NCBI GenBank assembly: GCA_028866155.1
Contig: JAGWIT010000002.1
Location: 1 to 43,985 of the forward strand
Length of the DNA: 43,985 nucleotides
Direction: 5' to 3'
Source: Patescibacteria group bacterium
Lineage (GTDB): Bacteria; Patescibacteriota; Minisyncoccia; Phycocordibacterales; SBAW01
The notes below the pieces were generated by a model. That model did no database searches, was not told the DNA's origin, and was given only the letters and a program-made list of their open reading frames with translations. This document shows positions 1 to 43,985 of the stretch, piece after piece; the stretch's first letter is position 1, and every line of letters begins with the position of its first letter. The position numbers and the translations under genes were made by a program.

Positions 1-1151
1 GCAACATGTCGCTCGTGCTCTCGGTGGTGCTCGTGGTGTGCGCCGACGACGTCGCCATCGCCATCCCGCTCGCGTATCTCGGCGCCATCGGCTCGGCAGC
101 GCGCTATGGCGTCATCATCAAAGGCGCCGCGCATTTGGAAGCCTTGGGGCAAGCAAGCGTTTTTGTATTCGACAAAACCGGCACGCTCACCAAGGGCACG
201 CTGGCGGTGTCGAGCATCGCCGTGGTTGAGGGCGTCACTGAGCAAGAGCTCTTGCGCGCGGGCTCAATAGCCGATCGCCGCTCCCAGCACCCGCTTGCGC
301 GCGCGATTGTCGCGTATGCCGATGAACACCATACAAAAGAAGAATTCCCCGACACGCTCGAGCAGGTGAGCGGACGCGGCATCGTCGCGCACAAAGGTTC
401 TGAAATTATACACATCGGCAAGAGCGAATTTTTGCTAGCCTGCAAAACGACCATCCCGCAGGAGCTTCAAGAAAAAGCGAACGCGTGCGCCGACCGAGGG
501 CAGAGCGTGTCGTTCGTGGCGGTAGGGCACAAGGCGATAGGCTTTTTTGCCATCGCTGACCAGCTCAAGCAAAACGCGCGCCGCGCCATTGCCGAGCTAA
601 AAAGCTTAGGCGTGCGCAAAACGGTGATGCTCACGGGCGATAACGAGCGCGTCGCGCAGGCCATCTCTAAAGAGGTCGGCTTGGACAGCTTTCATGCCAA
701 TCTCTTGCCCGAAGGCAAGGTCGGCGTGATTAAACAACTGCACAAAGAAGGCGTGGTTATTATGGTCGGCGACGGCGTCAACGACGCGGCGGCGCTCTCG
801 GCGGCGCAGGTGGGCGTCGCGATGGGCGGCAGCGGCATCGACGCGGCCATTGAGTCGGCGCAGATCGTGCTGATGCGTGACGAGCTCGAGATGCTGCCCG
901 AGGCTATGCACCTCGCGCGCATTACTCGGCGCATTGCGGTCGAGGATTTTTGGATCTGGGGGCTCACTAATGCGGCAGGGTTGGCACTGGTGTTCGGCGG
1001 CTTCATCGGCCCCACTGGCGCCGCGGCCTACAACTTTATCTCCGACTTCTTTCCATTGATTAACTCCGCAAGAGTACGCCTGATCCACCGCACCCACGCC
1101 CGTCGCCGCGCAGCCGCCCGCCGGGCCCGCTCAAAAATTGTTGTAAAATAA
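1..1151 (+). CDS. P-type (heavy-metal type) cation-transporting ATPase, C-terminal part; the 5' end lies outside the window
   Basis: ORF 6..1151 is open to the window edge. It contains the phosphorylation motif DKTGTLT, TGDN, and the hinge motif GDGVNDAAAL, followed by C-terminal hydrophobic segments. Confidence 0.9.
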   Translation, partial: NMSLVLSVVLVVCADDVAIAIPLAYLGAIGSAARYGVIIKGAAHLEALGQASVFVFDKTGTLTKGTLAVSSIAVVEGVTEQELLRAGSIADRRSQHPLARAIVAYADEHHTKEEFPDTLEQVSGRGIVAHKGSEIIHIGKSEFLLACKTTIPQELQEKANACADRGQSVSFVAVGHKAIGFFAIADQLKQNARRAIAELKSLGVRKTVMLTGDNERVAQAISKEVGLDSFHANLLPEGKVGVIKQLHKEGVVIMVGDGVNDAAALSAAQVGVAMGGSGIDAAIESAQIVLMRDELEMLPEAMHLARITRRIAVEDFWIWGLTNAAGLALVFGGFIGPTGAAAYNFISDFFPLINSARVRLIHRTHARRRAAARRARSKIVVK

Positions 1152-1157
1152 ATACAA

Positions 1158-2888
1158 ATGTCGCTTGCGGAGGAGTTGCAAAAAGTGATAAAGGGCGAGG
1201 TGGAGGATTCGCCTCAAGCGCTTGAGGCTAACAGCCGCGACGCGAGCCTTTTTTATGTCAAACCAGAAGTGGTTGTGCATCCTTTGGATGCCGATGATGT
1301 TTGCAGGGCAGTTGAGTTTGTTACTTCAAAAAAACAAAAGGGGGATTCAAAGAGCGCGCTATCGCTCACGGCGCGCGCGGCCGGTACCGACATGTCGGGC
1401 GGCCCGCTGAGCGATTCGATTATTTTGGACATGACGAAGCACTTCGACCATATTATCGAGGTGGGAGACTCGAGCGCTATTGTCGAGCCCGGCGTCTACT
1501 TTAGGGATTTTGACAAAGAGACCAAGAGAAAAGATTTGGAATTGCCGAGCTACACGGCTTCGCGTGAGCTAAACACCGTCGGCGGGATGGTCGCCAACAA
1601 CTCCGGGGGAGAGAAAAATTTAAAATATGGCAAGACCGCGCGCTATGTCGAGAAGCTTGATGTCGTTTTGAGCGACGGACAGGTGCATCATCTGCAAAAC
1701 CTTGAAGGAGATGCTTTAAAACACAAATTAGAGGAGCCGGGGTTTGAAGGAGATTTGTATCGCCGGGTATCACAATTGGTAAAAATGCCCGAGCATAAAA
1801 AAGTTATAGAAGAACACAAACCCAAAGTTGAAAAAAATTCTTCGGGCTATGCGTTGTGGGGTATAGGAGATGGGGAGCATTCTCTTAATCTAGCAAGATT
1901 GATGGTTGGGGCGCAGGGGACTCTAGGAATATTTACCAAAATTTGGTTTAAGCTGGTGCACCCCAAGCCCTATGCGGCGATGACGATATTATTCCTCGAC
2001 TCCATTGCCGAGCTCGGCGAGGTGGTGCCCGAAGTACTGGGGCACCAGCCGGACAGCTTTGAGTCATATGACGATCACACCTTCTCTATCGCGATGAAGT
2101 ACCTGCCCGAGCTCGCTACCCAAATGAAGTCCGGCCTCTTGAGCCTCGGTATCTCGTTCTTGCCCGAGCTGTGGATGGTGCTCACCGGCGGCGTGCCCAA
2201 GCTAGTGCTCATTGTGGAGTTTCGCGCGGACACGCAAGAAGCGGCTTTGCAAAAGGCAGAAGCTCTCGCCAAAGAGGCGAAGAAAAACAGAAGCCACATC
2301 GGCGTGCGTATCGCCAAAAGCGAAGCCGCCGCGCGCAAATATTGGGCGGTGCGCCGCGAGAGTTTTAATTTATTGCGCAAGAAGATCCGCGGCAAGCGCA
2401 CCGCGCCGTTCATAGACGACTTCGTGGTGCCGCCAATGAAACTGCCCGAATTTTTACCCAAACTGCAAGCGATTTTGTCTCGCTACAAATTGACCTACAC
2501 TATCGCGGGGCATGTAGGCGACGGAAATTTCCACATCATCCCACTAGTCGACCCCAAGGACCCGACGATAAGGAAAACCATCGACGAGTTGTCTCACAAA
2601 GTTTATGATCTCGTTGTGTCCTACCAAGGCTCGATAACCGGCGAGCACAACGACGGGCTCATTCGCACTCCGTATGTAGAAAAAATGTTCGGCCCCGAGA
2701 TGTACGCGCTCTTTCATGAGGTAAAGGTAATCTTCGACCCGTTAAATATCTTCAATCCCGGCAAAAAAGTCGGCGGCACCTTCAGCGACGCGTTAACGAA
2801 GCTTGATTTGCCTTCAATAAAAAAAATAAAAAGCAAAAGGGCGGGTTGCAAAAAGCAAACCCGCCCCAGAAAGGTCTTGTGGACCTAA
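1158..2888 (+). CDS. FAD-binding oxidoreductase (GlcD / FAD-linked oxidase family)
   Basis: 576-aa ORF. It has an N-terminal FAD-binding region (LSLTARAAGTDMSGG, NTVGGMVANNSGG) and a C-terminal FAD-linked oxidase region (GSITGEHNDG, IFDPLNIFNPGK). About 40 extra basic residues follow the usual NPGK end. Confidence 0.8.
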   Translation: MSLAEELQKVIKGEVEDSPQALEANSRDASLFYVKPEVVVHPLDADDVCRAVEFVTSKKQKGDSKSALSLTARAAGTDMSGGPLSDSIILDMTKHFDHIIEVGDSSAIVEPGVYFRDFDKETKRKDLELPSYTASRELNTVGGMVANNSGGEKNLKYGKTARYVEKLDVVLSDGQVHHLQNLEGDALKHKLEEPGFEGDLYRRVSQLVKMPEHKKVIEEHKPKVEKNSSGYALWGIGDGEHSLNLARLMVGAQGTLGIFTKIWFKLVHPKPYAAMTILFLDSIAELGEVVPEVLGHQPDSFESYDDHTFSIAMKYLPELATQMKSGLLSLGISFLPELWMVLTGGVPKLVLIVEFRADTQEAALQKAEALAKEAKKNRSHIGVRIAKSEAAARKYWAVRRESFNLLRKKIRGKRTAPFIDDFVVPPMKLPEFLPKLQAILSRYKLTYTIAGHVGDGNFHIIPLVDPKDPTIRKTIDELSHKVYDLVVSYQGSITGEHNDGLIRTPYVEKMFGPEMYALFHEVKVIFDPLNIFNPGKKVGGTFSDALTKLDLPSIKKIKSKRAGCKKQTRPRKVLWT

Positions 2889-3006
2889 CATGACCGCAAT
2901 ATGGTCAGCCAATCTCACGATGTTCTGGAGTGCGCAGAATCATGACTTGGCTAGCCGAAGCTAGGCTCCAGAACCCGCTGAGGAATTTCCTCCCCGCAGG
3001 GGACCT
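2838..3006 (+). other. Cluster of six stem-loops spanning the 3' end of the oxidoreductase ORF and the following spacer; candidate structured RNA or degenerate hairpin elements
   Basis: Hand-folded hairpins: gggcgggtt/aacccgccc (2838-2865), aggtc/gacct (2871-2886), tgacc/ggtca (2891-2907), gttctggag/ctccagaac (2922-2974, with an inner ctagc-cgaa-gctag), gagga/tcctc (2980-2992), cccc/gggg (2992-3002). Confidence 0.4.
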
Positions 3007-3132
3007 CTGAAAATGTGCTAATGAACTGTCACAAGTATACACGAAGTAAAGAATTTGTCAAGTGTTTTTGATGCGATTGTTAAAATACATTGCAAAATAA
3101 GCGTTTTTTAAGCATTTGCTATACTTAAGGAT

Positions 3133-3789
3133 ATGAATATCACCAAGATAGGACACTGCGCTCTAGTTTTAGAGCAAGATAGGGTCAAATTACTCACCGA
3201 TCCGGGGAGTTTTACTGTTGAGGCTCAAGAGAGGGTGACAGGGCTCGATGGGATCGTTATTACCCACGAGCATCAGGACCACTTTCATGTCGACTCGGTT
3301 AAAGTTTTGATGAAGAAAAATCCCAACGCGATCGTGGTGACCAACAGCGCGGTGGGAAAGCTCTTGGATGCCGAGGACATTGTGCACACTGTGGTGGGCG
3401 ACGGGCAGGTGGGCGAGATAAGGGGGATAAAAATCGAAGGTTTTGGCAAAGACCACGCGCTGGTGTATCCACCCACTATGGGGTTGTGCGAGAACACGGG
3501 CTATATGATGGCTGATAAATTTTATTTTCCCGGCGATAACTTTCACCCGCCCACTGTCGGGCAGGCTATCCGGCCGGTGGATATTTTGGCGCTGCCCGTG
3601 GCGGGCCCGTGGATGAAGATGAGCGATGCTATCGATTTTGCTAAAGCGGTTAAAGCGCGCGTCGCCTTTGGCGTACACGACGGTATGGTAGTCCCGAGCT
3701 TCCGCGGCTTTATCGGGATGTTGCTTAAAAATATTGTTCCTGAAACCGGATATGTTTCTCTTGCGGACGGCGAGAGCAGGGAGTTTTAA
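3133..3789 (+). CDS. MBL-fold metallo-hydrolase
   Basis: 218-aa ORF with the HxHxDH motif (THEHQDHFH) and later conserved His/Asp positions. An AAGGA Shine-Dalgarno sequence lies just upstream of the ATG. Confidence 0.8.
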   Translation: MNITKIGHCALVLEQDRVKLLTDPGSFTVEAQERVTGLDGIVITHEHQDHFHVDSVKVLMKKNPNAIVVTNSAVGKLLDAEDIVHTVVGDGQVGEIRGIKIEGFGKDHALVYPPTMGLCENTGYMMADKFYFPGDNFHPPTVGQAIRPVDILALPVAGPWMKMSDAIDFAKAVKARVAFGVHDGMVVPSFRGFIGMLLKNIVPETGYVSLADGESREF

Positions 3790-3794
3790 CTAGT

Positions 3795-4541
3795 TTAGGC
3801 GCTCAAGTACTTTTCAAACCCGCTGGTCATGGTGGCGATACCTTCTTTGTCTATCATATAGGCTTCGAAGCCTTTGAGTTGCTCTATAAACTTGATGCCG
3901 TCACGCCCCATCGCGAACGCGGCGGTGGCGAAGCGGTCGGCCTCAAGCACGTCGGGGCCGACGACGGTGATGCTCACTATGTCACTGAGCTTTTCTTCGG
4001 GCGCATGCGGATTATAAATATGCGCTCCGCGCAGATAAGAACCCGAGGTTGCGACTCCCGCGCCTTTGGGGTATATCACTTTAACTATCTTGTCCTGCTC
4101 AAAAGGATGGCGGATGCCCACGCTCCACTCTTTATCCTCGCTAGTGCGCCCGCTTGTCGCGATATCGCCGCCCGCTTCGACATAAAAATTTGTATGTCCC
4201 AACTCGTACAGAAGATTCGCCGCATTGTGGATGGCCCAACCTTTAACGATGCCCGACGGATCGAGGGAGCCATCGGGTTTTGTAATATCAAAATAGCCGC
4301 TGCTCTCTTTTTTTGTCTTTTCGGCGAGCGCAAAGACCTCTTTCATTTCATTGCTGTAATTTTGGAGGAGCGTTTCGCCACGGTTGATGAGCGATATTTC
4401 GCTGGTGTCTTTGTAGGTGCTAAAGCGTTCGTCGACGGCGGTAAAGTAGGCGAACACTTTCTCTATCGCGTGTGCCGCGTTATCACCACCAACTATCTCG
4501 ACGGTAATGGGCATGCCCATAATTGACCGCCCTTCGCGCAT
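3795..4541 (-). CDS. apbE: FAD:protein FMN transferase (ApbE family)
   Basis: 248-aa ORF with ApbE-like blocks (SEISLINRG, SGYFDIT, GIVKGWA, EAGGDIATSG, VATSGSY). Confidence 0.8.
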   Translation of the reverse strand: MREGRSIMGMPITVEIVGGDNAAHAIEKVFAYFTAVDERFSTYKDTSEISLINRGETLLQNYSNEMKEVFALAEKTKKESSGYFDITKPDGSLDPSGIVKGWAIHNAANLLYELGHTNFYVEAGGDIATSGRTSEDKEWSVGIRHPFEQDKIVKVIYPKGAGVATSGSYLRGAHIYNPHAPEEKLSDIVSITVVGPDVLEADRFATAAFAMGRDGIKFIEQLKGFEAYMIDKEGIATMTSGFEKYLSA

Positions 4542-4543
4542 GA

Positions 4544-4984
4544 TTATTGTATCTGCGTGCCCGCGCCGCCGCGCGCGTCGGGGACGTTGAGCCCCGCGGG
4601 GCGAACTTGAATTGAGGTCGCCGTCATCGAGCCGTCGGAGTTCTGCGTACCGGTGACGACCACGCTGGTGCCGGGAGTAAGATCGCTCGCACCGCCCGCG
4701 GTTGTTTTAAGAATTTGAGTCGAGTTGCCGACCAGCACTATCTCGGTGCTGCTGCTCATCGTCGACTGTATCGTGATGCTTCCGTTGCCTGCCGAGAGTA
4801 TTTGCCCGATCGTGAACCCGTTGCCGCCTGCGCGGCCGCCGCGGCCTGCAAAGTTTGCGCCTGCAGCAAAACCTGCTCCGCGCGTCGGTGCCTGACCCTT
4901 GCCGTACGCCTCGCCCGCATAAAAAGCCCCTCCACCGATGATAATAATGCCCACCACAGCTCCAATAATTTGATTCTTATTCAT
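4544..4984 (-). CDS. Hypothetical membrane-anchored protein with a Gly-rich linker
   Basis: The track ORF 4544..5140 is trimmed to the internal ATG at 4984 (MNKNQIIGAVVGIIIIGGGAFYAG, an N-terminal TM helix). The upstream 52 codons overlap the end of the neighbouring permease gene region and look non-coding. Confidence 0.6.
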   Translation of the reverse strand: MNKNQIIGAVVGIIIIGGGAFYAGEAYGKGQAPTRGAGFAAGANFAGRGGRAGGNGFTIGQILSAGNGSITIQSTMSSSTEIVLVGNSTQILKTTAGGASDLTPGTSVVVTGTQNSDGSMTATSIQVRPAGLNVPDARGGAGTQIQ

Positions 4985-5036
4985 ACGACTTATACGTTCT
5001 TCATGTACTTTATGGTGCACAGTTTGCGTGGTCTTA

Positions 5037-5783
5037 TCATACTTGGATTCGCGAGAAGAAATAGCTTCCCAGCGCCAAAAATACGAGCGTAAAGCCGCTG
5101 AGCACGATAAGATCGAGCCCGAGGCCGTAGGTCGTTGCATTGATGAGGAAGTAGCGCAGTGCGTCGACGCCGTAGGAGAGCGGATCTATGGCCGCCACCA
5201 GCTTGAGCGCCTCCGGCACGGCGCTCAGCGGGAAGAGCGCTCCGGAGAGAAAGAACAGCGGCATCACGAGGAAGTTCATCACCAGTTGGAACCCCTGCAT
5301 GTCGCGCATGAGCGAGGCAACCATCATGCCGAGCGCCGAGAAGAGCGTTCCGATAAAAAGCATGATGAGTATAGCGGGTGCTATCAGCAGCCACGACACG
5401 GGATGAAAGCCGATGAGAAGCGTCATCACGAGGACGATGCATCCCTGCAGGGTCGCGACCGTAGCGCCCCCGAGCGTGCGGCCGAACATAATGGCTATGC
5501 GCGGCACCGGAGCGACCAGCGTCTCTTTAAGAAAGCCGAACTGCCTATCCCAGATGACCTGCATGCCGTTGAATATAGAGGTAAAGATGATGCTCATGCC
5601 GATGATGCCGGGCGCCAAAAAGTTTATGTAGTTTCCCTGTCCCGCGGCGGCAAAGACCGCACCGAATCCGAATCCGAACGAAACCAAAAAGAGGAGAGGC
5701 TGCATTAAAGAGCCGACGATGCGCGATTTGGAGCGCGAAAAGCGCTTTATCTCGCGGAGCCACATGATGTATACAGCGTTCAT
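5037..5783 (-). CDS. ABC-2 type transporter permease
   Basis: 248-aa ORF with about six hydrophobic helices, lying immediately downstream of an ABC ATPase gene. The overall pattern is DrrB/ABC-2-like. Confidence 0.85.
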   Translation of the reverse strand: MNAVYIMWLREIKRFSRSKSRIVGSLMQPLLFLVSFGFGFGAVFAAAGQGNYINFLAPGIIGMSIIFTSIFNGMQVIWDRQFGFLKETLVAPVPRIAIMFGRTLGGATVATLQGCIVLVMTLLIGFHPVSWLLIAPAILIMLFIGTLFSALGMMVASLMRDMQGFQLVMNFLVMPLFFLSGALFPLSAVPEALKLVAAIDPLSYGVDALRYFLINATTYGLGLDLIVLSGFTLVFLALGSYFFSRIQV

Positions 5784-5790
5784 ATAGTTA

Positions 5791-6582
5791 TTATCTTCTG
5801 CCGCGGAACATCCGCATGCGCGCGAGCGAGTCGGCGCCTTCTTCGCGTATCTCGCTGCCCGTGAGTTTGAGGAAGGCGTCTTCGAGCGTCTGCGTGCCGG
5901 TCTGCTTTTTTAATTCTTCGCCGCTGCCCGTTGCGATTATCTGTCCATGGTCGATGACGGCGATGTGCTGCGCCACCCGGTCGGCCTCGTCCATGTAATG
6001 CGTCGTGAAAAACACGGTGATACCTTCCTCCTCGTTCAATTTCTCCAGATATTGCCACAAATGATTGCGCGTCTGCGGGTCAAGGCCGAGCGTCGGCTCA
6101 TCGAGGAAGATAATTTTGGGGTGGTGGAGAAGCCCGCGCGCGATTTCGAGCCGGCGCTTCATTCCACCGGAGAAGTCGCGCACAAAACTATCCTTCCGGT
6201 CGTAGAGCTCGACAAAGTTAAGGAGTTCTTCAATGCGCGCGCGGCGCGTGTCCCGGGGCACGCTGTAGAGCACGCCGTGGAACTCCATGTTCTCCTGCGC
6301 GGTCAGGTCTTCGTCGAGCGACGGGTCTTGAAAAACAATGCCGAAGCTTTTGCGCGCGGCGTCCGCCTCGCGCACAGGGTCGTGTCCACCCAGCATAATG
6401 CTGCCGCTCGTGGGCAAGAGCAGTGTCGTGAGCATTTTGATGGTCGTTGACTTGCCCGCGCCGTTTGGCCCCAAAAAAGCGAACCGCTCGCCGCTTGCCA
6501 CAGAGAAAGAAATATCTTTAACCGCAGTAAAATCCCCAAACTTCTTGGTCAGGTTCTTTACTTCGATGATATTGTGTGCCAT
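5791..6582 (-). CDS. ABC transporter ATP-binding protein (ABC-2 / DrrA-like)
   Basis: Walker A GPNGAGKST, signature FSGGMKRRL, Walker B IIFLDEPTLGLD. The start is trimmed to the ATG at 6582 (MAHNIIEVKNL) because the longer track ORF would overlap the upstream gene. Confidence 0.9.
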   Translation of the reverse strand: MAHNIIEVKNLTKKFGDFTAVKDISFSVASGERFAFLGPNGAGKSTTIKMLTTLLLPTSGSIMLGGHDPVREADAARKSFGIVFQDPSLDEDLTAQENMEFHGVLYSVPRDTRRARIEELLNFVELYDRKDSFVRDFSGGMKRRLEIARGLLHHPKIIFLDEPTLGLDPQTRNHLWQYLEKLNEEEGITVFFTTHYMDEADRVAQHIAVIDHGQIIATGSGEELKKQTGTQTLEDAFLKLTGSEIREEGADSLARMRMFRGRR

Positions 6583-6626
6583 GAAGGATTCAGTATACCA
6601 CTCCAGCTGCAGTAGTGATAAGGTCG

Positions 6627-7874
6627 TTACTCGTACCGCAAAGCCTCGATGGGGTTGAGCGACGCGGCGCGGCGCGCGGGATAGTAGCCGAACGCGATGC
6701 CGATGGCGGCCGATACGCCGAAGGCCAGCAGTATCGCCTGCCATGAGACGCTCGTGTGGACGATACCCGACAGCGACACCAAAAACGAGATGCCGCTGCC
6801 AAGCACAATGCCCGCGATGCCGCCGATAAGCGTCAGTGCGACCGCCTCAATTAGAAATTGCATGCTGATATCGCTTTTGCGCGCGCCGATGGCCTTGCGC
6901 AGGCCGATTTCGCGCGTGCGCTCGGTCACGGTGGTGAGCATCATGTTCATGATGCCGATGCCGCCGACCAAAAGCGAGATTCCCGCGATGGCGCCGAGCA
7001 AGTAGGTGAGCGTCGTCGTGATGCTCGAGGCGCTCGCCAAGATATCGGCCTGATTGAGAACGTTAAAGTCTGCCTGCGTCGCGTCGGTGATGTTGTGCCG
7101 CGCCAGCAAAAGCGAGGTGAGGTCGTTTTGCACCTGCGTCATCACGTCGGGGCCGGTGGCCTGCACGTCAATGGTCGAGAGATAGCTGTTACCCGTCAAA
7201 AACCGCTCGGCGGTTTGCAGAGGAATATAAATTTGATTGTCCTGGCTGCCGAAGCCGGTGCCGCCTTTTGCCACCGTGATGCCGATAACGGTAAACTCGA
7301 TGTTGTTGATGCGTATCTTTTGGCCGATGACGTCCGCGGGCAAGCCGTCGGGTTGGGCGGGGTCGGTGCCAAAGAGGTCGGTCGCTACCGTGGGGCCCAG
7401 CACTGCCACCTTTTGCAAAGATACGCTTTCGGCGTCGGTGACATACGAGCCCTGATCTACAGCCACGTTGCGAATCTGCGGATAAGCTTCGCTGGTGCCA
7501 TCGACGGTGACGCGCGTGTTGTTGCCGCCCGCCGCGACCTGGTAACTCCCCGTCACTTCGTCGGCGATCGCCTGCACGTTTTGCACCTGCGAGGCTATGG
7601 CGTCCGAGTCGGCCTGGATCAGCGACTTGGCGGTACCGCGGCCGGCGGAGACTCCCGCGCCAAACTGCCGCGTCGCGCCCGGGAGCACCTCAAGAAGATT
7701 TGAGCCCAGCGCGTTGATGCTCGAGGAGATGGACGCCGAAGCGCCCTGGCCAACCGAGACGAGCGCGATGACCGAGGCAATGCCGATGACGATGCCGAGT
7801 ATGGTGAGCCCTGAGCGGGTTTTGTTGGCCGAGAGCGCGGCATATGTTTCTTCGAGCGTGTCTTTAATAGTCAT
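6627..7874 (-). CDS. ABC transporter permease, MacB-like (FtsX family with a large periplasmic domain)
   Basis: 415 aa. It has an N-terminal TM helix, a long extracytoplasmic domain and a C-terminal FtsX-type three-TM bundle (REIGLRKAIGARKSDI). A 4-nt overlap with the upstream ATPase gene suggests translational coupling. Confidence 0.9.
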   Translation of the reverse strand: MTIKDTLEETYAALSANKTRSGLTILGIVIGIASVIALVSVGQGASASISSSINALGSNLLEVLPGATRQFGAGVSAGRGTAKSLIQADSDAIASQVQNVQAIADEVTGSYQVAAGGNNTRVTVDGTSEAYPQIRNVAVDQGSYVTDAESVSLQKVAVLGPTVATDLFGTDPAQPDGLPADVIGQKIRINNIEFTVIGITVAKGGTGFGSQDNQIYIPLQTAERFLTGNSYLSTIDVQATGPDVMTQVQNDLTSLLLARHNITDATQADFNVLNQADILASASSITTTLTYLLGAIAGISLLVGGIGIMNMMLTTVTERTREIGLRKAIGARKSDISMQFLIEAVALTLIGGIAGIVLGSGISFLVSLSGIVHTSVSWQAILLAFGVSAAIGIAFGYYPARRAASLNPIEALRYE

Positions 7875-8593
7875 GATGTTTGGGCTTCGTGATGCGCGCG
7901 AGCCGGGCGTTGCTGGTGTTTTTTGTCCGAGGTGATGACGCCGTCGCGGAGCGTAATAATGCGCTTGGCGTGCTCAGCCACGTCGGCCTCGTGGGTAATA
8001 AGCACGATGGTGCAGCCGTGCTCGCGGTTTAATTTTTGAAAGGTGCCGAGCACAATCTCGCCGGTCTTGGTGTCGAGGTTGCCGGTTGGTTCGTCGGCCA
8101 AAATGAGCGACGGGTCGTTAACGAGCGCACGCGCGATGGCGACGCGCTGGATTTGCCCGCCCGATAATTCATTGCTCTTGTGCATAAAGTGCGTCTCGAC
8201 CATGCCGGCGGCCATGAGCGATTGTTTTGCGCGCTTTTCACGCTCCTCCTCGCCGACGCCCGCGTATATAAGCGGGAGCATCACGTTGCGCAGCACCGTG
8301 GTGCGGGGGAGCAGGTTGAACGACTGAAACACGAAGCCGATTTTGTCCTTGCGAATTTCGGCGAGATCTTCGTCGCTCAATTTTGAAACATCCTTGCCGT
8401 CAAGATGATAGGAGCCCGAGGTCGGCGTGTCGAGGCACCCGAGGATGTGCATTATCGTCGATTTGCCCGAGCCCGACGGCCCCATGATGGCAACGAACTC
8501 GCCGTCCTCAATTTTAAAGGATACTCCTTTGAGCGCCTGAAAGGCCGTGTCGCCCTGCCCATACGTTTTGGTGATATCTTTTACTTCAATCAT
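7871..8593 (-). CDS. ABC transporter ATP-binding protein (MacB/LolD type)
   Basis: Walker [10 protein letters not shown], signature [15 protein letters not shown], Walker [13 protein letters not shown]. The start is trimmed to the ATG at 8593 ([12 protein letters not shown]), 7 nt after the stop of the adaptor gene. Confidence 0.9.
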
Positions 8594-8600
8594 AGGAGAC

Positions 8601-10406
8601 TTAGCCGCCGATTCGAATAGCGCCTCCGCCTCCGCCAAAGCCTCCGCCGGTGGTGCGCGCCGCACCCGTGGCGCCGGCGCCGCCCGTGCCCGTGGTCGCA
8701 GTGGTCGCGGCAGTGCTCCCGCTAATGGTGCGCGTCACGATTTGTTCACCGAGCGTGAGGCCCGACGTTATTTCGGTATTGGTGTTATCGGAAATTCCAA
8801 CAGTGACCGGCACGTTCTGCGGAGCGGTCGCCGAAACCACGCCCGCAGTGCCTGCAGCGGCAACCGTCGAGGTGGCAAGGGGCGGGGTAAAGACCTGCAC
8901 ATAGCTCGCGCCGCCCGCAGTCTTTATCGCGCTCGACGGTATCGTCAGTACGTCTTGGTGGACGGCCGTCTCAATGTTGACGTTGACCGACATGCCAGAT
9001 TTAACCTGCGGGTTCTGCGTGTCGAAAGCAACTTTCACGTCATACGTCACGACGCCCTGCGAGACCGTGCCGGAGGGGGAGAGTTGCGCGACGGTGCCGG
9101 TCAATGTGAGGCTGGGGATGGCGTCGAAGGTAATAGTCGCCTTATCGCCGAGCTGGATTTTAGCGGCGTCGACTTCGTTTATGGAGAGGTCGGCATATTG
9201 CTGGCTCGTGATAAGCGTCGCCAGCGTCGTGCCGCTCCCAGCCTGGTCATACTCGTTGAGTGGGACCGAGGCGATGGTGCCGGCAAACGGCGCGGTCACA
9301 TAATATTCTGAGAGCGTCTGCTCCGCCTGGCTAAGCGCGTCCTCGGCCTTCGTGACGTTTAGCTGGTCGCTCTGTATGTCGAGCGTGTCGGCTCCGGCCT
9401 TGGTTTGCGCGAGCGTCTGCTCTTTTTCGGTGATGCTCTGCTGGTCGCCCTGCAGATTGTTAACGTCGCTGAGGAGCGTCGAGAGATGCGACTGCGCCTT
9501 GCTGAGGTACGAGTTGAGGTTCGTTATCTGCGTTGCGGCTGTCGATTTTGGCGTTGCGCCGTTTTGAGTGAGCTGGTCGCTGTAAAATTGTATAAGGTCG
9601 TTAGCGCTTTTTGCCGCGGTGGCGACAAGGCCCGTTGTCGCGTATGTTTCGCTGAGTATCTTGGTTATCGTCGCCTGGTCGGGCGTCGAGGAGAGCGATT
9701 TAAAATCAGAGAAGGTCTGATCGTAGGATGTGCGCGCGGTTTCGTAGTCGTTGTATGCCGCGTCGCGGTAGGACTGCGCGCTGCTGTTGTACTTGCTTAC
9801 CTGGCTCGAATAATAATCTATGTTCCATTGCGATGCGCCTCCGGCCTCGGAGCCGAGGTCGACGTCCTGCAGGCCCGAGATAATGGTGGGGAGGTCGAGA
9901 AAGGTGTTGGTCACGTCGCTAAAAGAGCTCTGGTAGAGTGTGGTGAGATTGCTTTGTGCCTGCGTGAGCGCGTCTTGCTGTTCGGTGAGCGTGAGCGTGG
10001 TTGCGGGCTCCTGGAGTTTTGCGAGCGCGATCTGCGCGCTCTGCAAGTTTTCTTTGGCGCTGGTCACGGCTTCTTCGGCGGTCGTGGGGTCGAGCATAGC
10101 GATGGTGGCGCCTGCCTTGACCTGTTCACCCGGCGTTACATATATATGGAGTATTTGCCCCGACACTTGCGGCGTGATGTTGAGCGTGCGGCTGGCGGTG
10201 ACCTGCCCGCTCTCGGAGACCGAGGAGATGATCGTGTTCTGCGCGACCGTGCCGACCGCGTAGCGCACCTGTCCGCTGGTTGAGGTCGCTTTGGCGTAGA
10301 CATACCACCCGCCGCCGAGTACTATCACGACGGCGATGACACTGATGAATTTGTGCGCGACGGCATATTTTTTTACCGAAGCAAACCTATTCAAAATTTT
10401 TTTCAT
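8601..10406 (-). CDS. Efflux transporter periplasmic adaptor (HlyD/MacA family) with a long coiled-coil insert and a Gly-rich C-terminal tail
   Basis: 601 aa. It has an N-terminal TM anchor, lipoyl-like motifs (VKAGATIAMLD, TAPFAGTIASV), a long Q/S/T-rich helical region, and a position upstream of the MacB-like ATPase and permease. Confidence 0.8.
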   Translation of the reverse strand: MKKILNRFASVKKYAVAHKFISVIAVVIVLGGGWYVYAKATSTSGQVRYAVGTVAQNTIISSVSESGQVTASRTLNITPQVSGQILHIYVTPGEQVKAGATIAMLDPTTAEEAVTSAKENLQSAQIALAKLQEPATTLTLTEQQDALTQAQSNLTTLYQSSFSDVTNTFLDLPTIISGLQDVDLGSEAGGASQWNIDYYSSQVSKYNSSAQSYRDAAYNDYETARTSYDQTFSDFKSLSSTPDQATITKILSETYATTGLVATAAKSANDLIQFYSDQLTQNGATPKSTAATQITNLNSYLSKAQSHLSTLLSDVNNLQGDQQSITEKEQTLAQTKAGADTLDIQSDQLNVTKAEDALSQAEQTLSEYYVTAPFAGTIASVPLNEYDQAGSGTTLATLITSQQYADLSINEVDAAKIQLGDKATITFDAIPSLTLTGTVAQLSPSGTVSQGVVTYDVKVAFDTQNPQVKSGMSVNVNIETAVHQDVLTIPSSAIKTAGGASYVQVFTPPLATSTVAAAGTAGVVSATAPQNVPVTVGISDNTNTEITSGLTLGEQIVTRTISGSTAATTATTGTGGAGATGAARTTGGGFGGGGGAIRIGG

Positions 10407-10411
10407 GTCGA

Positions 10412-10936
10412 TTATTGTTGCGCCCGATAAATAATGTTCATCGACGTGGTGGGGGCGCCGCCCGGGAGCTCTAGCCCGGCGGGCGGCGGAGGAAGAACAC
10501 GAATAAGGCGCGCGTCTATCTCTCCTTCGCTGTTCATGTCGCCAGTGTTGCCAGGTTCGCCGATGATTATGACCATATCGCCGGCCTTTAGCTCGCTTGG
10601 CGCGAGCGGCTGGCCGTTTTCATCGTTAATGGCGGTCGCAGAGGTGATCCCTATTTTCTCCATCATGCCGTCCCGAGTCTGTATGATAAGCGTCGGAAGT
10701 GTCACCGTGGCAATGGAGCCCACCGCGCCGTGGCCGGGTATGGTGCCGCCGAAGAGCGAGAGGCCGAACGGTTCGCTCTGCGGCGGTCGGCGGCCAAGCC
10801 CGTGGGAGCTGAGCGCCTCATGAAAGCCCACGACCACTCCCGCACGAAACACTAAAAGAAGCGTTACGAGAGCTCCGATGCCCCAAAAAATCCACTTGCT
10901 ATTTTTAACAAACAAATAATCCTCAAATGTTGCCAT
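10412..10936 (-). CDS. Hypothetical membrane-anchored protein
   Basis: 174-aa ORF with one N-terminal TM helix (WIFWGIGALVTLLLVF), in an operon position between a putative anti-sigma gene and the efflux genes. Confidence 0.55.
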   Translation of the reverse strand: MATFEDYLFVKNSKWIFWGIGALVTLLLVFRAGVVVGFHEALSSHGLGRRPPQSEPFGLSLFGGTIPGHGAVGSIATVTLPTLIIQTRDGMMEKIGITSATAINDENGQPLAPSELKAGDMVIIIGEPGNTGDMNSEGEIDARLIRVLPPPPAGLELPGGAPTTSMNIIYRAQQ

Positions 10937-11327
10937 AGGTAAAAGCGACGCGCGCGGTCTTAATGGTTCGGCTCAAAGACCACACCAGCGCCACGACGAG
11001 CGGGATGACAAAGAGGAGCGCAAGCGCCGGCAGCGATTCGAGCAGGGTCAGCGAAAACTCGCGCCAATAGGTGAGCGCCAGCGAACGATCCGACAACAGG
11101 AGCGATGCGTAGTCATAAAAACCGGATGCGTAGAATTGTGCCAAAGCATATTGCACCGCCGGCACGAGCGCCGCACCCGAGAGCACCGCGACGATTCCAA
11201 AAATACCGGAGCGAACGCGGGCCTGTGTGCGTTTGGCCTCCTCGATGCGCGCGAGTATCGCCTCATAGAGTCCGCGCGGAGGCGTCGCTTCGGCAAGCAG
11301 GGTAAAAAGGGTTGAGCGTTTTTGCAT
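10923..11327 (-). CDS. Hypothetical membrane protein; possible anti-sigma factor, judged by position only
   Basis: 134-aa ORF directly downstream of the ECF sigma gene, with two hydrophobic helices. I recognise no diagnostic motif. Confidence 0.5.
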   Translation of the reverse strand: MQKRSTLFTLLAEATPPRGLYEAILARIEEAKRTQARVRSGIFGIVAVLSGAALVPAVQYALAQFYASGFYDYASLLLSDRSLALTYWREFSLTLLESLPALALLFVIPLVVALVWSLSRTIKTARVAFTYGNI

Positions 11328-11339
11328 ATCTTTTATACG

Positions 11340-11930
11340 TTATTCTGGCGTGTTTGGGTGCGAATGGCCCCTTTGCTCAAGGATCTTGCGCAGGGCCTGC
11401 AGTGCGCGCCGGTGGCGGCTCTTGGTGGTGTTTTGCGACTCGCCCAAAACTTCGCCAATTTCTTGAAACGTGAGGTCGTTGGTGTAGTAGAGGAGCAAAA
11501 GCTCGCGGTGCCGCGGGCTCAGCTGAAGCAGGGCTTGATTCACTTCCTGTGAGTCGCCGGCTTTTGCAAAAAGCTCCTCGGGCAGGGGCGATTGGTCGGC
11601 GACTGTTTCGGCCAAAACGTTCTCGCCGCTCTCGTTCTCAAACCCCGAGAACGCGATATTCTTTTTTTTGCGCAAAAAATCTATCGCGGTGTTGCGCGTG
11701 ATGCGCAGCAGCCATGTCTTAAACTTGCTCGCCTCTTTGCGGTACTGTTTGAGGTTCTTCCACGCCTTGAGAAAGGTTTCCTGCGCGATGTCCTCGGCCT
11801 CCTCCCGGCTGCCGACAAAGCGCAAGGCAAAGGAGTAGGCCGACGGCAGATGCCGCTTGGCCAGTTCTCCAAAAGCATTTTCCTCACCGCCAAGATAGTC
11901 GGCGACGAGTTCTTCATCGGTTTTATCCAT
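11340..11930 (-). CDS. RNA polymerase sigma factor, ECF (sigma-70 family group 4)
   Basis: 196 aa. Region 2 (DIAQETFLKAWKNL, FKTWLLRITRNTAIDFLR) and a region 4 helix-turn-helix (LTFQEIGEVLGESQNTTKSRHRRALQALR). Confidence 0.9.
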   Translation of the reverse strand: MDKTDEELVADYLGGEENAFGELAKRHLPSAYSFALRFVGSREEAEDIAQETFLKAWKNLKQYRKEASKFKTWLLRITRNTAIDFLRKKKNIAFSGFENESGENVLAETVADQSPLPEELFAKAGDSQEVNQALLQLSPRHRELLLLYYTNDLTFQEIGEVLGESQNTTKSRHRRALQALRKILEQRGHSHPNTPE

Positions 11931-11960
11931 TTTTTTAACCTATTGTATACTTTATCGCAT

Positions 11961-12608
11961 ATGAATACGAAAGCGCTCATCGGTGCGGTGGCTATTATCA
12001 TAATCGCAGGAGGTGTATATTATTTTGTGGCAAAAAATAATTCGGCTCCGGTGGCCGCCCCCGCGGCCGATTTTACCGGACAAAACGGCGCGGCAATGTC
12101 TCTGCAGTCTCTGGTGGCCGCGGGGGCTCCGGTCGCGTGCACGTTTTCTACCACGACTGAGAGCGGCTCAGAGAGCGGCACGGTATATGTGGCAAACGGC
12201 GCAGTCGCGGGCGACTTTACCGAGAAAGGCGCGCAGGGGACTATCGACGCGCACATGATAGTTGAGAACAACACCAGCTATGTCTGGACCTCGATGAGTA
12301 CTACCGGCTTTAAGAGCACTGTGACGCAGGGGCAGGCTTCAACGCAAAGCAACGGCGTCAACTACAGCTCGCCGATGAACTACTCCTGCCAGCCGTGGAC
12401 TCCAGACCAGAGTAAATTTAATTTGCCGAGCAACATCTCGTTTACCGCCACTGCGTCCTACACGCCGCCCGCGCAGGGAGCAGGCGCGACTGGTGCCGCA
12501 GGCGGCTCTGCCTCCGCAGGAGTAAAAGGCACCGCGGCGCAGTGCGCGCAGTGCAACACCCTCCCATCAGCTCAAAAAGCGCAGTGTCTTGCCGCACTTC
12601 AGTGCTAA
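11961..12608 (+). CDS. Hypothetical secreted or membrane-anchored protein with a Cys-rich C-terminus
   Basis: The track ORF 11592..12608 is trimmed to the ATG at 11961 (MNTKALIGAVAIIIIAGGVYYF, a signal anchor). The upstream part is antisense to the sigma factor gene. Confidence 0.6.
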   Translation: MNTKALIGAVAIIIIAGGVYYFVAKNNSAPVAAPAADFTGQNGAAMSLQSLVAAGAPVACTFSTTTESGSESGTVYVANGAVAGDFTEKGAQGTIDAHMIVENNTSYVWTSMSTTGFKSTVTQGQASTQSNGVNYSSPMNYSCQPWTPDQSKFNLPSNISFTATASYTPPAQGAGATGAAGGSASAGVKGTAAQCAQCNTLPSAQKAQCLAALQC

Positions 12609-12633
12609 GAGACAAAAAGCGTATACTGGCGGG

Positions 12634-13812
12634 ATGGAACCGCTGGCTTCGCAGATTCGCCCGAAAACGCTCGATGAGTTTGTCGGACAGGAGCATTTGG
12701 TGGGGAAGGGGAAACCGCTTCGGGAAGCGATTGAGGGTAAGCATTTATTCTCCTTTATATTGTGGGGCCCGCCGGGGTCGGGCAAGACCACTTTGGCGCG
12801 CATTTATGCCAATGCTTTGAATGCCGATTTTTATGAATTGTCGGCCGTCGATTCGGGCAAGGATGATATAAAAAATATTTTGGGTATAGCAAAGGTCAGA
12901 CCTTCGCACAACAAAGGTCAGACCTTTGCTTTTCCTGAGAAACCAAAGGTTTTATTTGTAGACGAGATACACCGCTTTAACAAAGCACAGCAGGATTTTC
13001 TTTTGCCCTTTGTCGAGCGGGGCGACCTCACGCTCATTGGCGCTACAACTGAGAATCCGAGCTTCGAGATCATCGGCGCTTTGCTTTCGCGCTCGCGCGT
13101 TTTTGTGCTCAATGAACTGACCGAAAAGGACATGGAGAAAATAATTGTTCGCGCGGCAAAGGAGCTGAAGACAAAAATAAACAAAGAAGCAAAGCAATGG
13201 CTCATCCAAATGGCCGGCGGCGATGCGCGGCAGGCGATAGGGGTTTTAGAGGGCGCGCACCAGCTCTATGGAAAACTCGACCTCGATTCGCTCAAAGAAA
13301 CAATACAGAGCAAGCATCTGCGCTACGACAAAAAAGGCGAGGAGCATTACAACACCATCTCCGCATTTATTAAATCGATGCGCGCCTCCCAGCCTGATGC
13401 CGCGCTTTATTATCTGGCAAGGATGGTCGAGGCGGGCGAGGACCCGCTGTTTATAGCGCGGCGCATGGTGGTGTTTGCGAGCGAAGACATCGGCCTCGCG
13501 GTGCCGACCGCGCTCGTCGTTGCCAACGCGGTCTTTTGCGCGTGCGAAACCATAGGCTACCCCGAGTGCGCGATAAACCTCGCGCACGGCGTGGCTTATT
13601 TAGCGGAGTGCAAAAAATCGCGCAAAAGTTATGATACCTATTTTGAAGCGGTCGCCGACGTCAAAGAGCTCGGTAACCTGCCAATCCCGATGCGTGTGCG
13701 CAACGCGCCAACCAAACTGATGAAAGATTTAGGCTATCACAAAGGGTACAAATTGTATGACAAAGAATCCTATTTGCCCGACAAATTAAAAGGGAAGAAG
13801 TATTTGAAATAA
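12634..13812 (+). CDS. rarA: Replication-associated recombination protein A (AAA+ ATPase RarA/MgsA)
   Basis: Walker A GPPGSGKTT, Walker B/sensor FVDEIHRFNKAQQD, IGATTENPSFE, and the C-terminal MgsA block (ARRMVVFASEDIG). The start is set at the ATG at 12634, after the stop of the preceding gene. Confidence 0.9.
   Translation: MEPLASQIRPKTLDEFVGQEHLVGKGKPLREAIEGKHLFSFILWGPPGSGKTTLARIYANALNADFYELSAVDSGKDDIKNILGIAKVRPSHNKGQTFAFPEKPKVLFVDEIHRFNKAQQDFLLPFVERGDLTLIGATTENPSFEIIGALLSRSRVFVLNELTEKDMEKIIVRAAKELKTKINKEAKQWLIQMAGGDARQAIGVLEGAHQLYGKLDLDSLKETIQSKHLRYDKKGEEHYNTISAFIKSMRASQPDAALYYLARMVEAGEDPLFIARRMVVFASEDIGLAVPTALVVANAVFCACETIGYPECAINLAHGVAYLAECKKSRKSYDTYFEAVADVKELGNLPIPMRVRNAPTKLMKDLGYHKGYKLYDKESYLPDKLKGKKYLK
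12888..12930. repeat. Palindromic element, family A (aaaggtcagaccttt type), in frame inside rarA
   Basis: agcaaaggtc-a-gacctt-cgcacaac-aaggtc-a-gacctttgct. The outer 10 bp and inner 6 bp are self-complementary. It shares aggtcagacctttg with the atpG palindrome. Confidence 0.75.
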
Positions 13813-13851
13813 AAAAACCACCGGGCGTCTCCGGTGGCTGAAATTTTTTTC
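13811..13851. terminator. Bidirectional intrinsic terminator between rarA (+) and a small ORF (-)
   Basis: An A-run, then the stem ccaccgg / ccggtgg with the loop gcgtct, followed by a T-run (13844-13850). Confidence 0.65.
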
Positions 13852-13866
13852 TGCGTCATTGCCTAT

Positions 13867-14076
13867 TTACGCGGCCGCCGCTTTGAGTTTAATGAACGCA
13901 TCGACATCCATATATGAGCCGCCGCAGCATACCTTGTTGAAATCCTTGCCAGACCTCAAGATTCGCTGGCCTTCGCTGATTGTTTTGGCGCGCTGTGACG
14001 TTGGGTAATCGCGCGCGGAATTTTGCTTGTACATCTCAGCTCGCGCGTCATCTGCCTCAACGATAAGGATTTTCAT
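13867..14076 (-). CDS. Small hypothetical protein (69 aa)
   Basis: This is the only part of the 214-aa track ORF that is not antisense to msrA. The ATG at 14076 is preceded by GAGAGGAG. The N-terminus MKILIVEADD resembles the start of a receiver domain, but the protein is far too short to be one. Confidence 0.4.
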   Translation of the reverse strand: MKILIVEADDARAEMYKQNSARDYPTSQRAKTISEGQRILRSGKDFNKVCCGGSYMDVDAFIKLKAAAA

Positions 14077-14148
14077 CCCTTGCTCCTCTCTCGCCATTGC
14101 ATTAAGGTTCCGGCTGGTATAATGGTAGTCAACTAATCGAAAGTCAAC

Positions 14149-14685
14149 ATGAACACCGAAACGATAGTTTTTGGCGGCGGGTGTTTTTGGTGCACCGAGG
14201 CTATTTTTTTGATGCTGAAAGGTGTCCGCAGCGTCGAGCCTGGATACTCGGGACCTGCCTATAAAACCGAAAGAGGGCCGAGCTACGAAGAAGTCTCGAC
14301 TGGAGAGACGCCGTACGTAGAGTCGGCAAAAATTGTGTACAACCCGGACGCCATTGCCTTTCCCGAACTTCTGCAGGTCTATTTTGGCAGCCACGACCCG
14401 ACGACGCCGAACCGTCAGGGCAGTGATGTCGGGCCGCAGTACCGCTCGGCAATCTTTTATACGACACTGCGGCAAAAAGAGATGAGCGAGATATACATCG
14501 GCAATATCCAAAAAAGCCTAAGCAAGCCCATTATCACCACCGTTGAGCCGCTCGTGATGTTTTACCGAGCTGAGGACTATCATCAAAAATATTACGAAAA
14601 CCACAAGACGGCAGGCTACTGCCAATTAATCATTGCGCCCAAAGTCGAGAAAGTGCAGGAGAAGTTCAAAAATCTGTTAAAGTAG
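14149..14685 (+). CDS. msrA: Peptide-methionine (S)-S-oxide reductase
   Basis: 178 aa with the catalytic GGGCFWCTEA motif and conserved DPTTPNRQG.D.G.QYRS and YHQ.Y blocks. Confidence 0.95.
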   Translation: MNTETIVFGGGCFWCTEAIFLMLKGVRSVEPGYSGPAYKTERGPSYEEVSTGETPYVESAKIVYNPDAIAFPELLQVYFGSHDPTTPNRQGSDVGPQYRSAIFYTTLRQKEMSEIYIGNIQKSLSKPIITTVEPLVMFYRAEDYHQKYYENHKTAGYCQLIIAPKVEKVQEKFKNLLK

Positions 14686-14690
14686 ACGAA

Positions 14691-14753
14691 GTAAAAATAC
14701 TTTTCTCCGGAGAGATGAACGGGACCCCAACTCCTGCAAAAAGTATTTTTTAC
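14691..14753. repeat. Hairpin element, family C copy 1 (34-nt conserved core with 14-bp arms)
   Basis: The arms gtaaaaatactttt / aaaagtattttttac flank the core ctccggagagatgaacgggaccccaactcctgca. The same core recurs at 15623-15656. Confidence 0.8.
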
Positions 14754-14760
14754 TTTGTCT

Positions 14761-15177
14761 ATGACTCGTGAAGAATTTGAGAAATTGGTTGAGGAGGAGT
14801 TTCCGCGCGCGGTGCCGGAGAAGTTTCATCACCTCATCAAAAATGTAGGGTTTTTGGTTGAGGACGAACCTTCTTTGGAGCTTCGCAAGCAGGAGGGCCT
14901 GAGCGACAACGAAACCCTGCTTGGGCTTTACCACGGCGTGCCGGCAGTGGCCCGCGGCGACTTCTATGGCGTGGGAGGCACCTTGCCCGACACCATCACG
15001 CTGTTTCAACTTCCTATCGAAGAAGAAGCCAAGGCTCTCTCCGTAAGGTTGAACCTTACGGAGGAAGAAGCATTGTGCCGCGTCATCCGCGAAACGATTT
15101 GGCACGAGGTCGCGCATTACTTTGGTTACGATGAGCACCAGGTGCGGGATAGGGAAGATAAACGCAACGAAAAGTGA
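14761..15177 (+). CDS. Zincin-like metallopeptidase family protein (Zincin_1 / DUF1025 type)
   Basis: About 138 aa, with HEVAHYFG followed by acidic residues near the C-terminus. I prefer the ATG at 14761 to the TTG at 14755 used by the track. Confidence 0.75.
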   Translation: MTREEFEKLVEEEFPRAVPEKFHHLIKNVGFLVEDEPSLELRKQEGLSDNETLLGLYHGVPAVARGDFYGVGGTLPDTITLFQLPIEEEAKALSVRLNLTEEEALCRVIRETIWHEVAHYFGYDEHQVRDREDKRNEK

Positions 15178-15189
15178 TATATTAAAAGC

Positions 15190-15636
15190 ATGGAGCAAAA
15201 AATTTATTTGGCGCCGTTCTATTTGATAGCTGCGACCTTCATCGGGCTCGGCGACACATTGTTTCTTTCTTATTATGCATTTATTAATGCCATTCCATCT
15301 TGTGCCATCGGCGGGTGCGAGATAGTTCTCTCAAGCCCCTACTCGCACCCGTTTGGCGTGCCGTTCGGATATATAGGCCTTGTCTACTACGCCTACATGC
15401 TTGCGTTGGTGATTTTGCTGGTGATAGATCCGGCCTCAAAAGGCTTGCGTTTTGGCATACTCGCGTATACCGCAATAGGATTGCTGTGCTCAATAGGCTT
15501 TGAGCTCTTTCAATATTTCGTTATCGGGGCGCTTTGCATGTACTGCGCGATTTCAGCGCTCACGACATTGCTATTATTCTGCCTCGCCGTGTGGCATTGG
15601 AGGACTTCAAAAAAAGTCTTTGCTCCGGAGAGATGA
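15190..15636 (+). CDS. Vitamin K epoxide reductase (VKOR) family membrane protein
   Basis: 148 aa with four hydrophobic helices, a loop cysteine pair (SCAIGGC) and CMYC (CxxC) at the start of the last helix. Confidence 0.75.
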   Translation: MEQKIYLAPFYLIAATFIGLGDTLFLSYYAFINAIPSCAIGGCEIVLSSPYSHPFGVPFGYIGLVYYAYMLALVILLVIDPASKGLRFGILAYTAIGLLCSIGFELFQYFVIGALCMYCAISALTTLLLFCLAVWHWRTSKKVFAPER

Positions 15637-15675
15637 ACGAGACTCCAACTCCTGCACAAAGATTTTTAAAAGTCC
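15602..15675. repeat. Hairpin element, family C copy 2 (34-nt conserved core with imperfect arms of about 19-21 nt)
   Basis: The core ctccggagagatgaacgagactccaactcctgca (15623-15656) is 32/34 identical to copy 1. The arms ggacttcaaaaaaagtctttg / caaagatttttaaaagtcc are unrelated to the copy 1 arms. Confidence 0.8.
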
Positions 15676-16454
15676 TAATACGAAGGTCTGCGCGCCCAGC
15701 GGTACGTTCTATACAAGAGATAAAAGAAAACAATAACGAGCAGGGGATAGAAGACGCCGGCGTTGCTGATGAGGAATTGCAAGATGGTCAGCGCATATAA
15801 GTAGAGCGTCCACAGGACGAACCAAAAATCTCCCATCGTGTTGGGCAGCGCGCTTGTCGAGGTCCCTTCGACTAAGCCGGTCAGCCCGTGGTTGGCCAAA
15901 TTATTTTTTGCGACACCGAGTTGGCTGTCGATGAGCTTCGACATACTCCCTCGCAGAGAATCGACAGTCGAAAAAATCGGCTGGCTGAGGCTGGCGGCCT
16001 GCGGCGAGATGCCCGAGATATCTTGTTGAATTTGCGCCGACGACTCGACCGCGGCGGGTTGTGAAACAGACGCGGGCGCGGTTGTTGCCGGCACCGGTTT
16101 TGGATTGATGACGAAGACCTCGGTCTCTTGCTCTACGGTGACGCCGCCGCTGTCCTCAAGCGCGGCTTTAATGGTGTGCGACCCGGCAAGCGGCTTCCAG
16201 GGCAGGGACACCGTTTGCGCCCCGCCGGCGGCCATCGAGATCGGCCGCGTGCCTATTTGAGCGCTTCCGTCGCTCACCACGAGCGTGCCGGCGAACGCCG
16301 CCCCGGCATCGTTTGAGAGCACGGCATAAATCTGCACCGCGTCGCCCTCGGTGACCGGCGACTTCGAAAGAAAGAGCGACTGCTTTGCGAACCCCGCTGC
16401 AAACACAAGCGAGGGGAGCAAAAACAAAGCGCTCAAAAATAAGAGCTTTTTCAT
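15675..16454 (-). CDS. Hypothetical exported protein with C-terminal membrane helices
   Basis: 259-aa ORF with an N-terminal signal peptide (MKKLLFLSALFLLPSLVFA) and two C-terminal hydrophobic helices. Confidence 0.6.
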   Translation of the reverse strand: MKKLLFLSALFLLPSLVFAAGFAKQSLFLSKSPVTEGDAVQIYAVLSNDAGAAFAGTLVVSDGSAQIGTRPISMAAGGAQTVSLPWKPLAGSHTIKAALEDSGGVTVEQETEVFVINPKPVPATTAPASVSQPAAVESSAQIQQDISGISPQAASLSQPIFSTVDSLRGSMSKLIDSQLGVAKNNLANHGLTGLVEGTSTSALPNTMGDFWFVLWTLYLYALTILQFLISNAGVFYPLLVIVFFYLLYRTYRWARRPSY

Positions 16455-16499
16455 ACCCTTCTAGTATAGCGCTCTTTTTTCTTATGATAGAATTTTTGT

Positions 16500-17411
16500 A
16501 TGCAGATTTGGGAGGGATTTAAACGGCATTTTATACCTTCGCACGAGAACGCCTACCAGCCAAAGATATTGCACCGTTCGTGGCTGCTGTTTTTTCTTGC
16601 GCTCGTGCTGGCGAGCGAGGGGTTCTTGGTCGCCGACCTTATCGCGCGGCAAGGAGATCAGAACTTTTTGGCCGCGGTGGTGTCGGCCGAGGTGGTCGCG
16701 CTCACCAACGACGAGCGCGCGCAAAATAATGTCGGCCATCTGGCGACCAGCGCGCTCTTAACCCAGGCCGCGCAAGCCAAAGCCGATGACATGGCGCAAA
16801 AAGGATATTTCTCCCACACGGGGCCCGACGGCAAAACGCCGTGGCAGTGGATATCGGCGGCGGGATATCGCTATCAATATGCGGGAGAGAATCTGGCGGT
16901 GCGGTTTGTCAATTCGTCCGACGTGGTCAACGCGTGGATGGCGTCGCCGGCGCATCGCGACAATATGGTGAAGCCCGTCTACACCCAGATAGGCGTCGGC
17001 GTCGCGCAAGGGTTATTTCAAGGGCAGATGGCGGCCTATGTCGTACAGTTTTTTGGCGCGCCCGCTGCGGGCGCAAATATAAATAATTCCGCGGCCGCTG
17101 TGGCGGCTTCTGCGCCAAGCGCGCCGCTTGCCCAATCACTGCAGCGGCAAATTTTGCGTGCGCTCGCAGACCCCGAGGTGGTGAGCAGCGGCGTCCTCGG
17201 CGGCACGGCGACGCTTCTCATTATCGCGCTTCTGCTGACGTTCTTTATGCACGTGCAGATTCAGCCCGCACACACCCTAATGCAGGCGGCGATCGTCGTC
17301 GCCTTCGCGCTCTCGTTCCTGCTCCTCAACGAGCGCCTCGTCTCGGCCAACAGAAGCGGATTGATGCCGCAAGACCAAGCGGCGAGCGTGGGGTACAGTT
17401 TGTTTCCCTGA
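16500..17411 (+). CDS. CAP (SCP/PR-1-like) domain protein with a C-terminal membrane anchor
   Basis: The CAP-domain blocks NDERAQNNV, AKADDMAQKGYFSHTGPDG, YAGENLA and WMASPAHRDNM are followed by hydrophobic C-terminal helices. Confidence 0.8.
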   Translation: MQIWEGFKRHFIPSHENAYQPKILHRSWLLFFLALVLASEGFLVADLIARQGDQNFLAAVVSAEVVALTNDERAQNNVGHLATSALLTQAAQAKADDMAQKGYFSHTGPDGKTPWQWISAAGYRYQYAGENLAVRFVNSSDVVNAWMASPAHRDNMVKPVYTQIGVGVAQGLFQGQMAAYVVQFFGAPAAGANINNSAAAVAASAPSAPLAQSLQRQILRALADPEVVSSGVLGGTATLLIIALLLTFFMHVQIQPAHTLMQAAIVVAFALSFLLLNERLVSANRSGLMPQDQAASVGYSLFP

Positions 17412-17885
17412 TTATTTTTTCTGTATCGATTTTGGCGCGCTCACAAACGCGGCCCAATGATCCGTTTTTGTAAACATCGGATCTTTCCAGCGTTTATCAA
17501 ATTCTTTGGCGGGAAGAACGATGACGGTACCAAGCCTTTCTGTGGGATCAAGGAGGTGTATATTTTTTCCTTTATATCCGAGCACGATGGCATAGTGGCC
17601 CCATTGCCAATGCAATTCTGTATACGCAACAATAATGATGCTTCCTTTGGCCAGCTCTTGGCGTATGTCTGCAAGATTTTTTTTGTTGCCCGAGGCAACC
17701 TCTAAGTTAAAACTGTCCAGCGCTTGTATCATGCCCCTGGTCGAAGTGCCTATCCTCGAATTTGTTCCTGCAAGTTTTGCAAGTTTTTTTTGAGTTTGGC
17801 GCATGCCATGAGCGGCAAGGACCATTTGCAGGATAGCCGGTCCGCAATAATAGTTATTAATCTGATGGGCGTGCGGTATGCGCAT
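17412..17885 (-). CDS. C39-like (papain-fold) cysteine peptidase domain protein
   Basis: 157 aa. NNYYCGPAILQMVLAAHG contains the candidate catalytic Cys, and there is a later GHYAIVLGY His block. Confidence 0.65.
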   Translation of the reverse strand: MRIPHAHQINNYYCGPAILQMVLAAHGMRQTQKKLAKLAGTNSRIGTSTRGMIQALDSFNLEVASGNKKNLADIRQELAKGSIIIVAYTELHWQWGHYAIVLGYKGKNIHLLDPTERLGTVIVLPAKEFDKRWKDPMFTKTDHWAAFVSAPKSIQKK

Positions 17886-17962
17886 GTGCCCATCATACTT
17901 GATTTTAAAGCCGGGGGATAATGGGCTTGCTCTAGCCCTCGGAGGAGGGTAGGCTTACGGGT

Positions 17963-18469
17963 ATGTCTCGACGCACACTTGTCACCGGCATCGCGGTTGC
18001 CCTCGCGCTCGCGGTCGTGGTTGTCTTTTTTATTTTTAATCCTTTTACCATGCAAAGTAACCCTGCGCTCAACCCCGCGGCCGGCCAGGGATCGACCGGA
18101 GCGCCGGCGTCGCTTGTTGTGCAAGATGAGGTCGTCGGTACCGGCGCCGCGGTTCAACCGGGCGACACGGTCACGGTCAATTACACCGGCAAGCTCCAAG
18201 ACGGCACCGTTTTTGACACTTCGGTCGGCAGGGCTCCGTTTCAATTTACGGTGGGAGCGGGGCAGGTTATCCCCGGCTGGGATCAAGGGCTGGTCGGCAT
18301 GCAAGCGGGAGGCAAGCGCATACTCATCATCCCGCCGTCTCTGGCCTACGGCGCGCAGGGAGCGGGGCCGATTCCTCCCAACGCAACGCTGACGTTTGAA
18401 GTCGATTTGTTGAGTATCACGCCGGCATCCAGCACTGCGCCGATACCCGAAGGCCCCGCTGCGCAGTAA
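17963..18469 (+). CDS. FKBP-type peptidyl-prolyl cis-trans isomerase, membrane anchored
   Basis: An N-terminal TM helix followed by the FKBP blocks [39 protein letters not shown] and [10 protein letters not shown]. Confidence 0.9.
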
Positions 18470-19744
<1,275 letters not shown>

Positions 19745-19753
19745 AGTGTCTTG

Positions 19754-21895
19754 ATGGCAGGTTTTAAAATCAAGTCAAACTACAAGCCCGCGGGAGACCA
19801 GCCGAAGGCCATTGAAGCTTTGGTAAAGGGACTCAAAGCGGGAGAGCGGCACCAAACTTTGCTCGGCGTCACCGGCTCTGGCAAGACTTTTACCATTGCC
19901 AACGTCATCGAGGCGGTACAAAAACCGACGCTCGTCATCGCGCACAATAAAACGCTCGCCGCCCAGCTGGCGCAGGAGTATCGCGAGTTTTTCCCCGGTA
20001 ACGCGGTGCACTATTTCGTCTCCTACTACGACTACTATCAGCCCGAGGCGTACATCCCGCACAGCGACACCTATATCGAGAAGGAGGCGCAGATTAACGA
20101 AGAGATAGATCGCCTGCGCCACGCGTCGACCCAGGCTTTGCTCACGCGCCGCGATGTCATCATAGTCGCGAGTGTTTCGTGCATCTATGCGCTCGGCTCG
20201 CCCGAAGAGTATCGCAAGGTGCACCTTGAGCTGGGCGCCGGCGTCAAAAAAAATCGCACCGAGCTTATCCGCGAATTAATAAATTTGTATTTTGAGCGCA
20301 CGACTGCCGACCTCACGCCGGGCACCTTTCGCGCGCTCGGCAACAGCGTTGAAATAATGCCGACCGGCGAGCGCGTGCTTTACCGAGTCGAGTTCGCCCA
20401 TTCGACGGGTTCAGGGCAAGGAGGCGATATCATTGAGCGCGTGCGCGTCATCGACGCCGTGACCCGCGCAGAAAAGGAGTCTTCTGCCTCGCTGTTTCTT
20501 TTTCCCGCCAAGCACTACGTCACGCCCGAGGACGAGCGCGCACGGGCTATTGGCGACATCAAACATGAGCTTCGCGAGCAGCTCGCCAAATTTGAGCGCG
20601 CCGGTAAAGTGCTCGAAGCCGAGCGCCTCAAGCGCCGCACCAACCACGACCTGGCGCTCATCCGCGAGATAGGCTACTGCAACGGGATAGAAAATTATTC
20701 GCGCCACTTCGACGGGCGCAAGCCCGGTGAACCGCCGTATTCATTGCTCGAATATTTTCCGCACACTAAAGGCGGCAAACCCGACTTTTTGACCGTCATC
20801 GACGAGTCGCATGTGACCGTACCGCAGATCGGAGGCATGTACGAGGGCGACCGCGCGCGCAAGCAAAATTTGATCGAGTTCGGCTTTCGCTTGCCGAGCG
20901 CGATAGACAATCGGCCCTTGCAGTTTAGCGAATTTGAGGAGCGCATCGGGCAAACCATTTACACCTCGGCGACGCCGGGCGTATTCGAGCGCGGGGCGAG
21001 CGGCACACAAGTGGTCGAGCAGATAATTCGCCCAACCGGCCTGGTAGACCCCGAGATACTGGTGCGCCCGGTAACAGGCGTTTCGGCGAAGTCTGCTTCC
21101 CGCTCATCCTCCGTCGAGGACTCCATCGGCGTTCACGTCCAGCAAACTTCGCCTTCGCATGGCTATCCGGGTCAGGTACAGGATTTTTTAGAAGAAGCCG
21201 AAAAGGTGATTGCAAAAGGGGCGCGCGTGATGGTCACGACGCTCACCAAAAAAATGGCCGAGGATCTTTCGGATTATCTTAAGGAGAAAAAAATCAAAGC
21301 CGCCTACCTGCACAGCGATGTCGAGACGCTCGAGCGCATTACGACGCTCACCGACCTGCGCAAGGGCGCGTTCGATGTTTTGGTAGGGGTCAACCTGCTT
21401 CGCGAGGGGTTGGATTTGCCCGAAGTCGAGTTGGTCGCGATACTCGACGCCGACAAAGAGGGTTTCTTGCGCAGTGAGACGTCGCTTATCCAGACCATCG
21501 GCCGCGCCGCGCGCAACGTCAACGGCCGCGTGATTTTGTACGCCGACCAAATGACCAGCTCGCTCGAAAAGGCGATAGGCGAGACCAATCGCCGCCGCGC
21601 GGTACAGGAGGCCTACAACAAAAAGCACGGTATCACGCCGCAGAGCATTAAAAAAGCAATAAAAGATATTACCGAAGAGCTCAGAAGCGAGCACGGCAAA
21701 GCGGTCAAGGTGCTTTTGGATGTCGATCAAGAGCTCTACAAAAAGAACCCGCGCAAGTTCATTGCCGATAAGCGAAAAGCTATGGCCGAAGCAGTGCGTG
21801 ACCTCGACTTCGAAACCGCCGCGATTTTGAGGGACGAAATCTACTCCTTAAGCGGGCAGGGAATAACTGCCAACGCAAAAAAAGCAAAAAAGTAG
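19754..21895 (+). CDS. uvrB: Excinuclease ABC subunit B
   Basis: [10 protein letters not shown], Walker [13 protein letters not shown], helicase motifs, and the C-terminal UVR domain ([14 protein letters not shown]). I prefer the ATG at 19754 to the TTG at 19751. Confidence 0.95.
21085..21153. repeat. Hairpin element related to family B, in frame inside uvrB
   Basis: The arms ggcgaagtctgc / gcaaacttcgcc pair over 12 bp with one mismatch. The junctions tctgcttcc and gcgttcacgtccagca resemble the uvrC copy junctions atctgcttcc and gcgctcactccagca. Confidence 0.6.
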
Positions 21896-21932
21896 TATAC
21901 TAATGGCGGGAAGGGGGCTCAAGGAGGGGTCT

Positions 21933-22034
21933 ATGTCAAACGTTGTGCTCGCAGGTGTGGGTATATTCATCCTTGCGGTAGTGATTGCCGCAATCCAGAC
22001 CGGATATCCGTTTTGCAGAAAAATCAAAATATGA
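21933..22034 (+). CDS. Small hydrophobic peptide (33 aa), hypothetical
   Basis: Not in the ORF track because it is under 60 aa. An AAGGAGGGG Shine-Dalgarno sequence lies 5 nt before the ATG. The peptide is MSNVVLAGVGIFILAVVIAAIQTGYPFCRKIKI, and an intrinsic terminator follows. Confidence 0.4.
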   Translation: MSNVVLAGVGIFILAVVIAAIQTGYPFCRKIKI

Positions 22035-22051
22035 CGGATGTCAGCTTGTCG

Positions 22052-22081
22052 GGCCGCGTTGCAACATACGCGGCCTTTTTG
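22052..22081 (+). terminator. Intrinsic terminator
   Basis: The stem ggccgcgt / acgcggcc with the loop tgcaacat, followed by ttttt. Confidence 0.6.
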
Positions 22082-22100
22082 TGCAAACTTGGCACAAGCA

Positions 22101-22109
22101 TGCTATAAT
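22101..22109 (+). promoter_or_regulatory. Candidate extended -10 promoter element upstream of uvrA
   Basis: tgctataat matches TGnTATAAT and lies about 50 nt before the uvrA ATG. I see no good -35 element at canonical spacing. Confidence 0.4.
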
Positions 22110-22157
22110 CTGCGCATACCAACCCCTCGCGTACTGCGTGGGGATAAAACCGTTGCT

Positions 22158-24755
22158 ATGGAGGAAAAAATCACTATAAAAGGCGCCAAGACGCACAACC
22201 TCAAGAATATTTCTTTGACGTTGCCGCGCAATAAGATGATACTGTTCACCGGACTCTCAGGTTCGGGGAAGTCGTCTTTGGCGTTCGACACTATTTTTGC
22301 CGAGGGCCAACGCCGCTATATCGAGTCGCTCTCGGCGTACGCGCGGCAATTTTTGCGCCAGATGCAAAAGCCCGACGTCGAGGAGATAACCGGCCTCTCG
22401 CCGGCGATATCCATCGACCAAAAGTCGCGCTCCAACAACCCGCGCTCGACCGTCGCGACGATTACCGAAATTTATGATTACCTGCGCATTCTTTATGCGC
22501 GCGTCGGCAAGCCGCACTGCTTGGTCTGCGGCCGCGAGATTAAAAAGCACAGCAACGAGGAGATAATCCAAAGCATCATTGAGTCGGTCTCTTCCCACGT
22601 GCCTAAAAAAACGCGAAAGGTGATGGGGGTTGAGCTGAGCGACGATGTCGTGCGCATCTACGCGCCGGTCGTTGTCGGCCGCAAAGGCGAATATTATCAA
22701 CTACTCTACGACCTCCTCGGCAAAGGCTTTGAAAAGGCCAAGATCGACGGCAAGCTCCTCAACCTGCGCGAGCGAGTCGAGCTGGCGCGCCACAAAAAGC
22801 ACGACATCGACGCTTTGGTGGATGAGATTTTGATTGCGGATTTTGCGCCTGCGCAAAAAGATATAAGCAGACAAAAAGCCGCGATTGAACGACTCTCCGA
22901 GGCGGTCGAGCGGGCTCTACAAGAAGCCGATGGATTGGTAAAGGTTGAGGAGGCCGGCGAAACGCGCATCGTGTCCTCAAAATTTATGTGTCCGTACGAC
23001 GGATTCTCATTCCCTGAGGTCGAGCCGCGGCTGTTTTCGTTTAACTCGCCGTATGGCGCGTGTCCTGCCTGCAACGGTTTGGGCACCAAGCATTTTTGGT
23101 CTGACGAGCCGTGCCCGGTGTGCCACGGCAAGCGCCTGCGACCCGAGGCTTTGAACGTGTTTCTCGGCAGCAAAATAAATATCGTTGATGTGACCAAACA
23201 ATCCATCGCCGACGCTTTCGAATTTTTTGACAATCTCGAACTCAACAAAAAAGACCAGGAGATATCGAAGACGGTCGTCAAAGAGATAACCGCGCGGCTG
23301 CGGTTTATGCTCGACGTTGGTTTGGATTATTTGACCCTCGACCGCCGCGCCAACACTTTGAGCGGCGGCGAGGCCCAGCGCATCCGCCTTGCCTCGCAGC
23401 TGGGCTCCGGCCTCGTGGGCGCTTTGTACGTGCTCGACGAACCGACCATCGGCCTGCATCAGCGCGACAACGAGCGGCTCATCAAAACGCTCGCCAATTT
23501 GCGCGACTTGGGCAACACCATCATCGTCGTTGAGCACGATGAGGACACCATTTACTCGGGCGATTATTTGGTCGACATCGGGCCGGGTGCCGGGGTGCAC
23601 GGCGGCAAAATAGTTGTCGCGGGCGAACTCGACAAACTGCTCACCGCCAAGAAAAACGACAGCGGCTCGGTGACACTCGCCTATCTGCGCGGCGAGAAGG
23701 CCATTGCCGTCCCCGCGGAGAGGCGAGAGAAGGACAAAGGCAAAATAGAGATTAAGGGCGGCAAGGCTTTCAATATAAAAAACTTGTCGGCCGAGATACC
23801 GCTCGGGCGGCTCGTCGCGGTGACCGGCGTGTCGGGGTCGGGGAAGTCGACCTTTCTATACGAAATCCTTTATCAAAACCTGCGCGCGCGTTTCGACAAG
23901 CGCTACCGCTCCAACAAAACGTACAATGCCGCGAAGGTTGTGGGCACCGAACATCTTTCGCGCGCGATACTCATCGACCAGTCGCCGATAGGGCGTACGC
24001 CGCGCTCAAACCCTGCCACGTATACCGGCGCGTTCAGTTTTATCCGCGACCTTTTTGCCTCTACCGGCGAGGCGCGCGCACGCGGATGGAAGGCCTCGCG
24101 CTTCTCCTTCAATGTGCCGCAGGCGCGCAGCAGCGGCCGCTGTGAGGCCTGCGAGGGCAACGGTGTAATCGCGGTCGAGATGCACTTTTTGCCGACGGTA
24201 TATGTCACCTGCGACGTGTGCAACGGCAAGCGGTTCATGAAAGAGACGCTCGAGGTGAAATATAAAAAGAAGAGCATCTACGATATTTTGACCATGACTA
24301 TCGAAGAAGCCATTCAATTCTTCAGCGATATCCCGGCGATTTATGACCGGCTCAAAACGCTTGAAGAGGTCGGCTTGGGGTATCTTGAGCTGGGGCAAAG
24401 TGCAACAACGCTCAGCGGCGGCGAGGCCCAGCGCGTCAAAATATCCGCCGAGCTCTACCGCCCGCATCTGCAAAAAACCATCTACCTGCTCGACGAGCCG
24501 ACGGTGGGGCTCCATTACGAGGACGTGCAAAAATTAATAGACATACTCAACCGGCTCGTGGCGGCAGGCAACACGGTCATCCTTATCGAGCACAACATGG
24601 ATGTGATAAAGAGCGCCGACTATCTGCTTGACTTCGGCCCCGAGGGAGGCGAAGGCGGCGGCAACCTCGTTGCCAAAGGTACGCCCGAGGAAGTGGCCAA
24701 CAACAAAAACTCCCACACCGGCAAATATCTCAAGCGCGTGCTAAAGGGAAGATAA
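22158..24755 (+). CDS. uvrA: Excinuclease ABC subunit A
   Basis: Two ABC modules ([10 protein letters not shown] and GVSGSGKST; LSGGEAQR occurs twice) and zinc-finger cysteines. The start is trimmed to the ATG at 22158 ([17 protein letters not shown]). Confidence 0.95.
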
Positions 24756-24760
24756 TCGCT

Positions 24761-26077
24761 ATGACATTGGAGGAATTTAAAAAGAAAGCAAAAAAGATGC
24801 CGGATGTCCCTGGCGTATATTTCTTTTTAGATAAACATAAAAAGATACTTTATATCGGGAAGGCTACGAGCCTGCGTGACCGCGTGCGTTCATACTTCGC
24901 GCCCGATTTGGCAGAAAGTCGCGGGCCGTGGATAGTCGCGATGATAGAAAAGGCAACATCAATAGACTGGCGGCAGACCGACTCGGTTTTGGAGGCTCTG
25001 ATTCTTGAGGCGAATCTCATCAAAAACTATAAGCCAAAGCACAACACCGACCTTAAAGACGACAAAAGCTGGAACTACGTTGTTATAACCAAAGAAGATT
25101 TCCCTAGGGTATTGTTGGTGAGAGGGAAAGAGCTGGCTCAGCAACAATCTGCTTCCGTTCCCCTTGGCAGTTCGCAGCGCTCACTCCAGCAGATTGTTGC
25201 TGAGCCCGCAAAGACGTTTGGGCCATTTCCACACGGGTTGCAACTCAAAGAAGCGATGCGCATCATCCGCAAAATTTTTCCCTATCGCGACACGTGCGTA
25301 CCGGCTCCCGAAATGATAGCCGCAGGGAAGAAGCCGAAAGCGTGCTTTAACCGGCACATCGGGTTGTGCCCGGGCGTATGCACGGGAGAAATCTCAAAAA
25401 CCGAATATCGAAAAATTATCCGCCGCATCACGCTGTTGTTTGAGGGCAAGAAGCAAACTTTGCTCAAGAGCCTCGAGCGTGATATGCACTTTGCGGCACG
25501 CAAAGAAATATTTGAAGAGGCTGCCAGCTTGCGAAAGCAAATTTTTGCATTGCAGCATATTCAAGATGTGTCGCTCATTAAAGATGAATACCGATATTAC
25601 GGGTTTACGAAATCCGTATCAAGCGGACGGATAGAAGCTTACGATATCGCGCATTTGGCCGGCTCGGCCAACGTCGGCGTTATGACGGTCGTCGAAGACG
25701 GCATGGCACAGAAAAGCGAATATCGAAAATTTAGGATACGTTCGGCAAAGGCGGGTGATGATGCGGGCGCTCTGCGCGAGATACTCTCGCGCCGCTTGGG
25801 CCACGAGTGGCCCTTGCCTCGACTCATCGCCGTCGACGGTGCCGCAGCTCAAATAAACGCCGCACAGCGCGTGCTCAAGGAGTATGGCGTCGGCATACCG
25901 GTCGTAGGGGTTGTTAAAGACGAAAAGCACCGCCCGCGTGAAATTCGCGGCCTACCTGCACGGGCAGGTGACCGCACTCAACTTGAGCGTGACATCCTCC
26001 TCGCTAACGCCGAAGCTCACCGCTTTGCGATAACCTACCACCGCAAGCGCTCAAGAAGAGACTTGACAATTAAATAA
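24761..26077 (+). CDS. uvrC: Excinuclease ABC subunit C, short form lacking the C-terminal (HhH)2 domain
   Basis: A GIY-YIG domain (GVYFFLD...ILYIGKA), a UVR domain (FEEAASLRKQIFALQ) and an endonuclease domain (IEAYDIAHL...). The ORF ends right after HRFAITYHRK, at 438 aa. Confidence 0.9.
   Translation: MTLEEFKKKAKKMPDVPGVYFFLDKHKKILYIGKATSLRDRVRSYFAPDLAESRGPWIVAMIEKATSIDWRQTDSVLEALILEANLIKNYKPKHNTDLKDDKSWNYVVITKEDFPRVLLVRGKELAQQQSASVPLGSSQRSLQQIVAEPAKTFGPFPHGLQLKEAMRIIRKIFPYRDTCVPAPEMIAAGKKPKACFNRHIGLCPGVCTGEISKTEYRKIIRRITLLFEGKKQTLLKSLERDMHFAARKEIFEEAASLRKQIFALQHIQDVSLIKDEYRYYGFTKSVSSGRIEAYDIAHLAGSANVGVMTVVEDGMAQKSEYRKFRIRSAKAGDDAGALREILSRRLGHEWPLPRLIAVDGAAAQINAAQRVLKEYGVGIPVVGVVKDEKHRPREIRGLPARAGDRTQLERDILLANAEAHRFAITYHRKRSRRDLTIK
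25135..25206. repeat. Hairpin element, family B, in frame inside uvrC (18-bp perfect arms with a 36-nt core, opposite orientation to the tgt copy)
   Basis: ggctcagcaacaatctgc (25135-25152) pairs with gcagattgttgctgagcc (25189-25206). The core is ttccgttccccttggcagttcgcagcgctcactcca. Confidence 0.85.
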
Positions 26078-26126
26078 AAATAGGTTAAACTTGTTTCAGT
26101 TGTAACTGTTCACGAAGGAGGCAGCA

Positions 26127-26690
26127 ATGCCGTCATTTCTCGCTCGTCTCTGGCGGTGTCTCTTCGTGTGGAGGGCTCCGGCGCCGCGCGGCGACCTTTC
26201 GGACGCCCAGGCTATCTTCACCCAAGCCGCGTCGAACCTTGTCGGGGGCGCGTCGAGCCAGACGAATATTGCGCTTGCGCGCTTTGCGCAAGACTTGCAC
26301 AAACGTCTGGGTCTGCCCGTCTATGCACAGGGAGAAGTTGCTGAAGTGCTCAAACAGAACGGCGTGCCATTGGTCGGCGAAACTCCCAAACAGGGCACGG
26401 CATGGATAGGTGGAGAGACCTACATCTCTACGATGACGGTCGCCCGCGCTCAGCAGGCAAAAGCTCTCTCGATGGGATGGAAGACAATCATCCCCGTCAC
26501 CTTCCTCCCGCACATCGGGCGCACGGTGTGGGTATACGAGCGGATGGGCCTCAGGGTCATCATCCCGCCTGACCTGCCCAAGAACCTGTACGAAAAGAAA
26601 ATGGAATTGCGCTATTGGCGCTACCGCGTGACAGGGTATGCGTACGAACTTGCCGCGCGCCTCGCGTACTTGTACAAGGGGTATATCTGA
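26127..26690 (+). CDS. Hypothetical protein, possibly YdcF/DUF218-like
   Basis: 187-aa ORF with a GAAGGAGG Shine-Dalgarno sequence upstream. The C-terminal pattern STMTVARAQQ...IIPVTFLPHIGRT...GLRV loosely resembles the DUF218 core. Confidence 0.55.
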   Translation: MPSFLARLWRCLFVWRAPAPRGDLSDAQAIFTQAASNLVGGASSQTNIALARFAQDLHKRLGLPVYAQGEVAEVLKQNGVPLVGETPKQGTAWIGGETYISTMTVARAQQAKALSMGWKTIIPVTFLPHIGRTVWVYERMGLRVIIPPDLPKNLYEKKMELRYWRYRVTGYAYELAARLAYLYKGYI

Positions 26691-26696
26691 GAATTG

Positions 26697-26729
26697 TGCG
26701 GCTGCCTGAGACGGTAGCCGCATTTTTTT
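26697..26729 (+). terminator. Intrinsic terminator
   Basis: The stem tgcggctgcc / ggtagccgca (one G:T pair) with the loop tgagac, followed by ttttttt. Confidence 0.6.
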
Positions 26730-26749
26730 GTTCTGTTATTATCGGGTAT

Positions 26750-27835
26750 ATGCAACCCATCAAGAGCCCGGCATCCTTCATTGGCGTCAATGGCGACCAT
26801 GTTATCTCTTTTGGCTCGGGCCAGCCCGACCTTTTGCCGCCCAAGGAGATTTTTAAAAACCTAGAGACGCCGCGGCTTTTTAAATATGGTTTGGTGCAGG
26901 GCGATGAGGCTTTGCGCGAGGCGCTCGCGCGCGAATATCCGGCGGCAAAAGCGAGGGACTTCGTCGTAACCAACGGCGCGTCGGAAGCGCTCGACTTGGT
27001 CTTCAGGGCTATCCACGAAATGCACGGCAAGGTTAAAGTGCTCGTGTGCCGGCCGTACTATTATTCGTACCCGCCGGTCATTGAACTCGCGGGGCTCGAG
27101 CCCGTGTACACCGATCTTAAGGAAGGAAAGATAGACTTAGAGGATTTTAAAAAGAAAGTTCGCGGAGTCAAGGCGGTGCTCATCAACTCGCCGTCAAACC
27201 CCACCGGCCGCGTCGAAGATTTGGACACTTTGCGCGCCGTGGAGAAACTGTGTGCAAAGCTCGGCGTGTACGTTATATCTGATGAAGTTTACAAAGACCT
27301 GATATACGAGCGGGAGAATTATCTCATCAAGGGCAAGCACGTTATCACCATCAACTCGTTCTCAAAAACCTACTCGATGTGCGGATTGCGCATCGGCTAC
27401 CTCTTTGCCCGCGACCCGAAGATAGTGGAGACGGTTGTAGGCCTCAAGATCCACACCTCGATGAACACCAATATTTTGGGACAGGAGATGGCGCTGCGCG
27501 CGATGAAGGTCCCGCGCTCCTTTGTGGAGCGGCAAACCGAAGTGTGGCGCGAGAGGCGCGACTTCATCCACGGCGGGCTCATCGCGATGGGTTTTGACCT
27601 GTGGAAGCCCGAAGGCGCTTTTTATGTATTGCCTAAAATCAATCCGCCAACCGGCGGATCGGGCCGCGTCGTGTCGGAGCTTTTTTACAAGCACAAAGTT
27701 ATTGTCTACGACGGCGCGTGGTTTGGGGTACCCGGACGCATCCGGCTCTCTTACGCGCTTGAGCTGCCTAAAATAAAGGAGGGTCTCGCGCGTATCAAGT
27801 CCTATATCAAAGGGAAGGAAACTTGGCTCAAATAA
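26750..27835 (+). CDS. Pyridoxal phosphate-dependent aminotransferase (class I/II)
   Basis: The start is trimmed to the ATG at 26750, after the terminator. The protein contains SPSNPTG, DEVY and the PLP-lysine block NSFSKTYSMCGLRIGY. Confidence 0.85.
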   Translation: MQPIKSPASFIGVNGDHVISFGSGQPDLLPPKEIFKNLETPRLFKYGLVQGDEALREALAREYPAAKARDFVVTNGASEALDLVFRAIHEMHGKVKVLVCRPYYYSYPPVIELAGLEPVYTDLKEGKIDLEDFKKKVRGVKAVLINSPSNPTGRVEDLDTLRAVEKLCAKLGVYVISDEVYKDLIYERENYLIKGKHVITINSFSKTYSMCGLRIGYLFARDPKIVETVVGLKIHTSMNTNILGQEMALRAMKVPRSFVERQTEVWRERRDFIHGGLIAMGFDLWKPEGAFYVLPKINPPTGGSGRVVSELFYKHKVIVYDGAWFGVPGRIRLSYALELPKIKEGLARIKSYIKGKETWLK

Positions 27836-27853
27836 AGGCGGTATACTAATGCC

Positions 27854-28831
27854 ATGCGGGAAATCGTAGGCGTTTTGCGCGGCGGGCCTTCGAGCGAGTA
27901 TGAGGTCTCGCTCAACACGGGCGCATCTGTGCTTCGCGCGCTCAATGCAGAAAAATACGAAGCGCGCGACATTTTTATTTCGCGCGGAGGCGAGTGGCAC
28001 GTGCACGGCGTCGCGGTGACTCCCGAGCGCGCGCTGCGCGGCGTTGATGTCGCGCTCAACGCGATGCACGGCGAGTTTGGCGAGGACGGGCAAGTCCAGC
28101 GCATTTTAGAGATGCTCGCGGTGCCCTACACCGGCTCGGGCGCCGCCGCTTCGGCGCTGGCCTTTGACAAACAGCTCACCCGTGAGGCGGTCTCAAAGCT
28201 CGGCGTCAAAATAGCGCACGGAGCAGTTATCGACAGTCAAAAAATCACCGACCTCGAGAGGACCGCGTTTAATCTCTTTCGCTCGATGCCGCATCCGGTC
28301 ATGGTCAAACCAACAATTGGCGGTTCTTCGGTGGGCACGGCCAAGGCCGACTCCTATCACGGTTTACAAACAGCCCTTGAGCATGCTTTCAATGTGTCTC
28401 CGCGGGCGTTGGTAGAAGAATATATCAAGGGAAGGGAAGCAACCGTCGGTGTTATCGATAATTTTAGAGGCGAAAAAATTTATGCGCTCATGCCGGTTGA
28501 GATAATCCCGCCCCAAACTTCGTCTTTTTTTGATTACGACGCCAAATACGGCGGTCGGAGCACCGAGCGCGTACCCGGCAACTTTTCGCGCGAAGAAAAA
28601 AATCATTTGATGACCGCCGCCAGGCTCGTACACCAAGGCCTCAGCCTTGAGCACTATTCGCGCTCCGACTTCATCGTGAGCCGCCGTGGCATCTATTTTT
28701 TGGAGGTCAACACTCTGCCGGGACTCACCAACGAATCGCTTCTGCCCAAAGCTCTGCAGGCAGTAGGCGCGAAGCTGTCGGATTTTCTCGACCACGTGAT
28801 AAACTTGGCGCGCCGCCGCCAAGTTCAATAA
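27854..28831 (+). CDS. ddl: D-alanine--D-alanine ligase
   Basis: 325 aa with HGEFGEDG.VQ..LE....PYTGS, an ATP-grasp region (VKP..GGSSVG) and EVNTLPGLT. Confidence 0.9.
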   Translation: MREIVGVLRGGPSSEYEVSLNTGASVLRALNAEKYEARDIFISRGGEWHVHGVAVTPERALRGVDVALNAMHGEFGEDGQVQRILEMLAVPYTGSGAAASALAFDKQLTREAVSKLGVKIAHGAVIDSQKITDLERTAFNLFRSMPHPVMVKPTIGGSSVGTAKADSYHGLQTALEHAFNVSPRALVEEYIKGREATVGVIDNFRGEKIYALMPVEIIPPQTSSFFDYDAKYGGRSTERVPGNFSREEKNHLMTAARLVHQGLSLEHYSRSDFIVSRRGIYFLEVNTLPGLTNESLLPKALQAVGAKLSDFLDHVINLARRRQVQ

Positions 28832-28869
28832 AGAAGACTTTGGCAAAGCGCTTTGATATAGTAACCACC

Positions 28870-29202
28870 ATGTCTGAATTGGCTCGGAAAAAATGCGTCC
28901 CCTGCGAGGGCAACGTGCCGCCGCTCACCAAAGAGGAAGCGCTTGAGATGCAAAAGCAGGTCAACGACTGGTCGCTCATCGACGAGGCTCACTTGCTCGC
29001 CAAAAGCTTTCGCTTTAAAGACTTTGCCCAGACGATGGAGTTTGTTAATAAGGTCGCGGCTATCGCCGAAGAAGAGGGTCACCACCCCGACCTCACGGTA
29101 AGCTACGGCAGTGTCACTGTCGAGCTCATGACACATGCCATCGGCGGGCTGTCCGAAAATGATTTCATCGTCGCGGCAAAGATAGACGAGATAAAATCGT
29201 GA
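28870..29202 (+). CDS. 4a-hydroxytetrahydrobiopterin dehydratase (pterin-4-alpha-carbinolamine dehydratase)
   Basis: About 110 aa with the EEGHHPDL motif. I prefer the ATG at 28870 to the TTG at 28840. Confidence 0.8.
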   Translation: MSELARKKCVPCEGNVPPLTKEEALEMQKQVNDWSLIDEAHLLAKSFRFKDFAQTMEFVNKVAAIAEEEGHHPDLTVSYGSVTVELMTHAIGGLSENDFIVAAKIDEIKS

Positions 29203-29275
29203 ACTTCCTTTTAGAGGCTCAATAAAGTGGATTTTTTGCCAGTATTGACGTAAGATGAAACAGCGTGCATAAATT

Positions 29276-29348
29276 GGGCCCTTAGCTCATTTGGTAGAGC
29301 GCCTCATTTGCAATGAGGAGGTGACCGGTTCGATCCCGGTAGGGTCCA
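29276..29348 (+). tRNA. tRNA-Ala (anticodon UGC)
   Basis: A hand-folded cloverleaf. The acceptor stem gggccct/agggtcc carries the G3:U70 Ala identity pair. The anticodon loop is tttgcaa and the T-loop is ttcgatc. No CCA is encoded. Confidence 0.9.
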
Positions 29349-29517
29349 CTAAAAAAGACAGCTACCAGATTTGCTGCCTCGTCAAACTCGCATCGTGATT
29401 TAAAGAGATAAGAATTATGTTCGTGCGTACGTTTTGGAAGCATGTGGAAAAACATACTTGCGCGAGGTAAAGGGGGGGGGTGTAACATTTCCATATATTT
29501 AGTAATTTATAAATCCA

Positions 29518-30048
29518 ATGATGGAGAAGCCGAAAGGAATACAAGAGGGAGAGAAACGCAGACAATCTTATGAACACGGTCCAAAAAGCAGAGAAGTACT
29601 TTCGGATTTAGATACATGCCGAGTGTTCGTAAGTGCGAATCAGGAGATTCAGGATGAGTTCGAGGGGATGATGAACGCAGGGGGCCGCATGCTGACCATA
29701 ACAGTGAGAAGTGGAGTTCAAATACTGCGGGATCAACATCCTATAAGCAGTACTCCGAATATTGTTGCTGCAGCATTCGAGTCGCACTTTGGAAGTGGCC
29801 GATTAGTAATTTCATACGATAAAAATCCTTCATTTCAAGCAGGTAACAAGGATTTTCCGTATGCCGTAGAAAGGGCCAGCCTAGAGTTAAAAGATGCAAA
29901 AGGTAACTCCGTAGACGCAGAGACATTTATGGACACTGTCAAATCCAGTGTTCAGGAGGATGAGCAACTCCACCCTGACGAACAAAATCTTATCTCCATG
30001 ATAAATCACATGAGGGTGATTAAATCATCGATGTCAGATGAACAGTGA
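29518..30048 (+). CDS. Hypothetical protein (orphan ORF in the lower-GC islet)
   Basis: 176-aa ORF with no recognisable motif and no obvious Shine-Dalgarno sequence. Its composition differs from the flanking genes. Confidence 0.35.
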   Translation: MMEKPKGIQEGEKRRQSYEHGPKSREVLSDLDTCRVFVSANQEIQDEFEGMMNAGGRMLTITVRSGVQILRDQHPISSTPNIVAAAFESHFGSGRLVISYDKNPSFQAGNKDFPYAVERASLELKDAKGNSVDAETFMDTVKSSVQEDEQLHPDEQNLISMINHMRVIKSSMSDEQ

Positions 30049-30390
30049 AAAGGAAACGAATAACGATTAGCCGTGAAAAGAATACTCATAATTCTAAACT
30101 CCACCCCTCTCGGCAAAAAGATTCTCACGCCGCGCGTCGACGCTCCTCCTCTTGCGCATTAAAAATATATGACCAGGACCCAGAAGAGCTTCTTAGCTGG
30201 TTCGAACTCTGTCCCGAGCAAGTCCGCTCTAGAAGAATCAGGGGAGAGAATTGTCTCTTTCGCCTTGAAAACGCTTTAAGGCTATACTAAGATCCACTCT
30301 GAAATATTCACCGCCGTTCTTGCTATTCTTCACGAAAAATTTATACTGGCGATTAGATGTTCACTTTGCGCAACAAATCGGGAGGCTGTC

Positions 30391-30966
30391 ATGTTGCAAC
30401 CACTCCTTAAGCCCGGCTCTAACCAGTCAGGAACAGGGTCGACCATGATCGCATTCGATTTTTCTGAGTGCGATGAAATCATCAATCATCCGGCGCAGTT
30501 GCGCGACGCAATTCGCGCTATCATCACGCGGCAAGGGTTAACGCCCCGGGAAAATGATTTCACGGACACGTGGGGAAGCAGGGAAGAGGGTCCTTCGACC
30601 ATCTTTATCCCGCTTAAGGAGTCTCACATCCGCTTATGGATCTTTTCTGGAATCATCAACCGCCTACTGCGCCTGTTGCTGGGGATGCTGGCATTCTTCA
30701 GGATAGAGACCTGGCCCGACCGCAAAAATCACGTAAACGGGGAGGTGCAGATTTGCAATTACAGCCGCAACAATCGCATGGCAACTGCAGAGATTGTTGT
30801 CGCGCTTGCCCAACTGTTGAAGCCGAAATTGATCTCTCTGCACATCTTTCAGCGTGGTCCCGATGAGGTTATGCGGTCTTTGCGTACGCTACATGCGCCT
30901 GCGGAGAGGTTGCTCCGCGAACTCAAGTTTCTTGAGAATCTTGAGAATGTCGAAGCCGTCGCCTGA
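30391..30966 (+). CDS. Hypothetical protein with similarity to pyruvoyl-dependent S-adenosylmethionine decarboxylase (SpeH-type) proenzymes
   Basis: A GGGAGG Shine-Dalgarno sequence lies 5 nt upstream and a terminator lies at the 3' end. The motifs F.F.ECD, LKESH (the Glu-Ser self-cleavage site) and ETWPD....V.ICN parallel the ESHxxIHTWPE...D.FTC pattern as I remember it. The pattern is interrupted by about 22 hydrophobic residues. Confidence 0.5.
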   Translation: MLQPLLKPGSNQSGTGSTMIAFDFSECDEIINHPAQLRDAIRAIITRQGLTPRENDFTDTWGSREEGPSTIFIPLKESHIRLWIFSGIINRLLRLLLGMLAFFRIETWPDRKNHVNGEVQICNYSRNNRMATAEIVVALAQLLKPKLISLHIFQRGPDEVMRSLRTLHAPAERLLRELKFLENLENVEAVA

Positions 30967-30988
30967 CAAGCGACGGCCTTTCTTTTTA
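30956..30988 (+). terminator. Intrinsic terminator
   Basis: The stem gccgtcgc / gcgacggc with the loop ctgacaa, followed by ctttcttttt. It overlaps the stop codon of the preceding ORF. Confidence 0.6.
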
Positions 30989-31014
30989 TAAAATTATCCG
31001 ATAGAGTTTTTAAC

Positions 31015-31088
31015 GCACCCTTAGCTCAGTTGGCTAGAGCGCGCCCTTCACACGGGCGAGGTCGCAGGTTCGAGCCCTGCAGGGTGCA
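31015..31088 (+). tRNA. tRNA-Val (anticodon CAC)
   Basis: A cloverleaf with the acceptor stem gcaccct/agggtgc, D-arm gctc/gagc, anticodon loop ttcacac and T-loop ttcgagc. Confidence 0.9.
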
Positions 31089-31188
31089 CAAAACTCTTTT
31101 TATTGCTATATTTTTACCCATTGGTGATACGCAGTGTTGGGATGTCTTATAGTGCATTTAGTGCATTGCGCGCCATCGGAAACAGAGT

Positions 31189-31259
31189 CGGGATGTCTTA
31201 TAGTGGCATTATACGCGCTTCGGGTGCGCGAAACCCGAGTTCGATTCTCGGCATCCCGA
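31189..31259 (+). tRNA. tRNA-Pro (anticodon CGG) with an atypical AT-only D-arm
   Basis: The acceptor stem is cgggatg/catcccg. The anticodon stem-loop is cgcgc-ttcgggt-gcgcg, with G37. The T-arm is ccgag-ttcgatt-ctcgg. The D-stem can only be drawn as tata/tata with non-standard spacing. Confidence 0.65.
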
Positions 31260-31304
31260 CTCTGTTTCTGAAAATGTAAATGGGTGCAGGAGTGTTATGA
31301 GCCG

Positions 31305-31375
31305 GGGCCCGTAGTTAAGTGGTACAACGCGGCATTCGCATTGTCGAGACGCGAGTTCGATTCTCGCCGGGTCCA
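31305..31375 (+). tRNA. tRNA-Ala (anticodon CGC)
   Basis: The acceptor stem gggcccg/cgggtcc carries G3:U70. The anticodon arm is cggca-ttcgcat-tgtcg and the T-arm is gcgag-ttcgatt-ctcgc. Confidence 0.8.
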
Positions 31376-31399
31376 CCGAGGATGCTTTTTTGTGTTAAC

Positions 31400-31915
31400 A
31401 TGCGCATTTGTATGACGTTGACCACGCACGCGATAGTCGGGGCCGCGGCAGCGAGCCTGTTTCCCGCGCAACCAATCGCGGCTTTTGCCGCCGGATTCGC
31501 GAGCCACTTCGCGATAGACGCCATCCCGCACTGGGATTATGAGCCGGCCTCGGCGGTTAAGGACAAACACAATCCTCTCGCGACCGACATGATCATCGGC
31601 AAGGCGTTTTTTGAGGACTTAGCCGTGATAGCGGGAGATGCACTCCTGGGTCTCGCGCTCAGCGTGCTGATTTTTAACGCATGGCTCTTTCATGTCCCGC
31701 TGTTGATAGTCGTCATAGGCGTCGTCGCCGGCATTTTGCCCGACCCGCTCCAGTTTTTGTACTACAAGACGCGGTCAAAAATCCTTGAGCCGCTGCAGAG
31801 GTTCCACCAGTGGATACAAAAACCGAGCCCGATAGGTGTGGCGCCGTGGATAGGCGTGGGGCTCCAGTGTGCGCTGGTCGTGATGGTCATCGCGCTTCTT
31901 AAGTTATTTATCTGA
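31400..31915 (+). CDS. Membrane-bound metal-dependent hydrolase-like protein (YdjM/DUF457-like)
   Basis: The track ORF starts inside the tRNA gene, so I trimmed it to the ATG at 31400 (31412 is an alternative). The protein is multi-pass hydrophobic, with HAIVGAA and FASHFAIDAIPHWD His/Asp motifs. Confidence 0.6.
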   Translation: MRICMTLTTHAIVGAAAASLFPAQPIAAFAAGFASHFAIDAIPHWDYEPASAVKDKHNPLATDMIIGKAFFEDLAVIAGDALLGLALSVLIFNAWLFHVPLLIVVIGVVAGILPDPLQFLYYKTRSKILEPLQRFHQWIQKPSPIGVAPWIGVGLQCALVVMVIALLKLFI

Positions 31916-32431
31916 AGGCGAAGCCTGCGCGCCGGTGCTTGAAGAGAGCACGGCCGCGGCGCCTAAAGCTCCTTGGAGCTCGGCAACGACCGGTATGAGC
32001 GAGGTCTGCGTGGCGCTTGAAACTTGCGCACTGGTGCTGGCAAGCAGTTCTTGGTGCACCGCAAGCATGGTTTTAAGTTTTGCGGCGATGCTCGCGGCGT
32101 CCGCGGTGTCGCCGGCCGCTTTGAGCTTGGTTATCATTGAACCGACGTCATACAGATGAGCGTCAAAGTTGTCGGTGATGTCCGTTTGGGCTCCTGCTCC
32201 GAGGCTCCCGCTTTGCGCGAGCTGCTCGGCCTCGTCGAGGCGGGTTTTCATGAGGCTCACGTCCCAATCGGCGCGTGCCGCATTGCTGAGCGCGAACGCG
32301 CCTGCGACGTTTTCATCGACATGCACCTTGACGGGGTAGAGCAATTGCCCGGGCAAAGCGCTCTGCGCGGCGACCGATACGCCGCCGCCAACGACTAACG
32401 CAGCGGCTAAAGCTACGGCGATAATAGGCAT
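31904..32431 (-). CDS. Hypothetical exported helical protein
   Basis: 175-aa ORF with a signal anchor (MPIIAVALAAALVVGGGVSVAA) and an Ala-rich helical body. It converges on the previous gene and overlaps it by 12 nt. Confidence 0.6.
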   Translation of the reverse strand: MPIIAVALAAALVVGGGVSVAAQSALPGQLLYPVKVHVDENVAGAFALSNAARADWDVSLMKTRLDEAEQLAQSGSLGAGAQTDITDNFDAHLYDVGSMITKLKAAGDTADAASIAAKLKTMLAVHQELLASTSAQVSSATQTSLIPVVAELQGALGAAAVLSSSTGAQASPSDK

Positions 32432-32548
32432 AGTTAAGTATACGCTAACGGCTAATGAAAGGTTCGCACCTTCATGAAGACGGGAAGGGGTCTCTGTCTC
32501 TTACCTTGACTTTGAATTCAAGCGTTTTTTGGTATACTGGCCTTATAT

Positions 32549-33316
32549 ATGAACGGAGGGCTCAAGATATCGCTCGCGGCGGAGCGTTTGTTTATTTTGT
32601 GGGGGATACCCGTCACCAATTCGCTTTTGACCGCGTGGTGCGTCATCGTCCTGCTCGTCATCGTCGGTTACTTCGTCGGCCGCAACCCCCAGCTCATTCC
32701 CGGCAAGGTGCAGGCGGCTTTTGAATGGCTGTTTGAGTTTGTGCTCAATTACATGGAGGAGACGCTCGGCAGCCGCGAGCTCGCCGTGCGCTTCTTCCCG
32801 CTCATCGTCACTATTTTCTTTTTTATCCTTGCGTCCAACCTTTTGGAGTTCTTGCCGTTCTTCGGCAGTGTTGGGTTGTATCAAAACGGAGCGCTCGTGC
32901 CGCTGTTCCGCTCCTCATCGACCGACCTCAACACGACACTCGCACTCGCGCTCATTGCCTACTTCGTCATCGAGCTCACCGGCGTCGTGATGCTCGGGTT
33001 CTTGAGATATGGCTCAAAATTTGTTAATTTCAAAGGAGGGGCGCTCGGGTTTCTTATCGGCATTATCGAGTTCATCAGCAACCTCGCGCGTCTCATCTCG
33101 TTCTCGTTCCGGCTTTTCGGCAATATCTTTGCAGGCGAAGTGCTCATTGTCGTGGTCATTTCGTTCCTGCCCCTGGTCTTGCCCGTGCCGCTGATGCTGT
33201 TTGAGACCTTCGTCGGCCTCGTGCAGGCGGCGATATTCGCCCTTTTGACGCTCGTGTTCATCAAGATCGCAATAAGCGAGCCGCATGGCGAACATGAGCC
33301 GGCAAAAGCCCATTAA
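32549..33316 (+). CDS. atpB: F0F1 ATP synthase subunit a
   Basis: 255 aa, multi-pass, with the conserved Arg block SFSFRLFGNIFAGE. Confidence 0.9.
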   Translation: MNGGLKISLAAERLFILWGIPVTNSLLTAWCVIVLLVIVGYFVGRNPQLIPGKVQAAFEWLFEFVLNYMEETLGSRELAVRFFPLIVTIFFFILASNLLEFLPFFGSVGLYQNGALVPLFRSSSTDLNTTLALALIAYFVIELTGVVMLGFLRYGSKFVNFKGGALGFLIGIIEFISNLARLISFSFRLFGNIFAGEVLIVVVISFLPLVLPVPLMLFETFVGLVQAAIFALLTLVFIKIAISEPHGEHEPAKAH

Positions 33317-33336
33317 TTATCATTAGCATTAAATAG

Positions 33337-33573
<237 letters not shown>

Positions 33574-33609
33574 TTAAATATTAAGTAGTAATTCACATAT
33601 TCTTCATTA

Positions 33610-34053
33610 ATGTCAGCGGTATTAGCATCATTCGGCATAGACTGGCGACTCCTCATCATCAACACGATTAACTTCGCGTTGTTGCTTTTGGCGCTGTGGT
33701 ATTTTCTCTATGGTCCGCTCATGCGCATGCTTGAGGAGAGGCGAGCCAAAGTGGCTCAAGGAGTAGTCGACGCCGAAGCCGCGGCGCAAAAACTCCGGAT
33801 GATCGAGGAAGAGAAGGCGGGGATACTGGGCAAGGCGGGGCAGGAGGCGGACGACGTGTTGCAGAAAGCGCGCACCGCCGCAGCCGAGAAAGAGCGCGGC
33901 ATTGTCGCGGCAAGCGAAGCGCGCGCCGCAGCACTCCTCAGCGACGCCGGCAAAGAGGCCAAGGAGCTCAAGCGCCAAGCTATTGAGGAGAGCAAGCAGG
34001 AGGTCGCCAAGCTTGTGGTGCTCGGCATCGAGAAGATGCTCGCCTCAAAATAA
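33610..34053 (+). CDS. atpF: F0F1 ATP synthase subunit b
   Basis: 147 aa with one N-terminal TM helix followed by a long charged helix (A/E/K-rich), in the canonical operon position. Confidence 0.8.
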   Translation: MSAVLASFGIDWRLLIINTINFALLLLALWYFLYGPLMRMLEERRAKVAQGVVDAEAAAQKLRMIEEEKAGILGKAGQEADDVLQKARTAAAEKERGIVAASEARAAALLSDAGKEAKELKRQAIEESKQEVAKLVVLGIEKMLASK

Positions 34054-34058
34054 AAATC

Positions 34059-34313
34059 ATGCCTATCGCACGCATCTATGCCCAAGCGCTGTTTGAGATG
34101 GTCGAGGCAAAGCCTTCGAGCACCAAAGTGTTCTTGGCGAATCTGCAAAAAGCTCTCAAGCGCCGCGGCCATCAAAAATTATTGCCGGCCATTTTGAACG
34201 AATATCAAAAGTTGGAGACTGCCGCCGCGCGCCGCGCACTGTACGCTAAAGTAACTCCCGAAATGGAGCGCACCCGGATACTCATGCAACTGTATAGAAA
34301 GCTGACCGCCTAA
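34059..34313 (+). CDS. atpH: Short ATP synthase delta (OSCP)-like subunit, 84 aa
   Basis: It sits between atpF and atpA. The N-terminus [11 protein letters not shown] resembles the start of delta/OSCP (YA.ALF), but the protein is only about half the usual length. Confidence 0.5.
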
Positions 34314-34320
34314 ATTAAAT

Positions 34321-35892
<1,572 letters not shown>

Positions 35893-35898
35893 AATTAT

Positions 35899-38195
<2,297 letters not shown>

Positions 38196-38227
38196 AATAT
38201 CAAGGAGAGTCCTTGATAATTGAATCC

Positions 38228-38476
38228 ATGCATGTAGTGATTGCAAAAGTAAACGAAAATCTCTATGACGGCGAAGCCGCATCTGTTACTTTGCCTGGCG
38301 CAGAAGGGGAGATGACGGTTTTGCCCGAGCACGAGCCGCTGATGACCACGCTCAAAGCGGGAGTCATTACGGTGCGCACGGGCGACCCTTTGACAGGCTC
38401 AGTGCAAGAAATAAAGTTTGAGATCGAAGGAGGGGTCCTAGAAGTCCGCCAAGACGGCGCGACGGTAATCTTGTGA
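38228..38476 (+). CDS. atpC: F0F1 ATP synthase subunit epsilon, beta-sandwich domain only
   Basis: It follows atpD. The blocks LPGAEGEMTVLPEHEPLMTTLKAG are typical of epsilon. I prefer the ATG at 38228 to the TTG at 38213. There is no C-terminal helical hairpin. Confidence 0.75.
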   Translation: MHVVIAKVNENLYDGEAASVTLPGAEGEMTVLPEHEPLMTTLKAGVITVRTGDPLTGSVQEIKFEIEGGVLEVRQDGATVIL

Positions 38477-38626
38477 CGGTATTATTATTTCTATGTCACT
38501 TAAGGGTCCCGGCAATAAACCAAAAGCGAACTTTAAAGAAAAAAATAAGCAAGGCGCTGCGCGTGGTCCTGACCGACAGACTCTGCTTTTGGATAAAAAT
38601 TGTGGTATATTCTTTCTGCTAAGAAA

Positions 38627-38700
38627 GGGCCTATAGTTCAATGGTAGAACGCGTCCATGGCATGGACGAGGCTGGGGTCCGATTCCCCATAGGTCCACCA
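38627..38700 (+). tRNA. tRNA-Ala (anticodon GGC) with an encoded CCA
   Basis: The acceptor stem gggccta/taggtcc carries G3:U70. The anticodon arm is cgtcc-atggcat-ggacg. The T-arm tgggg-tccgatt-cccca has C where U55 is normally found. A 3' CCA is present. Confidence 0.75.
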
Positions 38701-38702
38701 AT

Positions 38703-38870
38703 TTAAAGCTGCGTCATTTTGAAGCCTAGCCATAACCCGGCGAAAGCTCCCGCTGCGCTGAAGATAATTGAGGAAAAGGAGAAGATATTCGCGTCCCACA
38801 GCTCGGGGATGAGGCCGCCGATACTTGAACCTATGACTATCCCTATCCATATGGCTGCGGGCGTACGCAT
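38703..38870 (-). CDS. GlsB/YeaQ/YmgE-like small membrane protein (55 aa)
   Basis: Not in the ORF track because it is under 60 aa. My own translation gives MRTPAAIWIGIVIGSSIGGLIPELWDANIFSFSSIIFSAAGAFAGLWLGFKMTQL. It has two Gly-rich helices typical of the transglycosylase-associated family. I see no clear Shine-Dalgarno sequence. Confidence 0.5.
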   Translation of the reverse strand: MRTPAAIWIGIVIGSSIGGLIPELWDANIFSFSSIIFSAAGAFAGLWLGFKMTQL

Positions 38871-38958
38871 GCGTATAAGTATATTGCATTTTTTTCATGC
38901 GCTTGCTATTTTGTGAGATGGAAAGTTGCATGATCGCTTTCGCAAAGAGGGGGTATTA

Positions 38959-39168
38959 ATGGCTAAAAACGGAAATGGCCGGGGTCTTAAGTCAGTTCAG
39001 GCGAATCGTGAAGCCGGGCGGCAATCGGCCAGCTTCAAAGATGAGAATCAAGCATTCGTCAACGGCGGAGGCAAAAAAAACAGGAAGCAAAACAGACTCA
39101 CCAGGCGTTTGACGCCGCGGCCGCTGATAAACCGCGGCGAGTGGATCACGACGGTTCGAATAAGCTGA
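38959..39168 (+). CDS. Small basic hypothetical protein (69 aa)
   Basis: The ATG at 38959 is preceded by AGAGGGGG, and a terminator follows at 39181. The protein has no recognisable motif. Confidence 0.3.
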   Translation: MAKNGNGRGLKSVQANREAGRQSASFKDENQAFVNGGGKKNRKQNRLTRRLTPRPLINRGEWITTVRIS

Positions 39169-39180
39169 ATACCTTTGTAT

Positions 39181-39217
39181 CCCCGCCTGCAACAGCAAGC
39201 GGGGCTTTATTTTTTTT
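39181..39217 (+). terminator. Intrinsic terminator
   Basis: The stem ccccgc / gcgggg with a 12-nt loop, followed by ctttatttttttt. Confidence 0.6.
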
Positions 39218-39233
39218 ATGCTACAATTTTTGG

Positions 39234-40112
39234 ATGGTTCTTTCGGTGGAGCTCATCGTTTTTATCGTTCGGCTGGTGCAGATGCTGGGCATCGCGCTTG
39301 GCATCGGAGCCCAAACCGTGATGCTGGTTGCCTATCTGCAGGCGATACGCGACGGGATAATCGACAATGCCGAGGCACAGTTTGCGCGCGCGGCGCGCTC
39401 GGTGCTCAAATTCGGCTTCATTCTTATTATTTTTTCAGGAGCCGCAAGCGTCCTGTTGGATATCATGCAAAAGAATACCCTCGTATTTTTTGAGCCGGCA
39501 TATCTTTTTAAATGGGGATTGATAGGAGTCGTTCTGCTCCTTAGTTTTGTGCCGGTACAAAAACGCATGGCAGAGGGCATAGCCGAAGGTGTCGCTGGCG
39601 GCTCATGGTACATACTTTTCTTTGTGCATATTCTTGCGCCCGTCACAACGTGGTCAAACCTCCTCACGCTCTACGGCGTCTGGCTTGTCGGGTTCATGCT
39701 TTGCTGGTGGGCGCTCGTGCTGCTGTTTGGGGGCAAAAAGCCCGAAGTTCAAAAGAAAATAAACACCATCGCAACAACCCTGCCGCCAAAATTTGCCGCA
39801 CCCGGGCAGGCAAAACCGGCGCTCCCAAATATGTCGCCGCCCAAGCCCGCGGCGGTTGTCGTGTCTGTCCCGCCGCCGCCAATCACAAAACCGGTGTCTC
39901 CCTTGATAGCACAGCCAGTTCCTTCGCCTGCGCCGGTGACTCCACCCGCTCTGCCGGCAGTTGCCGTAGTGCAGCCCGTGGCCGAAAAAAAGGTTGACGC
40001 AAAGATAATCGACCCCGACAAAGACCCGGGCCTGCCGGCTATCCGCGTGATGCCGAAGACCAAACAGGATCTCGACACGCAAAATCGCGCTAGTGTCGTC
40101 AAATTTGAATAA
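39234..40112 (+). CDS. Hypothetical multi-pass membrane protein with a Pro-rich C-terminal tail
   Basis: The start is trimmed to the ATG at 39234, after the terminator. The protein has about six hydrophobic helices followed by a P/A/V-rich low-complexity region. Confidence 0.65.
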   Translation: MVLSVELIVFIVRLVQMLGIALGIGAQTVMLVAYLQAIRDGIIDNAEAQFARAARSVLKFGFILIIFSGAASVLLDIMQKNTLVFFEPAYLFKWGLIGVVLLLSFVPVQKRMAEGIAEGVAGGSWYILFFVHILAPVTTWSNLLTLYGVWLVGFMLCWWALVLLFGGKKPEVQKKINTIATTLPPKFAAPGQAKPALPNMSPPKPAAVVVSVPPPPITKPVSPLIAQPVPSPAPVTPPALPAVAVVQPVAEKKVDAKIIDPDKDPGLPAIRVMPKTKQDLDTQNRASVVKFE

Positions 40113-40114
40113 TC

Positions 40115-40729
40115 ATGGGTCTCTTCAGCGAACACAAAAAAAAGAAGATAACGATTTTGCTCGGCCACCCGGACAAGAACACTTTGTCGGGCGAGTTGGC
40201 TTTGATTTATGAAGCTGCCGCTGCAAAAGCCGGCCATGAAGTGCGGCGGACAAACATCGGCGATATGCAGTTTGACCCCATTCTCCATCATGGATATAAA
40301 ACAATCCAAGCGCTTGAGCCCAGTCTCAAAAAACTGCAGGAAGATATAACCTGGTGCGATCATTTCGTCGTCATCTACCCCAACTGGTGGTCGACGATGC
40401 CGGCGCTCCTCAAGGGGCTCTTCGACCGCATGTGGCTGCCGGGATTTTGCTTTGGATTTTATAAAACCGGGATTGCAAATCATTTTCATTTGTGGAAGCG
40501 TTATATGAAAGGGAAGACTGCGCGGGTCTTCGTACTGTCGGGCACGCAGCCGTTTTTAATCTGGCTCTTTTTCGGCGACTATACCAACGAAATCGGGAGA
40601 GGCATTTTATGGTTCGTTGGGTTCAAGGTCCGCATCTCGCGCTTTGGGCCCACCGATCACAACCCGCCCGAGTGGCTCAAAAATCACTGGAAGAGAAAGG
40701 TCGAGAGATTGGGAAAATTGGCTGAATAG
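40115..40729 (+). CDS. NAD(P)H-dependent oxidoreductase, flavodoxin-like fold (Flavodoxin_2 / quinone reductase family)
   Basis: 204 aa with KITILLGHP...TLSG and HFVVIYPNWWSTMPALLKGLFDR, characteristic of this family. Confidence 0.8.
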   Translation: MGLFSEHKKKKITILLGHPDKNTLSGELALIYEAAAAKAGHEVRRTNIGDMQFDPILHHGYKTIQALEPSLKKLQEDITWCDHFVVIYPNWWSTMPALLKGLFDRMWLPGFCFGFYKTGIANHFHLWKRYMKGKTARVFVLSGTQPFLIWLFFGDYTNEIGRGILWFVGFKVRISRFGPTDHNPPEWLKNHWKRKVERLGKLAE

Positions 40730-40745
40730 GATATAGTCATTGCTC

Positions 40746-41729
40746 ATGGGTTTATCAGTTGGCATTGTGGGGCTCCCCAATGTGGGGAAGTCGACTTTAT
40801 TCAACGCTCTAACCAAAAAGAGCGTTTTGATTGCCAACTACCCCTTTGCCACCATCGACCCCTCGGTCGGGGTGGTCGCCGTGCCCGACGAGCGCGTGGA
40901 CAAGCTCGCCGAATTTTCGAAGTCCGAAAAAAAAGTGCCGGCCGCAATTGAGTTCGTCGACATTGCAGGATTGGTCAGAGGCGCCAGCGAAGGCGAGGGT
41001 TTGGGCAACCAGTTTCTCTCGCATATCCGCGAGGTGGATGCCATCGCGCACGTGGTGCGTATCTTTGACAACCCGAACATCACGAGCACGCAGGATGAGA
41101 TAGATCCTCTGCACGATATTGAGCTTATCAACACCGAGCTGGAGCTCGCCGATATGCAGCAAGAAGAAAAGCGGCAGGACAAGAAGGGCAAAGAACTCCC
41201 GCAGCTTAACAAGCTTTCGCAAAAGCCGGTTTTGTATGTATTGAACAAAGAGGCGGGCGGGCACAATCTCGACGAAAACCCCTCGGACCCGCGCTGGCAG
41301 AGGCTCATGAACTATTTTGAAAAGACGAATGCAAGGTATGTAGTGGTCGATGCTAACGTCGAGAACGAATTAAAAGAGCTCCATACCGAAGACAAGGTTT
41401 CCTTTCGCCGGGAATATGCGATTTTTGACGACGGCGTCAATAGTTTGATCAAAGCGGGTTATGACTTGTTAGGCCTTATCAGTTTTTTTACCACCGGTAC
41501 TGACGAAACCCGCGCGTGGACGATAAAAAACGGCTCAACCGCGCCCGAGGCGGGCGCGGCGATACACACCGACTTTAAAGACAAGTTCATCCGCGCCGAG
41601 GTTATCAACTGGCAAAAGCTCATCGAAGCGGGTTCGTATGCAAAAGCGCGAGAGCTCGGGTTGATCCGCACCGAAGGCAAAGAGTACATAGTGAAGGATG
41701 GAGATGTGATAGAATTTTTGCATTCATAA
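40746..41729 (+). CDS. ychF: Redox-regulated ATPase YchF
   Basis: The G1 motif GIVGLPNVGKSTLFNALT, then DIAGLVRGASEGEGLGNQFL and a C-terminal TGS-like block (FIRAEV...GK.Y.V.DGDVI.F). I prefer the ATG at 40746 to the TTG at 40740. Confidence 0.9.
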   Translation: MGLSVGIVGLPNVGKSTLFNALTKKSVLIANYPFATIDPSVGVVAVPDERVDKLAEFSKSEKKVPAAIEFVDIAGLVRGASEGEGLGNQFLSHIREVDAIAHVVRIFDNPNITSTQDEIDPLHDIELINTELELADMQQEEKRQDKKGKELPQLNKLSQKPVLYVLNKEAGGHNLDENPSDPRWQRLMNYFEKTNARYVVVDANVENELKELHTEDKVSFRREYAIFDDGVNSLIKAGYDLLGLISFFTTGTDETRAWTIKNGSTAPEAGAAIHTDFKDKFIRAEVINWQKLIEAGSYAKARELGLIRTEGKEYIVKDGDVIEFLHS

Positions 41730-41759
41730 AAAGAAAACCCGCGCATTTTCAGCGCGGGT
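41728..41759 (-). terminator. Intrinsic terminator for the aspartate kinase gene; it may also stop ychF
   Basis: The stem acccgcgc / gcgcgggt. Read on the minus strand, it is followed by tttcttttt. Confidence 0.6.
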
Positions 41760-41761
41760 CG

Positions 41762-43021
41762 TTATGCGAACGCCTTGTAGATCGCTCGAACAGCTTTTTC
41801 GTAGTCGTTATTCTCAACGCCGACGATGATGCTGACCTCGCTTGAGCCCTGGTCTATCATGTGAATGTTGACCCCGGCTTTGGCGAGCGCTCCTGCAAGC
41901 TTTGCAAGCACGCCCGGTTTGTGCGCCATGGATTGGCCGACAACGCACACGAGCGCAAGGCCCCGCTCGATTTCAAGCAAGTCGGGCCGGCAGGCGGCGC
42001 GGATATCTTGCTCGAGAAAGGAAAGTTTTCCCTCAAGCTCTCGCTCGTCGACAACCAGGCTGAGGCTGTCGATACTGCTCGGCATATGTTCGAAGCGTAC
42101 GCAGTGCTTTTTAAGCACGTCGAGCAATTTCCATACGAAGCCGACTTCGGCATTCATGCCCGCTTTTTCGAGTGCGATGACCGAAAAGTTATTTCGGCCG
42201 GCAATCCCGGTTATTGCGGTCGAGGTCGATTCCTCAAGCTGTTCATCCGCAACTATCCAGGTGCCGGCATCGGCGGGGTCGTTGGTGTTGCGCACATTGA
42301 TGGGTATCTCGGCTTTGCGGACAGGATACACCGCCTCGTCGTGCAAGACGTGTGCGCCCGCGTAAGCGAGTTCGCGCATCTCGCGATAGGTCATCGTTTT
42401 GATCCTTCGCGGATTTTCGACAACGCCGGGATCCGCCATGAGCACTCCCGAAACATCGGTCCAATTTTCATAGATCGATGCTTTCAGAATAGCTGCGAGG
42501 ATAGACCCCGTAATGTCCGAGCCGCCGCGAGAAAATATTTTGACCGAGCCGTCCGGTAGTGCGCCGTAGAAGCCCGGTACGACTATCCCTCGTTTTGCCA
42601 AGTCTCGGAACTGTTCGCAGGACACCTTGGTTGCCGGCATATCAAGGATGCCACCTGTTTTGAAGCGGACAAGCAAAGACGCGCCGACAAAAGTATAATC
42701 GAGAGCCTTTGCCAGTATTTTGCCCATATAGTATTCGCCGCTGCTGACGAGCAAGTCGCCGCTCATTTGGCAGAGATCGGAAGTGTCGACATCTATGCCG
42801 AGAGCGGTTGCTATTTGCGCAAAACGCTCTCGTGCAAGCATTACTTGATTCGCGATGAGTAGATCTGTCATTTTGCTATCACCGGCAAATCGTTTGCCCG
42901 GCGCCGAGACCACAACCACTTTGCGCCGTGGGTCGCCTTTGACGATGTCGATAACTTTCCTCACCTGAGCAGCATCCGCAAGGGAACTACCGCCAAACTT
43001 TGCGACAATGAGGTTGTCCAT
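41762..43021 (-). CDS. Aspartate kinase (monofunctional class, with C-terminal ACT domains)
   Basis: The start is set at the ATG at 43021, which is preceded by AAGGAGGAAGCA. The protein contains MDNLIVAKFGGSSL, SRGGSD and SSEVSISVV-type ACT blocks (GSSEVSIIVGV). Confidence 0.9.
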   Translation of the reverse strand: MDNLIVAKFGGSSLADAAQVRKVIDIVKGDPRRKVVVVSAPGKRFAGDSKMTDLLIANQVMLARERFAQIATALGIDVDTSDLCQMSGDLLVSSGEYYMGKILAKALDYTFVGASLLVRFKTGGILDMPATKVSCEQFRDLAKRGIVVPGFYGALPDGSVKIFSRGGSDITGSILAAILKASIYENWTDVSGVLMADPGVVENPRRIKTMTYREMRELAYAGAHVLHDEAVYPVRKAEIPINVRNTNDPADAGTWIVADEQLEESTSTAITGIAGRNNFSVIALEKAGMNAEVGFVWKLLDVLKKHCVRFEHMPSSIDSLSLVVDERELEGKLSFLEQDIRAACRPDLLEIERGLALVCVVGQSMAHKPGVLAKLAGALAKAGVNIHMIDQGSSEVSIIVGVENNDYEKAVRAIYKAFA

Positions 43022-43102
43022 TGCTTCCTCCTTGTGATGGGACAAGTCTTGCCGCACCTTAGCAAAATTTGACACGCCCGGCAATGTGATACTATTTAGT
43101 GT

Positions 43103-43985
43103 ATGGACAAGCCAAAGGCAACGCCGAAGGATTTCTTTTTGTGGGCGGGGGCGATGATCGCGCTCTATGTCGCAGTATTCAACTTTATCGCGCTTGTATG
43201 GGACTACATAAACTATGCCTTCCCAAACCCACTCAGCTACTATCCGGCCGACCCCTACCAAAGCGGCATCAGCTGGGAGATGGCGACGCTCATCGTGCTC
43301 ACGCCGCTTTTTTTGGCGCTGATGTATTTTATCCACAAAGACATTAAAAATGATCCGAGCCGCGCCGATATTTGGGTGCGCCGCTGGGCGCTGTACCTCA
43401 CGCTGTTTGTCGCGGGCTTTACGATGGCCGCCGACCTCATCTATGTGCTCTATGCCTTCCTCAACGGCACCGATATCACGACGGAGTTTTTGCTCAAGGC
43501 GCTGATTGTGCTTCTCGTTGCGGCGGCGGGCTTCATGCACTTTATCGCCGACCTCTGGGGGTATTGGGGGAAATATCCGATGCGCAACCGCTATGTCTCC
43601 ATCGGCGTCGGGGTGCTGGTGCTGTGCACGATTATCGCGGGATTCTTTATCGTCGGGACGCCGATGCAGGCGCGCCTGTATCACTTCGACGAACAGAAGG
43701 TCAACGATCTCCAGCAAATACAATCGCAGGTAACCTACTACTATCAAGCCAAGCAAAAATTGCCCGCGAGCCTCGGCGACCTCACCAACTCAATTTCGGG
43801 ATTCGTGGCACCCCAAGACGAGCAAACCGGCCAGGCGTACGTCTACAAAACGACCGCAACGCTCTCGTTTGAGCTGTGCGCGACCTTCAACACGCCGACC
43901 CGGCCGGGGCAATCTCAAGCAACGGTGCCCGAGCCGGCGGGCCTCGGGCCTTCGGGCAGGGGATTCGACAACTGGCAGCACGGCG
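43103..43985 (+). CDS. Hypothetical multi-pass membrane protein; the 3' end lies outside the window
   Basis: Not in the ORF track because it has no stop inside the window. My own translation from the ATG at 43103 stays open for 294 codons (MDKPKATPKDFFLWAGAMIALYVAVFNF...). It has several hydrophobic helices followed by a soluble C-terminal part. Confidence 0.65.
   Translation, partial: MDKPKATPKDFFLWAGAMIALYVAVFNFIALVWDYINYAFPNPLSYYPADPYQSGISWEMATLIVLTPLFLALMYFIHKDIKNDPSRADIWVRRWALYLTLFVAGFTMAADLIYVLYAFLNGTDITTEFLLKALIVLLVAAAGFMHFIADLWGYWGKYPMRNRYVSIGVGVLVLCTIIAGFFIVGTPMQARLYHFDEQKVNDLQQIQSQVTYYYQAKQKLPASLGDLTNSISGFVAPQDEQTGQAYVYKTTATLSFELCATFNTPTRPGQSQATVPEPAGLGPSGRGFDNWQHG

Follow-up and report, generated by a model that had tools for sequence, protein, structure and literature searches.

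A small palindromic insertion unit in uvrC and tgt of Patescibacteria whose long stem may be templated by the host gene

The stretch of DNA analysed here (43,985 nucleotides, hereafter the window) carries a long perfect hairpin within the reading frame of uvrC (Table 1). As the preliminary description of this locus reported, the arms GGCTCAGCAACAATCTGC (25135-25152) and GCAGATTGTTGCTGAGCC (25189-25206) pair perfectly over 18 bp around a 36-nt core, and the 72-nt hairpin reads in frame as 24 residues, AQQQSASVPLGSSQRSLQQIVAEP, which contain no intein blocks. The helix reaches 19 bp when the next T/A pair is included; extension brings it to 22 bp at 95%. Chance alone would produce about 6e-5 perfect 18-bp inverted repeats per 44 kb at spacers of up to 90 nt, and the folding z-scores of the hairpin are -5.4 to -5.9 on both strands, with energies far below those of shuffled sequences. 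In the UvrC structure model the insert (residues 123-146) is a low-confidence loop between two strands with pLDDT below 50, suggesting that it occupies a permissive protein loop. When the window UvrC was looked up as an exact protein, the sole match was a 2-kb Logan contig identical in sequence to the window; Tgt gave none.

Table 1. Position and anatomy of the two hairpin copies in the window
Feature	Position	Strand	Description
uvrC host gene	24761..26077	+	438 aa; from the ORF list; homologues carry Pfam GIY-YIG, UvrC_M, UVR and UvrC_RNaseH
uvrC outer left arm GGCTCAGCAACAA	25135..25147	.	site-specific, apparently host-derived; encodes (L)AQQQ
uvrC 46-nt conserved unit	25148..25193	-	5-bp inner stem TCTGC/GCAGA and 36-nt core 25153-25188
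uvrC outer right arm TTGTTGCTGAGCC	25194..25206	.	exact reverse complement of 25135-25147
tgt 46-nt unit, second copy	18842..18887	+	in tgt (18479-19744, +); core 18847-18882; orientation opposite to the uvrC copy
whole tgt hairpin	18830..18899	.	17-bp perfect arms CAGGCACCGGAGTCTCC (18830-18846) and GGAGACTCCGGTGCCTG (18883-18899)

The core occurs only twice in the window, in uvrC and in tgt, and the two copies are opposed, so that either orientation relative to translation is tolerated, as had been proposed. The uvrC core is the reverse complement of the tgt core with 4 mismatches (32/36), again in agreement with the first account, and no core match was obtained in 100 shuffles. The shared stretch is nevertheless longer than the 36 nt first described. 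The inverted match runs over 46 nt at 87% identity and takes in the inner 5 bp of the arms, which are common to both copies apart from one compensated change (TCTGC/GCAGA versus TCTCC/GGAGA). The shared unit is thus the core with a 5-bp inner stem; in uvrC it carries the invariant motif GCTGCGARCKGCCAAGG on its minus strand and translates as SASVPLGSSQRSLQQ. The earlier statement that the arms share nothing holds only for the outer 12-13 bp, where the best alignment of the uvrC and tgt arms reaches 11/17 (p=0.13 against shuffled arms) and the uvrC outer left arm bears no relation to that of tgt. A search of the window, as the preliminary description had suggested, found the arm sequences at no second place. 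The loop of a hairpin in the window's uvrB had no relatives among the fetched loci.

Scanning genomes with the 20-nt motif gave 30 matches, of which 18 were stretches in Patescibacteria; the 12 chance matches in other phyla had stems of 4-8 bp only. Together with the window and related loci (referred to below by L numbers), the Patescibacteria stretches yielded 31 distinct copies that share the motif, with perfect stems of 7-26 bp (median 17), hairpins of 62-78 nt and loops of 24-48 nt; these copies were partly found via motif matching, which biases their loop conservation upward. The coding copies are read in just two frames, both hydrophilic and free of stop codons (..AASCQGE.. or ..LGSSQR..). 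Their host ORFs stay open over 258-731 aa, and many assemblies include the inserts in their predicted proteins. Given the strict maintenance of frame and the lack of stop codons in all coding copies, the insert is presumably translated. Across 120 homologues of UvrC and 120 of Tgt, inserts from several core families were seen in these two protein loops, in either orientation. The uvrC hairpin is therefore one member of a family of small palindromic insertion units dispersed in Paceibacterota (CPR bacteria), and the UvrC and Tgt sites are hotspots for several such families. A literature search returned no description of such elements in CPR/Patescibacteria.

We compared occupied sites with their insert-free counterparts. 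The preliminary description held that the whole unit, both arms included, had been inserted, and that its removal restores the canonical spacing of UvrC. Removing the 72 nt, however, leaves 6 residues (KELAKT) between RG and FGPFP, whereas all of about 190 relatives have at least 11 and close relatives without the insert have 12-15. Similarly, UvrC spacer lengths fall into classes 15-17 aa apart and those of Tgt peak at 14 aa (n=39) and 28-30 aa (n=30), so that the classes of the two proteins differ by about 15-17 residues rather than by 24. Compared with the syntenic insert-free relative L114, the window has 48 nt more in tgt and about 45 nt more in uvrC, and net gains among copies vary from 12 to 18 aa. 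These comparisons argue against insertion of the full 72 nt and for a gain of about 46-51 nt, in which case the outer 12-13 bp would be host sequence, one side having been replaced by the reverse complement of its counterpart.

The origin of the arms can be read from individual sites. Between the empty locus L033 and the filled locus L037, 33 nt leading into the left arm are identical, and in L037 the 11 nt lying outside the arm proper to the unit, GCGCAGAAAGC, recur inverted on the right side. In L003 a 23-bp perfect left arm spans universally conserved E-L codons, and the left arms of orthologous and other-family uvrC inserts begin at the same conserved E-L-A codons. Consistent with this, in the window the outer left arm of tgt shows homology to native L114 sequence (CAG GCA TCA TCC GAA G.. 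in L114, CAG GCA CCG GAG in the window), and the uvrC outer left arm aligns with the native AQ.. of relatives without the insert. These alignments indicate that adjacent sequence already present at the site was copied, as its reverse complement, into one of the arms. That the outer stem would be copied from the adjoining host gene explains why the two window copies have unrelated arms, and it comes near the earlier wording that arms are synthesised at insertion: the outer arms appear to be made locally and do not travel with the element. The right outer arm of the uvrC hairpin is probably the copied side, judging from L037/L033, L003 and the tgt copy, so that the putative template arm lies upstream in both window genes; both uvrC arms resemble native consensus residues (AQQ.. 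and ..EPA.), and no relative lacking the insert was found at more than 90% nucleotide identity to the window.

Three other routes to such a site were considered. Cores landing in pre-existing hairpins can be rejected, as uvrC and tgt sites without an insert hold inverted repeats of 4-7 nt only. Retention of one native arm with addition of the core and a whole new arm (+53-58 nt) is compatible with L037 and L003, but the length histograms and L114 fit about 46-51 nt better. Our preference is therefore for overwriting or extension that adds little length; mixed cases are conceivable, and added and overwritten copy arms do not separate cleanly in every case. Finally, the EPAH motif of insert-free UvrC might have been a fossil arm complementary to ELAQ, a proposal to which the DNA of L116 gives no support.

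Arms and loops have diverged very differently. In close orthologous pairs 17/119 arm positions differ and every change is mirrored in the opposite arm, against 4/224 loop positions (Fisher p=1e-5); outside the motif the loop figure is 2/84 (p=0.003 against the arms). The uvrC copies of the window and L112 differ by 2 mirrored changes in the arms and at 3/34 loop positions. Loops of L018 and L019 differ at 1/140 positions, against 12% divergence of the surrounding uvrB gene (p=3e-7), uvrB being the most conserved among the three host genes compared. This conservation extends to synonymous positions, and the loop is under constraint at the nucleotide level.

The same comparisons reveal rearrangements of the hairpin. 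The tgt copies of L018 and L019 have near-identical arms around reverse-complemented loops, and the intergenic pair L083/L085 likewise retains its arms with the loop inverted. In L019 tgt a new 13-nt right arm adjoins the loop, with the old right arm displaced outward, and uvrC of both L018 and L019 keeps a remnant of an older reversed core together with an older arm. Core-less 19-bp palindromes occupy the same sites in L080 and L069, and in 9 genomes the tRNA-Pro acceptor stem is extended by 5-10 variable but paired bp. The process that makes palindromes is thus generic in these genomes. Displaced old arms, core-less palindromes and loop flips relative to the mRNA all point to copying at the level of DNA.

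Together these data support, at a probability of roughly 60%, a model in which a small palindromic insertion unit has its stem extended, re-perfected and flipped by template switching during replication. The heritable unit would be about 46-50 nt long, comprising the loop with GCTGCGARCKGCCAAGG and its own short stem of 5-8 bp, and would survive where some 16 extra residues are tolerated, as in the disordered loops of UvrC, Tgt and UvrB, and also in intergenic DNA. The long perfect stem would not be carried by the unit. Instead, the nascent strand may fold back at the short stem during replication and copy adjoining host sequence, an intra-strand template switch also known as quasi-palindrome extension, so that the far flank would take on the reverse-complement sequence of the near flank while its length hardly changes. 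After mutation in either arm the same process would re-perfect the stem, so that arm changes are always mirrored, and occasionally it would invert the loop, leaving close relatives with the same arms and the core in opposite orientation. What the data show directly is the anatomy of the two window copies, the family with its hotspots, the derivation of one arm from host sequence, the net gain in length, the mirrored divergence of arms, flipped loops, displaced old arms and the strong conservation of loop nucleotides; we infer the fold-back step itself, the first arrival at a new site and the reason for loop conservation.

Template switching accounts for the stems and not for spread to new loci, and it leaves the conservation of the loop, far above that of the host gene, to a sequence-level function or drive missing from the model. 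Only housekeeping genes, with no transposase or reverse transcriptase among them, were found among the genes scanned in the window, a small part of the genome. A more far-reaching form of the model, which we rate somewhat below even odds, would be a kind of bacterial insertion element not described before, of which only a short loop is heritable (some 17-26 invariant nt and a 5-8-bp stem). Its long stem would be recruited by fold-back copying from host DNA at the landing site, then continually re-perfected and flipped, and what keeps the loop constant would be some sequence-specific function or process, for instance a binding protein, a dedicated enzyme or biased transmission. Elements of this kind would then account for a large share of the lineage-specific peptides inserted into essential CPR proteins.

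Loop conservation far above that of the surrounding coding DNA, synonymous positions included, is also what would be expected of a functional RNA or DNA structure, such as an RNase III or regulatory site or a protein-binding cruciform, in which selection maintains stem and loop through compensatory substitutions. Perfect stems do persist where host proteins are only 72-80% identical, the inner loop stem covaries in L088 (CTCAC/GTGAG versus TTTGC/GCAAA), and folding energies lie well under those of shuffled sequences. We nevertheless consider this reading unlikely. A function in the sense of the mRNA is hard to reconcile with loops that flip relative to the transcript in close relatives, and cleavage or stalling would be costly within essential reading frames. 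Decayed arms, and old arms pushed aside next to new perfect arms, speak for repeated copying rather than stepwise compensation, and palindromes at the same sites can lack the core altogether. Displaced arms, core-less palindromes and flipped loops likewise leave strict selection for pairing alone, put forward earlier as one possible cause of the perfect stems, unneeded and poorly supported. A search of Rfam 15 at the gathering threshold found only tRNAs in the window and permissive thresholds added no family; below threshold the locus gave only chance miRNA-like matches (18 bits against a gathering score of 57), and the lack of an Rfam match weighs against a functional structure. Selection on the loop, for its part, is compatible with a template-switch origin of the stems.

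The uptake sequences of Pasteurellaceae and Neisseria likewise lie in tolerant loops and fixed reading frames, and CPR bacteria rely on DNA uptake. Biased transmission of the motif, whether as a DNA-uptake-like signal by which fragments with an intact motif are taken up and recombined preferentially or through a trans-acting enzyme that repeatedly re-copies the loop, could keep it constant without any cellular function, with the stems as a by-product. The motif is indeed conserved whatever its orientation, in coding and in intergenic DNA, and within genes it sits in tolerant loops and fixed frames. Its density is low, however, with 2 copies in the 44 kb of the window and, in the richest MAG, 17 exact motif matches on seven contigs at no fewer than 14 distinct sites. 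Several unrelated loop families also coexist, and the conservation of copy-specific loop flanks speaks against a single master overwriting the copies. We regard this explanation as improbable.

Template switching during replication (quasi-palindrome mutation; PMC5453318) has the published properties that our preferred model draws on. It creates perfect reverse-complement repeats (PMC8794818), homogenises arms and inverts spacers in coding DNA (PMC8604942) and expands arms (PMC13100816), and the behaviour of the present hairpins matches all three features. As in those cases, adjacent sequence would be copied as its reverse complement, perfect stems would arise in one step, arms would be homogenised and expanded, and apparent multi-base compensatory changes and spacer inversion would result, also within coding DNA; homogenisation is seen here in the fully mirrored 17/119 arm changes and inversion in L018/L019 and L083/L085. 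The published events differ in being sporadic and local, at arbitrary inverted repeats, whereas here they would be nucleated repeatedly by a dispersed conserved loop unit, in the same protein loops phylum-wide, with stems of 17-26 bp.

MITEs and REP/BIME sequences are likewise short, non-coding, multi-copy, hairpin-forming and mostly non-autonomous, and some MITEs are intragenic (reviewed in PMC3184786, PMC2229807 and PMC10969869). A complete 70-72-nt palindrome inserted with its own terminal inverted repeats, since diverged beyond recognition, would make the hairpin an ordinary MITE, REP or RPE-type element. Its dispersed, multi-copy nature and its size, close to that of small MITEs, would fit, and some relatives do conserve their arms, the feature named at the outset as one that would mark an ordinary MITE: sister family B1 over 11-15 bp (GCAAAAGGGAG), family D (CCCGCCCGA), and in part an intergenic subfamily with a 26-nt loop, which shares the inner arm ATTTTG and has partly similar A-rich arms. 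Non-orthologous coding copies, in contrast, all have different arms that are perfect within each copy, and share only the 5-8-bp inner stem. The left arm is homologous to host sequence at empty sites and overlaps conserved host codons, and the net gain is about 46-51 nt rather than 70-78. No direct target duplication was found in 24 copies, the flanking direct repeats (0 nt in 21, 1 nt in 2 and 2 nt in 1) being those of chance. The initial view that this is no ordinary MITE with terminal repeats and target duplication is thus upheld, and the alternative is largely refuted and very improbable. REPs are GC-rich imperfect palindromes with a GTAG head and conserved stems, extragenic and partnered by a RAYT; the present stems are variable and perfect, many copies are intragenic, and no Y1-transposase-like gene was seen in the window.

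Among small palindromic repeats, the Rickettsia palindromic elements (RPE) reportedly described by Ogata et al. in 2000 are closely similar. Both are inserted in frame in coding genes of a reduced-genome bacterium, and also between genes, and are translated as extra surface peptides (here, in the predicted proteins, in two frames only), with no transposase known for either. RPE, also mentioned in PMC10969869 and PMC3767692, differ in being about 100-150 bp long and conserved over their full length, stems included, whereas about 46 nt are shared here within hairpins of 62-78 nt, the outer stem is site-specific and apparently host-derived, copies flip and the host phylum is Patescibacteria. The present elements are a variant, not described in the literature searched, of small palindromic repeats of the RPE or MITE type.

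The cyanobacterial small dispersed repeats of Elhai et al. (2008) are said to be 21-27 nt long and to lie mostly in HIP1 or heptamer contexts. They too are tiny, mobile-looking units with a shared hairpin structure, compensatory changes and nested insertions, but are not known to occur with long host-templated stems or with in-frame hotspots in housekeeping proteins. Perfect inverted repeats with both arms translated are also known from functional mitochondrial coding genes (PMC6649704, PMC2800124); those of Nematomorpha reach 284 bp, extend over conserved parts of the protein and lack a common loop motif, and the hairpin elements of sponges are intergenic.

Chimeric inverted joins from amplification or assembly are a known source of perfect inverted repeats, and all the data are metagenome assemblies, but we give an artefact practically no credence, as orthologous copies recur in frame at the same codons in independent JGI, ENA, NCBI and Logan assemblies, with lineage-specific mirrored changes, and the stems (17-26 bp) and loops (24-48 nt) are short enough to lie well inside single reads.

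The first interpretation of this locus is thus partly supported and its underlying observation confirmed. A repeated element may be definable by its loop, with a stem borrowed from the host, and would be missed by repeat-finders and by MITE definitions built on conserved terminal repeats and target duplications. This offers a testable origin for many lineage-specific insertions in CPR housekeeping proteins, with the UvrC, Tgt and UvrB loops as recurrent landing sites, and a natural system in which the creation and repair of stems and the inversion of spacers by template switching can be read from orthologous copies. It also bears on the old question of how perfect RNA or DNA stems come about, and how their pairing is maintained, if not by stepwise compensatory evolution. 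The nucleotide conservation of the loop may point to a protein partner not yet known. RNAalifold reported double changes in 13/13 outer stem pairs and in 15/20 predicted pairs, on input trimmed to perfect stems, for which reason the lack of G-U pairs is circular and was not used as evidence. Such copying would yield perfect covariation without selection for structure, and covariation analyses of similar hairpins should be read with caution.

We recomputed the uvrC hairpin and confirmed the perfect complementarity of its arms (GGCTCAGCAACAATCTGC and GCAGATTGTTGCTGAGCC), its 72 nt, all in frame, and its 36-nt core, which is the reverse complement of the tgt core at 32/36 positions. The tgt core is likewise flanked by perfect arms, of 17 bp. 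By chance the window should contain only about 6e-5 perfect inverted repeats of this kind, none of 100 shuffles produced the core match, and the folding z-scores of the uvrC hairpin are about -5.5 on both strands; chance cannot be the source of the hairpin or of the core match. The similarity of the cores survived alignment, which gave an inverted match of 46 nt; the 5 bp of each stem closest to the core are therefore part of a common unit (TCTGC/GCAGA in uvrC and TCTCC/GGAGA in tgt, one compensated change). The preliminary description held that the arms share nothing; this is correct for the outer 12-13 bp (11/17 matches, p=0.13 against shuffles), but not for these five. The outer sequences do not occur elsewhere in the window, and an Rfam search returned no family matching the uvrC hairpin.

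The proposal that the entire hairpin, both arms included, had been inserted was not upheld. Deleting the 72 nt leaves six residues (KELAKT) between RG and FGPFP, against at least 11 in every relative and 12-15 in close uninserted relatives. As a reference we used L114, a syntenic relative on a 518-kb contig that lacks both inserts (amino-acid identity to the window 82% for Tgt, 88% for UvrB, 90% for UvrA and 74% for UvrC). Relative to this locus the window is longer by 48 nt in tgt and by about 45 nt in uvrC, a net gain that matches the 46-nt common unit and not the 70-72-nt hairpin. Spacer lengths in Tgt are quantised, with peaks at 14 (n=39) and 28-30 amino acids (n=30), and UvrC length classes lie 15-17 amino acids apart.

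Sequence comparison shows the outer arms to be derived from the host. This is clearest in a pair of uvrC sites, one empty (L033) and one filled by the sister family B (L037), in which 33 identical nt extend into the left arm of L037. Family B has a conserved 15-bp arm of its own (TCCTGCAAAAGGGAG), beyond which the native GCGCAGAAAGC is found again across the loop, in inverted form, as CTTTACTGCGC. Similarly, the perfect 23-bp left arm of the related locus L003 overlaps universally conserved E-L codons, and the window tgt left arm, CAG GCA CCG GAG, aligns to native CAG GCA TCA TCC GAA G of L114. At uvrC and tgt sites that lack an insert, inverted repeats do not exceed 4-7 nt; the stems therefore form during insertion or later. 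A search for direct target duplication at the insertion boundaries found none beside any of 24 copies.

Scanning 185,579 species genomes for the motif GCTGCGARCKGCCAAGGKGA matched 30 stretches. Eighteen of them lie in six Patescibacteria MAGs, and 12 fall in unrelated phyla, roughly as many as chance would give. The richest MAG accounts for 17 exact matches, spread over seven contigs and at no fewer than 14 distinct sites. Perfect stems are 7-26 bp long (median 17) in the 31 distinct CPR copies, a count that takes in the window and the related loci, but only 4-8 bp in the chance hits outside CPR. Counting perfect hairpins with a stem of at least 12 bp and a loop of 16-64 nt gave 76 distinct examples in 870 kb of CPR DNA, around 40 with loops of family B or of family A, to which the window uvrC and tgt copies belong, and one in 93 kb from non-CPR chance loci. 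All coding copies sit in long ORFs and are read in a single frame per orientation, ..AASCQGE.. with the core in sense and ..LGSSQR.. with it in antisense; inspection by hand found a second open frame in each orientation, which goes unused. One intergenic subfamily combines a loop of 26 nt and an invariant inner stem (ATTTTG/CAAAAT) with A-rich arms of 18-26 bp, which partly resemble each other across copies. Arms are thus not uniformly unrelated: the census found partial conservation in this one subfamily; the outer arms of the window copies are unrelated.

Seven close orthologous pairs (L018/L019 four times, L083/L085, L088/L093 and window/L112) differ at 17/119 arm positions and 4/224 loop positions (Fisher p=1e-5), and since both stems are perfect every arm change is mirrored. 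Outside the search motif loops still differ less than arms (2/84, p=0.003). Between L018 and L019 only 1/140 loop positions differ, against 12% in the surrounding uvrB, which of three host genes examined is the most conserved (p=3e-7). Two mirrored arm changes and 3/34 loop positions separate the window uvrC copy from that of L112, the nearest orthologue (UvrC 81% identical in amino acids). Loops also flip: tgt arms are near-identical in L018 and L019 with the loops reverse-complemented, as in intergenic copies of L083 and L085. Fossils are present as well. In L019 tgt, a new 13-nt right arm is complementary to the mutated left arm and the old right arm is pushed outward, and in uvrC of L018 and L019 part of an earlier, reversed core survives together with an earlier arm that has diverged. 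Core-less perfect palindromes occur in frame at hotspot sites in L080 uvrC (19-bp stem, 5-nt loop) and L069 tgt.

Template switching in replication is known to create reverse-complement repeats and multi-base 'compensatory' changes in one step (PMC8794818), to homogenise arms and invert spacers inside genes (PMC8604942) and to expand arms (PMC13100816). As the hairpin features correspond to these signatures, we propose a fold-back model in which a 46-50-nt palindromic unit would land in a tolerant loop, where its short stem would nucleate fold-back synthesis that replaces one flank with the complement of the other. Repeated rounds would let the stem sequence drift without loss of perfect pairing, and would sometimes invert the loop. 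The sequences themselves show the anatomy of the hairpins, the net gain, the host origin of an arm, the mirrored divergence, the flips and the fossils; we infer the fold-back step, the unit's dispersal and the reason why loops are conserved. Loop conservation is the main gap in the model and implies selection or a sequence-specific drive on DNA, independent of orientation. A functional RNA or DNA structure maintained by selection could account for the conserved loop, but flips relative to the mRNA, fossils and core-less palindromes are hard to reconcile with it, and we consider it unlikely. An uptake-signal-like drive is a less likely candidate still, and copy density is low. An ordinary TIR-MITE is very improbable, since outer arms that are unrelated to each other and homologous to the host, a net gain too small for a full hairpin and the lack of target duplications all contradict it. 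An assembly artefact is all but excluded by in-frame orthologous copies across independent assemblies.

The host loops of UvrC and Tgt are insertion hotspots. Among 120 aligned UvrC homologues, about half have inserts between RGKEL and TFGPFPHG; several have a common core peptide, (H/P)LGSSQR(E/S), with differing arm peptides, and others in the same loop have other cores (RDEREPYS, SRAPVHLSG, AGRRGDA, LRGDKRHPF and more). The Tgt loop between SKF(L) and (Y/F)DE(E/D)LATSHG also has inserts, of UvrC's core families and in both orientations. Together with the sense and antisense coding copies, this agrees with the earlier suggestion that the element is tolerated either way round. An AlphaFold model of window UvrC places insert residues 123-146 in a loop between two strands (pLDDT <50). 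Genes near hairpins are housekeeping (FKBP, tgt, uvrB, uvrA, uvrC, aminotransferase, ddl), and a scan of window genes revealed no transposase or reverse transcriptase. Labels on the proteins most similar to UvrC and Tgt include Candidatus Paceibacterota, Adlerbacteria and Parcubacteria, which places the window in a CPR/Patescibacteria genome.

Rickettsia palindromic elements are also in-frame palindromic repeats but, unlike the hairpins here, are conserved over their whole length. The nearest known systems further include MITE/REP elements, whose ends are conserved, unlike the outer arms here, cyanobacterial SDRs, and template-switch hairpins, which are sporadic. The hairpins here join a mobile loop that is conserved to a stem templated by the host, and they recur across a phylum at the same loops of essential proteins. 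The literature searched contained no such combination, which is apparently a new variant, kin to known palindromic repeats.

Coordinates of hairpins and related features in the window and in related loci (L-numbers)
Feature	Position	Strand	Remark
uvrC gene	24761-26077	+	hosts hairpin
uvrC hairpin	25135-25206		arms 25135-25152, 25189-25206
tgt hairpin	18830-18899		core 18847-18882
Inverted match, tgt/uvrC	18842-18887 / 25148-25193
Family B copy	14683-14761		between two + strand genes
Family B copy	15604-15676		last codons of VKOR-family gene replaced, vs L114
uvrB hairpin	21085-21153		within 25-aa insertion missing from L114
tRNA-Pro(CGG)	31189-31260		region with extended stem, 31176-31271
Near-duplicate of tRNA-Pro leader and 5' part	31132-31154		23 nt
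AAAGGTCAGACCTTT(G) palindromic motif	12883-12935; 36535-36579		repeated
uvrA N-terminal extension	22038-22157		40 aa, in longest ORF; absent from L114
Insertion in UvrB vs L114	20399-20422		HSTGSGQG; short, window-specific
Insertion in UvrC vs L114	25304-25327		APEMIAAG; short, window-specific
Core-less palindrome, tgt	L069 478-543		19-bp stem, 4-nt loop
Polymorphic palindromic inserts	L036 ~676-711; L027 ~5039-5068		each vs L021
Polymorphic palindromic inserts	L054 ~4118-4168 and L052		vs L051
Polymorphic palindromic inserts	L018 10067-10096; L050		vs L019; vs L045

The two window copies of family B (core CTCCGGAGAGATGAACGrGACyCCAACTCCTGCA) are 86% alike with different arms. This family occurs in many relatives, in frame in UvrC and Tgt (peptides RRDKHDPNS / SRAPVHLS) and in both orientations. 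The window uvrB gene holds a third in-frame hairpin, with 12-bp arms (GGCGAAGTCTGC / GCAAACTTCGCC, one mismatch) and a 45-nt loop that has no relatives among the fetched loci; the same uvrB loop carries two family-A copies in L018 and L019. At tRNA-Pro, leader-trailer pairing extends the acceptor stem to a 20-bp helix (95%). In 9 genomes the extension varies in sequence while pairing is kept; it serves as a signal for processing or else is another stem-extension product. The AAAGGTCAGACCTTT(G) motif forms one direct pair and one 21-bp perfect hairpin with a 3-nt loop, and related AAGGTCGAACCTT palindromes lie in frame in uvrC of L004, L051 and L057. The true uvrA start is probably the ATG at 22158 (MEEKITIK). 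Relatives of 80-91% nucleotide identity are also polymorphic for other families of small palindromic inserts. Family D (CCCGCCCGAACGGATGATCCCGTTCATTCGGGCGGG; 30-36 nt) has conserved arms and occurs in uvrA and uvrC, uvrA has a 51-nt CCCGAC/GTCGGG multi-hairpin insert, and the uvrC GIY-YIG region has a 30-nt insert.
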